A stretch of DNA of 64,000 bases from Desulfobacterales bacterium. GTDB lineage: Bacteria > Desulfobacterota > Desulfobulbia > Desulfobulbales > BM004. Where the stretch lies: assembly GCA_021647905.1 (NCBI GenBank), contig JAKITW010000002.1, positions 6,210 through 70,209 of the forward strand, in the 5' to 3' direction. The stretch's first letter is position 1. Each line of letters opens with the position of its first letter. Below are positions 1-64,000 of the stretch, one piece after another. The notes under the pieces are model-generated. The model was not told the origin of the DNA. It did not search any database and saw only the letters and a program-made list of their open reading frames with translations. The position numbers were made by a program, and so were the translations under genes.

Positions 1-75
1 ACCCGGGGCAGCAATGGCAGGATCAACGCCTTGACATTCGAGGGAACCATCTACGCGCAGCAGCTCTGCGAGTGA
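1..75 (+). CDS. 3' end of an unidentified CDS (partial, runs off the window start)
   Basis: Frame 1 is open from the window edge to TGA at 73-75 (..TFEGTIYAQQLCE*). A hairpin terminator follows. Too short to assign a function. Confidence 0.3.
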   Translation, partial: TRGSNGRINALTFEGTIYAQQLCE

Positions 76-134
76 TTATTTTCAGCTGGAGGGGTTCCAG
101 CCATTCCAAACAGGGATCAGGGGGGAGGAATATA

Positions 135-167
135 AAAAGGCATGGTCGCATGACCATGCCTTTTTTA
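135..167. terminator. Bidirectional rho-independent terminator hairpin
   Basis: GGCATGGTC-gcat-GACCATGCC stem-loop, flanked by an A-run on the left and a T-run on the right. It lies between the convergent partial CDS and the tRNA. Confidence 0.6.
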
Positions 168-172
168 TTCAA

Positions 173-248
173 TGGTGGGCGATACGGGATTCGAACCTGT
201 GACTTCCACCGTGTGAAGGTGGCACTCTAACCACTGAGTTAATCGCCC
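173..248 (-). tRNA. tRNA-Val (anticodon CAC), CCA encoded
   Basis: The reverse complement folds as a cloverleaf. Acceptor GGGCGAT/ATCGCCC, D stem ACTC/GAGT, anticodon stem CCACC/GGTGG with loop TTCACAC, T loop TTCGAAT, 3' CCA. 76 nt. Confidence 0.93.
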
Positions 249-319
249 TGAAAAACGAAAAAAGGATACTCCAGCGCCCTGAAAACTTCAAGCCAATTTA
301 ACCGGCCCGGGGGTGCTCG

Positions 320-412
320 GACCGGTTGCCATGGACAAAGCCCGGTGTCCGGGAAATTTTCATTGTTCGTTGCGGCTATGGCCCAAAACTTGGTCCTGCC
401 ATGCTGGTTTGT
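320..412 (+). repeat. Family A two-hairpin intergenic repeat (copy A1, beta subtype)
   Basis: Shares ..GTGTCCGGGaAATTTTCATTGTT-GTTGcGGCT..AAAAc-TGGTCCtGCCATGCTGGTTTG with copies at 3500-3600 and 44345-44446. Confidence 0.6.
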
Positions 413-519
413 CCCAAAAAAAGAACCGCCGGCAAGGAAAAAGCCTTGCCAGCGGTTGCGATCCGATTTGCGTTGGCTCAGCGCGGGAGGACGATCCAGG
501 GTCGGCCGGCGCTTGGGCC

Positions 520-789
520 CTAGCTCTTGAGCGGGTTGAGTTCGTCCTTGATCTTGGCCTTCACATCAAGGCTGTCCTTGATCTTGCTCGCCTGCTCCTT
601 GACCGCGGCCACCTCTTTTATGCCGGGCACGTTCTCCTTGGCGGTCTCCTCGACCTCTCGCAGTCCGTTTTTAAAAGACTTGATTCCCTTGCCGAGACCG
701 GCGCCGATCTCCGGCAGCTTCTTGCCGCCGAATACCAGAAAGGCGATACCAAGGATAACGATCAATTCCGGGGTTCCCAAACCAAACAT
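520..789 (-). CDS. Twin-arginine translocase TatA/TatB-family subunit (longer paralog, 89 aa)
   Basis: MFGLGTPELIVILGIAFLVFGGKKLPEIGAGLGKGIKSFK is the Tat TM helix plus amphipathic helix signature. Start moved to the ATG at 789, behind GAAGGAGG. The track ORF begins upstream at 831. Confidence 0.85.
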   Translation of the reverse strand: MFGLGTPELIVILGIAFLVFGGKKLPEIGAGLGKGIKSFKNGLREVEETAKENVPGIKEVAAVKEQASKIKDSLDVKAKIKDELNPLKS

Positions 790-869
790 AATGACCTCCT
801 TCTGGCGACACCGGCGTCCAAGCCCTGGCATCGCAACTGATCCAACGAAAAACTCATCCGTAAAAAGGG

Positions 870-1055
870 TTAGGCGTTGGAATCCTTTTTATCTTCTTCA
901 ATCTTTTCCGGCTCGCTCTCCTCGCGGGTGGCTTTCTTGAAGTTCTTTATCCCCTTGCCGATCCCGGAGCCGATCTCCGGCAGTTTGCCGGCGCCAAAGA
1001 TGATCACAATGATAACCAGAATAACGATGAGTTCCGGCATGCCGAGTCCGAACAT
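870..1055 (-). CDS. tatA: Twin-arginine translocase subunit TatA (61 aa)
   Basis: [41 protein letters not shown] is a canonical TatA N-terminus. AAGAGG lies upstream. Confidence 0.9.
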
Positions 1056-1238
1056 AAAAAAAACCTCTTTTTCGTTTATTATTTCCAGCCGTTATACACA
1101 GCACCACAAGTCCGCTGCAGCCGCTCTGTATAGAACCCTCTGTAACTGATCACGGCGTCTGTATATGTACATCAAAATCAAAAACAAGGAAACTTCTTTT
1201 TCCGGACCGTGCCCCAGCCGCAACCGACCACTTAACTT

Positions 1239-2579
1239 TCAGCCGCCGGGCCTCATGGCCGCGATTTTCCCGGCAAGTTCGTTCATCTTCTCCAGCACCG
1301 CCTCCTCGTCCAGGGTCAGGAGGCGCTGGTTCCGCATTACCACCCGGCCGTTGATTACCGAGTGGACCACGTCGTTGCCCCGGGCCGCGTAGACCAGGTG
1401 GGAGGGCAGGTTATAGACCGGGGTCAGGTGCGGTTGATTCATATCAAGGACAATGATATCCGCCTTTTTCCCCGGTTCGAGGCTGCCGATCATCTCCTTG
1501 GCGGACAGGGCGGCGGCCCCGCCCACGGTGGCGAGATCCAGGCTGGTCCGGGCGTCCAGCACCGTGGGGTCTTGTGAAAAGACCTTGTGCAGGAGAGCGG
1601 CGCTGTTCATCTCCCCGAACATGTCCACGTTATTATTGCTGGCGCTGCCGTCGGTACCCAGCCCCACGGTCACCCCGGCGGCGAGCAGCCCGGGCACCGG
1701 GGCCACCCCTGAGGCCAGTTTCATGTTGCTCTCCGGGCAGTGGGCGACCTTGACTCCCCTGGCGGCCAGCAGCTCGATTTCTTCCCTGGTCAACTCGACG
1801 CAGTGGTCGGCCAGCACCCGCTCATCCAGAATTCCCAGCCGGTCCAGATGGATCACCGGCGAACAGCCGAACCGCTCTTTTGCGGCCCGCACCTCCTCTT
1901 TGTTTTCAGAGAGATGGATGACATAGAGGGCATCATGTTTATCGGCCAGCTCCTTCAACTGCTTGAGCAGTTCCGGGCCGCAGGTGTAGACCGCATGGGG
2001 ATCAACGGTTACGGTGATCAGCGGGTCCTGCCGGTACATCCCGAGCAGTTCCTCGGTGTAACGGATTCCCTCGGCCAGGGGCCCGTAATTGGGCGAGGGG
2101 AAATCATAGAGCACCTCGCCGACCCAGCCCCGCATGCCGGCCGCGGCCGCGGCCCGGGCCACCTCCCTGGCAAAGAGGTACATGTCGCAGAAACTGGTGG
2201 TGCCGGAACGGATCATCTCGGCAATGGAGAGCAGGGTGGAATGAAAGACCACCTCGCCGGTGAGCCTGGCCTCTGCCGGGAAGATATACTCCTGCAGCCA
2301 CTGCATCAGGGGCAGGTCGTCGGCCAGCCCCCGAAAGCAGGCCATGGCGGCATGGGTATGGGTATTGACCAGGCCGGGCATGATCAGGCCGCGGGGCTCG
2401 TCAATTACCTCCACCCCGGGATACCTGGCCAGCAGCTCCCGGCCGGGCCCGATCTCGACAATGGTGTCGCCGGCCACGGCCACCCCGCCGTTGTCAATAA
2501 TGGTCCTCTCCCGGTCCTGGGTGACCAGGTATCTGCCGCGGATCAGCAGGGTGACCGGCCTGTTGCTGGAAATGCTCAT
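1239..2579 (-). CDS. mtaD: Amidohydrolase, 5-methylthioadenosine/S-adenosylhomocysteine deaminase type
   Basis: GLVNTHTHAAMACFRG (metal HxH), SASNN and GSLEPGKKADI motifs of the MtaD/TRZ-ATZ family. Start set at MSISS.. (ATG 2579, GAGGAA upstream), which avoids overlap with the upstream gene. Confidence 0.85.
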   Translation of the reverse strand: MSISSNRPVTLLIRGRYLVTQDRERTIIDNGGVAVAGDTIVEIGPGRELLARYPGVEVIDEPRGLIMPGLVNTHTHAAMACFRGLADDLPLMQWLQEYIFPAEARLTGEVVFHSTLLSIAEMIRSGTTSFCDMYLFAREVARAAAAAGMRGWVGEVLYDFPSPNYGPLAEGIRYTEELLGMYRQDPLITVTVDPHAVYTCGPELLKQLKELADKHDALYVIHLSENKEEVRAAKERFGCSPVIHLDRLGILDERVLADHCVELTREEIELLAARGVKVAHCPESNMKLASGVAPVPGLLAAGVTVGLGTDGSASNNNVDMFGEMNSAALLHKVFSQDPTVLDARTSLDLATVGGAAALSAKEMIGSLEPGKKADIIVLDMNQPHLTPVYNLPSHLVYAARGNDVVHSVINGRVVMRNQRLLTLDEEAVLEKMNELAGKIAAMRPGG

Positions 2580-2589
2580 TGTCTTTTCC

Positions 2590-3423
2590 TCAGATGACCT
2601 TGAGGGTTTCCACCACCAGCCGCTGGAGCCGGGGTTCGGTCTCCCGGGCCCGGGCAATGATCTCGTCGATCAGGATGGGCTCGAAATTATCCGGGTCATT
2701 GACATTGGCGACCACGGATATTCCCAGCACCCGCATGCCGGCGTGTCTGGCCACGATCACCTCGGGCACCGAGGACATGCCCACCCCGTCGGCCCCGCAG
2801 TTCCGCAGGTACCGGGTTTCAGCCGGTGTTTCAAGACTGGGCCCGGGGATGGCCGCATAGACCCCGCTGGTTACCCGGGGTATGTTGTGCTGTTCGGCGC
2901 AGGCCAGGGCCTTTTCAATGAGGTCCGGGTCATAGGGTTCGGACAGGTCCGGGAACCGCGGCCCCCAGTCATCCACATTGGGGCCGCGCAGGGGATTGTC
3001 CGGGATAAAGTTGAGGTGATCGCGGATGAGCATCAGGGTGCCGGGTTCAAAGGCCGGGTTAAGGCCGCCCGCGGCATTGGTTACCAGCAGGGTGTCCGCG
3101 CCGAGCAGGGCGAGAACCCTGAGCGGAAAGGTCAACTCCCGGGTGGAGTAACCCTCATAGTAGTGAAACCGGCCCTGGAGCATGGCCACGGCCTTGCCGC
3201 CCAGTTCACCGCAAACCAGGTTGCCGGCATGGCTCTTTACCGTGGACCGGGGGAAATGGGGGATTGCTTGATAGGGCAGGATGGCCGGCCCCTTGATCCG
3301 GCCGGCCAACTCACCCAGCCCGGTGCCCAGGACCAATACCACCCCGGGCAATCCTGGCAGCCGGTCGCGCAGAAACGCGGCCGCCGCCTCGGCCTGCTGA
3401 CGGTACTTTTCAATATCGATCAT
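2590..3423 (-). CDS. Purine nucleoside / methylthio-nucleoside phosphorylase (trimeric PNP/MTAP family)
   Basis: PHFPRSTVKSHAGNLVCGELGGK..GRFHYYEGY..VTNAAGGLNP..GPSLETPAE..GADGVGMSSVPE are PNP-family motifs. Start is either ATG 3423 or TTG 3429. Confidence 0.85.
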   Translation of the reverse strand: MIDIEKYRQQAEAAAAFLRDRLPGLPGVVLVLGTGLGELAGRIKGPAILPYQAIPHFPRSTVKSHAGNLVCGELGGKAVAMLQGRFHYYEGYSTRELTFPLRVLALLGADTLLVTNAAGGLNPAFEPGTLMLIRDHLNFIPDNPLRGPNVDDWGPRFPDLSEPYDPDLIEKALACAEQHNIPRVTSGVYAAIPGPSLETPAETRYLRNCGADGVGMSSVPEVIVARHAGMRVLGISVVANVNDPDNFEPILIDEIIARARETEPRLQRLVVETLKVI

Positions 3424-3435
3424 GGGCAATCCCCA

Positions 3436-3626
3436 CCGGAGTGACGTCTTTCATTGTTTGGTTGTGGCTGGGCAAATATGGTCCAGCCATGCTGGTTAGT
3501 TTATATGAAAGTCGTGCCGGACGAAGCTCGCTGTCCGGGGAGATTTTCATAGTTGGTTGTGGCTGCGGCCCCAAAATCATGGTCCAGCCATGCTGGTTAG
3601 TGTCCGTCCAGAAATGAGCAATTTCG
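3436..3626 (+). repeat. Tandem family A repeats (A2a half unit 3436-3499, A2b full unit 3500-3600) plus a 26-nt tail motif (3601-3626)
   Basis: TGGTCCAGCCATGCTGGTTAG occurs twice, 100 nt apart. Each is preceded by TTTCAT-nGTT-GTTGTGGCTG. The tail GTGTCCGTCCAGAAATGAGCAATTTC recurs inverted at 36977-37003. Confidence 0.8.
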
Positions 3627-3744
3627 TTCAAGATCAAGGATCGCGAAAAAAAATAACCGGAGTCATATAAATGATATTACGAGGATTATTTTTTGAGCAT
3701 GACGCCGAGATTGGGCGAAAGGGCCATTTCTGGATGGGCACTAG

Positions 3745-5154
3745 TTACCGGGCATGGCCGGCGACAAACCGCCTTATCACCTCCGGGTCGGCATCAACCA
3801 CCCGGCAGCGGCTCTTTTTTCCCTCCAGGCCGGCCAGCCCGGGCGGCAGGGTCAACTTGCGGCCGATGGCCTCTTCCACCACCCGGCCGAACTTGGCCGG
3901 GTGGGCCGTGGCCAGGCAGACCAGCGGCACCCCGGGCTGCCGCAGGGCCTGGCCCGCATTGACCCCCACCGCGGTATGCGGATCAAGGATGTAGCCGTAT
4001 TCCCGGTAAAAGTTTTTAATGGTCGAGCGGGTCTCGGCCTCGCTGACCCGCTTGGCGGCAAAGTCGGCCCGGATCCGTTGCTGCTGCTCAAGGTCGAATG
4101 TGAGCCCGCCGCTTGCCGCAAACCGTTCCATGTCCTGCCGGGTCCGCTCCGGGTCCTGGTCGTTGAGATAGTACAAAAACCGCTCAAAATTGCTGGCCAG
4201 CTGGATATCCATGGACGGGCTGGAGGTGGCCTTGACCGTGCCCAGGGAATAATCGCCCTGGTTGACGAACCGGGCCAGCAGGTCGTTTTCATTGGTGGCC
4301 ATAATCAGGGTGCGGATTCGGCCGGCCCCCAGCAGCCGCTTGGCCACGAACCCGGCGAATATATCGCCGAAATTGCCGGTGGGCACCGAGAAGTCAACAG
4401 CCCGGTCCTTGTCGCCGGTCACCTGGAGCCAGGCATGGATGTAATAGACCACCTGGGCCAGGATCCGGGCCCAGTTGATGGAGTTGATCGCACCGAGGTG
4501 ATACCCTTCCTTGAACGGGATATCGTTGAACAGTTTTTTGACTATGGCCTGGCCCTGGTCAAAGGTGCCGCGGATGGCCAGGTTGAACACGTTGTCGTCC
4601 AGCACCGTGGTCATCTGCAGTTCCTGGATCCGGCTTACCCGCTTGTGGGGATGGAGGATAAAGATACTGATCCGCTCCTTGCCCCGTACCCCGTAAATGG
4701 CGGCGCTGCCGGTGTCGCCGGAAGTGGCGCCCAGGATATTCATCTTGCCGCCCGACTCCCGCAGGATATACTCAAAGACATTGCCGAGAAACTGCAGGGC
4801 CACGTCCTTGAAGGCCAGGGTCGGGCCATGGAAGAGTTCGAGGATGTGGTAATCGCCCAGGGTCCTGACCGGGGTGATCGCCGGATCACCAAACACGGCG
4901 TAGGAGCGGTCGATCAATTTCCCGAGATCGTTGGCAGGAATATCGGTAACGAACAGGCTGATGATTTCAAAGGCCAGTTGCCGGTAGGAAAGCTTTCCCT
5001 GGCAAAAATCCGCCTGCCAGCCGCGCACCGTATCATCGCCCGGAACGGGCAGGGACCGGGGCAGGAGCAGGCCGCCGTCAACGGCCAGCCCCATCCGGAC
5101 CGCCTCTTTGAACCGGATCGGCTCGATCCCGCCCCTGGTACTGATATACTTCAT
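3745..5154 (-). CDS. thrC: Threonine synthase
   Basis: MKYISTRGG.. N-terminus and HGPTLAFKD PLP-lysine motif. Start ATG 5154 forms an ATGA overlap with the gpmI stop. The track ORF has a spurious 40-aa N-terminal extension. Confidence 0.9.
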   Translation of the reverse strand: MKYISTRGGIEPIRFKEAVRMGLAVDGGLLLPRSLPVPGDDTVRGWQADFCQGKLSYRQLAFEIISLFVTDIPANDLGKLIDRSYAVFGDPAITPVRTLGDYHILELFHGPTLAFKDVALQFLGNVFEYILRESGGKMNILGATSGDTGSAAIYGVRGKERISIFILHPHKRVSRIQELQMTTVLDDNVFNLAIRGTFDQGQAIVKKLFNDIPFKEGYHLGAINSINWARILAQVVYYIHAWLQVTGDKDRAVDFSVPTGNFGDIFAGFVAKRLLGAGRIRTLIMATNENDLLARFVNQGDYSLGTVKATSSPSMDIQLASNFERFLYYLNDQDPERTRQDMERFAASGGLTFDLEQQQRIRADFAAKRVSEAETRSTIKNFYREYGYILDPHTAVGVNAGQALRQPGVPLVCLATAHPAKFGRVVEEAIGRKLTLPPGLAGLEGKKSRCRVVDADPEVIRRFVAGHAR

Positions 5155-6713
5155 TTGCTGTCTTGCCCGAGAATAAGGTTGTCGCCCTCCATCTCGGCCG
5201 GCACCGGCAGGTGGCGCAGGGCCAGCACCGTGGGGGCGATATCCTTCAGGGCCCCGCCGCTGCGCAGACGGCAACCCAGGTAACGCTCGCTCACCAGGAT
5301 AAAGGGCACCGGGTTGGAGGTGTGGGCGGTAAAGGGCCCGTTGGTTTCAGGATTGTACATGGTGTCGGCATTGCCGTGGTCCGAGGTGATCAGGGTTATC
5401 CCGCCCAGGGCGGTGATTCTTTTCACCAGCCGGCCGAGACATCGATCCACGGTCTCGCACGCCTTGACCGCCGCGGCCATCACCCCGGTATGGCCGACCA
5501 TGTCACCGTTGGCAAAATTGAGCACGATCAGATCGTAGGGATTCTCGTCAAGCCGGGCAAGCAATTCGTCGGTCACCTCCTTCGCGCTCATCTCCGGCTT
5601 GAGATCATAGGTGGCCACATCCTTGGGCGAAGGGACCAGGACCCTGTCCTCCAGGGGAAAGGGCTCCTCGCGGCCGCCGTTGAAGAAGTAAGTGACATGG
5701 GCGTATTTTTCAGTCTCGGCGATTCGCAGCTGGCGCAGGCCGTGCCGACTGATCTCCTCGCCGAGAATCCGGAAGAGCAATACCGGAGGAAAGACCACCG
5801 GCATGGTGAAATGTTTGTCATACCGGGTAAAGGTGAGGTACTCGGCCAGGACCGGTTGCCGGGCCCTGGAAAAACCGGTAAAGTCCGGATCAATAAAGGC
5901 ATGGGTCAGTTCCCGGGCCCGGTCGGCCCGGAAGTTGAAGAAGAGCACCGTGTCTCCGTCATTGATCGTGGCCACCGGTCTTCCGGAATCATCAACCAGC
6001 ACGATCGGCTTGATGAACTCGTCGGTTTCGCCACGCTCATAGGCGTCCTCCACCGCGGCTATCGGATCGTCGGCCATAATTCCCTTGCCATCCACCAGGG
6101 CCTGCCAGGCGAGCCGGACCCGGTCCCAGCGGTTGTCCCGGTCCATGGCATAGTAGCGGCCGGAGACAGTGGCCACCTTGCCCGCGCCAGTGGTGGTCAG
6201 GGTGGCGGAAAGTTCCTGCAGGTAGCCGGCCCCGCTCTTGGGCGGGGTGTCCCGGCCGTCCATAAAGGCATGGATAAAGATTCCCTCGACCCCATGGTCC
6301 GCCGCCATCCGCACCAGGGCCTTGAGGTGATCGATATGGCTGTGCACGCCGCCGTCCGAGACCAGGCCCAGCAGGTGGAGGGCGCCGCCGGACTCCCGGG
6401 CCTGGCTGAAGGCGCGCACCAGCACCTGGTTGGTAAAAAAATCACCCTGCTCAAGGGCCCGGTTGATCCGGGTGAAATCCTGGTACACGACCCGGCCGGC
6501 GCCGATGTTGAGATGGCCCACCTCGGAGTTGCCCATCTGGCCCTCGGGCAGTCCCACTGCGCCGTCATGGGCATCAAGGGTGGTAAAGGGATAGCGCTTT
6601 GTCCAGTGATCAAGGTTGGGGGTGGCGGCCACATGGATGGCATTGGTGCCAATGGGCCGGCCATGTCCCCAGCCGTCGAGAATGGCCAGCAGAATCGGGG
6701 ATACTTTTTTCAT
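5151..6713 (-). CDS. gpmI: 2,3-bisphosphoglycerate-independent phosphoglycerate mutase
   Basis: ILDGWG, GQMGNSEVGHLN, LVSDGGVHSH, TSDHGNA motifs over the full 520 aa. Confidence 0.93.
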   Translation of the reverse strand: MKKVSPILLAILDGWGHGRPIGTNAIHVAATPNLDHWTKRYPFTTLDAHDGAVGLPEGQMGNSEVGHLNIGAGRVVYQDFTRINRALEQGDFFTNQVLVRAFSQARESGGALHLLGLVSDGGVHSHIDHLKALVRMAADHGVEGIFIHAFMDGRDTPPKSGAGYLQELSATLTTTGAGKVATVSGRYYAMDRDNRWDRVRLAWQALVDGKGIMADDPIAAVEDAYERGETDEFIKPIVLVDDSGRPVATINDGDTVLFFNFRADRARELTHAFIDPDFTGFSRARQPVLAEYLTFTRYDKHFTMPVVFPPVLLFRILGEEISRHGLRQLRIAETEKYAHVTYFFNGGREEPFPLEDRVLVPSPKDVATYDLKPEMSAKEVTDELLARLDENPYDLIVLNFANGDMVGHTGVMAAAVKACETVDRCLGRLVKRITALGGITLITSDHGNADTMYNPETNGPFTAHTSNPVPFILVSERYLGCRLRSGGALKDIAPTVLALRHLPVPAEMEGDNLILGQDSK

Positions 6714-6728
6714 AAGCCTTGTTTCAGA

Positions 6729-6782
6729 TCAAAGTCGCTGCCCGGCACCGGCCTTGCCATGCCGGAGTAACGCCTTTCATTC
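6729..6782 (+). repeat. Family A repeat, first hairpin only (copy A3, alpha subtype)
   Basis: AAAGTCGC..GGCCTTGCCATGCCGGAGTaACGCCTTTCATT matches 28381-28433 and 52060-52092. Confidence 0.5.
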
Positions 6783-6804
6783 TTCCGTTATGACGGGCCG
6801 GCAT

Positions 6805-7194
6805 TCAACTCTTTTGGGTATCCGGTTCCGGGTCAATCCGGGGTGCATCGTGCCACAGCCCCTCCAGGTCATAGAATTTCCTGGATTCCTTATAAAAGAT
6901 ATGAACAACCACATCAAAATAATCGAGCAGGACCCAGAGCCCGTCCTTGAGCCCCTCGCTGGTGTTGCCGCTGATCCGTTTACTCCTGAGTTCGCCCTCC
7001 ACCGCCTGGGCCAGGCTCTGGGTATGCCGGGTGGAGTTACCGCTCATGATCACGAAAAAATCGGCAAAGGTGGCCAGGCCGCGGACATCGAGAATAACCA
7101 GTTCCCCGGCCTTTTTGTTCAGCGCGGCCCGGGCGCAGACCCGGGCGATTTCCAGGCTGCTCTTGTTCCGATGCACCTTTTTTACATTCTGCAC
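6805..7194 (-). CDS. rsfS: Ribosome silencing factor RsfS (iojap family)
   Basis: ILDVRGLATFADFFVIMSGNSTRHTQSLA..WVLLDYFDVVVHIF..RKFYDLEGLW signature. Confidence 0.88.
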   Translation of the reverse strand: MQNVKKVHRNKSSLEIARVCARAALNKKAGELVILDVRGLATFADFFVIMSGNSTRHTQSLAQAVEGELRSKRISGNTSEGLKDGLWVLLDYFDVVVHIFYKESRKFYDLEGLWHDAPRIDPEPDTQKS

Positions 7195-7196
7195 AA

Positions 7197-9473
7197 CTAT
7201 TCCCCGGGCTCCTTATCGGTAATCGGCTGGGAAAATTTACAGGAAGCAACGATGCACTGCAGGCGTTTACCGGTCTTTTTTCCCTCTTTTTCCACAAGAA
7301 ACAGGGCCTTGCACTTTGGACAGGGCTGATTCACCGGTTTGTCCCACAGGGCGAACCTGCACTTGGGAAAACGGTTGCAGCTGTAAAAGGGTTTGCCTCG
7401 TTTTGATACCTTCTGCACCAGTTCGCCGTCGCATCCCGGTTCAGGGCAGGCGACTCCGGTGGTCCGGGCGCGGATGTGCCGGCAGGCCGGATACCCTGAA
7501 CAGGCGAGAAAGCGGCCGAAACGGCCATTGCGATAGACCATCGGCTTGCCGCATTTTTCGCAGGTTTCGCCGGAATCTTCAGGCTCTTCCCGGGCCAGCG
7601 GGACGATCTTGCCGTCCCCGTCCTTGGTGAAATTCTGGGTATGCTTGCAGGCCGGATAGTTCTCGCAGGCCAGGAAATCACCCATCCGGCCCCACTTGAC
7701 CACCAGTTTGCCGTCGCACTGCGGGCAGGGAATGCCGGTGGGCACGGCCCGCTGCTTGATCGATTGCATCTCCTTCTTGGCCCGGTCCAGGCTGTCCCGA
7801 AACGGTCCGTAAAAATTACTCAGCAGCTCCTGCCAGTTGACCCGGCCCTCCTCGACCTGGTCCAGGCTGGCCTCCATGGAGGCGGTGAACTCCACATCCA
7901 TGATCGTCGGGAAATGGGCCACCAGCAGGTCATTGACCAGCCGGCCCAGGTCAGTGGGATAAAAACGCCGCTTGTCGAGCCGGACGTATTCCTTGTCCTG
8001 GATAACCGAGATGATCGCCGCATAGGTGCTGGGCCGGCCCACCCCGTTTTCCTCCAGGGCCTTGACCAGGGTGGCCTCGTTATAACGCGGCGGCGGCTGG
8101 GTGAAGTGCTGCTTGGGCTCCACGGCCAGGGTCTGCAGCGGATCGCCGGTTTTGAGATCAGGCAGGGTCTCCTCGGCGGTGGTCTCGGCCCGGCCGTTCT
8201 CGTCGCTGGCCTCCACATAGAGGGTCATGAAGCCGGGAAAGCGGATGATCGAGCCGGTGGCCTTTAACAGATACTTGTCCGCGCTGATCCGGATCACGGT
8301 CTGATCATAGATCGCCGGCCGCATCTGCGAGGCCACGAACCGTTTCCAGATCAGGGTGTAGAGGGCCAGCAGGTTCTTGTCCAGAAAGGGGGCCACCTGC
8401 TCGGGGGTGATGGTAACGTCGGTGGGCCGGATCGCCTCGTGGGCGTCCTGGGCCGATTTCGAGGCCTTGTATACGTTGGCCTTGGCCGGAAGATAATCGC
8501 GTCCCCAGGCCTGCTCGATATAGTCGCGCACCCCGGCCAGGGCCTCGTTGTTGATCCGGGTGGAATCGGTGCGCATATAGGTGATCAAGCCGGTGGGGCC
8601 CCGGTCGCCCAGCTCAATGCCCTCATAGAGACGCTGGGCCAGGGACATGGTTTTTTTGGCGGAAAAATGGCGCTTGCGGTTGGCATCCTGCTGCAGGGTA
8701 CTGGTGATGAACGGTGGCTGCGGCCGCCGCTGTTTCTTCTTTTTTTCCACCGCCCGGACCATTGGGTCGGCCCGGCGCAATGCCGCCACTGCAATCGCGG
8801 CCTCGGCCTCGGTGGTGATTTTTGCCTTCTTGTTATCGATCTTATCGAGCTGAGCGGTGAACGGCGGCGGAGTGTCACCCTCAAGCCGCACCCCGATGGT
8901 CCAATACTCTTCGGAAACAAAGGCCTCAATGGCCGCTTCCCGCTCGCAGATCATCCTGACCGCCACGGACTGCACCCGGCCGGCGGACAGTCCCCGCCGC
9001 ACCTTTTCCCAGAGCAGCGGCGAGATCTGGTATCCCACCAGCCGGTCGAGAATCCGGCGGGCCTGCTGGGCCTCGAACCGGTTCCGGTCTATCTCAGTGG
9101 CATTGGCAATGGCCGCCAGAATGGCCTTTTTGGTCAATTCGTGGAACAGGGCCCGGTGGATCGGCTTTTTGAGCGTCTTTAAACTCTGGGCTATATGCCA
9201 GGCAATGGCCTCGCCCTCACGATCCGGGTCCGGGGCCAGAAAAATCTCGTCCACCATCTTGGCCGATCTTTTCAGCTCATTGATAATCTTGGCCTTGCCC
9301 TTGATGGTGACGTACTGGGGAGAAAAGTTTCGCTCAACATCCACCCCCAGCTTGCTCACCGGCAGGTCCCGGACATGGCCCACCGAGGCCTTGACCTCAA
9401 AATCCTTGCCCAGATATTTCTTAAGAGTCCTTGCCTTGGCAGGTGACTCTACTATGATCAACGCCTTTGCCAT
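7197..9473 (-). CDS. topA: DNA topoisomerase I
   Basis: ALIIVESPAKA, TOPRIM DPDREGE, the YITYMRTDS-like active-site Tyr region (LITYMRTDS) and C-terminal C4 zinc ribbons. Start at ATG 9473 behind AAAGGAAAG. The track ORF starts at a TTG 18 nt upstream. Confidence 0.95.
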   Translation of the reverse strand: MAKALIIVESPAKARTLKKYLGKDFEVKASVGHVRDLPVSKLGVDVERNFSPQYVTIKGKAKIINELKRSAKMVDEIFLAPDPDREGEAIAWHIAQSLKTLKKPIHRALFHELTKKAILAAIANATEIDRNRFEAQQARRILDRLVGYQISPLLWEKVRRGLSAGRVQSVAVRMICEREAAIEAFVSEEYWTIGVRLEGDTPPPFTAQLDKIDNKKAKITTEAEAAIAVAALRRADPMVRAVEKKKKQRRPQPPFITSTLQQDANRKRHFSAKKTMSLAQRLYEGIELGDRGPTGLITYMRTDSTRINNEALAGVRDYIEQAWGRDYLPAKANVYKASKSAQDAHEAIRPTDVTITPEQVAPFLDKNLLALYTLIWKRFVASQMRPAIYDQTVIRISADKYLLKATGSIIRFPGFMTLYVEASDENGRAETTAEETLPDLKTGDPLQTLAVEPKQHFTQPPPRYNEATLVKALEENGVGRPSTYAAIISVIQDKEYVRLDKRRFYPTDLGRLVNDLLVAHFPTIMDVEFTASMEASLDQVEEGRVNWQELLSNFYGPFRDSLDRAKKEMQSIKQRAVPTGIPCPQCDGKLVVKWGRMGDFLACENYPACKHTQNFTKDGDGKIVPLAREEPEDSGETCEKCGKPMVYRNGRFGRFLACSGYPACRHIRARTTGVACPEPGCDGELVQKVSKRGKPFYSCNRFPKCRFALWDKPVNQPCPKCKALFLVEKEGKKTGKRLQCIVASCKFSQPITDKEPGE

Positions 9474-9565
9474 ACTTTCCTTTAGAATCAACGCAAGGGA
9501 TTATTGGTTTGCAACGGGCGGAACATCCGGAAAAACAGCCCGCGCCCGTCAACAGTCCGGGTGAT

Positions 9566-9623
9566 GGTAACCACTCACAGGGTGGCGCTTTCCACCTGTC
9601 GAGCACACTCCTTGCCCGGTAGG
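9566..9623 (+). repeat. Family C repeat (copy C1)
   Basis: GGTAACCACtCACAGGGTGGCGCTTTCCACCTGTCGAGcACACTCCTTGCCCGGTAgG is nearly identical to 58913-58970. A partial copy lies at 39463-39506. Confidence 0.65.
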
Positions 9624-9835
9624 CTTTCACCGGTGCCGGAGATACGCGTGTCCGTCAATCATCGGCCGTAGTGTTGACCGATACTCGTCGTGTCAACGGG
9701 AAACTTTCCGTAACGCGGCAACCGGCGTTTTTTACGACGCCATCACCTTTACCTTGTCGCGGGCCTCATCACAATCTTTTTTTTGACTTCAAAGGGGGGG
9801 TAACGACAAAAAACCAGCGTAGAAACAAAAGGAAC

Positions 9836-11992
9836 TCAGTTGATGAACTTCAGCTTCTTGTACTCCAGGCAGGCGGTCTCATGGCCCAGTTCGCAGGCAA
9901 TCTTAAGATCCTCGATCGCCTTTTGCCGGTCATTGATATAGATCCACTCCATGGCGCGGTGGTAATAGGCCCGACCGTTGTCCGGGCCGAACTCAATGGC
10001 CTTGTTGAAGTCGGCCAGGGCCTGGATGTGCTGTCCCTTGCGGGCCAGGGCCTGGCCGCGGCTGTGATAGGCCTCGCCGTAGCGGGGATTAAGCTCCACG
10101 GCCCGGGAGAAATCCTCAATAGCCCTGTCAAAGAGATTTTTCAGGATATGGGCCTTGCCCCGGCGCAGGTAAGCCTCGGCAACGTCCGGGTCAAGGCTGA
10201 TCGCCTTGTCAAAGTCGGCAATTGCCTGGTCGGCCTGCTGTTGCCGAAGCCGGGCCGTTCCGCGCTGGAGATAGAGCCCGGCATCACCGGGTGAGAACTC
10301 AAAGGCATGGTTGAAATCCTCCAGGGCCGCGGCCGGATCGGACAGGGCGAGACGGGAAATGCCCCGGTAATAAAAGGCCGGCCCGTGGCCCGGTTGCAGG
10401 CGGAGCGCGGTGTTGAAAAGGGTGATCGCCCCGGGGTGCTGGCCGCGCGCCGCCAGCACCGTGCCATGGCTGACAAACACCTCGGCATGGGCCGGGGAAC
10501 CCTGCATCAGTTCGGGACGCAGCTTCAGCACCTTGGCAAAATCGTTCAACGCGGCCTCATGCTGGCCGCGCCGGGCAAAGGCCAGGCCCCGCTGGTTGTA
10601 AGCCTCGGCATGGAGGGGGTTCAACTCGATGGCCCGGTTGAAGTCAGCCACGGCATCGTCAAAGAGATTTCTGAGGATGGCGATCCGGCCACGGCCGGCA
10701 TAGGCATCGGCCAGCCGGGGGTTGAGCTTGATCGCCTTGTCAAAGTCACTGTATGCGGCCTCAATCCGTCGCTGTTCAAGCAAAATCTGCCCGCGCCGTA
10801 AATAGGCCTTGGCATGACCGGGATGCAGGCGAATGGCGGTCTCCAGGTCAACCAGGGCCTGGTCCTGCTGGCCGTTGCGCGAACGGACAGTGGCCCGGTA
10901 ATAATAGGCAACAGCCAGGGCCGGGTTGTTGCCGGCCCCTGGCGGCACCAGCTCGATTGCCCGGTTGAAATCAGCCAGGGCCTCGGCCGGTTGCCCGCGC
11001 AGGGCATGAACCCGGCCGCGGTTGAGGTGGGCCGCCGCATAGCCGGGTCTCAAGGCAATGGCCCGGGTGTAATCGGCAAGGGCCCGGTCCAGGCGGCCCT
11101 TCAGCAACATGGCGTCAGCACGCCGGCAATGGGCCGTGGCATTCTCCGGATGACAGGCAATGGCCTGCTCGAAATCGGCAATGGCCTTGTCAACAGACCC
11201 TGTCCGGAGCAGGGCAATACCGCGGTTGGTGTAGGCGGCCGTTGATAGCGGATCAAGCTCGAGCGCCTTGGCATACAGGGCGAGCGCCGCCTTGACCCGG
11301 CCCCGGCGCAACGCCTTGTTGGCCCGTTGGCCGTAGAGCCGGGCCCTTTCCCCGGCACTCGGCTCAACACCTTTTGCCGCCGGTCCCGGACCCGCATCCC
11401 CTGGCGCACCGGGTACTGATTCCCGGACCGTTTCAATTACCAGTTCCGGCCCTGGCTCCTCCGGTCCGGTGTCCGGCGCGGTTTCCCGAACCACCGGGGT
11501 TGGCGCGGCCGGTTTCCGTGCCGGCTCCGCCGCTTCCGGCAAGGATTCGGGAATATCGCTGATCGTCGGGCCGGGCAGGGGTTCAGGCCCCGGCGGCGGC
11601 ACGGGAATATCCCCACGGTCGAGCCGGCCGGTGTCTGCCGGCAAAGCGGCAGTGCCCGGTTTCCCAGCCCGCTCGAAATCGAAACGCGCCTTGATCTCCT
11701 GGCCGAGTTCCTGGTGAATACGGCCCCGGGCCATATACGCCGGACCCAGTTCATGGTCAAGTTTCAGGGCCTGGTCATAATCGGCCAGGGCCTTGCGCGG
11801 CCTGCCGGCCCGGTAGAGCGCCAGGCCCCGCCTGAAATAGGCGTCCGCGTAGCCGCGCCCATCTTCCGGGGGATGGCTGCGGCGGCGCTCCGCCAGCTGC
11901 TGCCTGAGAAACAGACCGGTGAGGACAATGGCGGCCAGGACAACAGCACTGCCAATCACCAGAAAAAGGCTATAAAGGACCGTTGCAAGCAT
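9836..11992 (-). CDS. Membrane-anchored tetratricopeptide-repeat (TPR) protein
   Basis: N-terminal hydrophobic helix (LYSLFLVIGSAVVLAAIVLTGLF), a Pro-rich linker, then more than 12 34-residue A..Y..RG.......A..DF..AI.L.P repeats. Confidence 0.85.
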   Translation of the reverse strand: MLATVLYSLFLVIGSAVVLAAIVLTGLFLRQQLAERRRSHPPEDGRGYADAYFRRGLALYRAGRPRKALADYDQALKLDHELGPAYMARGRIHQELGQEIKARFDFERAGKPGTAALPADTGRLDRGDIPVPPPGPEPLPGPTISDIPESLPEAAEPARKPAAPTPVVRETAPDTGPEEPGPELVIETVRESVPGAPGDAGPGPAAKGVEPSAGERARLYGQRANKALRRGRVKAALALYAKALELDPLSTAAYTNRGIALLRTGSVDKAIADFEQAIACHPENATAHCRRADAMLLKGRLDRALADYTRAIALRPGYAAAHLNRGRVHALRGQPAEALADFNRAIELVPPGAGNNPALAVAYYYRATVRSRNGQQDQALVDLETAIRLHPGHAKAYLRRGQILLEQRRIEAAYSDFDKAIKLNPRLADAYAGRGRIAILRNLFDDAVADFNRAIELNPLHAEAYNQRGLAFARRGQHEAALNDFAKVLKLRPELMQGSPAHAEVFVSHGTVLAARGQHPGAITLFNTALRLQPGHGPAFYYRGISRLALSDPAAALEDFNHAFEFSPGDAGLYLQRGTARLRQQQADQAIADFDKAISLDPDVAEAYLRRGKAHILKNLFDRAIEDFSRAVELNPRYGEAYHSRGQALARKGQHIQALADFNKAIEFGPDNGRAYYHRAMEWIYINDRQKAIEDLKIACELGHETACLEYKKLKFIN

Positions 11993-12120
11993 GCGGCATT
12001 ATCCTGGGCCAGGTAGCGGGGTTCATTCGCAGCACCGACAGGGGGAGGGTTGGCGCACCACGAGACAATATCAAAACCCGGGCCCAGGGCATGAGACCAA
12101 GGGCCCAGATGAAAACCGGG

Positions 12121-14415
12121 TTAGAGGCAGACCCGGAGGACATGTTCAAGGTCGGTTATTCCATCGAACACCTTGGCAATGGCATCCATCTTCAGGGTTC
12201 GCATTCCTTCCTTTATGGCCAGCATCATCAGCTCCTCGGCCGGGGCCTGTCGCTTGATCGCCTGTTTCAGCTCCGGCGTTCCCACCAGCAGTTCATGTAC
12301 CGCGACCCGGCCCTTATACCCCGATTTGCCGCATTTGTCGCAGCCAACGGCCCGCATCAATTCCAGGTCGTCGGTGTACTCCGGCATCTTGTGCTCCTCA
12401 TACCATTCTGGCATATAGGACTGTACCAGGATCTCGAATTCATCCTGATCAGGATGATATGACTCCTTGCAGTCCTTACAGAGCCGCCGGGCCAGCCGCT
12501 GGGCCAGGACGCCCAGCATGGCATCGGAGAAACTTATCGGGTCCATGCCCATTTCAATGAGCCGGACCACGGTTTCCGGGGCGCTGTTGGTGTGCAGGGT
12601 ACTGAAAACGAGATGGCCGGTCAGGGATGCCTCAATGGCGATCTTGGCCGTTTCCGCGTCGCGCATCTCGCCGATCATGATCACGTCCGGGTCGGCGCGG
12701 AGAAAGGAGCGCAGGGCCGCTGAAAAGGTGAAACCGATCTTGGGCAGGACCTGGACCTGGCGCAGGCCCGGCTGGGTGATTTCCACCGGGTCCTCGGCGG
12801 TCCAGATCTTGCGGTCCGGCTTGTTGATGTGGCCGAGGGCGGAATGGAGGGTGGTGGTTTTACCGGAGCCGGTGGGACCCACACAGAGGATAATGCCGTA
12901 GGGTTTGGCAAGAATTTTTTCAAAATTTACCAGGTTGTGGTCTGAGAAGCCCATCTCGCTTAAGGCCAGGGGTTTTGACGCGGCCAGGATCCGCAGGACG
13001 GCATCCTCGTTGCTGCCCACCGTGGGGGTGGTCTCCACCCGGAATTCGATCTTCTGCCGTTTATAGCTGATCAGGATCTTGCCGCTCTGGGGCTTCCTCC
13101 GCTCGGAGATGTCCAGGTTGGACAAGATCTTGATCCGGGCGATAATCGCCCGTTTGAAACTCCTGGGGACCCGGTGCGCGACCTTGCAGATCCCGTCGAC
13201 CCGGTACCGTACCAGAACGGGCTGGCTGCCCATGCCCGGTTCGATATGAATATCCGATGCCCCCTTGCGGTAGGCATCCAGCAGGATCTTGTTGACCAGG
13301 GTAATGGTCTGGGAGTCGGATTCCTTGACCGCGGTCTCGTCTTCTTGTTCGTCAACCTCACCCGCCTCCAACTCCTCTTCAGCCAGTTCGCCGAGGATCT
13401 CCTCGACCTCGGACTCCTCCTCGGCCAGCACGACCTCCTCGCCGTGGTAGTATTTTTCAATGGCCGCGGAGATCTGGGCCGAGGTGGCGACCACCAGTTC
13501 GATCCGGCGCTGGGCATGGAAACGCAGGGTGTCGCCGATTGAAGGGTCGGTGGGCTGGGAGGTTGCCACGGTCAGATGATCGGGGTGATCCTCCAGGGGG
13601 AGTACCTGGAGCTGCTCCACCATTTCCAGGGAAATGGCGGCCAGGGCCTTTTCGTCGGGCTCGATATCCCGCAGGTCGACGAACCGCAGACGAAACTTGG
13701 TGGCCAGGGCGGCCAGCAGTTGCTCCTCGGTCAGCAGGCCCCGCTCCATCAGAATGTCGCCGATCCGTTTCTTCTGGCCCATCTTCTGGCTGGCCAGGGC
13801 CGCCTCGACCTGTTCCTTGGTGACCAGCCCCGAGGCCACCAGGATATCACCGATCCGGGCCCGGATCGGGATGGACCCGGCCAGTTGCGCCTCCTTGACC
13901 GATTGTTCGATATGTTCCTGGGGCAGCTGGCAATGCTCGGCAATGATCTCGCCGATCCGGAGTTCCTTGGCCTTTTTCTGCTCTTCGATGGCCGCCTCGA
14001 TGGCCTCCTCGCTCACCAGCCCTTCTTCCGCCAGGATCTCGCCCACCGGCCGGTATTGTCGGCGCATCCGCACCCCGCTGTAAGGGAAGAAGATAAAGCG
14101 GTGGCTTGCCTGCTCCTCGATTGAGAAGCCATAGAATCCGGTCTGAAAGGCCTGGTCCTCCGGAACCCGCACCTGGAAACTCTTGCCGGTGGTGGTTTCC
14201 ACCTCTTCCAGCACATCCGCGTTATGGGCGTCCTCGATCTCATCCGGCTTGTCTTCCAGCAAAACAGCGCAGACCTCGGCCAGCGAGAGTTTCCGTTGTT
14301 CCCCGGCATCGGACAGGATGACCTTGATCTCGTTCGTGTTGGGCGAAAATTCAGCGGCCAGAGAGCCTTCTTTTCTCTTGCCGTCGGTCAGTTCCAGGAT
14401 AATGGTCCGGTTCAA
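12121..14415 (-). CDS. GspE/PilB-family secretion ATPase with an extended N-terminus carrying four MshEN-like motifs
   Basis: Walker A GPTGSGKTTT, Asp box DPDVIMIGEMRD, His box STLHTNSA and the tetracysteine CKDC..CDKC. Residues 122-240 carry four R-x-G-(E/D)-I-(L/I)..G-L-(V/L)....(V/L/I)...(L/I)..Q repeats. Confidence 0.9.
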   Translation of the reverse strand: MNRTIILELTDGKRKEGSLAAEFSPNTNEIKVILSDAGEQRKLSLAEVCAVLLEDKPDEIEDAHNADVLEEVETTTGKSFQVRVPEDQAFQTGFYGFSIEEQASHRFIFFPYSGVRMRRQYRPVGEILAEEGLVSEEAIEAAIEEQKKAKELRIGEIIAEHCQLPQEHIEQSVKEAQLAGSIPIRARIGDILVASGLVTKEQVEAALASQKMGQKKRIGDILMERGLLTEEQLLAALATKFRLRFVDLRDIEPDEKALAAISLEMVEQLQVLPLEDHPDHLTVATSQPTDPSIGDTLRFHAQRRIELVVATSAQISAAIEKYYHGEEVVLAEEESEVEEILGELAEEELEAGEVDEQEDETAVKESDSQTITLVNKILLDAYRKGASDIHIEPGMGSQPVLVRYRVDGICKVAHRVPRSFKRAIIARIKILSNLDISERRKPQSGKILISYKRQKIEFRVETTPTVGSNEDAVLRILAASKPLALSEMGFSDHNLVNFEKILAKPYGIILCVGPTGSGKTTTLHSALGHINKPDRKIWTAEDPVEITQPGLRQVQVLPKIGFTFSAALRSFLRADPDVIMIGEMRDAETAKIAIEASLTGHLVFSTLHTNSAPETVVRLIEMGMDPISFSDAMLGVLAQRLARRLCKDCKESYHPDQDEFEILVQSYMPEWYEEHKMPEYTDDLELMRAVGCDKCGKSGYKGRVAVHELLVGTPELKQAIKRQAPAEELMMLAIKEGMRTLKMDAIAKVFDGITDLEHVLRVCL

Positions 14416-14572
14416 GGGTCACCTCGCGGGATTCGGTTGCAGTGCTTGCCGTCCCGTATTTAAAAAGGCAACGGTCGGAAACGCAAGTTTTTTCAATTTT
14501 TTCACTGTTTTTCAATCAGCCGGCCGGAGACCCCTTTCTCCATTTGACGGGAAAGGGAACTCCGGCAAATAT

Positions 14573-14788
14573 TGTCGGTCTCGCAACAACCCGCTCGACG
14601 GACGTGTGCCATGTTGTAACTTGTTGATTTTATTGGGTGGCATTTGAAGCCTTTCGGGTTGTTACCAGTTCATCAAGTATTGTCGGTCTCGCAACAACCC
14701 GCTCGACGGACGTGTGTCATGTTGTAACTTGTTGATTTTATTGGGTGGCATTTGAAGCCTTTCGGGTTGTTACCAGTTCATCAAGTAT
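14573..14788 (+). repeat. Family B repeat, two directly abutting 108-nt units (B1, B2)
   Basis: Unit: TGTCGGTCTCGCAACAACCCGCTCGACGGACGTG..GTTGTAACTTGTTGATTTTATTGGGTGGCATTTGAAGCCTTTCGGGTTGTTACCAGTTCATCAAGTAT. The two units differ at one base. Confidence 0.9.
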
Positions 14789-14829
14789 TGTCAAGGAAGG
14801 AAGTTCGCGTCTGTGGGGGGACAAAGGAA

Positions 14830-16956
14830 TCATAGCCTGGTCAGGACCTGCCTGAGCCGCTCAGCCACCTGCTTTTTCGTTGCCGCGGACATCTGCTTGA
14901 GGTTAAGGGCAATGGAATAGCCGGTCCCCTGCTCACGGATCTCTTCGGCCCGGCCGGCAAGTTTCTCGTAGAGGCCAATCAGCTGATAGGTCTGCACCGG
15001 CCTGGCGATTCCCTTGGCCCGGATCTCGCCCATGGGTTCGCAGGCGACCTCATCCTTGACCAGGGCATGGGTGGTGGCGGAAACCAGTATCTGGTCCGGC
15101 GCGGCACTATTTTCCAAACGGCTGGCCAGGTTGACCTGGCCGCCGATGATCGTATAATCAAGGCGGTCTTCCGAGCCGAAATTGCCCACGGTGCAGAATC
15201 CGGTGTTGATCCCCATCCTGATCCTGAACGGTTTGGGCAGGGCCATGGCTGCGGCCCATTTATGACGCAGGTCGTCCATCCGTTCACGCATGGCAATGGC
15301 CATCCGGACACTGGCCAGGGCATCGGCCTGCTCGCCGCGGGACTCGGGGTCGCCGAAAAAGACCATGATCGCATCACCGATGAACTTGTCAATGGTGCCG
15401 CCGAAACCGTGGATGATCTCGGCCATCTCGTTGAGGTACTCGTTTAACAGCCCGGTCATCGCCTCGGGCTCCATGTTGTCGGTCATCTCGGTGAAATCCT
15501 TGATATCAGAGAAGAAGACGGTGAGCAACTTGCGCTGGGAGTGGAGTTTGACATCGGTTTTGCCGGAGAAGATCGAGTCATAGACCTGGGGGGCGAGGTA
15601 TTTGGCAAGCTTGCTGGAAAGCTTCTCCATTTTCCGGTAAGAGGCCTGGAGTTCCCGGGTCCGTTCCTCCACCTTGACCTCCAGATACTCGGTGGCCTGT
15701 TCCTGGATCTCCAAGGCCCGGATCTGGGCCGCTTCGGTCTCTTTTTTCATCATATTGACCTGGTCCGCCAGGGCCAGGGCCAGCAGAATGATCTCCAGCA
15801 CCGAGCCAAGTTGCTGACCGTATTCGGTGACAACATTACTGGGCAGCGCCCCGAAGCTCTTCAAGCCCAAAAGCGCGGTGCCGATGAGCAGCATGAACCA
15901 GGCAATGGTAAAGTAGCGGGCCGACCGGTAGCCCCGGTGCCAGCAGACCAGGCTGGTGATAAAGACCGAGGGGGCGAAGATGGTGGCGAAAAAGGCGGCA
16001 ACCACAATGGTCCTGCGGTCATCGACAAAGATGGAGGTTGCCATGATCAGGACAAAGATGGTCATCAGCCACCCCAGAAAGCGGTGCAGCCCGGGCACGG
16101 TCTCCCGGGTCTGAAGAAATACCCGGGTAAACTGGAGGGCGCTGATCGCGGTGGCGCAGACCAGAAAGGGCAAGGCCCGATCGGTCAGCCATGGGTGGTG
16201 GGGCCAGAAATACTCGTTGGCCAGGCCGTTGTAGGCCATCTGCCAGAGGATGAAAAAAAACACATGGATGGCGAAAAAAATGTAACTGGGAAAACGGACC
16301 ACCAGGAAGAGAATAAGATAATAGACGGCGATGATCAGGGCCGTGCCGTAGTAGACTCCCAGGCCGAGCTGGATGTTTTTTACCGTGGAAAGGAAGGCCA
16401 CCGGTTCCCACAGGGTCAGTGAAAAAGGCACTGAACCTTTGTCACGGTAGCGGATGTACAGGGTCTGGGTTGCCGCGGGGGGCAGGGGGATGATAAAGGC
16501 CGGGTTGCGGTAACGGATTTCCCGTTCCTGGATCGGCACCAGTTCGCCGGCCCGTTTGACCGCAAAGGTATTGTCGGCGCGGGGCAGATAGAGATCTACA
16601 TGATCGATCAGCGGCGAACCCACCTCAAGGACATATTTTTTTTCTTCGGCCAGCCGGTGATCCAGTTTGAACCGGACCCAACAGGCGCCCCGGCCGAAGC
16701 CGAAATTCAGGGTCTCCTTTAAAGCGGGCCGGAACCGGTGGGCCATGCCGGGGGCAGAGACCGCCGCAATATTCAGTTCACCGCCGGGGTCTTCCAGAAC
16801 ATCGAGATGTCTGCCCAGGGAATAGCGTGGCTGCTCGCCGTTTACCACCAGGGAATCGGCCGCGGCCGCGGGCCCGGCGACAAGCAGCGCCAGGCCGACC
16901 AGGAGTGCATATCCGAAAAACCTTCGCACCGGCGGCATACCAGGGTTCAGTGCCAT
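14830..16956 (-). CDS. 7TMR-DISM-type membrane receptor fused to a class III adenylate/guanylate cyclase domain
   Basis: Signal peptide, extracellular domain, seven hydrophobic segments, coiled coil, then a C-terminal cyclase core (VFFSDIKDFT..FIGDAIMVFFG..RMGINTG..VGNFGS..DYTIIGGQVNLASRLE). Confidence 0.88.
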   Translation of the reverse strand: MALNPGMPPVRRFFGYALLVGLALLVAGPAAAADSLVVNGEQPRYSLGRHLDVLEDPGGELNIAAVSAPGMAHRFRPALKETLNFGFGRGACWVRFKLDHRLAEEKKYVLEVGSPLIDHVDLYLPRADNTFAVKRAGELVPIQEREIRYRNPAFIIPLPPAATQTLYIRYRDKGSVPFSLTLWEPVAFLSTVKNIQLGLGVYYGTALIIAVYYLILFLVVRFPSYIFFAIHVFFFILWQMAYNGLANEYFWPHHPWLTDRALPFLVCATAISALQFTRVFLQTRETVPGLHRFLGWLMTIFVLIMATSIFVDDRRTIVVAAFFATIFAPSVFITSLVCWHRGYRSARYFTIAWFMLLIGTALLGLKSFGALPSNVVTEYGQQLGSVLEIILLALALADQVNMMKKETEAAQIRALEIQEQATEYLEVKVEERTRELQASYRKMEKLSSKLAKYLAPQVYDSIFSGKTDVKLHSQRKLLTVFFSDIKDFTEMTDNMEPEAMTGLLNEYLNEMAEIIHGFGGTIDKFIGDAIMVFFGDPESRGEQADALASVRMAIAMRERMDDLRHKWAAAMALPKPFRIRMGINTGFCTVGNFGSEDRLDYTIIGGQVNLASRLENSAAPDQILVSATTHALVKDEVACEPMGEIRAKGIARPVQTYQLIGLYEKLAGRAEEIREQGTGYSIALNLKQMSAATKKQVAERLRQVLTRL

Positions 16957-17074
16957 GACCCCTCCCGGGAAGTATTAAACGGTTCATCCGACTACAGGGC
17001 TGAGCGACGAGTGCTGAGAAAAAGTATAATCGCCCTCTTTCGGTTCAAGCCCGGAACTCTTTGCTCGTTACTCA

Positions 17075-18328
17075 TCACTCCAGCGACAGGAGATGGGTGC
17101 GCAGGTTGCGTTTCTTGTGCTTGAGCCCGAGCTTCTTGCGGAGATTGTTTCTGTGGAACTCCACGGCATTTTGCGAAACATTCATCAACCGCGACATCTC
17201 TTTGTTGGTTTTTCCCAGCTTGATGAAGTCAGCGACCTGGACCTCCCGGGGACTTAAGCCCAGGGCGGCGGAGGAAACACGCTGGGGGAAGGCGTCGGTG
17301 ATCTTGTTTAAATTGTTCTTGACCACGTCCACATAGGACCTGCTCCGGGAAGGCGGCAGCCGCGCCTCAAGATGGTTGAGGTAGGGCAGGACCCGGCGCT
17401 TGATATTGTTGACGATTTTCTCCTCAACCTCCTCCTTGGCCCTGCTGACCTGCTGCAACAGGACCCGCAGGGCGGTATTCACCTCCTCCAGTTCCCTGGA
17501 ACGCCGGCCCAGTTCTTTTTCAATCTCTTTGCGCTCGGTGATATCGAACATCGCCCCGATCAGGCCGGCCACCTTGCCCTTGCCGTTGTAAAAGGCCGCC
17601 TTGCAGATCATCATCTCCCGGAGGTTGCCGTCGGCAACAACGGCCACGCTTTCATAGGTTTCCCGGCCGCCCTTTTTAATGATCCGTTTGTCGATCTTAT
17701 TATGGAGGACCGCCGTGTCCTTGGTGGCAAACTCGGAAACCATCTTGCCGATCAGTTTCTTGCGGGGCATGCCCATGGCCTCCTCAAAGGCGCTGTTGCA
17801 ACCAAGGAACCGGCGGCGGGTGTCCTTGAAAAACACCGGGGTGGGGATGGCGTCGATCAGGGTCTGCTGAAAGGCCAGTTGTTCGGCCAGGCTTTTGGTT
17901 CGCCTGGTCACCAGCTTTTCCAGGTTGTTCCGGTGTTCGCGCAGGGCCTGTTCGGTCCGCTTGATACCCAGGCAACTGCGGGCCAGGCCGCAGACTTCCA
18001 CCATGCTCAAGGGCTTGCGCAGGAAGAAATTTACCCCCTTCTTGAAACAGCGTTCCACCTCGCGGTCGTCGCCATGCCCGGTGATCACCACCACCAGAAA
18101 GGGATCGTCGGGCTTGATCGTGACCTGTTTGAGAAATTCAAAACCATTCATCACCGGCATCTTGAGGTCAAGAAAGATCAGGTCCGGCGGTTCCTTGTCG
18201 ATCATTGCCAGCCCCTCGGCGCCGTTCTCTGCAAAAAACAGGGAGTACGGTTCATGTTTCAGCGCCTTTTTCATGGTTTGTCGCAAAGCGAATTCGTCAT
18301 CAATGATCAATATCCTGGGTACGCTCAT
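17075..18328 (-). CDS. Response regulator: REC - PAS - LuxR-type HTH
   Basis: ILIIDDE..DLIFLDLKMPVMNG (REC), a central PAS-like region, and C-terminal LSPREVQVADFIKLGKTNKEMSRLMNVSQNAVEFHRNNLRKKLG (LuxR/FixJ HTH). Confidence 0.88.
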   Translation of the reverse strand: MSVPRILIIDDEFALRQTMKKALKHEPYSLFFAENGAEGLAMIDKEPPDLIFLDLKMPVMNGFEFLKQVTIKPDDPFLVVVITGHGDDREVERCFKKGVNFFLRKPLSMVEVCGLARSCLGIKRTEQALREHRNNLEKLVTRRTKSLAEQLAFQQTLIDAIPTPVFFKDTRRRFLGCNSAFEEAMGMPRKKLIGKMVSEFATKDTAVLHNKIDKRIIKKGGRETYESVAVVADGNLREMMICKAAFYNGKGKVAGLIGAMFDITERKEIEKELGRRSRELEEVNTALRVLLQQVSRAKEEVEEKIVNNIKRRVLPYLNHLEARLPPSRSRSYVDVVKNNLNKITDAFPQRVSSAALGLSPREVQVADFIKLGKTNKEMSRLMNVSQNAVEFHRNNLRKKLGLKHKKRNLRTHLLSLE

Positions 18329-18435
18329 GCTCTTGTCCTCTTTCCCTTGTCTTCACGAGTGGGTCGGTCTTGTTCCTGCCGAACCCGGTCTCAGGGTAAT
18401 CGCCCGGAGGTGTCGATCGCTTTTTCCGGCCCTGC

Positions 18436-20439
18436 CTAAGGGGGGATCTCCTTTTCCGTCCCCGCCGCCACCGGCAGCGTAAAAACGAACCGGCCGGCGC
18501 CGCCGGGAACGGGCTCATACCGGATTGAACCATGGTGCTCCCGGATGATGCCGTAAACAATGGCCAGCCCCAGACCAGTCCCTTTATCCACCTCCTTGGT
18601 GGTAAAAAAGGGCTCGAAAATTTTCCCCTGCAGCTCGGTGGAAATTCCAGGGCCGCTGTCGCTGAAGGTCGTTGTCACCCGGTGCGATCCGTCCCGGAAC
18701 ATCTCCACCATGACCTTGCCGCTCTGTTCCAGCTCCATCGCATCCATGGCATTCTGCAACAGGTTGATGAACACCTGCTCGAGCTTGTTGGCATTTCCCC
18801 GCACCAGCGGGAGATCAGAGGGTGTGTCCAGGCGAAGGTCGATATTATGGCGGCGCATCCTTTCACCCATCAGGATCATGGTCTTGTCAAGAACGGCGGG
18901 AAGGGCGACCGGTTCAAAAATATCAGTATCAGGACGGCCAAAGGTGCGCAACTGGCCGGTGAGGGCGGAGATCCGGCTCACCTGGCGCAGGGCCTCGCGG
19001 AAGTCGTCCCGCAACTCTTCCATGTCCACCCGGCCGAGATCGAAATCCCGCAGGGTGGACTCGTAGATCACCCTGATGAACGACAGCGGCTGGTTGATCT
19101 CATGGGCGATGCCGGTGCTGATCTGCCCCAGGGAGGCCAGCTTGGCCTGGGTCAGGGACTTGACCTCCAGCTCCTGCCGCTTTTTTTCGGCCTCAACCCG
19201 GCGGCTGATATCCCGGGCCAGGACGGCCATCTTGGTCGGCCGGTTATGGGCGTCGACAATCGGGTAGACCGCATAGTCGAAATAGCGTTCGCCATGTTCG
19301 CCCTCGAAGCGGAGGTTGCGGCCGGCAGCCACGGCCGCCTCGATCCGGCCGCGGAAGCGGAACAGGGTGTCGTCAACAGCGAGCAGGTCCCAGATGTTGT
19401 TTCCCGCCAGGGACTCCATATCCAGGCCAAGCCGCTCGGCCATGGCCTGGTTGGCGTCCAGGATCGTGCCGTGAACATCCAACAGGGCCGAGGCGTTGAT
19501 CGGAACGTTCAGCAGAACCCGCGCCGTCTCCTCGCTCTCCAGCAGGTCCTGTTCCGCCTGCTTGCGGATCGCAACCTCCTGCTCCAGTTCCGCGACCTTC
19601 TGCTCCAGCCCCCTGCGCAGTTCGTTGATGGTGGCAAAGGCGCCGCCGAGCTGGCTGACCAGGGAGTCGAAGGTCCCGGCCAGGGCCCCCAGCTGGTCGG
19701 CGGTGTCCACCTCAATACCATACCCCTTGATGTTGCCGACCAGTTGGTTCAGGGGCCGGGTAACCTCCCGGACAATGAAAGAGGTCACCACCGCGCCCAG
19801 GACCAGGGCCCCGGCAAACAGCAGAAGGCTCCTGGAAAGGGTGCCCCGGAGCCGCTGCTGCAGGGGCCGCTGGTCCACGCAGATCCCGATAAAGCCGATT
19901 ATCCGGCCGCCGCCGGAGACCGGGCCGCTTTGCTCAAAGAACAGGGACTCGTTGCTAAAGGTTCCGCTGGTCGCCCGCACCGGAGACCAGAACTCAATAA
20001 CTTCACTGACCGGATCCTCAAAGTAAAGGGTGGTTTGGCTTGCAGCCACCTTCCCGAGTATCTCCGGGTCCATTCCCTTTTCAACGGTGCAATGACTGCG
20101 CCCCGCGGGCCTCCGCGGGTTGAATTCCATGGTCAGCAGCTTGATGTCGGTGTTATAGACACAGACCTCCAGCACCCCGTCCACCCGGAATGCCGACTGG
20201 ACGGTGGTTTTGATCTGTTCCGGATCCTCGGCAAAAATTCCCAGCCGGGCCGACTGGGCCACCACCTCGACCAGCAACCTCCCCTCCCTGATCATCTCGG
20301 TTCTCAGTTCCCGCTGCCGGCTCCAGAAGTGGTAATAACTCATGGACCCGGCAACCAGGAGGATGGCGGCCATCAGGTAGACGAACACCCGGACGGTTAA
20401 GTTCTTGTTGATATGATCCAGCGGGCGGAAACGCTTCAT
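18436..20439 (-). CDS. Sensor histidine kinase (periplasmic domain, HAMP, PAS, HisKA, HATPase_c)
   Basis: Two TM segments, H-box GIAHEINQPL, N box FINLLQNAMDA, G boxes DSGPGI and GTGLGLAI. Confidence 0.9.
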   Translation of the reverse strand: MKRFRPLDHINKNLTVRVFVYLMAAILLVAGSMSYYHFWSRQRELRTEMIREGRLLVEVVAQSARLGIFAEDPEQIKTTVQSAFRVDGVLEVCVYNTDIKLLTMEFNPRRPAGRSHCTVEKGMDPEILGKVAASQTTLYFEDPVSEVIEFWSPVRATSGTFSNESLFFEQSGPVSGGGRIIGFIGICVDQRPLQQRLRGTLSRSLLLFAGALVLGAVVTSFIVREVTRPLNQLVGNIKGYGIEVDTADQLGALAGTFDSLVSQLGGAFATINELRRGLEQKVAELEQEVAIRKQAEQDLLESEETARVLLNVPINASALLDVHGTILDANQAMAERLGLDMESLAGNNIWDLLAVDDTLFRFRGRIEAAVAAGRNLRFEGEHGERYFDYAVYPIVDAHNRPTKMAVLARDISRRVEAEKKRQELEVKSLTQAKLASLGQISTGIAHEINQPLSFIRVIYESTLRDFDLGRVDMEELRDDFREALRQVSRISALTGQLRTFGRPDTDIFEPVALPAVLDKTMILMGERMRRHNIDLRLDTPSDLPLVRGNANKLEQVFINLLQNAMDAMELEQSGKVMVEMFRDGSHRVTTTFSDSGPGISTELQGKIFEPFFTTKEVDKGTGLGLAIVYGIIREHHGSIRYEPVPGGAGRFVFTLPVAAGTEKEIPP

Positions 20440-20442
20440 TGG

Positions 20443-21441
20443 CTATTCTCGCGGGTCGTTGTTGGTCGGGGCGCCCACTGTTAACCCCAGTTTGCCGGCC
20501 ACGATATGGTTGACCGATATCTTGACCGTGGCGGGTGCGGCCGCCGGCAGCCGGGACGAGCCCGGCCTGCCGATAATCTGCCGGGCCATTTCCCCGGCCC
20601 GCTCTCCCATGGTGTACGGATCAAAGGTCACTGCCACGGTGGCGCCCCTTTTCAGGTATTTCTCTGAAAAGGTGAGTACCGGAATCCGGTTTTCAAGGGA
20701 AAAGAGCAGGATGACCTCAACCGTCTCCGGGGTGGTCACGGTCTGGTCCGGCAGCATCCAGAAGGCATCGATCCGGCCGGCCAGTTTCTCCAGAAGCCGC
20801 CGCACCTGCCGGCGGTCTTCCGTCTGCTCTTCGATAACGAGTATTCCTCGTTTGTCCGCCGCCGCCATGATCCTCCGGGCCAGGACGCTGTTGCGCCGGG
20901 GATCATAGATAAGCCCGATTCGTCTGAGCCAGGGAATCACCCGGAGAAAGGCGGCCAGTTGCTGCTCCGGAGAAATAATCATCTCCACCCCGGTGGTATT
21001 GGCCCGGTCGGCGGCCAGCGCCCCGGGATAGGGCACCATCAGGTAGAGGATGGGGATATCGGCTATCGACTTGACCGCATTCAGGGCATTGGTGCCCACG
21101 GCCAGGACCAGGGCGGGCCGCTTGGCCAGAACCTTGGCGCGCAGGAATGCAGGGCCCGGTTCCTCGGCCAGAACCAGGTCGGTGATGGTGATCGCGGAGA
21201 TGCTCTTCAGACCCCGGGCCGGGACCGCCCGGGCGACCGCCGCCCGGAAACCATCCAGGGCCGCCTGATAGGGTGCGATCCGGGAACTGCTCACCGTAAC
21301 GACCTCAGCGGCCCTGGCCGGCCAGGCCCCAAAAAGCAATACCGCAAGTATGAAAAGGAAATATTTCACGCTGCAAACCGCCTTTCCGGCACGGCAGAGG
21401 GCTGGGTTCTCCGCCAGCACCCGCCGTTTTGTCAGCAACAT
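20443..21441 (-). CDS. Periplasmic ABC-type substrate-binding-like protein (COG2984-like), co-transcribed with the kinase
   Basis: Signal peptide ..FLFILAVLLFGAWPARA and a periplasmic-binding-fold-like sequence. 3-nt gap to the kinase gene. The real start may be GTG at 21369. Confidence 0.7.
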   Translation of the reverse strand: MLLTKRRVLAENPALCRAGKAVCSVKYFLFILAVLLFGAWPARAAEVVTVSSSRIAPYQAALDGFRAAVARAVPARGLKSISAITITDLVLAEEPGPAFLRAKVLAKRPALVLAVGTNALNAVKSIADIPILYLMVPYPGALAADRANTTGVEMIISPEQQLAAFLRVIPWLRRIGLIYDPRRNSVLARRIMAAADKRGILVIEEQTEDRRQVRRLLEKLAGRIDAFWMLPDQTVTTPETVEVILLFSLENRIPVLTFSEKYLKRGATVAVTFDPYTMGERAGEMARQIIGRPGSSRLPAAAPATVKISVNHIVAGKLGLTVGAPTNNDPRE

Positions 21442-21628
21442 TGAGAAGAAAGGATGAGAGGTTTCAAGATTCCCAGGAAGTGAAAAAATTGTTTCCCCGG
21501 CAACCTTGAGAATATAACCTATCCGGCCGATTCTCCAACCCTAAAAAAGAACTAGGGTTATACCAGGTAAAAACTATCACTCTGGCCAACACATTGTTGG
21601 CTCGGAATTAATGTTTTTCCGTCTCTCC

Positions 21629-21657
21629 TTGCCTCTGGAATTGGATTTTACTATAAT
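21629..21657 (+). promoter_or_regulatory. Sigma-70-type promoter candidate (TTGCCT-17 nt-TATAAT)
   Basis: TTGCCT at 21629-21634 and a perfect TATAAT at 21652-21657 with a 17-nt spacer. It faces the TonB-receptor gene. Confidence 0.5.
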
Positions 21658-21662
21658 AAATA

Positions 21663-21768
21663 TGATGAACTCGTAACAACCCGAAAGGCTTCAAATGCCA
21701 CCCAATAAAATCAACAAGTTACAAGACGAATCACGTCCGTCGAGCGGGTTGTTGCGAGACCGACAAAT
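21663..21768 (-). repeat. Family B repeat (copy B3, inverted orientation)
   Basis: 106 nt identical to 32316-32421. It is the reverse complement of the 14573 unit, apart from a short variable centre. Confidence 0.9.
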
Positions 21769-21771
21769 ATG

Positions 21772-21912
21772 TTTATATGAAAATCGTAACCATTCACCGG
21801 GGGTATGGAATTACGGTAACCTCATGCCCGTAAGCAGAGTCCTTGTAATGGCAGAGTGATATCTTTACTTTGTTTCGTTGTAACCGGCCAACATGGTCCA
21901 GCCATGCTGGGC
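21772..21912 (+). repeat. Family A repeat (copy A8, with an enlarged first hairpin)
   Basis: Starts TTTATATGAAAATCG and ends TTTCGTTGTaaCcGGCCAACATGGTCCAGCCATGCTGG. Confidence 0.55.
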
Positions 21913-21969
21913 TGGCTGAGAAAACAGGGTTGCCGAAACCATCCGGCGTCTCTTTGGGAGAGAGGAAAT

Positions 21970-23943
21970 ATGCCCGGAAAAATCCGCCACCGCTTGATGC
22001 TGCTTTCCTGGGCCGCCGCCTATCTGTTCTTCCCGGCACCATTGCCGGCCGCGGGCCCGGCCGCCGATGCGGTCCTGGCCGAGGACCAGTTTCTGGAACT
22101 TTACTTTGACAAGGACCAACTGGTGCAGGCCCCCACCCGCTCGCCCAAACCCCTGTCCCAGGTCGCCGAGAACGTCACCATCATTTACGCCGACGAGATC
22201 GAGGCAATGAACGCCCATAACCTGGCCGAGGTGCTGAACCGGGTCACCGGCCTCTATATCTCCAGCAATGGCCGCGATTTCGGCAGCAGTGCCAGCCTGA
22301 CAGCCCAGGGATCCGAGCCGCGGCACGTACTGGTGCTGTTAGACGGCATTGTCTGGAACTATATCGGCAGCGGCCGGGCCGGCACCAGCCAGATCCCGCT
22401 GGGGATCATCAAGCGGGTCGAGGTGATCAAGGGGCCGGCCTCCTCCACCTGGGGCGCGGCCCTGGGCGGGGTGATTAACATCATTACCAGGGATGCGGGA
22501 ACCAGTGCCAGGCCCGTCAGCACGCTTTCGCTTTCCTACGGCCAGGCCCGCTCCCTGGACGTTCAGGCCCGGGTGGCGGGCCGGGCCGGCACTGTCGGCT
22601 ACCTGCTCCACGCCGGCAGGCAGCGCTCCGACGGGCTCCTCAAGTCCCGGGAGTTTTTCAGCTCCAGTTTGTACGGCAAGTTCACTCTCGATCCCCAGCC
22701 AGACCACAACCTCACCCTTACCCTCGGCTACAGCGATCCGGAGTGGTATGCCGGCGATTTGCCCAGCGGCGGGATTCTTTCCCAGGGGCTTCATCAACGG
22801 CGTTTTGTCACCGCCACCCTGGACTCGCGGATCAGCCCGGTGCTGGCCCTCAACCTGTCCCTGCACGCGATCCAGCGGCGCTTTGATCAACTCAGTGACG
22901 AGTCCGGCCTCTATGCCGTCTTTGGCCCGGGCTACCAGCGGGGCGATCTGTTTGAGAACAATATCTTTGACGAGACCAACTATGGGGCCGGCGGCCGGCT
23001 GGTCTGGACCCCGGACAGCCACACCGTGGTGCTGGGCCTGGACCTGGAGCGCAACGAGAACGAGCAGCGCAACCAGGCCGGGGCCTATCGCCAGTGGCAG
23101 GGCGCGGCCCCTTTTTCCACCTACTCCTCTGAGATTAACCAGTGGGCGATCTATGGTAATGACACCCTTGCCCGCGGCAGATTGACCCTGACCCCGGGCA
23201 TTCGTCTTGACGGCAACTCCATCACCAAACCATTTATCAGCCCCAGCCTGGGGATAACCTACCGCCTGCGCCGGGATACCCTGCTCCGGGGCCAGGTGGC
23301 CCGGGCCTTTACCATCCCGCCCCTGTCCTGGCTCTCCGGCGGCGGGCTGTTCTTCGATCCCAACCCCGATCTTGAGCCGGAACAGGTCTGGTCCTTCCAG
23401 GCCGGAATCGAGTCCACGGCCGTCAAGTATCTCTGGCTCAAGGGCACGGTGTTCCGGCACGATCTGGACAATACCTTCGGCGAGACGACCTCGCCTCTCA
23501 ACCCGAAGCATTCCACTATGCAAAACATGGGCAAGGAGCACCGCACCGGTTTTGAGGCCGAGGCCAAGTCCGCGCCCTTTCACAACCTGACCCTGGGCGC
23601 GGGCTTTTCCCTGGCCAGCATCGACCGGGACTGGAACAGCGATGACCAGACCCTTTACAGCAGCAACCTGGAGCTGGCCTTTACCGAGCCGAAGACCGGA
23701 TTCAAAGCCTCCCTGTTCGGCCATTTCGTCTGGTGGGACCTGCCCGACTCAACCACCAGGGGCAGCTACGACGACTTTATCTGGGACCTGAACGCAAGTA
23801 AAAAAATACTTACCCGGGACCGCTCCATCACCACCCTGTTTGTCACGGTCCACAACCTGTTCAACGGCACCCAGTACCGGCACATTAACTTCAAGGATCC
23901 GGACCGCTGGGTGGAGGGCGGCATCCGGGTCTTTTGGGAGTAG
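21970..23943 (+). CDS. TonB-dependent outer-membrane receptor
   Basis: Signal peptide, then plug-domain motifs (VTIIYADEIE..NLAEVLNRVTGLYI..VLLDGI..IKRVEVIKGPASSTWGAALGGVINIITR) and a beta-barrel with alternating pattern. Start at ATG 21970 behind GAGAGGAAA. The track ORF begins 114 nt upstream, inside a repeat. Confidence 0.9.
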   Translation: MPGKIRHRLMLLSWAAAYLFFPAPLPAAGPAADAVLAEDQFLELYFDKDQLVQAPTRSPKPLSQVAENVTIIYADEIEAMNAHNLAEVLNRVTGLYISSNGRDFGSSASLTAQGSEPRHVLVLLDGIVWNYIGSGRAGTSQIPLGIIKRVEVIKGPASSTWGAALGGVINIITRDAGTSARPVSTLSLSYGQARSLDVQARVAGRAGTVGYLLHAGRQRSDGLLKSREFFSSSLYGKFTLDPQPDHNLTLTLGYSDPEWYAGDLPSGGILSQGLHQRRFVTATLDSRISPVLALNLSLHAIQRRFDQLSDESGLYAVFGPGYQRGDLFENNIFDETNYGAGGRLVWTPDSHTVVLGLDLERNENEQRNQAGAYRQWQGAAPFSTYSSEINQWAIYGNDTLARGRLTLTPGIRLDGNSITKPFISPSLGITYRLRRDTLLRGQVARAFTIPPLSWLSGGGLFFDPNPDLEPEQVWSFQAGIESTAVKYLWLKGTVFRHDLDNTFGETTSPLNPKHSTMQNMGKEHRTGFEAEAKSAPFHNLTLGAGFSLASIDRDWNSDDQTLYSSNLELAFTEPKTGFKASLFGHFVWWDLPDSTTRGSYDDFIWDLNASKKILTRDRSITTLFVTVHNLFNGTQYRHINFKDPDRWVEGGIRVFWE

Positions 23944-24076
23944 CGCCAGACCCACGGCCGGAACACAGTGGGATAAAGGTGTCCAGGGCCGGCCAAGCCT
24001 TAAGATAAAGGAGGTGATGCCTGTTTTTCTCAAAGGCCAGGGCAATAACCAGTAACAGCAACCCAAGGAGGGAAGT

Positions 24077-24178
24077 ATGAAGACATTAAAGATTATCGTT
24101 CTGGACCCGGGTATGGACTTGATGGAAATCGCGGCACAGGGGGACTGCTGTCTGGGGGCGGAAGTCGCAACACGGTGA
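24077..24178 (+). CDS. Small ORF (33 aa), candidate RiPP precursor peptide MKTLKIIVLDPGMDLMEIAAQGDCCLGAEVATR
   Basis: ATG preceded by AAGGAGG with 5-nt spacing, followed by a terminator hairpin. It lies directly upstream of a radical SAM/SPASM gene. Below the size cut-off of the supplied ORF track. Confidence 0.6.
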   Translation: MKTLKIIVLDPGMDLMEIAAQGDCCLGAEVATR

Positions 24179-24192
24179 AGGCCGTTTAAAAC

Positions 24193-24220
24193 AAAAGGGA
24201 CGCCCCGGCGTCCCTTTTGT
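24193..24220 (+). terminator. Rho-independent terminator/attenuator between the peptide ORF and the radical SAM gene
   Basis: GGGACGC-cccg-GCGTCCC stem-loop (24197-24214) followed by TTTTGT. Confidence 0.6.
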
Positions 24221-24302
24221 CGTAAACGGCAATTTTTTTTGCCCCGGGCTCCTGGGTAAACGCTTGCAGTCCAGCGGGTATAACCTTTTTCGGGAATCCC
24301 TT

Positions 24303-25634
24303 ATGCGCCTTTCTGTTTATCTCAAATCCTGGCCCTATCCGGCCGCGCCCGGCCACCACCTGCTCTACTCCACCCGCACCGCGGCCCTGGCCCTGGTGCC
24401 TGACCCGGTATTGACCAAGCTTGCGGCCGGCGGGCAGGTGGACCAGGAGTTTATCGACACCCTGACCCCCCTGGGCATGCTGGTCGCGGACCAGGATGCG
24501 GAGCGGGCCATGGTGCGGAACATGCTCGACGAGTTGAACCACATCAACCCCACCCTCACCGTGGCGGTGATCCTGGGAATGGAGTGCAACTTTGCCTGTC
24601 CTTACTGCTACGAGGGCAGCATGAAGGGCAGATATGCAATGGACGATGCCGTTGCCGACCAGCTGGTGGTTTTTTTAAAGGACCTCTTTGTCCGGAGAAA
24701 AAAGAAAAAAATGACCCTGGACTTCTACGGCGGCGAGCCCCTGCTCTACCTGGGCCGGATTATCTCGTTAGCCGGACAGCTCAAGCCCTTTGTTGAGGAA
24801 CAGGGGGGCGAATTCTCCTTTTACCTGGTGACCAACGGCTCGCTGCTCACCCGGAAAAGGGTGGCGAGGATGGGCCCGCTGGGCCTGGCCACGGCCAAGG
24901 TCACCGTGGACGGACCGGCCGCGATCCACAATGTCCAGCGGCCCTTCAGGTCCGGCCGGGAGAGCTTCAACCTGGTCCTGGACAATATCGCGGCCTGCTG
25001 CGACCAGGTCAGGATCGGCATCGGCGGCAATTTTACCCGGGACAATTTCCGGGAGTTTCCCCTGCTTCTGGATGAGCTGGCCGCCCGGGGCCTGACCGCG
25101 GACAAACTACGCCAGGTCAAGTTCGACCCGGTGATGCAGATCACCGACACCTTTGCCAATCCGGAGTTCCGGGCCGGCTGCAGCTCCTACAGCGACCCCT
25201 GGGTGGGCCAGGCCTTCTTTTATCTGCGGGACAAGATTATGGCCCAGGGGTATTCCACCCCGAAGATGAGCCCCGCTGCCTGCATGGTGGACCAGGAGGA
25301 CACCTTTACCGTGCATTACAACGGGGAGATCTACAAATGTCCGTCCATGATCGGCCATGACGGCTATCAGGCGGGCGATATCTTTCAAGGCCTCGGCGAC
25401 TATCGCGGCGCCTATCACCTCGACCACTGGCAACAGGAGGAAAAATGCCGCCAATGCGTCTACCTGCCCCTCTGTTTCGGCGGCTGCCGGTACCTGAAAC
25501 TGCAGCGGGACGGCGACATGGACGGAGTGGACTGCCGGCAGCCCTTTCTGGACTCGGCCCTGGAAGAGATGCTGCGCCAGGACATTCGCTACCGGAAACC
25601 GGAAGACAGAGGACAGAAGACAGAGGACAGATAA
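24303..25634 (+). CDS. Radical SAM / SPASM-domain peptide-maturase-like enzyme
   Basis: GMECNFACPYCYEG (CX3CX2C) lies about 100 aa from the N-terminus. C-terminal CRQCVYLPLCFGGCRY (CX2CX5CX3C), with additional Cys upstream (YKCPSM). Start is either ATG 24303 or TTG 24264. Confidence 0.9.
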   Translation: MRLSVYLKSWPYPAAPGHHLLYSTRTAALALVPDPVLTKLAAGGQVDQEFIDTLTPLGMLVADQDAERAMVRNMLDELNHINPTLTVAVILGMECNFACPYCYEGSMKGRYAMDDAVADQLVVFLKDLFVRRKKKKMTLDFYGGEPLLYLGRIISLAGQLKPFVEEQGGEFSFYLVTNGSLLTRKRVARMGPLGLATAKVTVDGPAAIHNVQRPFRSGRESFNLVLDNIAACCDQVRIGIGGNFTRDNFREFPLLLDELAARGLTADKLRQVKFDPVMQITDTFANPEFRAGCSSYSDPWVGQAFFYLRDKIMAQGYSTPKMSPAACMVDQEDTFTVHYNGEIYKCPSMIGHDGYQAGDIFQGLGDYRGAYHLDHWQQEEKCRQCVYLPLCFGGCRYLKLQRDGDMDGVDCRQPFLDSALEEMLRQDIRYRKPEDRGQKTEDR

Positions 25635-25661
25635 GCCAAAAACAGAGGTGCAGGGTTGTGA

Positions 25662-26312
25662 CTATTTCTTCTTGTCCCGGGCCGCGTTGTACAGACCGGG
25701 ATAGAGCCGGATGGCGCAGGCCGGGCAGATGGAGTGGCTGAATTCGATATTGGCGCGGGCCCGGATGTAGGACTCGATCTCGTGCCAGTGCCCGCCCTCG
25801 TCCCTGATCTTCTTGCAGGAAGCGCAGATGGGCAGGAAATCCTCCAGGGTCTGGATGGTTTCCTGGGCCTGCTGCAGGTCGCGGACCAGCTTTTCCCGCT
25901 CCTGTTCCAGCCGCTTGAAGCGGATACACCGCTCGGCCAGGCTTGAGATCTCCACCAGGTTGATGGGTTTGCGTAGAAAACTATGCACCCCCAGGTTGTA
26001 GCATTTCTGAATATCTTCATCCCCGCCATGACCGGTGATCACCACCACGGTATAGGGATCGGCCGGCTTGTAGTCTATGGACCGCAGAAAGCCGATGCCG
26101 TCCAGCACCGGCATCCGCAGGTCGAGGAAAATAAGTTCCGGGGATTCCCGGCGGAAGAACTCCAGTCCCATTTTGCCGTCATCGGCAAAGAGAAGCTCGT
26201 AGCCCGCATGTTTCAGCGCCTTCTTAATCGCTTGCTGGAGGATGGTTTCATCGTCCACCACCAGAACCCGGGGGGGGGCGGTTGGATGAACTTCCGGGGA
26301 AACGATCTGCAT
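25662..26312 (-). CDS. Response regulator receiver domain with a C-terminal CxxC...CPxC domain
   Basis: VLVVDDE..LIFLDLRMPVLDG..VVITGHG (REC), a coiled linker, then ICASCKKIRDEGGHWHEIESYIRARANIEFSHSICPACA. Start at ATG 26312 behind GGAGGAGAGC. Confidence 0.85.
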   Translation of the reverse strand: MQIVSPEVHPTAPPRVLVVDDETILQQAIKKALKHAGYELLFADDGKMGLEFFRRESPELIFLDLRMPVLDGIGFLRSIDYKPADPYTVVVITGHGGDEDIQKCYNLGVHSFLRKPINLVEISSLAERCIRFKRLEQEREKLVRDLQQAQETIQTLEDFLPICASCKKIRDEGGHWHEIESYIRARANIEFSHSICPACAIRLYPGLYNAARDKKK

Positions 26313-26376
26313 GCTCTCCTCCACTGCTGGGAATTATGGTTGCAAAACCCGCTTCAAAAAATGGCAAGGAATAAAA

Positions 26377-26399
26377 ACCCGGCCCAGAGACCGGGTTTT
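26377..26399. terminator. Hairpin with flanking A/T runs (possible bidirectional terminator)
   Basis: AAAA-ACCCGG-cccagaga-CCGGGT-TTTT. It lies about 290 nt downstream of the 26683 stop and upstream of the REC gene. Confidence 0.4.
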
Positions 26400-26682
26400 G
26401 AGATAAACACCATGGTAGACCGAGTCCGCTTGAAATACAATACTAGAAAACTGCCAGTATAATACCAGGTGAATACTAGTACCAAGGTGATTATTCTTTC
26501 TGTGGTATCGTTTGGTTATGCCCTGTTGGCGTACTTTTTTCGCCACCTGAAAAGAAATTGATCCGCAGCGGTGGATTACCAGATCCCGGTTGCGGAAAAG
26601 ATCCTCCGGGTTGAGATAAAGGCGGGCGGACCAGGCTCCCTGAAATCCCTGCGGGGGTTTCCGCCGGACAAGGGCCTGGCCC

Positions 26683-27015
26683 TCAGGCCCGGATCATCTC
26701 TTCGGTAAGCAGTTTATCGGCATAGCGGAGGACAAACTCGCGCTGGGCCGGGGTGGCATGGGCGATGCAGTCGCAGTGCAGGGTGGTCTTGCTCCGCACC
26801 AGGAGTTCAAAGCGGACCACGTCGTCATCCAGCAGCACCCCGAAACAAAAGGGACCGCAGTCGGTATGGCCCTGCTGGCTGTCGGCCAGGAGATCGTCGG
26901 GCAGCTTGAGCCAGAAGAGCCCGTCCATGGGACCCGGCTCCAGGGTCCGTCTCAGATAGTTTTCAATATTGTTCCGCTCCTCGCGGCTCAACTCGTCAAT
27001 CACAAACTGTCGCAT
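26683..27015 (-). CDS. Hypothetical protein (110 aa)
   Basis: ORF co-oriented with and 31 nt downstream of the PhoH2 gene. Start set at MRQFVIDEL to avoid overlap. No recognisable motif. Confidence 0.55.
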   Translation of the reverse strand: MRQFVIDELSREERNNIENYLRRTLEPGPMDGLFWLKLPDDLLADSQQGHTDCGPFCFGVLLDDDVVRFELLVRSKTTLHCDCIAHATPAQREFVLRYADKLLTEEMIRA

Positions 27016-27046
27016 GTTTTTACTTCTCCATCCTGGTTCGCATTCA

Positions 27047-28363
27047 TTACAGATACTCGGCCGCAATGCCGGCCAGGGCGCTGCGCTCGCTTTTCTTCAG
27101 GGTGACGTGGCCATGGACCACCTGGCCCCTGAGCCGCTCCACCGTGTAGGTCAACCCGTTACTGCGGGAATCGAGATAAGGGTTGTCAATCTGGTACGGG
27201 TCGCCGGTGAGCACCATCTTGGTACCTTCGCCGGCCCGGCTGACAATGGTCTTGACCTCGTGGGGGGTCAGGTTCTGGGCCTCGTCAACGATCACATACT
27301 GCCGGGGGATGGAGCGGCCGCGGATATAGCTCAACGCCTCCAGTTCCACCACCTTGTCCCTGAGCAGGTTGTCCACCTTGTGCCGCACCGAGGCCCCGTT
27401 ATCCTCGCGTTTGCGGTCTTCACCCACCAGGTAGGTGAGATTGTCAAAAATGGGCTGCATCCACAGGGACAGTTTTTCGTCCTTGGTACCGGGCAGGTAA
27501 CCGATATCCTTGCCCAGGGGGATAACCGGCCGGGAGACCAGCAGCTTGTCATACTGCTTGAGCCGCAACGTGGTCTCCAGGCCGGCGGCCAGGGCAAGCA
27601 GGGTCTTGCCGGTGCCGGCCTGGCCCACCAGGGTTACCACCTGCACCTCCTGGTCCATGAGCAGTTCCATGGCCATCCGCTGTTCCTTGTTCCGGGGCCG
27701 GATTTTCCAGGCGCTGTCAAACCGGGAGTTGAGGTGTACCAGGCCGACACCAGCCACCATTCTCCCCATGCCGGTATGCTTTTCATTGGCCTGGTCCTTA
27801 AGGAGAACAAACTCGTTGGGAACCACGTCCGCCGACTCGATGGCCAGGACATCATTATTAAAAAACTCGTCAACAGTGTGACCAGGGACCAGCATCTCCC
27901 GGTACCCGGTAAACAGCTCGTCAAAGTTGACCGTCTGTTTTTCAAAATCCCGGACCTCCAGCCCCAGGGCGTCCGCCTTGAGCCGGGCACTGATGTCCTT
28001 GGACACGAAGATCACCCGCTTGCCTTGCTGCAGTAAATTATAGGCCACGGCCAGGATCCGGTTGTCCGGCACCGACATGTCCATCCCGGGCAGCGGCTTG
28101 ATCTCCTTCTGGTCGATGGTGATCATCAGCGAGCCGCCGTTCTCGGTTTCCACCCCCTTGCCCAGGCTGCCCCTGCCCCGGAGGAGGTCCAGCTTCCGGA
28201 TCACCTGGCGGGCATTGCGGCCCAACTCGTCGCTATGGGATTTGAACTTGTCCAGCTCCTCAATGACCGTCATCGGCAGGATAATGGTGTTGTCGTCAAA
28301 GGAATCAATGGCCTCTGCATTGTGCAGCAGGACATTGGTATCAAGAACAAAATATTTTTTCAT
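27047..28363 (-). CDS. PhoH2-type protein (N-terminal PIN domain fused to a PhoH ATPase)
   Basis: MKKYFVLDTNVLLH..ELD (PIN acidic residues). Walker A GQAGTGKT, DEAQN and GDPYQID motifs of the PhoH family. Confidence 0.9.
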   Translation of the reverse strand: MKKYFVLDTNVLLHNAEAIDSFDDNTIILPMTVIEELDKFKSHSDELGRNARQVIRKLDLLRGRGSLGKGVETENGGSLMITIDQKEIKPLPGMDMSVPDNRILAVAYNLLQQGKRVIFVSKDISARLKADALGLEVRDFEKQTVNFDELFTGYREMLVPGHTVDEFFNNDVLAIESADVVPNEFVLLKDQANEKHTGMGRMVAGVGLVHLNSRFDSAWKIRPRNKEQRMAMELLMDQEVQVVTLVGQAGTGKTLLALAAGLETTLRLKQYDKLLVSRPVIPLGKDIGYLPGTKDEKLSLWMQPIFDNLTYLVGEDRKREDNGASVRHKVDNLLRDKVVELEALSYIRGRSIPRQYVIVDEAQNLTPHEVKTIVSRAGEGTKMVLTGDPYQIDNPYLDSRSNGLTYTVERLRGQVVHGHVTLKKSERSALAGIAAEYL

Positions 28364-28373
28364 ACACCCTTCC

Positions 28374-28476
28374 GTTTATATGAAAGTCGCCACCAGGCGC
28401 CAGCCTTGCCATGCCGGAGTGACGTCTTTCATTATTTCGTTGTGGCTGGACAAATATGGTCCAGCCATGCTGGTTG
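28374..28476 (+). repeat. Family A repeat (copy A4, complete alpha-type unit)
   Basis: TTTATATGAAAGTCGCC..CCTTGCCATGCCGGAGTGACGTCTTTCATT..GTTGTGGCTGGACAAATATGGTCCAGCCATGCTGGTTGG. Two hairpins: ATGAAAG/CTTTCAT and TGGCTGGA/TCCAGCCA. Confidence 0.85.
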
Positions 28477-28508
28477 GTAAAAAATTGTTGCTTCCTGCTG
28501 TTATCGAT

Positions 28509-29609
28509 TCAGATATCCAGATAGGTCGTATCCCGGTTCAAAACCTCGCAGCCGGTCTCACTGACCACCACCATGTTCTCCAGCCGGATCCCGCCCCAGC
28601 CCGGCAGATAGATCCCCGGTTCCACGGTAACCACCATCCCGGGTTTTAATTTTTTCCTGCTCCAGCGGTTAAGGCCTGGAGATTCATGCACCGCCAGCCC
28701 CACCCCATGGCCCAGGCCGTGGCCGAACCGTCGGCCATGACCGGCCTTGCCAATCACGCTCCGGGCGGCCCGGTCCACCGACCTTGCCGTCACCCCGGGC
28801 CGAATTGCATTGATCCCGGCCAACTGGGCCCGGCGGACCAGGCGGAACAGCTCCACGGTCCGGCGGTCCGGCCGGCCCAGGACCACGGTCCTGGTCATAT
28901 CCGAGCAGTAACCGTCAAGCCGCACCCCCATGTCGATGACCACTGGTTCGCCCGCCCTGAGCCGGTGGTCGGTGGGCAGCGCATGGGGCAGGGCGGAGTT
29001 GGGACCGCTGGCGACAATGGTGGCAAAGCTGGGACCCTCGGCCCCCCTGACCCGCATCCCGGCCTCGATTGTCCACGCCACCTCCTTTTCGCTGATCCCG
29101 GGTTTGAGTTGGGCATAAACCTCCTGAAACACCTCTTCATTCATCCGCACCGCCCGTCTGATCTTAACCAGCTCCTCAGAACCCTTGCACACCCGCAGCC
29201 CCTCGACCAGACCGGTGACCGGCCTGACTTCAACCCCCGGCCCCTTCAGGGACTCGATGATCCGTTCCGCTGTGACATGGGTTACCCCGTCACCCTCAAA
29301 GGCCACTCTTTTCAGGCCCAGCCGGCCCACCAGCTTTTGCAGCAACGAAACCAGGCCGCGCGGATAGAGAACAACCTCAAAACCCTTGGCCTCGGCCTCG
29401 GCCTGGAGCTGATAGCGAAAATCGGTCAGCAGATAGGGGGCCCCGCTGCCCGGGATCAGCAAGGCGCCAGCGCTTTCGCTGAGCGATGGATCCAGGGCGG
29501 TGAAGCCGCTCAGATAATAACGGTTCTCCGGATTGGTGACCAGAAGGGCCTGAAGGCGACGGCAGCGCATTGCTCGCCGGACACGGGCAAGGGGGGACAT
29601 GATTAACAA
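28509..29609 (-). CDS. Xaa-Pro aminopeptidase (M24B family)
   Basis: N-terminal creatinase-like domain. Metal ligands in DMGVRLDGYCSDMTRT, GHGLGHGVGLAVHE, VEPGIY and IRLEN. Confidence 0.9.
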   Translation of the reverse strand: MLIMSPLARVRRAMRCRRLQALLVTNPENRYYLSGFTALDPSLSESAGALLIPGSGAPYLLTDFRYQLQAEAEAKGFEVVLYPRGLVSLLQKLVGRLGLKRVAFEGDGVTHVTAERIIESLKGPGVEVRPVTGLVEGLRVCKGSEELVKIRRAVRMNEEVFQEVYAQLKPGISEKEVAWTIEAGMRVRGAEGPSFATIVASGPNSALPHALPTDHRLRAGEPVVIDMGVRLDGYCSDMTRTVVLGRPDRRTVELFRLVRRAQLAGINAIRPGVTARSVDRAARSVIGKAGHGRRFGHGLGHGVGLAVHESPGLNRWSRKKLKPGMVVTVEPGIYLPGWGGIRLENMVVVSETGCEVLNRDTTYLDI

Positions 29610-29625
29610 CCCTCATAAAAAGGAG

Positions 29626-29889
29626 TTAAGGGACAAAATGGACAAAAACCTTGATCCCGTAACGGTAGAGCATGGCATGCAGTTCGCGGATCGCCCGGAT
29701 CGGCTCCGCCAGGCCGAGATCGACCCGGTAGCGCCTGCCCGGGTCTGTCATGGAGATGGCCCCGAAACAGACCTTGTCATAGCGGATTTCCGCGCCCTCG
29801 GCATGCCATTGCCGCAACCGGGTATCAACCGGTTCCACCTCTTCCGGGGTGAGGGGGGTTGCGGCCTGCAGATAAATTTCGATCTCCAT
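29626..29889 (-). CDS. Hypothetical protein (87 aa)
   Basis: AGGTGGAAAC precedes the ATG. 12-nt gap to the upstream gene. No recognisable motif. Confidence 0.6.
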   Translation of the reverse strand: MEIEIYLQAATPLTPEEVEPVDTRLRQWHAEGAEIRYDKVCFGAISMTDPGRRYRVDLGLAEPIRAIRELHAMLYRYGIKVFVHFVP

Positions 29890-29901
29890 GTTTCCACCTG
29901 G

Positions 29902-30492
29902 TCAGGCCAGCCGCCGGCCAATGAGATCCTTGTACTGATCCAGGGCTTTTCCATACTGGTTGTTCAGTTCGCCAATGATCCTCTGCCACTCCTCCATAAA
30001 CTTGGGGTGGTGGACAGGGTCCAGCTGCATCCCCGGGCCGGACTGACCGGTCTGCTCCGCCATTGCCTGTTCCATCTGTTGACGAATGGCCTCCTCCAGC
30101 TGCCGGCGCAGGTCATTCCTGTGGTTTTTATACTGCTCAAGAACCTGGCGCATCTCTCCCATGGTCTGGACCAGCTCCCCGGCGCCAGCGGCAAGGTCGA
30201 TCACCCCGACCATGGCCATGTCCGCGGCCTGGCTGTCGTCATCCCGGGGCAGGATGATATTGCGCAGCAAGGCCTGGACCGCCCCCCGGCGCATGAGCTG
30301 TTGCGCGTCCGGCTCCTGTTCAGCGATGGTCCGGGCCAGGGGCACGGTATTGTCCCGGAGATAATCAGCGGCAAGCCGCATCCCCTGCTTGACCGTTTCC
30401 TCTGCCGCAAGTTCGGCCGGAGGTAATGGGGCCGCATCCATCCGGGCCAGCCGCTCCAGAACCTTTTCCATGGTACTCTTTATTTCCGCCAT
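29902..30492 (-). CDS. Hypothetical alpha-helical protein (196 aa)
   Basis: Start at MAEIKSTMEK (ATG 30492), 7 nt after the stop of the GGDEF gene. The track ORF carries a 57-aa extension that overlaps that gene. Confidence 0.6.
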   Translation of the reverse strand: MAEIKSTMEKVLERLARMDAAPLPPAELAAEETVKQGMRLAADYLRDNTVPLARTIAEQEPDAQQLMRRGAVQALLRNIILPRDDDSQAADMAMVGVIDLAAGAGELVQTMGEMRQVLEQYKNHRNDLRRQLEEAIRQQMEQAMAEQTGQSGPGMQLDPVHHPKFMEEWQRIIGELNNQYGKALDQYKDLIGRRLA

Positions 30493-30499
30493 CTGTTGT

Positions 30500-32221
30500 T
30501 TATTCCTCAGGGCTCTTTTCTTTGCTGCATTTACAGTCGTCAAGGGACACGGCGCACTCCACCCGGTTGCGGCCGTGCTCCTTGGCCTTATAAAGGGCCT
30601 GGTCCGCCTCTTCCACCAGTTCCTTCCATGAAAGACCGGCCCGGAATGCAGAGACCCCGGCACTGATGGTCACCCCGCTTGCGGTCTCCACCTCTTCCCG
30701 GATCCGTTCGGCAACAACACAGCCGTTCCGGGCCGAGGCCTCCAACAGAATCACCAGAAACTCCTCACCCCCGTATCGGCAAACCAGATCGCTTTCCCGA
30801 ACCTGGTTCTTGAGGATGCGGGCCACCTTGGCCAGCAGCTCGTCGCCGGCGGCATGGCCATGGGTATCATTGTATTTCTTAAAAAAATCAATATCAAACA
30901 TTGCCACGGAAAGGGTCTTTTCATAACGCTCGGCACTGGAAACACTCTGCTCAAGGGTGATCTCCATCAGACGCCGGTTGGCAACACCGGTCAACGGGTC
31001 GTGCAGGGAAAGTCGCTTGATCTCTTCATAGTGACGTGCATTTTCTATGGCAATGCCGACCTGGTTGCCGATGCCCAGGAGCAACCCCTTCATGTGCTCC
31101 CCAATCTTGACATCGGCACCGGTGTAGAGATACAGCACCCCGACCACCCGCTCCGCCACCTTGAGCGGCACGATGATGTGGCCGTGCGGGGCCATGCCCT
31201 CGTAACGGATGGTGTGGTGTTTATCGTGATCGCTGTTGCCGGAGATGACAATCTCACCGGTCCGGGCCGCCAGGCCGCAGAGGCAGGTGTCAACGGTCAT
31301 GTTCTTGTGCTGTTCCAGAAAAACCGACGGGTGGCCCAAATGACAGACCAGTTCCATCCGCCGGCCGTCAACGATAAAGATCCCGCCCTTGTGCTCGACC
31401 TTGAAAATCTCGAGCCGGTTGACCACGGTCTTGAGAATATCGGATAGGAGTTCTTCCATGTCCCTGGTGTGGCTGATCACCCGGGAGACATCAAAAAGCA
31501 CGGACAGCTCACCGTTCTTCTCCCGCAGGTCCTCGTTCTGCTGAAAAATTTTCTCCTCTGCCTCTTTTCTGGCCAGGATGTTCCGCTTCGCCCTGGCAAT
31601 AATAAAGGCAATTACCAGCAGCAGCCCTGTTCCGAGAAAAACAAGCACCAGGTAATTGGTGGCCAAGAGGCGGTCCAGCTTTCCTTTCCGGGCTGTTATA
31701 TCAAGAAAAATCTCCATGGCGCCGACAATTTCACCATCTTTTCCGACCGGAACAAAGGTCTGCACCACGCTTCCATTAACAGACCCGGCCCCTGCGGCTA
31801 ACACCTCTGTCCGCACAACCCCGGCGCTGATCACCTGAAAAAATTTTTCACCGCCGATTATGGCGCCGACATCGTCACCATCCGTGGAGACCAATACCTC
31901 TGCGTCAGCGGACACCACGGTGATCTTCTTCAACTGAAACTGCTGCCGGGCCTCAAGCAGCTCCGCGACAAAACCAGGGGGAATATTTTCAGCGGTCAAC
32001 TTTTTCCCGCCAAGATCCCGGGTTAACATGGTGGAGAGATGGGTGGCCACCTCCACGGCCTCCTGCTCGGCGTCCTTGTAAACCATGTCGCTGAAGACCG
32101 GAGAAACAAAATAAAGCAGGTATCCGGCCAGGGCCGCCACCGCCGCTGCGGAGGAGATCAGAACAATCTGCAACAGCCTGTACTCACCGTACAGGTGACC
32201 GAGTGATCCTTTTTTCACCAT
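30500..32221 (-). CDS. Diguanylate cyclase: TM - periplasmic sensor - TM - GAF - GGDEF
   Basis: RESD I-site and RYGGEEF active site, with a GAF-like region upstream. Start at ATG 32221 behind AAAAGGAGG. Confidence 0.88.
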   Translation of the reverse strand: MVKKGSLGHLYGEYRLLQIVLISSAAAVAALAGYLLYFVSPVFSDMVYKDAEQEAVEVATHLSTMLTRDLGGKKLTAENIPPGFVAELLEARQQFQLKKITVVSADAEVLVSTDGDDVGAIIGGEKFFQVISAGVVRTEVLAAGAGSVNGSVVQTFVPVGKDGEIVGAMEIFLDITARKGKLDRLLATNYLVLVFLGTGLLLVIAFIIARAKRNILARKEAEEKIFQQNEDLREKNGELSVLFDVSRVISHTRDMEELLSDILKTVVNRLEIFKVEHKGGIFIVDGRRMELVCHLGHPSVFLEQHKNMTVDTCLCGLAARTGEIVISGNSDHDKHHTIRYEGMAPHGHIIVPLKVAERVVGVLYLYTGADVKIGEHMKGLLLGIGNQVGIAIENARHYEEIKRLSLHDPLTGVANRRLMEITLEQSVSSAERYEKTLSVAMFDIDFFKKYNDTHGHAAGDELLAKVARILKNQVRESDLVCRYGGEEFLVILLEASARNGCVVAERIREEVETASGVTISAGVSAFRAGLSWKELVEEADQALYKAKEHGRNRVECAVSLDDCKCSKEKSPEE

Positions 32222-32315
32222 CGAGAAAACCTCCTTTTTGCGGCACGGCCGGCCCGTGCCGGACAAAAAACACCTATACAGCACCATAGAACAGGGAAAA
32301 AGGTCAAGTCAAATG

Positions 32316-32480
32316 TGATGAACTCGTAACAACCCGAAAGGCTTCAAATGCCACCCAATAAAATCAACAAGTTACAAGACGAATCACGTCCGTCGAGCGG
32401 GTTGTTGCGAGACCGACAAATGTGGTGAACCGGCAACAACCCGAAACATTACAACCACCACTGAATAAAATCAAAAAACC
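32316..32480 (-). repeat. Family B repeat (B4, 32316-32421) plus a degenerate partial second unit (32424-32480)
   Basis: 106 nt identical to 21663-21768. It is followed by GTGAACCGGCAACAACCCGAAAcattACAaCCACCactGAATAAAATCAA, which resembles the first half of the unit. Confidence 0.85.
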
Positions 32481-32528
32481 CACGGCTCTTCGTTGTTTCC
32501 CGGTATAAAAACTATTACTATATGACGC

Positions 32529-32590
32529 TTACCTGGCAGGAGACGACCCGGAGTCCGGCGGGACCCGCCCTGTGAGTGGTTTCACTGAAA
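32529..32590 (-). repeat. Family C-related fragment (ACCCGGAGTCCGGCG..CCCTGTGAGTGGTT)
   Basis: Shares ACCCGGAGTCCGGCG with 47209-47223. CCTGTGAGTGGTT is the reverse complement of the AACCACTCACAGG core at 9569-9581. Confidence 0.4.
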
Positions 32591-32627
32591 CCGTTCCGGC
32601 GACTTTCGGAAAAAAAAGGAGAACAAC

Positions 32628-33311
32628 ATGATATCTATCATCGTCCTGGCCACCCGCAACGCCGGCAAGGTGCGGGAATTCCAGGAGCTGGTCAAGGATT
32701 TCCCTGTGGAAATAAAAAGCCTGAGAGACTTCGGGCCCATCCCGGAGGTGGAAGAGGACGGCAAGACTTTCGAGGAAAATGCCTATAAAAAGGCCTTGTT
32801 CACCGCCAGGGTCCTGGGGCTGCCCGCCATTGCCGACGACTCCGGCCTGGTGGTCGAGGCCCTGGACGGCGCCCCGGGGGTGTATTCGGCCCGCTATGCC
32901 GGAGAAAACGCCACGGACCGGGAAAACGCGGCCAAGCTCCTGAAAGTGATGAAGGGGGTCGCCAACCGGAAGGCTGCCTTTGCCTGTGTGCTCTCCATTG
33001 CCGTGCCCTCGGGCCCGGCCCTGACCTATGAAGGACGATGCGAAGGCGAAATCCTGGAGGCGCCCCGGGGAGAAAACGGCTTCGGCTACGACCCGGTCTT
33101 CTTTTACCCGCCCCTGGGCAAGACCTTTGCCGAAATACCGATGGCGGAAAAAAACAAGGTCAGTCACCGCGGTCTGGCCTTGGCCGAGCTGGCCAGGGAG
33201 CTTGACAAGGTGATGGTCTGGCTGAATGCCCGCCTGGAGGAAGTGAAACCGCCCAAGCCGGACCACAAGGAGTTCGAGCATAACGACTGGTCGGAAGAGA
33301 AGATGGTATAG
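32628..33311 (+). CDS. rdgB: Non-canonical purine NTP pyrophosphatase (RdgB/HAM1 family)
   Basis: ATRNAGKVREF, EEDGKTFEENA, ADDSGL.V.AL.G.PGVYSARY, GENGFGYDP.F and HRG motifs. Confidence 0.88.
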   Translation: MISIIVLATRNAGKVREFQELVKDFPVEIKSLRDFGPIPEVEEDGKTFEENAYKKALFTARVLGLPAIADDSGLVVEALDGAPGVYSARYAGENATDRENAAKLLKVMKGVANRKAAFACVLSIAVPSGPALTYEGRCEGEILEAPRGENGFGYDPVFFYPPLGKTFAEIPMAEKNKVSHRGLALAELARELDKVMVWLNARLEEVKPPKPDHKEFEHNDWSEEKMV

Positions 33312-33312
33312 G

Positions 33313-33375
33313 GGCGCTCACCGGGCACCGAACCCGGAGCCCGGTGGGGCTTTCCCGGTGAGTGGTTACGTATCG
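33313..33375. repeat. Family C-related hairpin (GCTCACCGGG ... CCCGGTGAGTGGTTAC)
   Basis: CTCACCGGG pairs with CCCGGTGAG. The same arms flank the larger element at 47078-47240. It lies between the convergent rdgB and gpsA. Confidence 0.5.
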
Positions 33376-33388
33376 GGCGCTGATCGCT

Positions 33389-34405
33389 TTATCCTGATTC
33401 TTCTTTCAAGTCGCGCGCCAAAAGATCCCTGACCGCGGCCTCGCAGCCCTTGTTGTCGTAGAGTACCGCGTGGATCTGTTCCAGAATCGGCATCTCCACC
33501 CCCTGTTTCCGGGCCAGGTTCCAGGCCGATCTGGTGGTCTTGACCCCCTCGGCCACCATGTTCATTTCCCCGAGAATGGTGGCCAGTGATTTGCCCTGGC
33601 CCAGCTTCAACCCCACGGTCCGGTTACGGCTGAGTTCGCCGGTACAGGTGAGGACCAGGTCACCCAGACCGGCCAGACCGGAAAAGGTGAGCGGTTGGGC
33701 GCCCATCTTCACCCCGAGCCGGCTGATTTCCGCCAACCCCCTGGTGATCAACGCGGCCCGGGTATTGGTGCCGTAGCCGAGACCGTCGCAGATCCCGGCG
33801 GCAATGGCCACGATATTCTTCAACGCCCCGCCCAGTTCCAGGCCGATAACGTCGGTGCTGGCATATACCCTGAATTTTTCCGTGGAAAACGCTTTCTGGA
33901 AATAGCGGGCCGCCGCCAGGGTCCGGGCGGCGACGGTGACCGCCGTGGGTGTGCCCTGGACCACCTCCCTGGCAAAACTGGGCCCGGACAGAACCCCGAG
34001 CTGGAAATCATTTTCCCGGCCGGCCAACTCCTCTTCCATCACCTGGGTCATGGTGGCCTGGGTCTCGTTTTCAATCCCCTTAGCCGCTGAAAGGACATAA
34101 GCCCCGGCGCCAAGATGGGGGACAAGTTGTCGGAAAACCGAGCGATACACGTGGGAGGGCACCACCATTACCACCAGCCTGCACCCGGATACCGCCCCCT
34201 TGAGATCGGCAAGCGGGGTGATCCGGTCGACAAAACGGTAGCCTGGGAGATAGGCCTTGTTTTGCCGGTCGCGGCGGAGCTGCTCGACAAACTCCGGCCG
34301 ATGGCCCCAGAGAAAAACCGGGCCGCCGTTCTCGGCCAGCGGTTTGGTCAGGGCGGTGCCCCAGCTGCCGGCACCGATGACCGCGACCCCCTCAACCGGG
34401 ACCAT
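33389..34405 (-). CDS. gpsA: NAD(P)H-dependent glycerol-3-phosphate dehydrogenase
   Basis: VIGAGSWGTAL, GPSFA.EV, ALKN..AIA.G and NRT.G..LG motifs. TAATG overlap with the gyrA stop. Confidence 0.92.
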   Translation of the reverse strand: MVPVEGVAVIGAGSWGTALTKPLAENGGPVFLWGHRPEFVEQLRRDRQNKAYLPGYRFVDRITPLADLKGAVSGCRLVVMVVPSHVYRSVFRQLVPHLGAGAYVLSAAKGIENETQATMTQVMEEELAGRENDFQLGVLSGPSFAREVVQGTPTAVTVAARTLAAARYFQKAFSTEKFRVYASTDVIGLELGGALKNIVAIAAGICDGLGYGTNTRAALITRGLAEISRLGVKMGAQPLTFSGLAGLGDLVLTCTGELSRNRTVGLKLGQGKSLATILGEMNMVAEGVKTTRSAWNLARKQGVEMPILEQIHAVLYDNKGCEAAVRDLLARDLKEESG

Positions 34406-36894
34406 TATTGGTTCTCCTGGATGTTGCTGTTTTCCTCGCTGTCATCATCGTCATCATCGGTTCCCGGGGCCACCCGGTCCATGCTGACCACCTTCTCTCC
34501 TTCCGCCAGGTTGATCAGCCGGACCCCCTGGGTGTTGCGGCCGATGACCCGGACCGCCCCCATGTTCATCCGGATGATCTTGCCGCTGCTGGCGATCATC
34601 ATCACCTCATCCTCGTCGGTGACCATCAGGACGCCGATGGTCTTGCCGTTGCGTTCGCTGGCCTTGATGGCGATCACCCCGCGGCCGCCCCGCCGCTGCA
34701 GCCGGTAATCCTCCACCGGGCTCCGTTTGCCGTAGCCGTTTTCTGTCACCGCCAGGATGGATTTATCATCCTCCAGCACCACCATCCCGACCACCTTATC
34801 GCCGGGACGCAGGGTAATCCCCCTGACCCCGGCGGCCACCCGGCCCATGGCCCGAACATCGCTCTCATGAAAACGGATCGACATCCCGTTGCTGGAAACG
34901 AGCAGGATCTCGTTATTACCGTTGGTGATGGCGGCAGACATGATCTCATCACCCTCGTTGATCCTGAGGGCGATCTTGCCCTTGCGCAGGGGCCGGCTGA
35001 ACTCGGCCAGCATGGTCTTCTTGATCCGGCCCAGCCGGGTTGTCATGAACACATAGGCCTGCTCGCCGTGGTCGAAACTTGAAACCGGCAGGATGGCAGC
35101 CACCTTCTCGCCCTCGGTAAGCTCGAGCAGGTTGACGATCGCCTTGCCCCGGGCGGTGCGACCGGCCAGGGGTATCTCGTAGACCTTGCGCCAGAACACC
35201 TTGCCCTTGTTGGTGAAAAACAAAAACGTGTCATGGGTGGAGGCCAGATAGAGGTCGCGGACAAAATCCTCCTCAATGGTGGTGATCCCCTTGATCCCCT
35301 TGCCACCCCGCCGCTGGGCCCGGTACAGGCCCATGGGATTACGCTTGATATAACCGGAATGGGTGACCGTGACCACCATGCTCTCCCGCGTGATCATATC
35401 TTCCGGCAGGATCTCGTCCGGGGCCTCGATGATCTCGGTGCGCCGCTCGTCGCCGTACTCATCCTTGATCCGTTTAAACTCGTCACGGATGATCTTCATT
35501 ACCAGGCTTTCATCACTCAACACCCGGTGATACCCGGCAATATCTTTCAGGAGCGACTCATACTCGTTGATGATCTTTTCCCGCTCCAGCCCGGTCAGCT
35601 TCTGGAGCCGCATATCCAGGATGGACTGGGCCTGGATCTCGCTCAAGCCGAAAAGCTCCATCAGGCCGCGGCGCGCCTCCGGGGGGTTGGCCGATTCCCT
35701 GATCAGGGTAACAACTTCATCCAGGTTGGTAAGGGCAATCTTCAATCCCGCGAGGATATGGGCCCGGTCTTCCGCTTTTTTCAGATCATGGGCCGTGCGG
35801 CGATAGACAATGGTCTTGCGATGAAGCAGGAAATGCTGGAGGATCTGTTTGAGGTTCAGAATCTCCGGCTTATTGTTGACAATGGAGAGCATAATAATCC
35901 CGAAGCTCTTCTGCAGCGGGGTATGCTTGTAGAGCTGGTTCAGGACCACATCGGGAAACTCGTCCTTTTTTAACTCCAGCACGATCCGCATCCCCTGCCG
36001 GTCCGACTCGTCCCGGATCTCGGAGATGGAGGTAATCTTTTTATCCTTGACCAGCTGGGCGATTTTGGCCACCAGGGTGGCCTTGTTCTGCTGATAGGGG
36101 ATTTCGGTAATTATAATCGCCTCGCGCTTGCTCTGCTTGATCTCCTCGATATGGCTCTTGGAGCGGATCAGGATGGAGCCGCGGCCGGTTTCATAGGCCT
36201 GCCGGATCCCGGCCCGGCCGCAGATAAAGGCGCCGGTGGGAAAATCCGGCCCAGTGATGATCTGACTCAGCCGATGCACCGCAATGCTCGGGTCGTCGAT
36301 CATCGCGATCAGCCCGTCCAGTACCTCGGTCAGGTTGTGGGGTGGAATATTGGTGGCCATCCCCACCGCGATGCCCGAGGAACCGTTGATCAGCAGGTTG
36401 GGAATCCTGGCGGGAAAGACCAGCGGCTCGGTCAGGGAGTTGTCATAGTTGGGGACAAAATCCACGGTCTCTTTTTCAAGATCAGCCACCATTTCCTGGT
36501 CGAGCCTGGTCATCCGGGCCTCGGTGTAGCGCATGGCCGCCGGTGAATCGCCGTCCACTGAACCGAAGTTACCCTGGCCGTCCACCAGGGGGTAGCGCAT
36601 GGAAAAACCCTGGGCCATCCGGACAATGGTGTCATAAACCGCGGTGTCGCCGTGGGGATGATATTTACCGATAACATCGCCAACGATCCGCGCCGACTTG
36701 ACGTGGGGCCGGTTGTAAAAATTGCTCAATTCGCGCATGGCGTACAGGGCTCGCCGGTGCACCGGCTTGAGGCCGTCGCGCACATCGGGCAGGGCCCGGC
36801 CGATAATGACGCTCATCGCATAATCGAGATAGGATTTGCGCAACTCCTGCTCAATGGAAATGGATTGTTCCGTGCTCACGTTTTCTTCTCTCAT
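34405..36894 (-). CDS. gyrA: DNA gyrase subunit A
   Basis: DGLKPVHRR, the AAMRYTE active-site Tyr region, six C-terminal beta-pinwheel repeats and an acidic tail DDDDDDSEE. Confidence 0.97.
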
Positions 36895-36976
36895 TATGTC
36901 CTTCTGTGTAACTGATATCCAGGGTAACGACCAGTTGACCCCGCTATTGTTGCGTCCTTGTCAGATCGTGCCCATC

Positions 36977-37003
36977 CGGAAATTGCTCATTTCTGGACGG
37001 ACA
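36977..37003 (-). repeat. 26-nt tail motif (inverted copy of 3601-3626), abutting the gyrB stop codon
   Basis: GGAAATTGCTCATTTCTGGACGGACAC is the reverse complement of GTGTCCGTCCAGAAATGAGCAATTTC(C). Confidence 0.55.
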
Positions 37004-39424
<2,421 letters not shown>

Positions 39425-39462
39425 TTATAAACTGTTCCCGGACAAAGCACTTTTTCCGACAC

Positions 39463-39506
39463 CGGGTGGCCTTTTCCACCTGTCGAGCAGACTTGTTGCC
39501 CAGTGA
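39463..39506 (+). repeat. Family C repeat, partial (copy C3)
   Basis: CCGGGTGGCcTTTTCCACCTGTCGAGCAgACTtgTTGCCCaGT aligns with the core of 9583-9620. Confidence 0.5.
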
Positions 39507-39507
39507 A

Positions 39508-39613
39508 AATTGTCGGTCTCGCAACAACCCGCTCGACGGACGTGATTCGTCTTGTAACTTGTTGATTTTATAGGGTGGCATTTGAAGCCTTTCGGGTTGT
39601 TACAAGTCCATCA
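39508..39613 (+). repeat. Family B repeat (copy B5)
   Basis: Differs from the reverse complement of B3/B4 at about 3 positions by eye. It fills the dnaN-gyrB spacer. Confidence 0.88.
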
Positions 39614-39760
39614 AAATTTTCTGTCGGATTATAAATATCAACCCTTTCCCCTGGAAAACAAAGACCTGGGTATCCTTGAACCACCCCATTAAAATTCCTC
39701 TGGGTGGATATTTTTTTTCATTGTTATCCTGGGGGGGAAAAATAGTTGAGGGGCTTCATT

Positions 39761-40894
39761 TTAAATTTTCATCGGCATTATAATACTCATAAAACCAGGA
39801 TCATCATCCCCCTGGATAAGACAGGGGCTCTGCTCGGAATTTATATATAGCTTTATTATATCACTCTTCATTACCTGCAGGGTCTCTATAAAATATCTGC
39901 AATTAAAACCAATAGTTAAAGGTTCACCATCATATTTTGTTCCGATCTTGTCAGTGGCATTTCCATAGTCGGCATTATGGGATGATAAAACAATGCTTTC
40001 CTTGTTAACATCCAGTTGCACCGCGTTAAAATTATCTTCAGTAAACAGATTGGTTCTTTTCAGGGCTTCAAGGAACAACACTCTTTCCACTTCTATGCTT
40101 TTTTCCATAACTATTACTTTTATAATATTACGATAATCAGGAAAATCGCCGTTTAATAAGCGAATAATAATCAGCACTTTTTCGCTTTTTAAAACAATCT
40201 GTTTCTTGTCAAAACCCACCCTTACTGTTTCGTTTGCTTCACAAATTTTGCGTATCTCCAACACCCCTCTCCGGGGAATAATTATATTTTTTTCAAAACT
40301 TATATTTTTTATTTCCTCCTGTGCCCTTCTCTCCATGATCGACAACCGGTGACCGTCCGAGGAAACCATCCGTAAACTCGGGCTGCCATCTTTCAATTCA
40401 TCCCTTTCCAGGAGAATTCCGGTAAGGGTAAAATTGCTCTCCCTCTCGTTTGCCACGGAAAAGACTGTTTTTTCAATAAGTTCGTTAATGGAATCACAGG
40501 CAAATGATACCATATCACCATCATTGTATTCAGGAAAAGCCGGATATTCCTCAGCTGCCGTGCCGGCGAGATTATAGACGCTTGATCCGGCAACGATCTT
40601 CATCCAGTAGTTGTCCTGTTCCTCCAGAGAAATTTTTTCCGTACCGGATTCCTTGACGATTTCATAAAGAATTTTGGCCGGCAGGGTAATGGCTCCCGGC
40701 TGAACAATCTCCGCCGGAACCATATTTTTAATCCCTACTTCCAGATCTGTGGCAATCAATTCAATGGTGTTGTCAGCACATTGAATAAGTACGTTGGCCA
40801 GGATGGGCAGGGTTCCCTTTTTGCCGCTGATGTTTTGTAACAAAGCAAGGGCGGATAAAAAATGTTCTTTCGATACATTCAGTTTCAGAGCCAT
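39761..40894 (-). CDS. dnaN: DNA polymerase III beta sliding clamp
   Basis: 377 aa. MALKLNVSKEHFLSALALLQNISGKKGTLPILANVLI..ATDLEVGI..GDDDPGFMSIIMPMKI matches the typical DnaN ends. Visibly AT-richer than neighbouring genes. Confidence 0.93.
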   Translation of the reverse strand: MALKLNVSKEHFLSALALLQNISGKKGTLPILANVLIQCADNTIELIATDLEVGIKNMVPAEIVQPGAITLPAKILYEIVKESGTEKISLEEQDNYWMKIVAGSSVYNLAGTAAEEYPAFPEYNDGDMVSFACDSINELIEKTVFSVANERESNFTLTGILLERDELKDGSPSLRMVSSDGHRLSIMERRAQEEIKNISFEKNIIIPRRGVLEIRKICEANETVRVGFDKKQIVLKSEKVLIIIRLLNGDFPDYRNIIKVIVMEKSIEVERVLFLEALKRTNLFTEDNFNAVQLDVNKESIVLSSHNADYGNATDKIGTKYDGEPLTIGFNCRYFIETLQVMKSDIIKLYINSEQSPCLIQGDDDPGFMSIIMPMKI

Positions 40895-41147
40895 ACAGAA
40901 TCCCTCTTTCTAATTATTTTTTATTTTGTTTATTTGAGAGAGAAGTATTATTAGGGGTCTTGAAATCTTGAAAAAGTAGATAACCTTTTTAAATGTATAA
41001 AAAAACAAATGTTAATTCCAGCGGTAAAAAAACAGGAAAAACAGGTGTTGTCAGAAATTAACAAATTTTAAATAATATATGAAAAAAAGCTTAAATTCTA
41101 AGGAGATAAAATTTAAACAAATATAGTGTAAAAACATTAAAAGTTCA
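40895..41147. other. AT-rich ~250-bp spacer upstream of dnaN (dnaN promoter region, possible oriC segment)
   Basis: Strong local AT richness with A/T tracts. Gene orientation is uniformly minus to the left and plus immediately to the right. Only weak DnaA-box-like 9-mers were seen (for example GGTTATCTACT). Confidence 0.3.
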
Positions 41148-42344
41148 ATGATAATAACACGGCAGAACAATATTGTTCAGCGGGCGAAAAATGAATTTAT
41201 GGGCGCGGGAAACAACAGGATAAAAAGGCTTGGGCCGGTATTGGAAAAACTGTTTGAACAGGCGGCAAAAGAGGGTGTTTTTTCTGGCGCGGCAGTGGGA
41301 GTACAAAAAGGGCTGGGCCGGGGCCGGAAAAAGTATACAGCGGTTTATGGAAAGAGTTCCAGCGCACCGAGGGCGAAAAAAGTATCACCCGGCAGTTTTT
41401 TCGATCTGGCATCGCTTACCAAACCCCTTGGCACCACCCTGGCTGTTCTCTGTCTGATCAAGGAAGGAAAAACAACCCTTTGTCAGAGGCTCACCGCCCT
41501 TCTGGACGAGGGGGTGCCAGGGGGAAAAGAGGACATAACCCTGTGGCAGCTGCTCAATCACTGTTCCGGTCTTCCCGCCCACCGACCCTATTACGAAAAG
41601 ATGGGCGGAATGGGGCAAGAGAAAGCCAGGAAAAAAATTTATTCGATGATATTAAAAGAACCGCTGGCCGCGGTTCCCGGAACCAGGGCGATATACAGTG
41701 ACCTTGGTTTTATGTTGCTCGGCCGGATTATTGAAAAAAAATCAGGAAAAACCCTGGCCGACTATCTTGCCGACAGGGTGATGACCCCGCTGGGACTTGA
41801 AAAGAAAATTTTTTTCAGCGGGACGGAGGGGTCGGGGAACAACAACCCGGGAGCGGGTTTTGTTGCCACCCGCTACTGCTCCCGCCGCCACAGGGTTATC
41901 TGTGGCGAGGTGGATGATAATAATGCCGCGGTTATGGGGGGTACAGCCGGTCATGCCGGCCTGTTCGGGGATATTGAAGGGGTGCTTGCCCTTACCTCCC
42001 ATTTACTTGAGATGTGGCATCAACAAAACGAACATCCAGGTTTTTCCAACCAGGAGCTGGCCTGTTTTTTTGAAAGAAAAAAAGAGATTCCAGGGAGCAG
42101 TTGGGCCCTGGGTTTTGATACCCCTTCCTTTACAGGATCAAGCAGCGGCCGTTTTCTTTCCGCTAAAAGCGTCGGTCATCTCGGTTTTACCGGCACTTCT
42201 TTCTGGATAGATTATAAAAAGGAGTTGGTAATGGTGCTCCTGACCAACCGGGTCCATCCTGGCGGCGATAACAGTCTTATCCGTTCCTTTCGGCCCCTTT
42301 TTCATGATACTGTGGTGAAGAGCCTTTTTTCGCTTGAGGAATAA
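41148..42344 (+). CDS. Serine hydrolase, beta-lactamase/PBP4*-like family
   Basis: DLASLTKPL (SxxK) and YSD/YSN-like motifs, HLGFTGTS near the C-terminus. The start is uncertain (ATG 41148 or 41199). Confidence 0.75.
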   Translation: MIITRQNNIVQRAKNEFMGAGNNRIKRLGPVLEKLFEQAAKEGVFSGAAVGVQKGLGRGRKKYTAVYGKSSSAPRAKKVSPGSFFDLASLTKPLGTTLAVLCLIKEGKTTLCQRLTALLDEGVPGGKEDITLWQLLNHCSGLPAHRPYYEKMGGMGQEKARKKIYSMILKEPLAAVPGTRAIYSDLGFMLLGRIIEKKSGKTLADYLADRVMTPLGLEKKIFFSGTEGSGNNNPGAGFVATRYCSRRHRVICGEVDDNNAAVMGGTAGHAGLFGDIEGVLALTSHLLEMWHQQNEHPGFSNQELACFFERKKEIPGSSWALGFDTPSFTGSSSGRFLSAKSVGHLGFTGTSFWIDYKKELVMVLLTNRVHPGGDNSLIRSFRPLFHDTVVKSLFSLEE

Positions 42345-42385
42345 CCAGGGGCTGGTAACAGTTGACCCGGGCGCAACCAGGCCGG

Positions 42386-42616
42386 TTATTTCCCCAGCAC
42401 CGCGGTTTCGAAATTAAAGGACCTGACCTTGGCAACAACCTGTTCTTCGCCAATATCCTCTGGATCGTAGAGAATGGTGATAATTCCGTCCTGGTAATTG
42501 ACCGATGCCGCCAGGATACCGTCGGTGTCCAGGAGCACGGTCTCCATATCCATGGCGCAGCCGGTGCAGACGATGTTTTTTATCTGAAGACGTATTTTCT
42601 GTTCATTCATTTTCAT
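42386..42616 (-). CDS. Heavy-metal-associated (HMA) domain protein / metallochaperone-like
   Basis: KNIVCTGCAMDME (a variant of the MxCxxC metal-binding loop) within a roughly 70-aa ferredoxin-like domain. Start at ATG 42616 or 42610. Confidence 0.75.
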   Translation of the reverse strand: MKMNEQKIRLQIKNIVCTGCAMDMETVLLDTDGILAASVNYQDGIITILYDPEDIGEEQVVAKVRSFNFETAVLGK

Positions 42617-42655
42617 TATCCGGTAAAAATCCTTGTCTGATGATTTAAAAAAAAT

Positions 42656-44344
42656 ATGAAAGAAAACCAAGCCGTTTTTCCTGGCAGGCCGGAACAAATT
42701 GTTTTTATAAGCTTTTTATATTTTGTTATTCCCCTTCTGCTTTATATATTCCGGGGTCTTGACAACAATAGTCTTACCAGCTGGCAATGGATTTTTCATG
42801 GTTTTGGGGTTTCCGGTTTTTTTGTTGTGCTGCTTGCCGGTTTTTTGGGCGCTGTTTTTCTGGCCAGATTCTCCTGTTATGAACAAAAACCAATATTTCT
42901 TTTTATCGCTGCATGGGTGAGCGGCGCCCTTTTCTGGGGGGTGCCGGAGGTTATTGTTGATACCTCGCGATATTTTACCCAGGCCAAGGGCCTTGAGCTG
43001 TTCGGACCCGGATATTTTTTGGGCCACTGGGGGAACGGGATTTTTGCCTGGACCGACCTGCCCCTGATGCCCTTTATCTATGGGCTTGTTTTTAAATATC
43101 TCGGCGAAGCAAGGATATACATCCAACTGCTCAACACCACTTTTTTTGGATTGACCGCTCTCCTCACCTATTTAATCGGCAAAACATTCTGGGGCCGGGA
43201 GGTCGGGTTCCGGGCCGGGTTGCTGCTCCTGGGAATGCCCTATATCTTTTCCCAGGTGCCGCTGATGCTGGTTGATGTTCCGAGCATGTTTTTTCTCACC
43301 CTTTCGGTCTATACCCTTGCCACGGCCTTAGACCGAGGCGGGGTCTTTTATGTTTCCCTGGCCGCAGGTTCTCTTTTTCTCGCCTTTTTTGTCAAATATT
43401 CACTATGGCTCTTCCTGTCGGTGAATGTTTTTGTTTTTCTCGTTTATCTCAAAAAAAACCCTGGGCCGGCGATCAGAAGGTGTGCCGCGGTTTTGTTTTT
43501 ATTCGTTCTGTTTGCCGGAACAGTGGTCCTTGCCCGGTACGACTTTTTTGTCGAGCAGATAACCTTTATAAAAGAGTATCAAAAGCCCGGCCTCGGCCGG
43601 TGGAGCGAGAGTTTTGTCTCCACCTTTCTTTTTCAGGTTCATCCCTTTATAACCATGGCGGCCCTGTTTTCCGGTTATCGGGCAGTGCGGAAAAGAGATT
43701 TCCGCTACCTGGTGATCAGCTACCTGGTTCTTTTGCTCGTTTTTCTGCAAATAAAACGAATACGATATATTTTGCCGATCCTGCCGATGCTCGCCCTGCT
43801 CGCCTCCTACGGCCTGTGTATGGTCAAGGACCGGGTGGTGCGAAAATTTATCATCTGTTGCGCGGTTGGTTGTTCCCTGGCTGTGGCCCTGGCGGCATAC
43901 CAGCCGTTTTTGCGCAACATGGGAGCGGCAAACCTGAAGGATGCCGGCTTCTTTCTGGACAAACAGGAGACAATCAAGACCGCCCTGGTTGTTATCTCCC
44001 GGCAAGGAAAACAGATACTGAACCAGGCCGTTTCCGTGCCCCTTCTCGACCTGTATACCAACAAGAAGATAATCTACAACCAGATCGATCCAGCGAAAAA
44101 ACCAGCCGATTTTCTGACATCTTCACTGCGTTTCACCTGGGAATACCAGGTGCCGGGCTTTTACCTGGAGACCGCGGGCAAAGAGCGGCCCGCGGATGCG
44201 GTTGTTGTTGTTGCGACCAGACAAGACATGGACTGGTCCCCTTCTATCCGGGAAAGTATCAAGGGGTTTGACAGGGTAAAGATGTTTGGCCGGACAACCG
44301 GGGTGTTCAAACACCAGACCTTTGTCACCATCTATTATCATTGA
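42656..44344 (+). CDS. Polytopic membrane glycosyltransferase (ArnT/PMT-like, GT39/GT83 type)
   Basis: More than 10 hydrophobic segments, an early loop with a DxS/DxD-like motif (VDTSRYF) and a C-terminal soluble domain. The family call rests on architecture only. Confidence 0.7.
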   Translation: MKENQAVFPGRPEQIVFISFLYFVIPLLLYIFRGLDNNSLTSWQWIFHGFGVSGFFVVLLAGFLGAVFLARFSCYEQKPIFLFIAAWVSGALFWGVPEVIVDTSRYFTQAKGLELFGPGYFLGHWGNGIFAWTDLPLMPFIYGLVFKYLGEARIYIQLLNTTFFGLTALLTYLIGKTFWGREVGFRAGLLLLGMPYIFSQVPLMLVDVPSMFFLTLSVYTLATALDRGGVFYVSLAAGSLFLAFFVKYSLWLFLSVNVFVFLVYLKKNPGPAIRRCAAVLFLFVLFAGTVVLARYDFFVEQITFIKEYQKPGLGRWSESFVSTFLFQVHPFITMAALFSGYRAVRKRDFRYLVISYLVLLLVFLQIKRIRYILPILPMLALLASYGLCMVKDRVVRKFIICCAVGCSLAVALAAYQPFLRNMGAANLKDAGFFLDKQETIKTALVVISRQGKQILNQAVSVPLLDLYTNKKIIYNQIDPAKKPADFLTSSLRFTWEYQVPGFYLETAGKERPADAVVVVATRQDMDWSPSIRESIKGFDRVKMFGRTTGVFKHQTFVTIYYH

Positions 44345-44446
44345 CAAACCAGCATGGCCGGACCAAACTTTACGGCCGCAGCCACAACCAACAATGAAAA
44401 TCTCCCCGGACACCTGGCGTTGTCACGGAACGATTTTCATATAAAA
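44345..44446 (-). repeat. Family A repeat (copy A7, beta subtype, inverted)
   Basis: The reverse complement reads TTTTATATGAAAATCG..GTGTCCGGGGAGATTTTCATTGTTGGTTGTGGCTGCGGCC..TGGTCCgGCCATGCTGGTTTG. It starts 1 nt after the stop of the preceding gene. Confidence 0.85.
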
Positions 44447-44665
44447 GTGCCCGGTATATCGCCCTAAGCCGTCACGGATTCAGGCGATATACAGGTTCAG
44501 GCTATATAAGGATAACCGTGGGCATGACTCCAGGGACAACGCTTTTGACACCCTGGCCCGGCGGGCGGCGGGATGTTTCTTGTCAAAATTTCCCCAACAA
44601 ACCACAGGTGCAAAAAAAGTTCATCAACAGACTGTTTCGGGTCAAGCAACCGTTAACCTTTGTTC

Positions 44666-44694
44666 TTGACATTTATACGGCTACAAATTATATG
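44666..44694 (+). promoter_or_regulatory. Sigma-70-type promoter candidate (TTGACA-17 nt-TATATG), about 290 nt upstream of yeeE
   Basis: Perfect -35 TTGACA at 44666-44671 and an imperfect -10 at 44689-44694. Confidence 0.35.
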
Positions 44695-44986
44695 ACTTCA
44701 TACCACGTTGTGTCATACCACAAGGTGGTACGGGGCTTTTAGCGGTTTTAAAAAATGAGGCAGGGCTCATTTTCATGAAAAAAAAGGGGTGGTGGCAACA
44801 TCGCGGGTGTTAAGGGTTGCCGGTAAGGTTTTACTTGGCTGAAAGAGTCTGGTTTGTCTGAAAATCCCCGATAAACAAGCATGTTGTTCGTGGCCGGGTT
44901 TTTGCGGCAGATTAAGCCGTGAAGATCCATAATGTTGAAAAACAGGTTATCTGGGCTTCAAAAGGTTTTTCACTCAGGGAGGGAGT

Positions 44987-46438
44987 ATGGAGGAAAAAAG
45001 GAATGTCAGGTGGGCGTATATTATTTTGGCCGCCCTCATCCTGATCAGTCTGGTGTATTGGGCCGCGGATACATACTATATGTATCTCATTGTCTATATC
45101 TGGTTCGGTGTTGCCTATGGATTAATGCTCCAGTATGGACGTTTCTGTTTTGCCTCGGCGTCAAGGGATCTGTTCGCTGCCGGGGTGCCGCGAATGGCGG
45201 TTGGTATTCTGGTGGCGCTGGTTTTTTTCAGCGTGGTCCAGGCCATTCTGGAATCGGTCAACATGAGTACCTTTCATCCTGCGCCGTTCGGTATCCATAT
45301 GCTGATCTCGGGATGCGTCTTCGGGGTCGGGATGGTTTTTGCCGGCGGTTGCGCCTCTGGCTCGCTGTATAAGATCGGTGAGGGCAATATGACCTCGCTG
45401 CTGGCGGTTATTTTCGGCCTTGCTATCGGCCAGGCCATCTTCGTCGATGTCGGCGGCATATTCAACAACCTGATGCCCCAGTCCTGGGTAGACCAGGCCG
45501 CGCAGACAGCAGCGGCCATCAAGGCCGGTTCCGGGATTGAAATCCCGGTTAATTCCTGGTTTGATTACTACCTGGTCGGCTATGTCTGGCATCAGCCGCA
45601 GTTTACCATTGCCAAGCTCATTTCCGGCGGGCATCCTACCGCCATTCATTATTTTATTGGCAATTCACTGATAAATTCAATTATTCCGGCAATAATCCTG
45701 GTTTGCATCATCTATTATGTTTATCCTCGCAAGGTGTTCCTCAAGAGAAGGAAGAAGGCCCTGAAGAAAGAGGGTAAGGAACCGGTAACCGGTTTTAAGG
45801 ATGAACTGGCTGGCATCTGGGCCATGATTATCGCCTCGAAACGGACCAGTCTGATGGGTATTCTGGTCGGTATTACCGCCGGCCTGCACATCCTGACCAT
45901 GGCCGGTATGCAGCATAAATTCGGGATCAAAAACTTCGGCACCCTGCTCACCCGGATGGGATATTTTTCCGATGTTTCGCTCAAGGGCACGGTCTTTGAT
46001 CCCGGCTACTGGTATATCACCAGCCAGGAGGGTCAGGTCGGCGCCTGGATTCTGGAGAAGTTCGGCTGGAACATGCATGACAACATGTTTTTCGGTTATG
46101 TAAACGGCCTGCCGGAGCTGTGGCGCAACCCGGCCCTGTGGATGTCGATTGGGATTGTCTTCGGCGCCATGATCATGGCCCGCCTGAACAACGAGTACAA
46201 GTTCAAGCTGCCCTCGTTTGAGTTGATTGTCTGGGGCCTTACCGGCGGCCTGCTGATGGGGTTTGGTTCGCGGCCCTCTCTGGGCTGCAACATCGGCGGC
46301 TTTTTTATCCGGGCTGCCGGCGGCGACCCGAACGGCTGGGTCTATGGCACCGGCATGGTGACCGGGGCCTTTGTGGGGGTAATAATCTTAAACTGGTGGA
46401 CTGATAGAAGAATGGCGCAACAAATGGCTGATTTTTAA
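44987..46438 (+). CDS. yeeE: YeeE/YedE-family thiosulfate/sulfur-compound transporter
   Basis: Three conserved Cys-containing motifs (GRFCFAS, AGGCASGS, LGCNIGG) in a polytopic protein. GGGAGGGAGT lies upstream of the ATG. Confidence 0.85.
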   Translation: MEEKRNVRWAYIILAALILISLVYWAADTYYMYLIVYIWFGVAYGLMLQYGRFCFASASRDLFAAGVPRMAVGILVALVFFSVVQAILESVNMSTFHPAPFGIHMLISGCVFGVGMVFAGGCASGSLYKIGEGNMTSLLAVIFGLAIGQAIFVDVGGIFNNLMPQSWVDQAAQTAAAIKAGSGIEIPVNSWFDYYLVGYVWHQPQFTIAKLISGGHPTAIHYFIGNSLINSIIPAIILVCIIYYVYPRKVFLKRRKKALKKEGKEPVTGFKDELAGIWAMIIASKRTSLMGILVGITAGLHILTMAGMQHKFGIKNFGTLLTRMGYFSDVSLKGTVFDPGYWYITSQEGQVGAWILEKFGWNMHDNMFFGYVNGLPELWRNPALWMSIGIVFGAMIMARLNNEYKFKLPSFELIVWGLTGGLLMGFGSRPSLGCNIGGFFIRAAGGDPNGWVYGTGMVTGAFVGVIILNWWTDRRMAQQMADF

Positions 46439-46468
46439 AAAACTAATGGATAATATGGAGGAGTAATC

Positions 46469-46726
46469 ATGGCAGCAAAAGTGGACTTTAATAAAATCGA
46501 TGATAGCACATATTCACTCGACGTTTGTGGTTTTGTGTGTCCGCACCCGCAGTTGTACACGAAAAAATCCCTGGAAAAGATTAACGAGGGCGATATCCTG
46601 GAAGTGGTTTTTGACAACCCCTCTTCAAAGGAAACCATCATCCAGATGGTCGAGGCCGGTGGTAATGATATTCTGGAAGAGAAGACCGAGGGCGGCAAGA
46701 TTTATATGAAAATAGAGAAGGGTTAA
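46469..46726 (+). CDS. TusA/SirA-family sulfurtransferase (YeeD-like partner of YeeE)
   Basis: LDVCGFVCPHP (the Cys-Pro motif of the TusA family) in an 85-aa protein encoded 30 nt after yeeE. Confidence 0.85.
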   Translation: MAAKVDFNKIDDSTYSLDVCGFVCPHPQLYTKKSLEKINEGDILEVVFDNPSSKETIIQMVEAGGNDILEEKTEGGKIYMKIEKG

Positions 46727-46790
46727 TCTGGTGAGTGTCAACTGCCAGCCACAACCAGCCAGAGTATTTTTCTGGCGTTAGGGAGGATAT

Positions 46791-47072
46791 ATGAAGACCC
46801 AATTTGTGATAATACTTCTAGTTGTTGTTGGAATTTTAAGTTTCATTATCGGGTACAGCGTTGCACCTACTGATATCGCCACGCTCCGGCACAGCGTGGC
46901 CGGGAAAGCTTCCGCCGGCGGTGGTTATGGCGACAGCGGTGGTTATGGGGCCGACTCCGGCGGCTACGGCGGCGGTTACGGTGCTCCGGCGGGCGGCGGT
47001 TACGGTGCCCCTGATGCCGGTGGCTACGGTGCCCCGGCGGCCGGCGGTTACGGTGGCGGCTACGGTCAGTAG
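46791..47072 (+). CDS. Small membrane-anchored/secreted Gly-Tyr repeat protein (93 aa)
   Basis: AGGGAGGATAT precedes the ATG. N-terminal hydrophobic helix, then GGYG(D/A)SGGYGADSGGYGGGYGAPAGGGYGAPDAGGYGAPAAGGYGGGYGQ. Confidence 0.7.
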   Translation: MKTQFVIILLVVVGILSFIIGYSVAPTDIATLRHSVAGKASAGGGYGDSGGYGADSGGYGGGYGAPAGGGYGAPDAGGYGAPAAGGYGGGYGQ

Positions 47073-47077
47073 ATCTA

Positions 47078-47240
47078 CCGTAACCGCTCACCGGGCACCG
47101 GGTCCGCGTTGTTGTCGGGCTGTCCGTGTGCCAAGGGATAACGAGCTGGTCTCTGCCTCGCATTTCCGGTACCCCGCAAGCGGTTAGCGGGCGGGAGGCA
47201 ACCCGGAGTCCGGCGACTTACCGTGTGAGCGGTTATTATC
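47078..47240. repeat. Composite family C-related element with inverted ends (GTAACCGCTCACCGGG ... CCGTGTGAGCGGTTAT)
   Basis: The terminal arms are mutually complementary. The right part shares ACCCGGAGTCCGGCG with 32546-32560, and the left arm shares GCTCACCGGGCACCG with 33317-33331. Confidence 0.5.
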
Positions 47241-47271
47241 AGCCCCCCTTTTTTGCAAGGAGACGGCGTTT

Positions 47272-47739
47272 ATGAAAAAACTGTTGATAGCGGTTGATGA
47301 TACCAAGAGCACAAAAGAAATTTTCGACAAATATGCAAAAATCTGCAAATGCATGGCACCCGACGAGACCCTGCTGTTATATGTTGAAAAGTTTGAGGGC
47401 CGTTCGTTGATCGACGCGATGCTCGGAGATGCCGAACTCTCCACCTTGAAAGAGGTTCTGGAGGGCACGGAATACAAGGAGGCCCTGGATCAAAAGGCCC
47501 GCACGGTTTTAAGCTATTATAAGGGGGTGCTGGAGCAGGGCGCCTCCGGACTCAACGTGCGGACCCTGGTCAGGGAAGGTCATCCTGCCGACGAGATCCT
47601 GAAAACATCCCAGGAAGAGGATGTGGACATGATCCTGGTCGGTTCGCGGGGCCGGGAGGGCGCTTCCCGCTGGTTGATGGGCAGCGTCAGCCGGGCGGTT
47701 GCCAATACCGCCGACCGGCCGGTGCTGATTGTCAAGTAG
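47272..47739 (+). CDS. Universal stress protein (UspA family)
   Basis: KKLLIAVDD..DMILVGSRGREGASRWLMGSVSRAVANTADRPVLIV, an ATP-binding-type Usp motif. Confidence 0.88.
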   Translation: MKKLLIAVDDTKSTKEIFDKYAKICKCMAPDETLLLYVEKFEGRSLIDAMLGDAELSTLKEVLEGTEYKEALDQKARTVLSYYKGVLEQGASGLNVRTLVREGHPADEILKTSQEEDVDMILVGSRGREGASRWLMGSVSRAVANTADRPVLIVK

Positions 47740-47804
47740 TATCGGATAGATTTGTTATAGCCCTGGTCAGCCGGACCAGGTTGTGCTTTCCGGGTATTAA
47801 GGTT

Positions 47805-47850
47805 AACACCAGAAGATCATCGTTGCAGGTGATCTTCTGGTGTTTTTGTT
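47805..47850 (+). terminator. Rho-independent terminator of the usp gene
   Basis: AACACCAGAAGATCA / TGATCTTCTGGTGTT 15-bp stem followed by TTTGTTT. Confidence 0.8.
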
Positions 47851-48188
47851 TGACAACTCGGGAAAGGGGTCTTCTTCTACCAACGGCCGCTCCATTGAGG
47901 TAAGCGTTCACCAGCACCTCATCTTCGCCCATTTTGGCCTGCTCGAATAGCACCAGTATGCTTCGCAGTCCCAAATGAACGAATCTAAGCCACTGGTGAA
48001 CGCTTACGGGCATGAGATTACCATAAATCCGTACCTCCGGTGAACGGTTACCCATTGAGAAGGGCCGGCTGTTCATAACCAGGCTATCAAACAGGAACTC
48101 GCTTCGCCGCGGCGGCGATTCGGAATCCATAAGCATATCCTGCCGAAGTTGTTTCAATTTCCGCAACCTTACACATAAACTCCTGGTT

Positions 48189-49616
48189 ATGAAATGTGCC
48201 TTGATCATTCCCGCCTGGGTGCCGGAAGAGATTTTTTCCGGCAAGACCGCCGGCTCCCAGATCAACTACTGGCAGCCGCTGGGAACCCTCTATGTGGCCT
48301 CGTCCCTGCAGCGGGCCGGGCATGAGGTGAAGTTCTTTAACGGCGCCTTTATGACCAATGCCCAGATCATTGCCGCGGTGGGTGAGTTTGCCCCGGCGGT
48401 GATCGGCCTCTACTCCACCACCTTTGGCTGGCCCAAGGCCCAAAAAACGGCTCGCGACCTCGGAAAACAGATGCCAGGCTCCTTTATCGTGGTCGGCGGT
48501 CCATATCCCATTGCGGTACAGGAAAAATGTCTGGAGGAGTGCGCTGATATCGACGCGGTGGTCACCGGCGAGGGCGAGTTGACCATGGTGGAGATGCTGG
48601 CCCGGCTCAAGGACCAGCAATCCCTGCAAGGAGTGGAGGGGGTTGTCTATCGCGAGCAGGGGATAATTAAAAAGAATCCGCCCCGTCCCCTGATCATGGA
48701 CCTGGATTCGTTGCCTCCGCCGGCCCGGGAATTGCTCGGCGAGGCCGGCCGCTATATCCCGCCGCCCGCCACTTACAAACGGCGGCCGGTGGCGGTGCTT
48801 ATCACCTCCCGCGGCTGTAACCGGCGCTGCCTTTACTGTTTCCAGATCGACAGAACGAGAAAGAGCGGTATCCGCTATCGTTCGGTGGATAACGTGCTGG
48901 CCGAGATCGAGCTGATCCTCGGCCAGGGTTACAAGGAGATCAAGTTCATCGACGACACCCTGGCCGCTGACTATGATCGGGCCATGGAGATCGCGCGCCG
49001 GATCAAGGAACAGGGTCTTGATTTCACCTGGTTTGCCTCGGCCTGCGTCAACCAGGTGGACAAGCCGCTGCTCCGGGCCTTTAAGGATGCCGGCTGCTGG
49101 GCCGTACTCTTCGGGGCCGAGAGCGGGGTGCAGAAGGATTTGAACACCATCCGCAAGGGGATTACCCCGGCCCAGATCAAGAGGGCGGTGAAGGCGGCAA
49201 AAGAGGTGGGGTTGACTGTCTATACCCCGTTTCTGTTCGGCATCCCGGGCCAGACCTTTGCGGACGGCCTGAAGTCCATCGAGTTTGCCTGCGAGTTGGA
49301 CCCGGATATCGCCAACTTCCACGCCCTGACCCCTTTTCCCGGTACCGATCTCTACGATAATATCGAAAAGTACGGGACCATGTCCGAGGACCTTAGCGAT
49401 TACTCCTACCAGGGTGCGGCCTTTGTTCCCTATTCCATGACCAGGGACGAGATAGCCCAACTGCGGCAGATTGCTTTTAAGAAGTTTTACTCCAGGCCCG
49501 GGTTTCTCCTGCGCCGGTTGTTCAAACTGCGCACCATCCACGACCTCCAGGCCGCGATCCACGGGATCAAGAGCATGTTCTGGCTCTGGATCAGGAGGGG
49601 CGTGTTCAAACGGTAA
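48189..49616 (+). CDS. Cobalamin-binding-domain (class B) radical SAM protein
   Basis: The N-terminal Rossmann-like B12-binding region (..VIGLYSTT..VVGGPY) is followed by SRGCNRRCLYCFQ (CX3CX2C). Confidence 0.88.
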   Translation: MKCALIIPAWVPEEIFSGKTAGSQINYWQPLGTLYVASSLQRAGHEVKFFNGAFMTNAQIIAAVGEFAPAVIGLYSTTFGWPKAQKTARDLGKQMPGSFIVVGGPYPIAVQEKCLEECADIDAVVTGEGELTMVEMLARLKDQQSLQGVEGVVYREQGIIKKNPPRPLIMDLDSLPPPARELLGEAGRYIPPPATYKRRPVAVLITSRGCNRRCLYCFQIDRTRKSGIRYRSVDNVLAEIELILGQGYKEIKFIDDTLAADYDRAMEIARRIKEQGLDFTWFASACVNQVDKPLLRAFKDAGCWAVLFGAESGVQKDLNTIRKGITPAQIKRAVKAAKEVGLTVYTPFLFGIPGQTFADGLKSIEFACELDPDIANFHALTPFPGTDLYDNIEKYGTMSEDLSDYSYQGAAFVPYSMTRDEIAQLRQIAFKKFYSRPGFLLRRLFKLRTIHDLQAAIHGIKSMFWLWIRRGVFKR

Positions 49617-49637
49617 ACGGTTACAAGCACCGCGTCT

Positions 49638-50741
49638 TTACCTGGGGCGGAGTTGGAGGTATTCCTTGAGCAGGGCCGGGTAAAGGCGCGGGTTGAAGAG
49701 GATGTTGGTCATCATGTAGCACTCGTGGGTGCAGTGGCAGCCGCCATCCCTGATCCAGGTCAGCACCTTTTGCGCCTTGTCCGTGGCCAGCACCTGGTTG
49801 ATATCCAGGCCATGGTCGCGGATATTGCCCAGCTCCAGGGAGAACGACTCACAGGGATAGAGTTCGCCGGTTTCGGAAAGCACCAGGTTGAGCCGGCCGG
49901 CATAGCAGTCAATCAACCTCCGGTCCTGTTTGGCGGTCTGGTAGATCAGCCGCCGCTGGAGGATGTCCTGGGCCGCCTTGAGCCGGGCTCCGGCAAAGCG
50001 GTAGATCGAGCCCTGCTCCTCCTTGAGCTTTGTTTCCAGTTTCCTGGTCACGGCCCGGTACTTCTCCAGGTCCAGTGCTTCTAAATCACCTTCCGCCCGC
50101 TCGCCCCGGATCAGGGACACGGTGTGGGTCTTGATCCGTTCCATCCGGCCGACCCGGTCGATGATACCGGCCACCGCATCCTGGTTTTTCGAACAGAACA
50201 CCGAGTTGATTCCCAGGTCGAAGTTGGGATACTCATCCAACAGTTCGCCCAGTGCCTGACAGGTCTCCAGGGTCTTTTGGTAACAACCCCCGACCCCCCG
50301 GATGGAGTCGTGCAGTTCCTGGTCGCCGTCCAGGGAGAGCTTGACCACGATGGTGCTTTTGGGACAGGCGCGGAGCACCTCGGTGACGGTCTTCTTTATT
50401 CGTCCGGTCATGATCCCGTTGGTGGGCAAGAGAATGATCACCGGCTTGTTTTTCTTATAAAAAATTCTGGTGATCTCGACCAGGTCGTTGCGCAGGAAGA
50501 TCTCGCCCCCGGAAAAGGCGAGCCAGAGCAGGTTGGGCAGCGAGGAGGCCAGGTCGTTGATCTCGGCCAGGGAAAGTTCTCTGGCTGCCGGTCCGGTCTC
50601 CGCCCGGGGAGCGTTGTGGTTGATATAGAAACAGAAAGGACAGCGGGCGTTGCAGCGGCGGGTAATGAAAAAGGTGAACTGGATCGGACGACGCTTGGCA
50701 ACGATGGAGCCGACATGACGAAGGGGGGAATAGGCCATCAA
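49638..50741 (-). CDS. Radical SAM protein with a C-terminal Cys-rich (SPASM/twitch-like) region
   Basis: ITRRCNARCPFCFY (CX3CX2C), a GGE motif (FSGGEIF), and C-terminal CYAG..YPCE..GGCHCTHEC. Confidence 0.85.
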   Translation of the reverse strand: MMAYSPLRHVGSIVAKRRPIQFTFFITRRCNARCPFCFYINHNAPRAETGPAARELSLAEINDLASSLPNLLWLAFSGGEIFLRNDLVEITRIFYKKNKPVIILLPTNGIMTGRIKKTVTEVLRACPKSTIVVKLSLDGDQELHDSIRGVGGCYQKTLETCQALGELLDEYPNFDLGINSVFCSKNQDAVAGIIDRVGRMERIKTHTVSLIRGERAEGDLEALDLEKYRAVTRKLETKLKEEQGSIYRFAGARLKAAQDILQRRLIYQTAKQDRRLIDCYAGRLNLVLSETGELYPCESFSLELGNIRDHGLDINQVLATDKAQKVLTWIRDGGCHCTHECYMMTNILFNPRLYPALLKEYLQLRPR

Positions 50742-51727
50742 CTGATTCCCCGGTATGAATAGTGAACGATTCCGGTCAGTCCCCCGATTCCCACCGGAAC
50801 CGGGTAGAGTAGAAAATAGTAGCTGGCGGCCAGGAACAGAAAGCCCGGTCCGCCGGCCCGGTAAAAGGCAATGAGCTGGCCGCGGTTGAGCAGCAGGGTG
50901 GCGGGGATGATCAGCGCCAGGGGAAGGAGCCAGGCCGGTTCTTGGGAGAGGTGGCCGATCAGCAGGAGACAGAAGCTGATAAACCAGGTCAGCACCGCGG
51001 ACTTGAGTTCCTTCGAGGCGGTGCCGGAGTCAACCATCAGGTCGCGGTTGTGGAGCGAATAACGGGTCCAGTAGTGTGCTTTGCGAAAACCGTTTTTGAG
51101 CGAGGCGGTGAGGTTGAGGTTGAAGATGTGGCGGACCAGGATTTTCGGCTCCATCACCAGCCGCACCCCGTTTTTTCTGAGCCGGTGACTGAACTCCACG
51201 TCCTCGATGATCGGCATGAATGTCTCGGGAAACCCGCTGGATTTTTTGAATGTCTCAGATCTGATTACCAGGGCGTGGGAGGCGATATAATCGGGCCGGT
51301 CAGGGGTCTTGGTTTCGGAGTAGTGAATAAAGGCCGACTGGAACCGGCTGAAAAACCCGGGGTCAAATGGGCGCAGGGTGTAGGTGCCGCCGATGGCGGT
51401 ATTGGTGCCGTGGGCGGCAACCGCCCGGGCGGCGCGGGCCAGGGCGTCAGGTTCGAGCAGGCAGTCGGCGTCGATGAAAAAGAGAATCTCCCCCTTGCTG
51501 TTTGCCGCACCGGTGTTCCGGGCAACCGCGGCCCCGGACCGGACCGGCAGCCGGATCAGTGAACAGGGGTGGGCGGCGATGATCTTCCGGGAGCTGTCGG
51601 TGGAGCAATCGTCAACCACCACCACCTCGAAGTTATCATAGTCAGAGGCAAGGGCGGCCCTGAGGCAGTTGCCCAGGGTGGCGGCCCCATTATGGTTGGG
51701 GATGATGATCGAGATGAGAGGGCCCAC
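50738..51727 (-). CDS. Family 2 glycosyltransferase with C-terminal transmembrane helices
   Basis: ISIIIPNHNG..VVVVDDCSTD..FIDAD (GT-A DxD) plus two to three C-terminal hydrophobic helices. 4-nt overlap with the downstream radical SAM gene. Confidence 0.88.
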   Translation of the reverse strand: MGPLISIIIPNHNGAATLGNCLRAALASDYDNFEVVVVDDCSTDSSRKIIAAHPCSLIRLPVRSGAAVARNTGAANSKGEILFFIDADCLLEPDALARAARAVAAHGTNTAIGGTYTLRPFDPGFFSRFQSAFIHYSETKTPDRPDYIASHALVIRSETFKKSSGFPETFMPIIEDVEFSHRLRKNGVRLVMEPKILVRHIFNLNLTASLKNGFRKAHYWTRYSLHNRDLMVDSGTASKELKSAVLTWFISFCLLLIGHLSQEPAWLLPLALIIPATLLLNRGQLIAFYRAGGPGFLFLAASYYFLLYPVPVGIGGLTGIVHYSYRGIS

Positions 51728-51785
51728 AGTCGGTCCGTTTCAGGCGCAATCAATCAGAACCAGAGATAGGTGGATGGGTGAAAAG

Positions 51786-51818
51786 GAAAAAGGGGCCTCA
51801 ATCACGAGGCCCCTTTTA
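51786..51818 (-). terminator. Rho-independent terminator closing the tusA-dsrE-like operon
   Basis: AGGGGCCTC-aatcac-GAGGCCCCT stem-loop. On the minus strand it is followed by TTTTTCCTTTT. Confidence 0.65.
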
Positions 51819-51838
51819 TAAAAACCGCGCCAGTGGTG

Positions 51839-52012
51839 TTACCACCAGCAGATGGTCTTGTCGGCAGCCATGATCTTATCCACCAGGGTATCGTAATCAG
51901 GGGAGTCAACGTTGAGGTCGAAGTTGTCAGCCTCGCGGTCCTGGCAGACAATCTCCACCAGTTTTTTGGTGTCGTCCGTGGGAGCGGAACGGTATACGTT
52001 CAATATCTTCAT
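51839..52012 (-). CDS. Small ORF (57 aa) MKILNVYRSAPTDDTKKLVEIVCQDREADNFDLNVDSPDYDTLVDKIMAADKTICWW; last gene of the sulfur-relay operon
   Basis: AGGAGA lies 8 nt upstream of the ATG. Co-oriented with the DsrE-like genes and followed by a terminator 20 nt after the stop. Below the track size cut-off. The 74-aa plus-strand track ORF here has no SD and runs into a repeat. Confidence 0.55.
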   Translation of the reverse strand: MKILNVYRSAPTDDTKKLVEIVCQDREADNFDLNVDSPDYDTLVDKIMAADKTICWW

Positions 52013-52033
52013 TGCATGGTTCTCCTGCTATTG

Positions 52034-52144
52034 TTTTATATGAAGGCCGGCACGTGAGTGACGGTCTTGCCATGCCGGGGTGACGCCTTTCGTTTTTTTG
52101 TTGTGGCAGCGTCCCAAAAGTTATGGTCCAGCCATGCTGGTTAG
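52034..52144 (+). repeat. Family A repeat (copy A5, alpha subtype)
   Basis: TTTTATATGAAgGcCGG..GGTCTTGCCATGCCGGgGTGACGCCTTTCgTT..GTTGTGGCaGcG..AAAAGTTATGGTCCAGCCATGCTGGTTAG. Its last bases supply the stop codon of the gene at 52141-52446. Confidence 0.85.
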
Positions 52145-52446
52145 TCCTGAACACCGTAGGGAACGATGACATCCATTTCCCGGAGTTTCTGGCCCAGCTC
52201 TTCAATAGTGATGGCGGTGAACCCGTTGTTCTCCACATTGGCCGGTACCGTGGAATAGGCCTCGCCTTCCATATCCCGGATCCATTCCATGTTTTCGGCG
52301 TGGTATTCGCTCAGCGGGGCAAGCTCGGTGTTGAGCACCACGGCGTAGGAGTAATGGTTGGCAACGGCAAGACCCAGGGTGGAGCGGAGGCCGTCAAGGG
52401 TATCATCCTCGTTTTTTGCAAACATGAAGCATACTTTTTTAGACAT
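52141..52446 (-). CDS. DsrE/DsrF/TusC-like family protein (101 aa, no active-site Cys seen)
   Basis: The size and the N-terminal KKVCFMFAKNEDD..LRSTLGLAV pattern resemble the DsrE-fold sulfur-relay subunits. Immediately downstream of a DsrE-like paralog. The family call is tentative. Confidence 0.65.
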   Translation of the reverse strand: MSKKVCFMFAKNEDDTLDGLRSTLGLAVANHYSYAVVLNTELAPLSEYHAENMEWIRDMEGEAYSTVPANVENNGFTAITIEELGQKLREMDVIVPYGVQD

Positions 52447-52455
52447 GGTAACCCC

Positions 52456-52770
52456 CTAGAAACTGATATATTTATCACAATTATCAATAATGGCGCCGTG
52501 CTTGGCCTGGGTGGACATATTTTTATCGGTAAGACCTTCGGGAATGTCGGTCAGCGGATCCCAGCCCATTTTTTTGTAGCTGTCCGCGCAGATGTCCACG
52601 TGGGCCAGCTTGCACAGTTCGGAAAACCGCGGATCCTTGGCCAGCCTGGTGCCCTTCCAGGTAAGGAAGATGGTGACATCCGATCCTTTTGCCTTTGCCG
52701 CCTTGGTTATCCCCAGAATATGATTCATATACCTGTCCGAGGTGACGAAGATGCCTAAACTTTGTGCCAT
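52456..52770 (-). CDS. DsrE/DsrF-like sulfur-relay family protein (104 aa)
   Basis: LGIFVTSD..TIFLTWKG..VDICADSYKKMG..DKYISF resembles the DsrE/TusD-fold pattern with a candidate active Cys. AGGAGGACAAT lies upstream of the ATG. Confidence 0.7.
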   Translation of the reverse strand: MAQSLGIFVTSDRYMNHILGITKAAKAKGSDVTIFLTWKGTRLAKDPRFSELCKLAHVDICADSYKKMGWDPLTDIPEGLTDKNMSTQAKHGAIIDNCDKYISF

Positions 52771-52847
52771 ATTGTCCTCCTATACTTTTGGTGTGTCCCG
52801 CCCATGATAAACTCCAGGCGTACCCCTTGTTTACTTGGTTATCGATT

Positions 52848-53090
52848 TCAGCCTTTTTTAATATAAAACTTAAAAACGCCTCCCTGTTCCGTGCTTTTCA
52901 AAAAGGTATGGCCGGCGTATTTGCTCCAGGCCGGCAGGTCAACCCTTGATCCCGGATCAGTGCCGATTATTTCCAGCACCTCGCCCGGCTTCAGCCTTTC
53001 CATGACCTGTTTTGCCTTTAACAAAGGCATGGGGCAGGATAACCCCCTGGTATCCAGCGTTGCCGCCGGGTTGATCTTGTCAAGCGCCAT
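52848..53090 (-). CDS. tusA: TusA/SirA-family sulfurtransferase
   Basis: LDTRGLSCPMPLLKAKQ (the canonical TusA Cys-Pro-x-Pro motif). Start is either ATG 53090 or GTG 53111. Confidence 0.88.
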   Translation of the reverse strand: MALDKINPAATLDTRGLSCPMPLLKAKQVMERLKPGEVLEIIGTDPGSRVDLPAWSKYAGHTFLKSTEQGGVFKFYIKKG

Positions 53091-53202
53091 GGTTCCCGTG
53101 CACTTTACCACAGAGTGGTATCTTGTGGTAATTTTTATAGGTATGCGGCATGAAAATTTATCTTAACCGGATGACACTGTGAAAAAATGAACCAGCCTTC
53201 AC

Positions 53203-53231
53203 TTTATATTTTTATTTTAAGCAGTTGTCAA
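53203..53231 (-). promoter_or_regulatory. Sigma-70-type promoter candidate for the tusA operon (TTGACA-17 nt-TATAAA on the minus strand)
   Basis: The reverse complement of 53203-53231 reads TTGACAactgcttaaaataaaaaTATAAA. Confidence 0.55.
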
Positions 53232-53432
53232 TATGGTTTTCGCCTGTTTTTCGCGCGGGCACCGGCTTTGTGGCAGGGAGAGGGGGGGTGGTTGTTCCGA
53301 AAAAATAAAATTTTTTTAATATTTTTTGGCCAGGGAAGGGTTGACAGCGTATTATGGGGCGATTCAGGAAACAGATTAAGGTAGAGTGGGGGCCGGCAGG
53401 GCGGAAACTTTCAACTTCAAGATATTCGGGTT

Positions 53433-54044
53433 ATGGAACAGGGACAGGCCATGGGCATGGGACGGCCGGAGCTGCGCAAGCGGGTTTTGACCATCCGGGA
53501 CCGGCTCCCGGTAACGGAGCGGGCCACAAAGAGCGGGCAGATCCACAACAGGCTGTGGCAGCTTCCGGCCTTTGCCAATGCCGAGCTGCTTTGTATCTAT
53601 GTCAGTTTTCGTAGTGAAGTTGAGACCATGGGGTTGATCCGGCAATCTCTGGCCTTTGGGAAAACCGTTACCGTTCCCCTGACCGTGATTGATCCGCCGC
53701 AATTGATTCCCTACAAGATCGATGACCCGGACCAGGACCTTGTTTGCGGGTATTGCGGGATACCGGAGCCGGACCCCGGCCGGACCGGGCCGGTCGATCC
53801 CGGCGGGATTGAGGCGGTGCTGGTGCCGGGCGCGGTTTTTGATCCCCTGGGCGGCCGGCTCGGCTATGGCGGCGGCTACTATGATCGGTTTCTGGCTCTC
53901 AAAGCGCCGCAGGCCGTCAGGATCGGCATTGCCTTTGCGGCCCAGCTTGTTGACCGGGTGCCGGTCCTGGCCCATGATCAGCCCCTGGATTATCTGGTGA
54001 CCGAGGAGCGGGTCTTGTCAACCAGGGCCCGGCAAGGGGGTTGA
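53433..54044 (+). CDS. 5-formyltetrahydrofolate cyclo-ligase
   Basis: LRKRVL..R, YVSFRSEV.T, VPGAVFDPLGGRLGYGGGYYDRFL signature. The start is ambiguous (ATG 53433, 53451 or 53457). Confidence 0.85.
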   Translation: MEQGQAMGMGRPELRKRVLTIRDRLPVTERATKSGQIHNRLWQLPAFANAELLCIYVSFRSEVETMGLIRQSLAFGKTVTVPLTVIDPPQLIPYKIDDPDQDLVCGYCGIPEPDPGRTGPVDPGGIEAVLVPGAVFDPLGGRLGYGGGYYDRFLALKAPQAVRIGIAFAAQLVDRVPVLAHDQPLDYLVTEERVLSTRARQGG

Positions 54045-54073
54045 CTGGCAACCCGGCCATTTTTTTTGAGGAG

Positions 54074-55105
54074 ATGATGAAAAAAACAGCAATTTTCCGC
54101 GATGATCTCTTTCTGGAGCACCGGCCCGGGGCCCAGCATGTGGAATCCCCGGACCGGCTGGCGGTAATTTACGGCCTGCTTGACCAGCCGGAGTTTCAGG
54201 AGCGGTTTCTTTTTCCCGGCTGTGTCCCGGCCACCCCGGAGATCCTGGGACTGGTACACACCCAGGACCATATCAATCGAATTGGTGCAACCGCGGGCCG
54301 GGAGTTTGTCGGTCTGGACCCGGACACCGGGACCTCGGCCAGGTCATACGATGCCGCCAGCCTGGCCGCCGGCGCGGTGGTCAACGGGGTGGAGATGCTG
54401 GTGAACGGTGAGATCGACAACGGCTTTGCCCTGGTTCGACCTCCGGGCCACCATGCCGAGGCGGACCGGGCCATGGGGTTCTGCCTGTTCAACAATGTCG
54501 CGGTGGGCGCCCGGTACGCCCTGGACAAACTGGGACTGGCCCGGGTGTTGGTGGTGGACTGGGATATTCACCACGGCAACGGCACCCAGCACATTTTTTA
54601 CGATTCCAGCCAGGTGTTTTATTTTTCCACCCATCAGTACCCCTATTATCCCGGCAGCGGCGGCGTGGGTGAGGTGGGGACCGGCCCGGGCCTGGGTTTT
54701 ACCCTGAACGTGCCCCTGCCGGGCGGCCAGGGCGACCGGGACTTTGTCTCGATCCTGCGGGAGATTCTGGTGCCGGTGGCCAGGAAGTACCGGCCCGAGC
54801 TGATCCTGGTCTCGGCCGGATTCGATATCTATGAGGGTGACCCCCTGGGAACCATGCGGGTCACCAGCCAGGGCTTCGGTGCCATGACCCGGGTCATGAC
54901 GGCCCTGGCCGACGAGGTCTGTCAGGGCCGGCTGCTCTTTACCCTGGAGGGCGGCTATGATCTTATCGGCTTGCGGGACGGGGTAGCGGCGGTGCTGGCC
55001 GCGCTCAACGGTCAGCAGGATGATACCGGGCCGGAGCCGGCAACCGTGGCGGTGCCGGGCCTGGAAGAGGTGCATCATATTGCAAAAAAATTTTGGAACA
55101 TTTAA
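54074..55105 (+). CDS. Histone deacetylase-family amidohydrolase (HDAC/AcuC/acetylpolyamine type)
   Basis: RPPGHHA, DWDIHHGNGTQ, SAGFD and LEGGY motifs. Start at ATGATG behind GAGGAG. Confidence 0.88.
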   Translation: MMKKTAIFRDDLFLEHRPGAQHVESPDRLAVIYGLLDQPEFQERFLFPGCVPATPEILGLVHTQDHINRIGATAGREFVGLDPDTGTSARSYDAASLAAGAVVNGVEMLVNGEIDNGFALVRPPGHHAEADRAMGFCLFNNVAVGARYALDKLGLARVLVVDWDIHHGNGTQHIFYDSSQVFYFSTHQYPYYPGSGGVGEVGTGPGLGFTLNVPLPGGQGDRDFVSILREILVPVARKYRPELILVSAGFDIYEGDPLGTMRVTSQGFGAMTRVMTALADEVCQGRLLFTLEGGYDLIGLRDGVAAVLAALNGQQDDTGPEPATVAVPGLEEVHHIAKKFWNI

Positions 55106-55181
55106 GGTTGTCGGTCTTGTAACAGGTGCAACACGTCTGACCCGATCACCGGTGCCGGTGGTAATTGACAAGCGAGGAGCC

Positions 55182-55466
55182 ATGAAGATAACCGAAGAAC
55201 AAATTACCCATGTTGCCGACCTTGCCCGGCTGGAGCTGAGTCCCGGGGAGGTGGGTTCCATGACCGTGCAACTCGACCGGATCCTCTCCTATGTGGAGAA
55301 ACTGAACCAGCTTGATACCGCCGGGGTGGCGCCCACCACCCATGCCCTGTCGATTCAAAACGCCTTTCGCCCGGACCAGGTCAGGCCTTCCCTTGACCGG
55401 AAGGACTCCCTGGCCAACGCCCCGGCGGAGAACGGCGAGGCCTTTGTGGTACCCAGGGTGATCTGA
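55182..55466 (+). CDS. gatC: Asp/Glu-tRNA(Asn/Gln) amidotransferase subunit C
   Basis: [20 protein letters not shown]......L..IL.YVE.L..LDT, 94 aa. GAGGAGCC lies upstream of the ATG. Confidence 0.9.
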
Positions 55467-55531
55467 GCGAGTTGGCCGGGATTATCCCGGCAAGACAAGC
55501 AATTGCTGTTGAATGCAAAGGGAGAACAAGC

Positions 55532-56989
55532 GTGGAACTCCATAGTTTGACCATCCATGGATTACAGGACCTGCTGGCCCGGGGAGAGGTCTCTTCCCTG
55601 GAGGCGACCCGGGCGGTTCTGGATCGGATTGAAGCAGTGGAACCCCGGGTCAGGGCCTATATCACCCTGGAGCGGGAGCGAGCCCTTGAACAGGCGCGGG
55701 CAGCCGATAAACAGCTGCGGACCGGCAGCGGCGGTCCCCTGTGCGGGGTGGTGCTCTCGGTAAAAGACGTGCTCTGTACCAAGGGGGTCCGCACCACCTG
55801 CGGTTCCCGGATCCTGGAGAATTTCGTGCCGCCCTACGACGCCACCGTGGTGGAGAAATTGAAAAAGGCCGGGGCGATTATTGTCGGCAAGGCGGCCATG
55901 GACGAGTTTGCCATGGGCTCGACCTCGGAAAACTGCGCCTTTACCGTGCCCCGCAACCCCTGGAACCTCGATTATATCTGCGGCGGTTCCAGCGGCGGTT
56001 CCGCCGCCGCAGTGGCTGCGGATGAATGTTTCGCCTCCCTGGGTTCGGATACCGGCGGCTCCATTCGTCAACCCGCCTCCCACTGCGGGATCGTCGGACT
56101 CAAACCCACCTATGGCCGGGTCTCCCGCTACGGGCTGGTGGCCTTTGCCTCTTCCCTGGACCAGGTCGGACCGATGACCAAGGACGTGCGGGATTGCGCC
56201 CTGATGCTGCAGTTGATCAGCGGCCATGATCCCCGGGACTCCACCTCAATGGACCGGCCGGTGCCGGATTATACCGCTGCCCTGGGCCGGGATGTGGCCG
56301 GGATGCGGATCGGGATCCCCAGGGAGTATTTCGGTGCTGGTCTGGATCCGGAGGTGGAGGCCGCGGTGCGCCAGGGGATCGATACCCTCCAGGCGGCCGG
56401 CGCCCTGATCGTCGAGGTCTCCCTGCCCCGCACCGAGTACTGCGTGGCGGTCTACTATCTCATCGCCCCGGCCGAGGCCAGCTCCAACCTGGCCCGGTAT
56501 GACGGGGTGCGCTACGGCTTCCGCCAACCCGGCGACACCCTGGCCGAGATGTACCGCAACAGCCGCTCCCAGGGCTTTGGCGATGAGGTCAAGCGGCGGA
56601 TTCTGATCGGCACCTATGCCCTTTCCTCGGGCTATTATGACGCCTACTATAAAAAGGCCTCCCAGGCGCGGACCCTGATCGTCGAGGACTTCAACAAGGT
56701 CTTTTCCGAGTGCGATGTGCTTGCCTCGCCGGTGTCGCCCACCCGGGCCTGGCGGCTGGGCGAGAAAAACAAAGACCCGCTCAGCGTGTACCTTTCCGAC
56801 ATCATGACCATTTCCGCCAACCTGGCCGGTATCCCCGGCATGTCGGTTCCCTGCGGTTTCAGTGCTAACGGCCTGCCCATCGGCATCCAGCTCCAGGGGA
56901 CCCATTTTCAGGAGGAGAAACTGTTCACCGTGGCCGCGGCCCTGGAAAAGCGGCTGCCACTTACCCCGCCCAAACCCAAGGCGGTATAA
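55532..56989 (+). CDS. gatA: Asp/Glu-tRNA(Asn/Gln) amidotransferase subunit A
   Basis: Amidase signature [25 protein letters not shown]. Start at GTG 55532 behind AAGGGAGAA. The track ORF starts 60 nt upstream. Confidence 0.93.
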
Positions 56990-57056
56990 AACAGGTGTTA
57001 AGGCTAAGGGTTGTCGGAACGTTACGGCCGCAACATCGAAACCAACAGGAAACAGC

Positions 57057-58181
57057 GTGAAGATCAAGGTAGCATCCCATATCGAGTCCATTGTCCCCTA
57101 TCCGCCGGGCAAGCCCCTGGAGGAGCTGGAGCGGGAGTACGGGATTACCGGCTCCATCAAGCTTGCCTCCAATGAAAACGCCTGGGGGCCCTCTCCCAAG
57201 GCAATGGCCGCGATCAGCCGGGCCCTGGCCAATCTGCATCGCTACCCGGACGGCAGCTGCCATTACCTGGCGGAAAAACTGGCGGAAAAACTGGGGGTCA
57301 AAACCGGGGAGATCGTCTTTGGCAACGGTTCCAACGAGGTGATCGGCTTCCTGGTCACCGCGCTGGTGGCCCCGGGAGACGAGGTGATCACCAGCCGGCC
57401 CACCTTTCTGATGTACCGGAAGCTGGTCCAGGTCCAGGGCGGGATTACCCGGGTGGTACCGATGCAGGGGATGCACCACGATCTGGCGGGAATCCTGGCC
57501 GCGATTACCGAAAAGACCCGGCTTATCTTTCTCGACAACCCCAACAACCCCTGCGGCACGGTTATTGAAAAACAGGCCTTTGAGGATTTTCTCGCCCAGG
57601 TGCCGGAGCAGGTGGTGGTGGTGCTGGACGAGGCCTATATCGATTTCGTCGACCCGGCGGTCCGGCTCGACGGCCTCTCCTACCTGCCGGGCCGGCAGAA
57701 TAAAAAGGAGTTGCACAAGACCGTGGTGATCCTGCGCACCTTTTCCAAGGCCTACGGCCTGGCCGGGCTCAGGGTCGGCTTCGGGGTGATGGATGGTGAG
57801 CTGGCCGGTTTCCTGCACCGGGTCCGCCAGCCCTTTAACGTCAACACCCTGGCCCAGGTCGGGGCCCTGGCCGGGCTGGCCGATGAGGAGCATTACCGGA
57901 CCACCATTGACGGCACCGCGGCCGGCATGGAATGGCTCAGCCAGGAGGTGGCCAGGCTGGGCTGCGTTCCGCTGGCCTCGCAGACCAATTTTTTCCTGAT
58001 CAACGTCAGGGGCAACGGCAAGGAACTCTATGAACGGATGCTGCGCAAGGGGGTGATTGTCCGGCCCATGCAGGCCTACGGCTTTCCCGATCATATCCGG
58101 ATCACCGTGGGCATGGAGGCGGAAAACCAGCGTTTTATCAAGGCCCTGGCTGAATCATTGCAGGAACTCGGCTATGTCTAA
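57057..58181 (+). CDS. hisC: Histidinol-phosphate aminotransferase
   Basis: KLASNENAWGPSP..NPNNPCG..RTFSKAYGLAGLRVG (PLP lysine). Start at GTG 57057 behind AGGAAACAGC. The track ORF extension overlaps gatA. Confidence 0.9.
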   Translation: MKIKVASHIESIVPYPPGKPLEELEREYGITGSIKLASNENAWGPSPKAMAAISRALANLHRYPDGSCHYLAEKLAEKLGVKTGEIVFGNGSNEVIGFLVTALVAPGDEVITSRPTFLMYRKLVQVQGGITRVVPMQGMHHDLAGILAAITEKTRLIFLDNPNNPCGTVIEKQAFEDFLAQVPEQVVVVLDEAYIDFVDPAVRLDGLSYLPGRQNKKELHKTVVILRTFSKAYGLAGLRVGFGVMDGELAGFLHRVRQPFNVNTLAQVGALAGLADEEHYRTTIDGTAAGMEWLSQEVARLGCVPLASQTNFFLINVRGNGKELYERMLRKGVIVRPMQAYGFPDHIRITVGMEAENQRFIKALAESLQELGYV

Positions 58182-58857
58182 GGGCGCGGTGATCACCATT
58201 GACGGTCCGTCCGGGGCCGGCAAGAGCACGATCGGCAGGTTGTTGGCCGCCCGGCTCAACTATACCTATCTCGATACCGGGGCCATGTACCGGGCCGTGG
58301 GGCTCAAGGTCCGCCAGGCCGGCATTGACCTGGACGATCCGGTCGACCGGCCCCGGCTGACCGAACTGCTCGACTCCCTGGATCTTCGCTTGGCACCGGC
58401 CCAGGGTGAGGGCCGGGATACCCGGGTTTTTCTCGATAATATCGAGGTCAGCGCGGCGATCCGCACCGCTGAGATGGGGATGGTCGCCTCCCGGGTGTCG
58501 GCCGAGCCGGCAGTCCGTAAAAAACTGACCGAGATGCAGCAGCAGCTGGGACGGGCCGGCGGAGTGGTGGCCGAGGGCCGCGACACCGGTACCGTGGTTT
58601 TCCCGCGGGCCGAGTATAAATTTTATCTGGATGCCGGGCCGGAGGAGCGGGCCAGGCGGCGCTGGGAGCAGCTCAAGGAAAAGGGCCAGCTGGTGGACAG
58701 GGAAGAGCTGCTGGCCCAGATCCGCAAACGGGACCATGATGACCGCAGCCGGGCCCTGGCCCCGCTGACCCCGGCCGCGGATGCGGTGATCATTGACTCC
58801 TCGGCCATGAGCATTGATGAGGTGGTGGAAAGTCTGCTGGCCCGGATCAAGGGATAA
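58174..58857 (+). CDS. cmk: Cytidylate kinase
   Basis: ITIDGPSGAGKSTIGRLLA..YLDTGAMYR..EGRDTGTVVFP. 8-nt overlap with hisC. Confidence 0.92.
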   Translation: MSKGAVITIDGPSGAGKSTIGRLLAARLNYTYLDTGAMYRAVGLKVRQAGIDLDDPVDRPRLTELLDSLDLRLAPAQGEGRDTRVFLDNIEVSAAIRTAEMGMVASRVSAEPAVRKKLTEMQQQLGRAGGVVAEGRDTGTVVFPRAEYKFYLDAGPEERARRRWEQLKEKGQLVDREELLAQIRKRDHDDRSRALAPLTPAADAVIIDSSAMSIDEVVESLLARIKG

Positions 58858-58912
58858 AGCAGCCGCAAGCCGTTTTCACCAGCCCTGATCCCCCCGGCCG
58901 GCCCCTTTCCGG

Positions 58913-58970
58913 GGTAACCACGCACAGGGTGGCGCTTTCCACCTGTCGAGTACACTCCTTGCCCGGTAAG
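58913..58970 (+). repeat. Family C repeat (copy C2)
   Basis: GGTAACCACgCACAGGGTGGCGCTTTCCACCTGTCGAGtACACTCCTTGCCCGGTAaG. It differs from C1 at about 3 positions. Confidence 0.65.
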
Positions 58971-58985
58971 ATTTCCAGCTGTTTT

Positions 58986-60119
58986 TCAGCCGGTGGTGAG
59001 AATCCCCATCACCAGGCCGGCACAGCGGATCATATCGGCAAGCTCAATGGTTTCATCCGTGGTATGCACCTTGGTCATGCCGGTGCCGATGATGGCGCAG
59101 TCATACCCCTTACTGGTAAGGATATTGGCATCGCTGCCGCCGCCGGCGGTGCGGAAGGCGAGGTCCCGGCCGGCCCTGGCCGCCCGCTGGATGACCGGGG
59201 CGTCCCTGGCCAGCTTCATCACCGGATACTCCTGAACAACGGTTACCGCCACCCCGGATTTTCCGGCCGCCTTATCGCAGTGACCGCTCCAGTCGTCCAC
59301 CACCTGGTAAAAGGTCTCCTTGACCTCCTCGGTCAGGGCGTTGAGGGTGGCTTCGGAGTGGCTGCGGATTTCGCCCATGACCACGGCCTTTCCCGGAATG
59401 ATATTGGTTGCCACCCCGCCCTTGATCAGCCCCACATTGGCAGTACTCTCCCTGTCGATCCGGCCCAGGTGCAGCTCGGCCACGGCCCTGGCCGCCAGCT
59501 GGATGGCATTGATCCCCTGTTCCGGATTCAGGCCGGCATGGGCCGAGACCCCGCAGATTTCAGCGGTGTAGCGGTTGGCGGCCGGCGCGCCAATGATCAC
59601 GCTGTTGGTCTCGGTGGTGTCCAGGGCATAGCCCATTTTTGCGATCAGCCGGCTGCAGTCAAGGGCCTTGACCCCCAGGAGGCCGATCTCCTCGCCGGTG
59701 GTGAAGATAAACTCCACCGGCCCGTGGGGGATCTTGTTTTCCCGGAGCGCGCGGATCACCTCGATCAACACGGCAATGCCGGATTTATCGTCAGCCCCGA
59801 GCACGGTCTCGCCCCTGCTGGAAAAACGGTCGCCCTCCCGGACCACCGCAACCCCCTCGCCCGGCTGTACCGTATCCAGGTGGCAGTTGAAAAAAACTGG
59901 TTCCAGGTCCAGGCCGCCATCAACAAAACGGACAAGCAGGTTGCCGCAGTCCGAGCCGGTGACCGGGGCCGAGTCATCCTCAAACACGCTGGCCCCCATT
60001 TCAGTGAAAAGGGTGGTGAGATAGGCGGCCAGCGTCCCCTCCTTTCCAGAGGGGCTGTCGATTTCACAGAGTGTTGTAAAAAGATCGGCCAGTCGTTCCT
60101 TGTTGATTACCATGGTCAT
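58986..60119 (-). CDS. M20-family metallopeptidase (peptidase T-like)
   Basis: HLDTV, DDKSGIAVLIE, TTGEEIGLLG and the C-terminal GGGSDAN motif. AGAGGTA lies upstream of the ATG. Confidence 0.85.
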   Translation of the reverse strand: MTMVINKERLADLFTTLCEIDSPSGKEGTLAAYLTTLFTEMGASVFEDDSAPVTGSDCGNLLVRFVDGGLDLEPVFFNCHLDTVQPGEGVAVVREGDRFSSRGETVLGADDKSGIAVLIEVIRALRENKIPHGPVEFIFTTGEEIGLLGVKALDCSRLIAKMGYALDTTETNSVIIGAPAANRYTAEICGVSAHAGLNPEQGINAIQLAARAVAELHLGRIDRESTANVGLIKGGVATNIIPGKAVVMGEIRSHSEATLNALTEEVKETFYQVVDDWSGHCDKAAGKSGVAVTVVQEYPVMKLARDAPVIQRAARAGRDLAFRTAGGGSDANILTSKGYDCAIIGTGMTKVHTTDETIELADMIRCAGLVMGILTTG

Positions 60120-60177
60120 TACCTCTGTTCAGCCCAGCTTCTATTCTGTGAAACCGCGACTTGCTTGTTTATCAGTT

Positions 60178-60283
60178 TTGTCGGTCTCGCAACAACCGCT
60201 CGACGGACGTGGCTCGTCTTGTAGCTTGTTGATGTTATCCGGTGGCATTTGAAGCGTTGGGGGGTTGTTACTGGTTCGTCAAT
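60178..60283 (+). repeat. Family B repeat (copy B6, most diverged), overlapping the last codons of ald
   Basis: TGTCGGTCTCGCAACAACCGCTCGACGGACGTGgctCGTCTTGTAgCTTGTTGATgTTATccGGTGGCATTTGAAGCgTTggGGGGTTGTTACtgGTTCgTCAA. Confidence 0.75.
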
Positions 60284-61329
60284 TTTCCGTGCAGCACATT
60301 GATCCCGCGCCTCAGGGCCGGATCCTCTTCCGCTGCCCGTTCAACACCTTTATCGGCAATGGCCAGGACAAAGGGCAGGGTGACGTTGGTCAGGGCAAAG
60401 GTCGAGGTTCTGGGCACAGCGCCGGGCATGTTGGTGACACAGTAGTGAATGATCCCATTGATATTAAAGGTGGGTTCCGAGTGGGTGGTGGGTCTGGCGG
60501 TCTCCACGCAGCCGCCCTGGTCAATGGCCACATCCACAATCACCGCCCCTTTTTTCATGGTCTTGAGCATCTCCCGGGAGACCAGTTTCGGGGCGTTGCT
60601 CCCCGGGATCAGCACCGCTCCCACCAGCAGGTCGGCAACAACCAGCTCCTGTTCGATATTATGCTGGTTGGACATCAGGGTCGTGATCCGGTTGGCAAGG
60701 ATGTCTTCCAGGTAGGCCAGCCGGTGCAGGTCGGTATCGAGCACAGTGACCGTGGCGCCCAGGGCGGTTGCCACCCGGGCCGCATTGGCGCCCACGGTGC
60801 CGCCGCCGAGAATGGTGACGTGGCCGTGTTCCACTCCCGGCACCCCGCCCAGCAGGATGCCGCGGCCGCCTTTTTCCCGGGCAAGAAAATGGGCGCCCAC
60901 CTGGACGGCCATCCGGCCGGCCACTTCGCTCATCGGCGCCAGCAGGGGGAGGTAGCCGTTTTCCAGTTGAACGGTTTCGTAACCAATGGCCGTGACCCCC
61001 TTGTTGATCAACGCCCCGGTTAACTCCGGCAGCGGGGCCAGGTGCAGGTAGGTGAAAAGAATAAGGCCCGGTCGAAGAAAGGGGTATTCGGCTTCAATTG
61101 GTTCCTTGACCTTGACCACCATCTCGGCCCGGCCGTAGACCTCCTCGGCCCGGGCCACGATCTCGGCCCCGGCCCGCTGGTATTCAAGGTCGCTGATATC
61201 ACTGCCCTGGCCTGCCCCGGCTTCCAGCAGGACCCGGTGGCCGGCCAGGGTTAAGGTCCTGACCCCGGCCGGGACCATGCCCACCCGGTATTCCCGGTCT
61301 TTTATTTCTCTGGGTACGCCGATGATCAT
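60268..61329 (-). CDS. ald: Alanine dehydrogenase
   Basis: [35 protein letters not shown] (NAD fold)..[10 protein letters not shown]. Start at ATG 61329. The track ORF has a 54-aa extension. Confidence 0.9.
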
Positions 61330-61495
61330 GAGTGGTTTTCCCTTTTGTAAAAAAAGCCTACTTACCATAGGGGGCCGGGTGTTGACCAGGGCAAAACGTG
61401 ATCCACGGCAAAAAACCCCCGCCAGAAAGGAGTGCCGGGATCTTCCGGGTGACAGGGCTGAACAGCGGTTTCCAGCAAATGGAGAAACCATTTTT

Positions 61496-61526
61496 TTGAC
61501 AAATCGTCATGTTATGGCTTTATATA
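61496..61526 (+). promoter_or_regulatory. Sigma-70-type promoter candidate upstream of serA (TTGACA-17 nt-TTTATA)
   Basis: TTGACA at 61496-61501 and TTTATATA at 61519-61526. Confidence 0.45.
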
Positions 61527-61621
61527 CTGTCACGCTGTGGTGTTGCCGCCAGGACCTGCTCCTGGCTTGAGGGGTGCGATCAGGAAATGCATTCTATGTA
61601 ATGGGATAACCAGGAGGAGCC

Positions 61622-62803
61622 ATGGAACCGTTCCGGGTCAAGATCATTGATAAGGTTGCCACTGAAGGGCTGTTTCTTCCGGAGGAGCGTTATCGGGTCG
61701 GGCCGGAGGTTGACAATCCCCAGGCGATCATTGTCCGCAGTTCGCCCCTTGACATTGACGACTATCCCGGCCTGCTGGCCGTGGCCCGGGCCGGGACCGG
61801 GGTCAACAACATCAGCGTGGACAAGGCCACGGACAGGGGCGTTGCTGTTTTCAATACCCCGGGCGCCAATGCCAATGCCGTGGCCGAGCTGGTCTTTACC
61901 ATGCTGGGGATCTGGGCCCGCAACATCCATCAGGGCCTGGCCTTCTGCCAGGACCAGCTCGACCTGGAGGAGAGTGAACTCGTTCGCCGGGTGGAAGCGG
62001 AAAAGTCGCGCTTCCGCGGGGTGGAGCTGGCCGGCAAGACCCTGGGGGTCATCGGCCTGGGCAAGATCGGGGTGCTGGTGGCCAACGGCGGGATCCAGCG
62101 CCGGATGCGGGTCATCGGCTTTGATCCCTCGCCGGCCCTGGAAAATATTCACGCCCTGGCTCCCGAGGTCTCCCTGGCCCGTTCCTTGGCCGAAGTGGTC
62201 GCAAAGGTTGATATTCTCTCCCTGCACGTGCCGCTCAGCCCCAAGACCAGGAAGATCGTCAACCAGGAGCTGCTCGACCGGATGCCGGGCCATGCCCTGC
62301 TGGTCAACTATGCCCGGGGTCCGATCGTGGACCGGGCGGCGGTGCTTGCCGCCCTGAACCAGGGAAGACTGGGCGGCTATATCACCGATTTTCCCTCTGC
62401 CGACATCCTGGACCATCCCCTGGTGCTCACCACCCCCCACCTGGGGGCGAGCACCGAGGAGTCCGAGGAAAACTGCGCCCGCCTGGCGGTCAACGAGCTG
62501 ACAGCATATCTGGAGTATGGCAACGTGATGCGGAGCGTTAATTTTCCCACCACTGAATCCATTCCCCCGGATCACAGCCATTGCCGGCTGATCGTGATCA
62601 ACCGGGATATCCCGGGGATGATTGGGTTTGTCTCCCATGCCGTTGGTGCCCGGGGGATCAATATTGCCAGCTATCTAAATGAAAGCAACGGGGAGATCGG
62701 CTATAATATTATCGACCTGGAGGCGCCGGTTCCGGAGGAACTCAAGGCGGAGATCGAGGCCCACCCCGGAGTGATCCGCACCCGGTCCATTGGGTGCGGA
62801 TAA
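61622..62803 (+). CDS. serA: D-3-phosphoglycerate dehydrogenase (2-hydroxyacid dehydrogenase with C-terminal ACT domain)
   Basis: GKTLGVIGLGKIG NAD motif, HVPL..T. ..N, ARG..VD and TPHLGAST, with a C-terminal ACT-like segment. AGGAGGAGCC lies upstream of the ATG. Confidence 0.88.
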   Translation: MEPFRVKIIDKVATEGLFLPEERYRVGPEVDNPQAIIVRSSPLDIDDYPGLLAVARAGTGVNNISVDKATDRGVAVFNTPGANANAVAELVFTMLGIWARNIHQGLAFCQDQLDLEESELVRRVEAEKSRFRGVELAGKTLGVIGLGKIGVLVANGGIQRRMRVIGFDPSPALENIHALAPEVSLARSLAEVVAKVDILSLHVPLSPKTRKIVNQELLDRMPGHALLVNYARGPIVDRAAVLAALNQGRLGGYITDFPSADILDHPLVLTTPHLGASTEESEENCARLAVNELTAYLEYGNVMRSVNFPTTESIPPDHSHCRLIVINRDIPGMIGFVSHAVGARGINIASYLNESNGEIGYNIIDLEAPVPEELKAEIEAHPGVIRTRSIGCG

Positions 62804-62824
62804 AAAAATTCAAGACGGAAAGGT

Positions 62825-62888
62825 GTTTATATGAAAGTCGCCACCAAGCGCTGTCCTTGCCATGCCGGCATGGCTGGACCATGCCGCT
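62825..62888 (+). repeat. Family A repeat (copy A6, rearranged/truncated alpha subtype)
   Basis: GTTTATATGAAAGTCGCCACCAaGCGC..CCTTGCCATGCCGGCATGGCTGGACCATGCC. It contains the perfect 16-nt palindrome GCCATGCCGGCATGGC. Confidence 0.7.
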
Positions 62889-62890
62889 TA

Positions 62891-63940
62891 ATGATGATCC
62901 GGCCCGGCCGCTTGATCCGGTACCTGCCGGTCCTTGTGCTGGCCCTTTTTCTGGTTGGCCGGATCAGCGATACGGCCCTGGCCGCGGAACGGCAAGCACC
63001 CTGGACCTTTCGCCTTTATATTGAAAACGACGGGTTTGACCGTGGCGACGAATATTACTCCAACGGGATCAAGCTGAGCTGGCTCTCGCCGGATTTTGTC
63101 GACCATGAGCCGGCCGCCGGCCCATCATGGCGCGGCAAGGTGGCCCGCTGGTTCCCCTGTATGAGCCGGCCGGGCATGACCCGGAATCTTGCCGTTTTTC
63201 TGGGCCAGAACATCTATACCCCCCTGGATGTCGACCAGGCGGGCCTGGTTGTCAATGACCGGCCCTACGCCGGCTGGACTTACGGCGGGGCCGCGGTCCA
63301 CGGCAGAACCGGGGCCTGTCTTGATATTCTGGAGATTCAGCTGGGTGTGGTCGGCCCCCTGTCCATGGCCGAGGAAACCCAGAAGTTTATTCATGATTTT
63401 AAGAGCTTTTTTATACCGAACGGCTGGAACAACCAGCTCCACAACGAACCGGGCCTGGTGCTGACGGTTGAGCGGCGGTGGCGGGCCTGGCAGGCCCGCC
63501 GCCGGGCGGGCCGGGGATTCGGCGCTGATGCCATCACCCGTCTGGGGGCAACGCTGGGCAATATCGCCACCTATGCCAATACCGGCCTGGAGGTCCGCCT
63601 GGGCTGGAACCTGCCCGATGATTTCGGCGTCTCCCGGATTCGACCGGCCGGTGACAGCGGTGCGCCAACCGGGGAGCGAACAGGCGGCCAGACCCGGGCC
63701 TATCTTTTCGGCTCCGGCGAAGGGAGGGTTGTCTGGCGGGATATCTTCCTGGACGGCAACACCTTTGTCAGCAGCCACCGGATCGACAAGAAACCCCTGG
63801 TCGGTGATTTTGCCCTGGGCATCCGCCTGGCCCATGGCCGCTACGGCATCTCCTTTGCCCACATTTACCGGACCAGGGAGTTTGACGGTCAGCCCGAGGA
63901 CCATACCTATGGGTCGCTTGTTTTTTCTTTTTCCTATTGA
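62891..63940 (+). CDS. Lipid A deacylase LpxR-family outer-membrane protein (DUF2219-like)
   Basis: Signal peptide, then YIENDGFDRGDEYYSNGIKLSW, GQNIYTP and the C-terminal ..YGSLVFSFSY beta-barrel terminus. Start moved to ATG 62891, because the track start at 62831 lies inside repeat A6. Confidence 0.78.
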   Translation: MMIRPGRLIRYLPVLVLALFLVGRISDTALAAERQAPWTFRLYIENDGFDRGDEYYSNGIKLSWLSPDFVDHEPAAGPSWRGKVARWFPCMSRPGMTRNLAVFLGQNIYTPLDVDQAGLVVNDRPYAGWTYGGAAVHGRTGACLDILEIQLGVVGPLSMAEETQKFIHDFKSFFIPNGWNNQLHNEPGLVLTVERRWRAWQARRRAGRGFGADAITRLGATLGNIATYANTGLEVRLGWNLPDDFGVSRIRPAGDSGAPTGERTGGQTRAYLFGSGEGRVVWRDIFLDGNTFVSSHRIDKKPLVGDFALGIRLAHGRYGISFAHIYRTREFDGQPEDHTYGSLVFSFSY

Positions 63941-64000
63941 TGGAGGAGGGTTGGTCGATGTAGGATAGTTCGCCGGCCATGTTTGTCTCTTTACCAAACA

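Follow-up and report, generated by a model that had tools for sequence, protein, structure and literature searches.

Family B, a 100-nt repeat in a Desulfobulbales-like MAG lineage, is very probably a recently expanded non-autonomous DNA transposon

According to our analysis, the dispersed repeat termed Family B is very probably a non-autonomous DNA transposon (MITE) that is mobilised in trans and has recently expanded in an uncultured, Desulfobulbales-like MAG lineage of sulfate-reducer type. The element is apparently previously undescribed. Its full copies in the window, by which we mean the whole 64-kb stretch of DNA that was analysed, are each bordered by short direct repeats that differ from site to site. 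These target-site duplications are the decisive feature and are missing from an earlier note on the same DNA, which had named recent MITE-like mobility with mobilisation in trans as the first of three options. That reading is borne out by the site-specific duplications, by empty sites in relatives, by the restoration of a truncated alanine dehydrogenase gene (ald) when the inserted copy is removed, and by copies elsewhere in relatives; the supply in trans is the part that we infer.

Results

Copies of the element in the window

A combination of repeat search, alignment and nhmmer places six full copies (c1 to c6), two of them forming a head-to-tail pair, and one relic of ~60 nt in the 64-kb window (Table 1), and a search with the nhmmer family profile with all filters off yielded no copy beyond these. 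The six full copies listed in the earlier note were all located, and their similarities are as it had described them. Segments 14573-14680 and 14681-14788 are identical at 107 of 108 positions, with a sole C/T mismatch at 14609/14717, and segments 21663-21768 and 32316-32421, both inverted relative to the tandem pair, agree at 106 of 106. The two copies regarded as more diverged are c5 at 39.5 kb (92-97% identical to other copies) and c6 at 60.2 kb (83-86%). Allowing at most one mismatch, the 11-mer CGGGTTGTTAC occurs 14 times in comparison to 0.79 expected occurrences, a count that none of 100 shuffles reached.

Table 1. Positions of Family B copies, their flanking repeats and the severed end of ald. 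Positions refer to the window; for the two copies on contig L001, which lies outside the window, only the flanking repeats are listed.
Feature	Position	Strand	Flanking repeats	Profile score (nhmmer)	Remarks
Left target-site duplication of tandem pair	14566..14573	+	CAAATATT		8-mer present once in relatives
c1	14574..14673	+	CAAATATT, CAAGTATT	107.6 bits	100 nt; centre variant I (TGCCATG)
Middle duplication shared by c1 and c2	14674..14681	+	CAAGTATT
c2	14682..14781	+	CAAGTATT, CAAGTATT	108.5 bits	100 nt; centre variant I (TGTCATG)
Right target-site duplication of tandem pair	14782..14789	+	CAAGTATT
c3	21665-21764	-	CATATTT, CATATTT	110.9 bits	Centre variant II; 21658..21771 with duplications
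Duplications of c3, both sides	21658-21664 and 21765-21771	-	CATATTT
c4	32318-32417	-	CACATTT, CACATTT		Sequence identical to c3; 32311..32424 with the 7-bp repeat on each side
Relic	32425..32484	-		E 0.0017	Right-hand ~60 nt of a diverged older copy; repeat D8, 77%
c5	39512-39611	+	GAAAATT, CAAAATT	109.7 bits	Centre variant II; 39505..39618 with duplications
c6	60180-60279	+	CAGTTTT, CAATTTT		Most diverged copy in the window; 60173..60286 with duplications
Orphaned 3' end of ald	60119..60172	-			17 codons plus stop, INKQVAVSQNRSWAEQR; severed by c6
L001 copy a			CATGGCTT, CATGGCTT
L001 copy b			CAGGATT, CAGGATT

Copy c4 is located ~30 nt upstream of the start of a GGDEF gene and is arranged head-to-tail with the relic, the CACATTT repeat being common to both. 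The relic corresponds to a degenerate half unit that had been placed at 32424-32480. Its profile match covers model positions 49-99, and comparison with locus L017 of a close relative refined its limits to those given in Table 1. The relic is not a full copy with an internal deletion, since L017 shows its apparent left part to be native flank. Copy c5 is positioned between dnaN and gyrB, where it abuts a D9-type repeat, and the insertion point of c6 is the 3' end of ald.

Two short relatives that had been suspected at 55107-55135 and 57010-57040 did not hold up, as they have at most a 10-mer in common with the left end and the family profile does not pick them up at E≤10. The former matches the left end alone (TTGTCGGTCTTGTAAC...) and is a statistically unsupported candidate for a solo end or a very short derivative. 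Likewise statistically unsupported is a weak left-end-like match (GTCGGCCTCGCAATAATTGTTGTTCGC..., E 2.2) at 3253-3287 of locus L021, which adjoins a tRNA gene.

Structure of the unit

All full copies are units of 100 nt (GTCGGTCTCGCAACAACCCG...CGGGTTGTTACnAGTTCAT) bounded by GTCGG...TTCAT. The repeat itself is real, but the length of ~106 nt assigned to it previously was wrong, since 106-108 nt takes in the flanking duplication. A unit starts with GTCGGTCTCGCAACAACCCG, ends with CGGGTTGTTACGAGTTCAT and is laid out as GTCGGTCTCGCAACAACCCGCTCGACGGACGTG, a 7-nt centre and TTGTAACTTGTTGATTTTATTGGGTGGCATTTGAAGCCTTTCGGGTTGTTACnAGTTCAT. Direct reading of the ends reveals imperfect, subterminal inverted repeats that agree at 13 of 15 positions (TCTCGCAACAACCCG vs ACTCGTAACAACCCG), with the words CTCGCAACAACCCG on the left and CGGGTTGTTACGAG on the right. 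The outermost 3-5 nt are asymmetric, with GTCGG at one end vs ATGAA on the complementary end. Folds of both strands contain a long-range foldback helix of 9-14 bp, in agreement with the earlier description of imperfect terminal inverted repeats forming a helix of 10-11 bp. Alternative ends of the form TG...CA, for which the terminal inverted repeat would match at 16 of 21 positions, were rejected upon sequence inspection because the flanking repeats then fall out of register.

Each unit carries four GTTGT-type words. Its GC content is 48% vs 58% for the window, with flanks of 34-53%. Four of the six reading frames of the unit contain stops, and the earlier statement that no copy encodes a conserved ORF holds. 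Sigma-54 and sigma-70 promoters and terminators were not found inside the unit in our scan. At c3, a hybrid promoter-like site was observed at 21650-21679 (minus strand), with a -35 element TTGTTA in the right end of the copy, an 18-nt spacer and a -10 element TATAGT in the flank. It faces an ABC substrate-binding gene, is a consensus match only and has no counterpart at any other copy.

The left end contains a local 10-bp inverted repeat around the word CAACAACCCG, which is perfect in the copy of locus L007 and matches at 9 of 10 positions in the copy of L017 and at 7 of 10 in the window copies, so that the hairpin is broken at three of its ten pairs in every copy of the window. One double change within this hairpin separates L007 from L017; in a shuffle control, which the hairpin failed, 460 of 500 shuffles scored at least as high.

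Two variants of the centre are present, as had been described. Form I (TGYCATG or TGTCACC) is complementary to a downstream GGTGGCA box and was found in c1, c2, L007 and L021, while form II (RYTCGTC) lacks this complementarity, and a form-II-like block is present in the diverged copy c6. Apart from the block, just one position distinguishes window copies of form I from those of form II. The L007 copy, which is ~78% identical overall, and the L021 copy, with several differences outside the block, nevertheless carry the same form I. For this reason the 7-nt centre looks as if it had been exchanged between copies. Gene conversion, which had been offered as one explanation for the high identity of the copies, is not needed as the main explanation but may have contributed to this swapped block. 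Differences between lineages take the form of 4-nt inversions (CTCG vs CGAG and TGTA vs TACA). At two of the five loci in the window, the element is paired head-to-tail and the partners have one duplication in common.

Target-site duplications

At every full copy a direct repeat of 7-8 bp lies directly outside GTCGG...TTCAT, and its sequence varies by site (Table 1). For the seven independent insertions with clean ends, the left and right repeats match at 7/8, 7/7, 7/7, 6/7, 6/7, 8/8 and 7/7 positions. A permutation test that combined each left flank with a right flank from another copy gave at most 6 over 1854 derangements, as against an observed score of 42. Site-specific recombination is excluded, since the flanking repeats differ between sites. 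The target is AT-rich and mostly of the form CA(N3-4)TT. Since CA and TT can be read in the unoccupied c1/c2 and c6 sites as well, they are part of the target rather than of the element.

Empty sites in close relatives

Close relatives were reached via protein clusters at 90% identity. They comprise GCA_054013415.1 (loci L017, L019 and L021; 81-89% nucleotide identity) and the metagenome ERZ23498652 (loci L018 and L020; about 89-93%). The GyrB of the window is 100% identical to MCF6289490.1, a protein of the MAG that also encodes, as L3J03_00500, the adenylate cyclase beside the tandem pair. GyrB identity then drops to 81%, the value for Desulfobulbales-type MAGs; of these, L013 and L014 are too distant for the definition of an empty site at the nucleotide level.

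In the closest relatives available, none of the five loci is occupied, and at 81-93% nucleotide identity the sites of c1/c2, c3, c4 plus relic, and c5 are precisely empty. The 8-mer targeted by the tandem pair occurs singly in the relatives, as CAAGCGTT in L020 and CAAGCTTT in L019 (plus strand of the window). Read on one and the same strand, the empty site is ...CTTGAC-AACGCTTG-CGGGG in L020 and ...CTGAC-AAAGCTTG-CGACC in L019, and the filled site of the window is ...CTTGAC-AATACTTG, c2, AATACTTG, c1, AATATTTG-CCGGAG. At the c3 site, L019 is continuous across the AT-rich target without the element. L017 reads AAGAGC-ATTT-GACTTGACC at the site of c4 and the relic, where the window has, from AAGAGC to GACTTGACC, the relic and c4, each followed by CACATTT. 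The dnaN-gyrB spacer measures 169 nt in L017 and 192 nt in L018 vs 357 nt in the window, both relatives being without c5 and without the adjoining D9-type segment. Finally, AAAATTG is single in L021, L022 and L023, where it lies inside the ald frame, and the window reads AAAATTG, c6, AAAACTG.

Truncation of alanine dehydrogenase by c6

The Ald of the window is annotated with 353 aa (60268-61329, minus strand) and ends in ...GKLTNQ, its last three codons and the stop being supplied by c6. In-silico removal of c6 together with one duplication yields an Ald of 367 aa ending in ...GKLINKQVAVSQNRSWAEQR. As far as residue 364, the restored tail can be aligned with solved Ald structures, and the closest homologues end almost identically (P0134, 367 aa: ...GKLMNKKVAVSQNRSWAEQR). 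Ald proteins of the relatives have 365-367 aa, and almost all homologues listed have 365-375 aa. The insertion of c6 has cost alanine dehydrogenase its last 17 codons. The claim that all copies are intergenic fails for this copy, which is situated inside the original ald frame. The orphaned end has a TAA stop that shares bases with the start codon ATG of the M20 peptidase gene downstream (TAATG), and the orphaned tail is still readable, from which we infer that the truncation is fairly recent or tolerated.

Copies outside the window

Older, diverged members of Family B occur in related lineages. A diverged copy at 552-651 of L017 (21.8 bits, E 2e-6) lies between a beta-lactamase-like gene and dnaN, where the window is uninterrupted. 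L021 contains a well-conserved copy at 680-778 (92.6 bits, centre variant I) with the flanks TACATTT and CACGTTT, in a part beyond the region covered by the window. Another copy, 75-78% identical, is found on L007, a metagenome contig of 1.4 kb with window-like composition (tetranucleotide r 0.91). This was the one true relative in a metagenome scan with a pattern consisting of the terminal inverted repeats only, which otherwise returned ten chance palindromes. A second contig of the window's own MAG holds at least one copy, identified through the spurious protein P0121 / L3J03_12175, whose last 24 residues are translated element.

The sole match in a genome-collection scan with a degenerate pattern of the 3' half was L001 (JAJRVS010000153.1, 6.5 kb), which is assigned to the 'Verrucomicrobia bacterium' MAG Dive96_bin10.62 and is the only matching contig of that genome. 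Its copies at 4207-4306 and 6287-6386 match c3/c4 with 100% and 98% identity and both have perfect duplications, and a C-to-T variant of the second copy recurs in the L3J03 protein. The two copies flank a RhuM gene, which lies beside a gene for the specificity (S) subunit of a type I restriction-modification system. Its composition is unlike that of the window (GC 47.7%, r 0.34). Identical copies in a Verrucomicrobia-binned contig point to a misplaced or transferred island, and we posit that L001 may be an island or mobile DNA that shared a cell with the transposase of the element and was probably misbinned. Among viral contigs, one scan was empty and another gave one chance match in a coding region; blastn against plasmids gave only a chance match of 33 nt.

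Other repeats in the neighbourhood

The window contains further small repeats. Members of a 'family A' repeat (...CAACAATGAAAATCTCC...ATGGTCCAGCCATGCTGG...) were observed at 351-391, 3436-3601, 21851-21915, 28374-28478, 44366-44424 and 52066-52145, as well as in L019 (about 11170-11275) and L007 (1207-1234), where the Family B copy abuts a 'family A' motif. A member of ~100 nt in the cyclase-T2SSE spacer of L019 is missing in the window and in L020, so 'family A' is insertion-polymorphic too. The D9 repeat (GGGTGGCGCTTTCCACCTGTCGAGCA...) is found at 9566-9628, 39450-39512 and 58913-58975; its copy at 39.4 kb is part of a dnaN-gyrB segment of ~105 nt that is missing in both close relatives, and c5 lies exactly at its end. 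A palindromic element of ~108 nt at 47900-48007, with the ends GTAAGCGTTCACC..., has related arms at 21786-21835 and 48002-48051 (inverted repeats I11 and I15), one arm of this type lying 22 nt from c3. This palindrome may represent a fourth small mobile family.

Between 34405 and 42344 the gene order is dnaN-gyrB-gyrA-gpsA without adjacent dnaA or recF, and a beta-lactamase-like gene is situated divergently upstream of dnaN. The same order of the four genes in L013, L014 and L017 identifies it as a feature of the lineage.

Discussion

Proposed mobility and alternative explanations

With its 100 nt, Family B lies within the 50-500 bp typical of MITEs, and its inverted repeats are within the range of ~4-30 bp, with the caveat that the outermost 3-5 nt are not inverted repeats. 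Direct repeats of target-duplication type flank all young copies and the target is single in the empty sites, the element is devoid of coding capacity, including for a transposase, and its presence or absence at orthologous sites distinguishes five window loci as well as copies elsewhere in relatives. No transposase, integrase or reverse-transcriptase domains were detected by Pfam in the 44 window ORFs scanned, consistent with the earlier reading of this region. We posit that a transposase encoded elsewhere in the genome would bind the imperfect subterminal inverted repeats, probably assisted by the internal GTTGT-type words, and would excise or copy the element. A DDE-type cut, staggered by 7-8 bp, would then allow insertion into AT-rich DNA, mostly at CA(N3-4)TT, and repair of the gaps would generate the flanking direct repeats. 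Any effect on the expression of neighbouring genes would likewise be a putative one. Among the families catalogued in ISfinder, ISL3, IS256, IS66, IS6 and IS1595 have duplications of about 8 bp and are, by duplication length alone, among the candidate parents.

Several features speak against the MITE reading. Asymmetric outermost ends (GTCGG vs ATGAA) are unusual in a DDE-type substrate, the duplication varies in length (7 or 8 bp), and the head-to-tail pairs need either tandem duplication or insertion targeted beside a resident end. The two-form centre cassette, the double change in the left-end hairpin and the pairs sharing one duplication together raise the idea of an unusual transposition mode, in which resident ends are targeted or a circle or dimer junction serves as intermediate, or of a domesticated module exchanged between copies, for instance a small RNA with a seed or a protein site that can be switched. 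We consider this idea unlikely.

The near-identity of the copies could in principle be held by selection at the RNA level, if Family B were a structured small RNA or a cis-regulatory RNA family. Its folds are stable, with z values of -2.4 (c1) and -4.1 (c3) for the strand complementary to the consensus, several blocks are conserved across diverged lineages, and every copy is close upstream of a gene start, at 30-220 nt for the insertions other than c6. Inverted repeats, however, yield a stable fold anyway, and the left-end helix is broken in the window and failed its shuffle control as described above. A covariance-model check on Rfam families gave no relevant match: at the gathering threshold the whole window contained only a tRNA, and at E≤10 the tandem pair produced only chance matches of 11-13 bits. 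RNAalifold counted no compensatory pair among nine copies, with +0.12 as the covariation term. The copies also have mixed orientations relative to the downstream gene (c3 and c4 sense; c1, c2, c5 and c6 antisense), and target duplications and empty sites show that they arrived by insertion. An RNA family is therefore very unlikely, and selection on an RNA or protein-binding function, which had been put forward earlier, is not supported by the Rfam, covariation and orientation results. Insertion evidence also bears on an array of GTTGT-type binding sites that was spread and homogenised by gene conversion. While the four GTTGT-containing words per unit and a 7-nt centre acting like a swapped cassette would fit such an array, gene conversion requires a prior homologous site and makes no target duplications, the orthologous sites in relatives are without any homologue, and one copy truncates a coding sequence. 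As a spreading mechanism, gene conversion is largely refuted by these insertions, and we regard the array as highly improbable.

A different kind of mobile element, namely a palindrome of REP/REPIN or IS200/IS605 type moved as single-stranded DNA by RAYT or TnpA (HUH), would agree with the small size of Family B, with the 10-bp inverted repeat at its left end and with outermost ends that are not inverted repeats. Elements of these types enter the DNA beside a short target of fixed sequence and are not known to give rise to target-site duplications, whereas every young copy of Family B has a variable 7-8-bp duplication whose target is single in the empty sites. Moreover, the 44 window ORFs scanned include no HUH, RAYT or TnpB gene, and such an origin has in our view only a slim chance of being correct, slimmer than that of an RNA family. 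Least probable of all, and close to negligible, is an assembly or binning artefact that gave rise to spurious identical repeats. The source is indeed a MAG and the members of the tandem pair differ by a single base, but each copy has unique flanks and its own duplication, the unit of ~100 nt is probably below typical short-read length, and copies recur in the independent assemblies of L001, L007, L021 and L017 and on the second contig of the same MAG. If anything is at risk of being artefactual, it is solely the number of copies in the tandem pair.

Significance

As a non-autonomous transposon, Family B is ordinary mobile DNA and opens no new biological principle. Annotation of this Desulfobulbales-like MAG lineage nevertheless needs care, given the truncated ald and the inflated spacers, including that between dnaN and gyrB. 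The insertion polymorphism at five loci can serve as a strain marker separating the MAG of the window from relatives at 81-93% identity. Family B is accompanied in the window by at least two or three more families of small repeats, and in combination they suggest a genome that is unusually permissive to small non-autonomous elements.

Comparison with known elements

Prokaryotic MITEs are defined as AT-rich, intergenic elements of <500 bp with terminal inverted repeats of ~4-30 bp and direct repeats flanking young copies, which are mobilised in trans by the transposase of an insertion sequence (PMC10969869). Family B resembles them in its length of 100 bp, its imperfect inverted repeats, the direct repeats of 7-8 bp, the lack of coding sequence, a GC content below that of the host, insertion into AT-rich intergenic DNA, many near-identical copies and foldback transcripts. 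It is unlike them in having subterminal inverted repeats and no symmetry in its outermost 3-5 nt. QMITE2 of Coxiella burnetii has direct repeats of 7-9 bp, terminal inverted repeats of 23-29 bp and a core of 113-145 bp (PMC10969869). The direct repeats of 7-8 bp in Family B and the occurrence of truncated relics beside full copies are similar, but Family B is about half the size, has shorter terminal inverted repeats and no sequence similarity, and belongs to another host phylum.

Chunjie, a MITE from Geobacter uraniireducens Rf4, measures 178-235 bp (Chen et al. 2008, summarised in PMC10969869). Both elements are found in related anaerobic 'deltaproteobacterial' hosts, were recently active, are mostly intergenic and exist as full and partial copies; one copy of Chunjie lies inside an operon, and Family B truncates the 3' end of a gene. 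Chunjie is larger than the 100-nt Family B, and no sequence similarity was found or expected. The Correia elements of Neisseria and the RUP elements of Streptococcus pneumoniae are intergenic elements of ~100-150 bp bounded by terminal inverted repeats, which reach high copy numbers and are capable of forming hybrid promoters or altering transcripts. In both cases the duplicated target is the dinucleotide TA, and an IS630-type transposase has been linked to RUP. The duplication of 7-8 bp by Family B, in contrast, points to a different transposase family.

What the first reader, a model, noticed from the sequence alone, without database searches (positions are those of the whole stretch)
24077..25634. 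Unannotated 33-aa Cys-Cys peptide plus a radical SAM/SPASM enzyme: candidate novel RiPP locus
Seen in sequence:
- An ORF too short for the supplied track lies between the TonB-dependent receptor (stop 23943) and a 444-aa radical SAM gene. It runs from ATG 24077 to TGA 24178 and encodes MKTLKIIVLDPGMDLMEIAAQGDCCLGAEVATR. AAGGAGG sits 5 nt upstream.
- A GC hairpin follows it (GGGACGC/GCGTCCC, 24197-24214) plus TTTT, and then the enzyme gene.
- The enzyme carries CNFACPYC (CX3CX2C) about 100 residues in, and CRQCVYLPLCFGGC (CX2CX5CX3C) near the C-terminus.

Established knowledge:
- Radical SAM/SPASM enzymes with an N-terminal peptide-recognition extension modify small precursors encoded next to them. 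Examples are the sactipeptide, ranthipeptide, PQQ, mycofactocin and streptide classes.
- A leaky terminator between precursor and enzyme genes is a recurrent RiPP layout.

Inference:
- The peptide has a leader of roughly residues 1-22 and a short core, DCCLGAEVATR.
- The vicinal Cys pair suggests thioether cross-links or a metal-binding product.
- No protease or exporter is in view, so the class cannot be assigned. It might be related to the geopeptide-type rSAM systems reported for Geobacter-like genomes. That link is from memory and unverified.
Basis: partly seen in the sequence, partly recalled or inferred. Interest (0 to 1): 0.8.

Follow-up and report, generated by a model that had tools for sequence, protein, structure and literature searches.

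The report
Geopeptide Cys-Cys peptide with radical-SAM maturase
A real but unannotated 33-residue peptide gene with an invariant Cys-Cys pair sits next to its radical-SAM modifying enzyme; the pair belongs to the already named but experimentally untested "geopeptide" family, and it always travels with an outer-membrane receptor and a periplasmic sensor.

Summary

**What the pair is**
- The enzyme (24303-25634, 443 aa) scores 517 bits against NCBIfam TIGR04280, "geopeptide radical SAM maturase" (cutoff 400). NCBI already gives the identical protein that name.
- The 33-aa ORF (24077-24178) is unannotated and misses NCBI's geopeptide model TIGR04229.
- A profile I built from 31 equivalent small ORFs at other loci scores it 37.9 bits (E = 5e-11). 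The next best of the window's 795 ORFs scores 7 bits.

**What is conserved across about 35 cassettes**
- The peptide has a hydrophobic leader strand, then x-x-Gly, then an invariant Cys-Cys 9-12 residues on, then a fast-diverging 7-15-residue tail.
- A GGAGG ribosome-binding site precedes it. A hairpin with a U-run separates it from the enzyme gene.
- The cassette is linked to a TonB-dependent receptor, a PF04392 periplasmic binding protein and a sensor kinase, in three different gene orders. None of about 59 out-of-family radical-SAM loci shows this linkage.

**Mechanism**
- The enzyme model has a peptide-recognition domain and a full SPASM domain. Its closest solved structure is the thioether-forming CteB.
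- Most likely, the enzyme cross-links the Cys-Cys pair, and the product is exported, taken back up by the receptor and sensed in the periplasm. None of this has been shown.

**Verdict:** a new member of a known, uncharacterised kind. Interest is moderate.

The parts
17075..18328 (-). Response regulator (receiver + PAS + LuxR/GerE helix-turn-helix), next to the kinase. It is the probable output of the sensor module in this subclade.
   Evidence: Pfam finds Response_reg, PAS and GerE. The nearest relative L096 has a 92% identical copy in the same position. Other loci carry different regulator types, for example sigma-54 activators in L014.
18436..20439 (-). Sensor histidine kinase: two transmembrane segments flanking a periplasmic domain of about 165 aa, then PAS, HisKA and HATPase.
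Evidence: A homolog lies next to the binding-protein gene in L003, L006-L008, L010, L011, L014, L027, L030, L032 and L096-L099.
20443..21441 (-). Periplasmic substrate-binding protein of family PF04392 (ABC_sub_bind), with a signal peptide. No ABC permease gene is adjacent, so it is probably the ligand-binding partner of the kinase.
   Evidence: Pfam PF04392 scores 83.7 bits and the signal peptide is visible. The closest solved structures are 6HNI, 3LKV and 3LFT. It is linked to the cassette in three different gene orders.
21629..21657 (+). Sigma-70-like promoter match (TTGCCT, 17 nt, TATAAT) in the 525-nt divergent intergenic region upstream of the receptor gene.
   Evidence: It matches 10 of 12 consensus positions. 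This is a consensus match only. The region holds no Rfam riboswitch and no Fur-box signal above shuffles.
21967..23943 (+). TonB-dependent outer-membrane receptor (plug + 22-stranded barrel) with no N-terminal signalling extension. It is the first gene of the cassette.
   Evidence: Pfam finds Plug and TonB_dep_Rec_b-barrel. No specific NCBIfam family reaches its cutoff. A homolog is present at every in-family locus with enough flanking DNA, although the second cassette of L097 has no receptor of its own.
24065..24071 (+). Shine-Dalgarno sequence AAGGAGG, 5 nt before the peptide's ATG.
   Evidence: It is visible. A GGAGG-type site precedes the peptide ORF in nearly all of the 25 loci examined.
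24077..24178 (+). Precursor peptide, 33 aa: MKTLKIIVLDPGMDLMEIAAQGDCCLGAEVATR. The leader strand is KIIVL, followed by DPG. The invariant pair is C24-C25, and the tail is 8 residues long.
   Evidence: Translation is. My own family profile scores it 37.9 bits, E = 4.7e-11. Equivalent Cys-Cys ORFs occur at every assessable related locus. Against L096, changes in the leader are synonymous only. The exact sequence is absent from a 15-billion-protein collection.
24181..24240 (+). Intrinsic-terminator-like hairpin with a run of eight T, lying between the precursor and maturase genes. It is probably a leaky attenuator that sets the precursor:enzyme ratio.
   Evidence: The fold has z = -4.1 and the scan finds a terminator-like site at 24217-24232 followed by the T run. 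A GC hairpin, usually followed by a U-run, sits at the same place in nearly all of the 25 loci, although the stem sequences differ.
24303..25634 (+). Geopeptide radical SAM/SPASM maturase, 443 aa. It has an N-terminal peptide-recognition domain (about residues 1-82), a radical SAM barrel with C95-X3-C99-X2-C102, and a SPASM domain (C293, C327-X13-G341-X4-C346, C382-X2-C385-X5-C391-X3-C395, C411).
   Evidence: NCBIfam TIGR04280 scores 517.4 bits against a cutoff of 400. The cysteines are invariant in 23 homologs. The AlphaFold model has mean pLDDT 91.6 and a strand-strand-strand-helix-helix-helix N-terminus. The best solved-structure matches are CteB 5WHY/5WGG. The identical protein is named "geopeptide radical SAM maturase" at NCBI.
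25662..26324 (-). Response regulator (receiver + coiled coil + C-terminal four-Cys motif LPICASCKKIRD...FSHSICPACA), convergent with the maturase gene. It is linked only within this subclade.
   Evidence: Pfam finds Response_reg and the sequence is. A 62% identical homolog lies in the same downstream position in L016, and weaker homologs lie beside the kinase in L097 and L098. It is not conserved family-wide.

Best explanation
This is a geopeptide-class RiPP cassette embedded in a TonB-dependent receptor and periplasmic sensor module.

**Shown**
- Position 24077-24178 encodes a conserved precursor peptide. It has a leader beta-strand (KIIVL-DPG), then an invariant Cys-Cys about 12 residues further on, then a variable tail.
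- The downstream gene encodes a TIGR04280 radical SAM/SPASM enzyme with an N-terminal recognition domain and the cysteines for three Fe-S clusters.
- A terminator-like hairpin separates the two genes.
- A TonB-dependent receptor, a PF04392 binding protein and a sensor kinase co-occur with the pair across the family.

**Inferred**
1. The recognition domain binds the leader strand. The fixed leader-to-Cys-Cys spacing places the two cysteines in the active site.
2. The enzyme abstracts a hydrogen atom and joins cysteine sulfur to a carbon of a neighbouring residue, giving one or two thioether cross-links. This follows its closest characterised relatives CteB, PapB, the SCIFF maturase and QhpD.
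3. The leaky terminator gives an excess of precursor mRNA over enzyme mRNA.
4. The mature peptide leaves the cell through an unlinked exporter. Some relatives encode an MFS_3 or ABC exporter within the cassette.
5. The cognate receptor, which diversifies along with the tail, takes the peptide back across the outer membrane. In the periplasm the peptide binds the PF04392 protein, which signals through the kinase to a response regulator.

The product would therefore be a strain-specific extracellular ligand, either a signal or a carrier of a scarce metal.

**My estimates**
- Precursor/maturase pair of the geopeptide family: about 0.9.
- The Cys-Cys pair is the modification site: about 0.8.
- Thioether chemistry: about 0.45.
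- Export followed by receptor uptake and periplasmic sensing: about 0.4.
For: **Enzyme identity**
- TIGR04280 scores 517 bits against a cutoff of 400, and NCBI gives the identical protein the same name.

**Precursor**
- A Cys-Cys small ORF lies upstream of the enzyme gene, or directly after the receptor gene, at every assessable in-family locus. That is about 35 cassettes.
- The profile that leaves out the window sequence gives E = 4.7e-11.
- Between close relatives, most changes in the central leader are synonymous and most tail changes are replacements. The cysteine codons change only synonymously.
- Ribosome-binding sites and terminator hairpins are conserved in position while their sequences differ.

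**Chemistry**
- The next-best NCBIfam families all act on Cys-rich peptides: CefB, TIGR04463, Clo7bot, PapB, the SCIFF maturase and QhpD.
- CteB is the best solved-structure match both by sequence profile (E = 2e-30) and by fold (E = 1e-21 over the full length).
- The SPASM cysteines are invariant.

**Receptor and sensor link**
- The receptor, binding protein and kinase accompany the pair in three gene orders. None of about 59 out-of-family radical SAM/SPASM loci has them.
- Tandem cassettes in one locus each carry their own receptor and a different peptide.
- The binding protein has a signal peptide, and the kinase has a periplasmic domain.

**Export**
- An MFS_3 (EntS-type) gene lies inside the cassette in L097 and L098.
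- The distant sister locus L035 encodes a receptor, an Opp-like binding protein, a Cys-Cys peptide, a radical SAM enzyme and an ABC exporter.
Against: - No product has been observed, and I found no publication on the family.
- No exporter or leader protease is conserved, and none lies in this window.
- No acceptor residue such as Asp or Glu is conserved after the Cys-Cys pair, so a PapB/QhpD-type Cys-to-acid link is not supported family-wide.
- Eight non-radical-SAM cysteines are invariant. Both auxiliary clusters could therefore be fully ligated, unlike CteB's open iron site as I recall it. This is not decisive.
- The peptide fails NCBI's own geopeptide model.
- The solved PF04392 relatives, as I recall, bind single amino acids, so the sensed ligand could be small rather than a whole peptide.
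- Gene linkage alone cannot show that the receptor's ligand is the peptide.
Confidence: 0.6

Rival explanations
1. The pair is the same, but the chemistry and purpose differ. The enzyme oxidises one or both cysteines. This could be an SbtM-type thio-oxazole formed with the preceding carbonyl, or an anSME-type thioaldehyde. The result is an invariant sulfur/nitrogen metal-binding unit. The peptide then acts as a metallophore for thiophilic metals that are scarce in sulfidic habitats, is re-imported by the cognate receptor, and has its variable tail read by that receptor, as with pyoverdine and its receptor types.
For: - A Cys-Cys pair is the only invariant core feature, while the tail is hypervariable and each cassette has its own receptor.
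- EntS-type MFS_3 exporters lie inside two cassettes.
- Methanobactin operons combine a RiPP precursor with a TonB-dependent transporter, periplasmic binding proteins and regulators (PMC3621798).
- SbtM, a radical SAM/SPASM enzyme from Geobacter, makes a thio(seleno)oxazole from Cys or Sec (PMC9204691).
- anSME is among the top structural matches.
Against: - The SbtM family is not among the top 25 NCBIfam matches, and the anSME model scores only 63 bits. The closest characterised relatives form thioethers.
- There is no Fur-box signal and no riboswitch in the regulatory region.
- No inner-membrane importer is linked to the cassette.
- No metal-related gene is conserved nearby.
Confidence: 0.22
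2. The modified peptide acts inside the cell, for example as a precursor of a small cofactor (as with PQQ or mycofactocin) or as a regulatory peptide. The receptor, binding protein and kinase handle some other imported compound and merely co-regulate or functionally depend on the peptide.
For: - The peptide has no signal peptide, and no exporter or protease is conserved.
- The solved PF04392 relatives are small-ligand binders (plus my own recollection of their ligands).
- The second cassette in L097 has no receptor of its own.
Against: - In split arrangements the peptide gene stays directly after the receptor gene (L098).
- Each tandem cassette pairs a distinct peptide with its own receptor.
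- Exporters appear in L035, L097 and L098.
- A hypervariable tail is unexpected for a cofactor precursor, where the reacting residues and their surroundings are usually fixed.
Confidence: 0.15
3. The small ORF is a chance reading frame, and the enzyme is a non-RiPP SPASM enzyme such as an anaerobic sulfatase maturase.
For: - The peptide matches no Pfam or NCBIfam model.
- anSME appears among the structural neighbours.
Against: - The anSME model scores 63 bits against a cutoff of 349.
- The enzyme has an N-terminal recognition domain.
- The ORF is conserved at about 35 cassettes, with invariant Cys-Cys, a ribosome-binding site and purifying selection on the leader.
- No sulfatase gene is adjacent.
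Confidence: 0.02

Closest known systems
Geopeptide system (NCBIfam TIGR04280 maturase + TIGR04229 peptide), defined bioinformatically
   Same: - The enzyme passes the curated cutoff.
- A small peptide gene lies directly upstream.
- The peptide has the same build as the TIGR04229 profile: a hydrophobic strand, then Gly, then Cys-Cys. Peptides from related loci hit that model at 20-23.5 bits.
   Different: - The window's peptide does not hit TIGR04229 at all, which probably explains why it is unannotated.
- The host is a Desulfobacterales MAG, not Geobacter.
- No experimental work on the family was found.
CteB/CteA, the SCIFF thioether-forming radical SAM/SPASM maturase (PDB 5WGG, 5WHY)
   Same: - It is the best solved-structure match by sequence profile and by fold, over the full length including the N-terminal recognition domain.
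- Its substrate also supplies cysteine as the sulfur donor.
   Different: - Sequence identity is only 17-18%.
- The SCIFF maturase model scores 80 bits against a cutoff of 425.
- The substrate here has two adjacent cysteines rather than six spread over 45 residues.
- SCIFF loci have no receptor or sensor link.
PapB and QhpD (ranthipeptide-type Cys-to-Asp/Glu thioether maturases)
   Same: They are SPASM enzymes that act on cysteine-containing short cores, and they are among the nearest characterised families (PapB 113 bits, QhpD 68 bits).
   Different: - Both scores are far below the cutoffs of 340 and 453.
- No Asp or Glu acceptor is conserved after the Cys-Cys pair.
Methanobactin operons (MbnA precursor, MbnB/C, MbnT receptor, MbnE binding protein, MbnM exporter)
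   Same: A RiPP precursor with modified cysteines is genetically coupled to a TonB-dependent transporter, periplasmic binding proteins and regulators (PMC3621798). This is the closest analogy for how the system may work.
   Different: - The maturase type is entirely different (radical SAM/SPASM rather than MbnB/C).
- Sensing here uses a binding protein plus a histidine kinase rather than a receptor N-terminal extension with a sigma/anti-sigma pair.
- The hosts are anaerobes.
- No metal link has been shown.
SbtM (selenobiotic maturase, Geobacter lovleyi)
   Same: It is a radical SAM/SPASM enzyme from the same bacterial groups, and it modifies a Cys or Sec residue in a short conserved motif (PMC9204691).
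   Different: - It is not among the top 25 family matches.
- Its substrate motif is GGUG with selenocysteine, whereas here the motif is Cys-Cys with no recoded TGA codon.
LuxP-LuxQ type sensing (a periplasmic binding protein presents the ligand to a membrane kinase); analogy drawn from my own knowledge
   Same: A secreted binding protein is encoded next to a kinase with a periplasmic domain, and no ABC permease is present.
   Different: - The binding-protein family differs (PF04392).
- A TonB-dependent receptor lies upstream of the sensing step.
- The ligand is unknown.

Membership tests
Geopeptide radical SAM maturase (NCBIfam TIGR04280) | Whole-protein HMM score at or above the curated cutoff of 400 bits | tested here: met
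   The score is 517.4 bits, E = 3e-155, covering profile positions 1-428 of 428.
Geopeptide radical SAM maturase (NCBIfam TIGR04280) | Radical SAM CX3CX2C motif plus a SPASM cysteine set (CX9-15GX4C ... CX2CX5CX3C ... C) | tested here: met
   C95/C99/C102, C327-X13-G341-X4-C346, C382/C385/C391/C395, C411 and C293 are all invariant in 23 homologs.
Geopeptide radical SAM maturase (NCBIfam TIGR04280) | A small Cys-Cys precursor gene is adjacent | tested here: met
   This holds for the window and for about 35 cassettes at related loci.
Geopeptide precursor (NCBIfam TIGR04229) | HMM score at or above the curated cutoff of 30 bits | tested here: not met
   The window peptide has no hit even at E up to 10. 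Peptides from related loci L018, L020, L022 and L032 reach only 19.9-23.5 bits.
Geopeptide precursor (NCBIfam TIGR04229) | Architecture: a hydrophobic leader strand, then Gly, then Cys-Cys 9-12 residues later, encoded beside a TIGR04280 gene | tested here: met
   My own profile from 31 peptides at other loci scores the window ORF 37.9 bits, E = 4.7e-11. Subthreshold TIGR04229 hits within that same peptide set bridge the two families.
Sactipeptide/ranthipeptide (thioether RiPPs) | Radical SAM/SPASM maturase with a peptide-recognition domain, and cysteine donors in the core | tested here: met
   The AlphaFold model shows three strands and three or four helices at residues 7-81. The fold matches CteB over its full length. 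The core contains C24 and C25.
Sactipeptide/ranthipeptide (thioether RiPPs) | Sulfur-to-carbon thioether cross-link in the product | not testable with these tools
   This needs mass spectrometry or NMR of the modified peptide.
Sactipeptide/ranthipeptide (thioether RiPPs) | Membership of a characterised maturase family (PapB NF047865, SCIFF TIGR03974, QhpD TIGR03906) | tested here: not met
   The scores are 112.7, 80.3 and 68.5 bits against cutoffs of 340, 425 and 453.
Anaerobic sulfatase maturase (TIGR03942) | HMM score at or above the cutoff of 349 bits, and a sulfatase substrate gene nearby | tested here: not met
   The score is 63.4 bits. No sulfatase gene is among the neighbours. The enzyme carries an N-terminal recognition domain, which I recall anSME lacks.
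Methanobactin-type chalkophore operon | MbnB/MbnC maturases and an MbnA-type precursor | tested here: not met
   The only maturase is a radical SAM/SPASM enzyme. The system shares only the coupling to a receptor and a binding protein.

The most novel reading that the evidence does not exclude
Geopeptides are secreted, strain-specific RiPP ligands of anaerobic Desulfobacterota. A radical-SAM-modified Cys-Cys unit is the constant part and the variable tail is the address. A cognate TonB-dependent receptor takes the peptide back up, and a PF04392 binding protein coupled to a histidine kinase senses it in the periplasm. This would be a new kind of Gram-negative peptide signalling, or a thiophilic-metal carrier system, with dedicated TonB-dependent import.
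Probability: 0.3. Interest if true: 0.8.

Novelty: new member of a known kind. Interest (0 to 1): 0.45.

Why it matters
**Why the family is worth studying**
- The geopeptide family has a name in annotation databases, but I found no published chemistry or biology for it.
- This locus and its relatives give a clean, minimal system: one 33-aa peptide and one enzyme. It could show what a radical SAM/SPASM enzyme does to two adjacent cysteines.

**What the conserved linkage offers**
- The link to an outer-membrane receptor and a periplasmic sensor turns an unknown function into a testable proposal. The product would be an extracellular ligand that the producer re-imports and senses.
- If that proposal holds, it would show how sulfate reducers and metal reducers either signal to each other or acquire metals in sulfidic sediments.

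**Practical points**
- NCBI's precursor model misses this branch of the family, so many such precursor genes probably remain unannotated.
- A cultured carrier exists for experiments: Desulfogranum mediterraneum DSM 13871 (locus L003).

Tried and rejected
- **Peptide homolog search.** I used locus-based ORF extraction and a local profile HMM instead.
- **Source contig.** Looking up the source contig through the identical protein P0001 returned nothing. I took context from the window and from relatives.
- **Literature.**
  - Searches for "geopeptide", TIGR04280 and TIGR04229 returned only "gageopeptide" papers or nothing.
  - Searches on PF04392 or ABC_sub_bind with TonB, and on SPASM with TonB-dependent and maturase, found nothing relevant.
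  - The paper I requested under PMC3133131, which I recalled as Haft and Basu 2011, is not held.
- **Riboswitch.** An Rfam scan of 21300-24400 found nothing meaningful.
- **Iron regulation.** The best matches to the E. coli-type Fur box in 15 divergent intergenic regions were no better than shuffled sequence, and no shared 8-mer stood out beyond A/T runs.
- **Receptor features.**
  - No cysteine is conserved across the receptors.
  - No specific NCBIfam receptor family reaches its cutoff. The matches were mostly confined to the plug, with BtuB best, and the selenocysteine-motif receptor families matched only weakly.
  - Solved-structure searches for the receptor and the binding protein gave generic matches.
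- **Exporter in the window.** There is no homolog of the MFS_3 genes seen in L097 and L098.
- **Extra domain in some family members.** It has no Pfam or PDB match and no homolog in the window or in any fetched locus, so it is not relevant to this locus.
- **Upstream mini-ORF (24017-24055).** I considered it as an alternative start or a regulatory upstream ORF and rejected it. Its ATG lies only 2 nt after the GGAGG, and its reading frame is not conserved in L096.
Full report
**1. The observation**

- The ORF from ATG 24077 to TGA 24178 encodes MKTLKIIVLDPGMDLMEIAAQGDCCLGAEVATR.
- AAGGAGG lies at 24065-24071, 5 nt upstream of the ATG.
- The stem GGGACGC/GCGTCCC is at 24197-24214.
- The next gene, 24303-25634, encodes a 443-aa protein with CNFACPYC at C95-C102 and CRQCVYLPLCFGGC at C382-C395.

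An 11-bp inner stem is nested in an 8-bp outer stem (24181-24230), followed by a run of eight T at 24233-24240. The region folds at -56.2 kcal/mol, z = -4.1 against shuffles. This is an intrinsic-terminator-like element.

**2. The enzyme**

It matches NCBIfam TIGR04280, "geopeptide radical SAM maturase", at 517.4 bits against a curated cutoff of 400, over the whole profile.
- The next families all score far below their cutoffs: CefB 161 bits, TIGR04463 153, Clo7bot 127, PapB 113, the SCIFF maturase 80, QhpD 68 and the anaerobic sulfatase maturase 63.
- The identical protein is in NCBI from a Desulfobacterales MAG and already carries the geopeptide-maturase name.
- In an alignment of 23 homologs at 47-86% identity, the radical SAM triad and eight further cysteines are invariant. 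These include the SPASM signature C327-X13-G341-X4-C346 and C382-X2-C385-X5-C391-X3-C395, plus C411 and C293.
- An AlphaFold model built on that alignment has mean pLDDT 91.6. It shows three strands and three or four helices at residues 7-81, the fold of a RiPP recognition element, ahead of the barrel and the SPASM domain.
- The best solved-structure match is the thioether-forming CteB, by sequence profile (5WGG, E = 2e-30) and by fold (5WHY/5WGG, E about 1e-21 over the full length). anSME, TigE, ChlB and SuiB follow.
- In a library clustered at 50% identity, about 30 full-length clusters score above 400 bits with the family profile, and 4,541 proteins reach E of 1e-30 or better. The core family is modest in size and sits within a large superfamily.

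**3. The peptide**

It hits nothing in Pfam or NCBIfam, and its exact sequence is absent from a 15-billion-protein collection. It is nevertheless a real, conserved gene.

*Conservation across loci*
- At 12 species-representative genome loci, 19 in-family metagenome loci and 6 further contigs, every cassette with enough upstream DNA carries an equivalent small ORF. The one exception is a frameshifted copy in L012.
- Aligned, the ORFs share a hydrophobic strand, then x-x-Gly, then 9-12 residues often containing (E/Q)(I/V)A(A), then an invariant Cys-Cys. A 7-15-residue tail follows, ranging from GxPSATK-like to strongly hydrophobic.
- A profile built from 31 of these ORFs, excluding the window and its closest relative, scores the window ORF 37.9 bits (E = 4.7e-11). 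The next best of the window's 795 ORFs of at least 20 aa scores 7.2 bits.

*Selection*
- Against the nearest relative (L096, enzyme 86% identical), codons 1-20 differ at three codons (4, 7 and 10), all synonymously. The replacements fall at residues 21-23 and in the tail.
- A second set of close relatives also has most replacements in the tail and just before Cys-Cys, with a few at the N-terminus and in the x-x-Gly region. The cysteine codons change only synonymously.
- A conserved leader with a fast-diverging core is the usual RiPP pattern.

*Flanking signals*
- A GGAGG-type ribosome-binding site precedes the ORF, and a GC hairpin, usually with a U-run, follows it in nearly all of the 25 loci examined. 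The stem sequences differ.

*Relation to NCBI's model*
- NCBI's 22-position geopeptide model TIGR04229 (cutoff 30 bits) hits four of the related peptides at 19.9-23.5 bits, spanning the strand through Cys-Cys.
- The window's peptide therefore belongs to the same family but to a branch the curated model misses. That probably explains why it is unannotated.

**4. The surroundings**

Upstream on the same strand is a TonB-dependent receptor, with a probable start at 21967 and a signal peptide. Three genes are divergently transcribed from it:
- a PF04392 periplasmic binding protein with a signal peptide (20443-21441);
- a histidine kinase with two membrane segments around a periplasmic domain of about 165 aa, followed by PAS, HisKA and HATPase (18436-20439);
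- a receiver-PAS-LuxR regulator (17075-18328).

Homologs of the receptor, binding protein and kinase accompany the peptide/enzyme pair at all in-family loci with enough flanking DNA. Three different gene orders occur:
- Order A: kinase and binding protein, divergent from receptor-peptide-enzyme.
- Order B: receptor-peptide-enzyme-binding protein, all on one strand.
- Order C: kinase, binding protein and receptor, all divergent from peptide-enzyme.

Linkage that survives rearrangement argues for functional coupling. None of about 59 out-of-family radical SAM/SPASM loci from the same scan has a receptor or binding-protein homolog.

Further context:
- L001, L002, L004 and L012 carry two tandem cassettes, each with its own receptor. 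Where both are intact (L001, L002, L004), each has its own, different peptide.
- In L098 an MFS gene has been inserted, and the peptide gene stays directly after the receptor gene.
- Exporters are not conserved and none is in the window. However, an EntS-type MFS_3 gene lies inside the cassette in L097 and L098.
- A distant sister locus, L035, encodes a receptor, an Opp-like family-5 binding protein, a 31-aa Cys-Cys peptide, a radical SAM enzyme and an ABC exporter in a row. Its enzyme scores 286 bits against TIGR04280, below the cutoff.
- The window's wider context is core chromosome: topA, gyrA, gyrB, gpsA and iPGM.

**5. How it most likely works**

*Shown*
- The precursor and maturase form a conserved pair.
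- The leader and the Cys-Cys pair are conserved.
- A terminator-like element lies between the two genes.
- The enzyme has a recognition domain and a full SPASM domain.
- The pair is linked to the receptor, the binding protein and the kinase.

*Inferred*
- The recognition domain binds the leader strand and places the Cys-Cys pair in the active site.
- The enzyme forms one or two thioether links from cysteine sulfur. This is the chemistry of its nearest characterised relatives.
- The terminator gives an excess of precursor transcript.
- The product is exported, re-imported by the cognate receptor, bound by the PF04392 protein and reported through the kinase.

The functional analogies are methanobactin operons (PMC3621798), pyoverdine with its receptor types, and LuxP-LuxQ-style sensing. 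The last two come from my own knowledge.

The main rival keeps the same logic but proposes cysteine oxidation to a heterocycle, as shown for SbtM from Geobacter (PMC9204691). That would give a metal-binding unit. I found no iron-box or riboswitch evidence for metal control, and SbtM is not among the closest families.

A second rival places the peptide's function inside the cell. An artefact or sulfatase-maturase reading is excluded.

**6. Comparison and novelty**

- The enzyme is a member of TIGR04280. The peptide has the geopeptide architecture but fails the curated TIGR04229 cutoff.
- The enzyme is not a member of the PapB, SCIFF, QhpD, anSME or methanobactin families.
- I found no paper on geopeptides in the searchable library.
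- The finding is a new, divergent member of a family that is known but experimentally uncharacterised.
One is the family-wide coupling to a TonB-dependent receptor and a binding-protein/kinase sensor. The other is the pairing of a distinct peptide with its own receptor in tandem cassettes. I could not establish whether that coupling has been described before.

**7. Verdict**

- Interest is 0.45. A specialist would not be surprised that the cassette exists. The system is compact and untested, and it now comes with a concrete, falsifiable model.

Noticed in passing
L035:249-5824: A distant sister system is encoded in one row: the C-terminus of a TonB-dependent receptor, an Opp-like family-5 binding protein, a 31-aa Cys-Cys peptide (MEVIRKGSDKVSEVTPRGCCFPAGTLTLRRA, 2546-2641), a radical SAM enzyme (286 bits against TIGR04280, below the cutoff) and an MsbA/HlyB-like ABC exporter.
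   Followed up: partly
Proteins P0129, P0133 and P0180 (from the 50%-identity representative library; no locus available): Three high-scoring family members (302-592 bits) carry an extra C-terminal helical domain of about 290 aa with a conserved RY(V/F/I)D(D/N)FID(T/E)ALWP motif resembling DDxxD. The two I tested (P0129, P0133) have no Pfam match, and P0129 has no significant PDB sequence match. No homolog exists in the window or the fetched loci. P0180 has also lost the CX3CX2C motif.
   Followed up: partly
L001:221-7290; L002:46-7290; L004:6-7281; L097:7819-14351: Several genomes carry two cassettes side by side with clearly different peptides. In L001 the basic-leader peptide ends CCLGKPSATK, and the acidic-leader peptide ends CCTNAQAPLRITS. 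Usually each cassette has its own receptor, but the second cassette in L097 has none.
   Followed up: partly
L097:11361-12629 (-); L098:8475-9755 (-): An MFS_3 transporter (PF05977, which I recall as the EntS siderophore-exporter family) is inserted within or beside the cassette at two loci. In L098 it separates the peptide gene from the maturase gene. The window has no homolog.
   Followed up: yes
window:25662-26324 (-): A response regulator here has a receiver domain, a coiled coil and a C-terminal four-cysteine motif (LPICASCKKIRDEGGHWHEIESYIRARANIEFSHSICPACA) that matches no Pfam domain. A 62% identical copy lies in the same position after the maturase gene in L016.
   Followed up: partly
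window:24007-24055 (+): A second strong GGAGG site is followed after only 2 nt by an ATG that opens a 12-codon mini-ORF (MPVFLKGQGNNQ). The DNA block is conserved in L096. There a 1-nt indel puts this ATG in frame with the peptide ORF, which would give a 54-aa extended form. Its function, if any, is unknown.
   Followed up: partly
window:14830-16956 (-): A 7TMR-DISM sensor fused to an adenylate/guanylate cyclase domain lies next to the regulator genes. It is also adjacent to them in the nearest relative L096.
   Followed up: no
window:27047-28363 (-): This is a PIN-PhoH fusion protein, followed by an M24 peptidase (28509-29609) and a GAF-GGDEF cyclase (30500-32287). None is conserved near the cassette at other loci.
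   Followed up: no
window:34405-39403 (-); L014:17622-21362: gyrA and gyrB lie about 9-14 kb downstream of the cassette in the window and about 6-10 kb downstream in L014. This suggests a conserved core-chromosome location rather than a mobile island.
   Followed up: no
window:3754-5283 (+); window:29599-30426 (+); window:42656-44344 (+): These long ORFs (509, 275 and 562 aa) have no Pfam match. The first overlaps an equally long ORF on the opposite strand, so it may not be a real gene.
   Followed up: no
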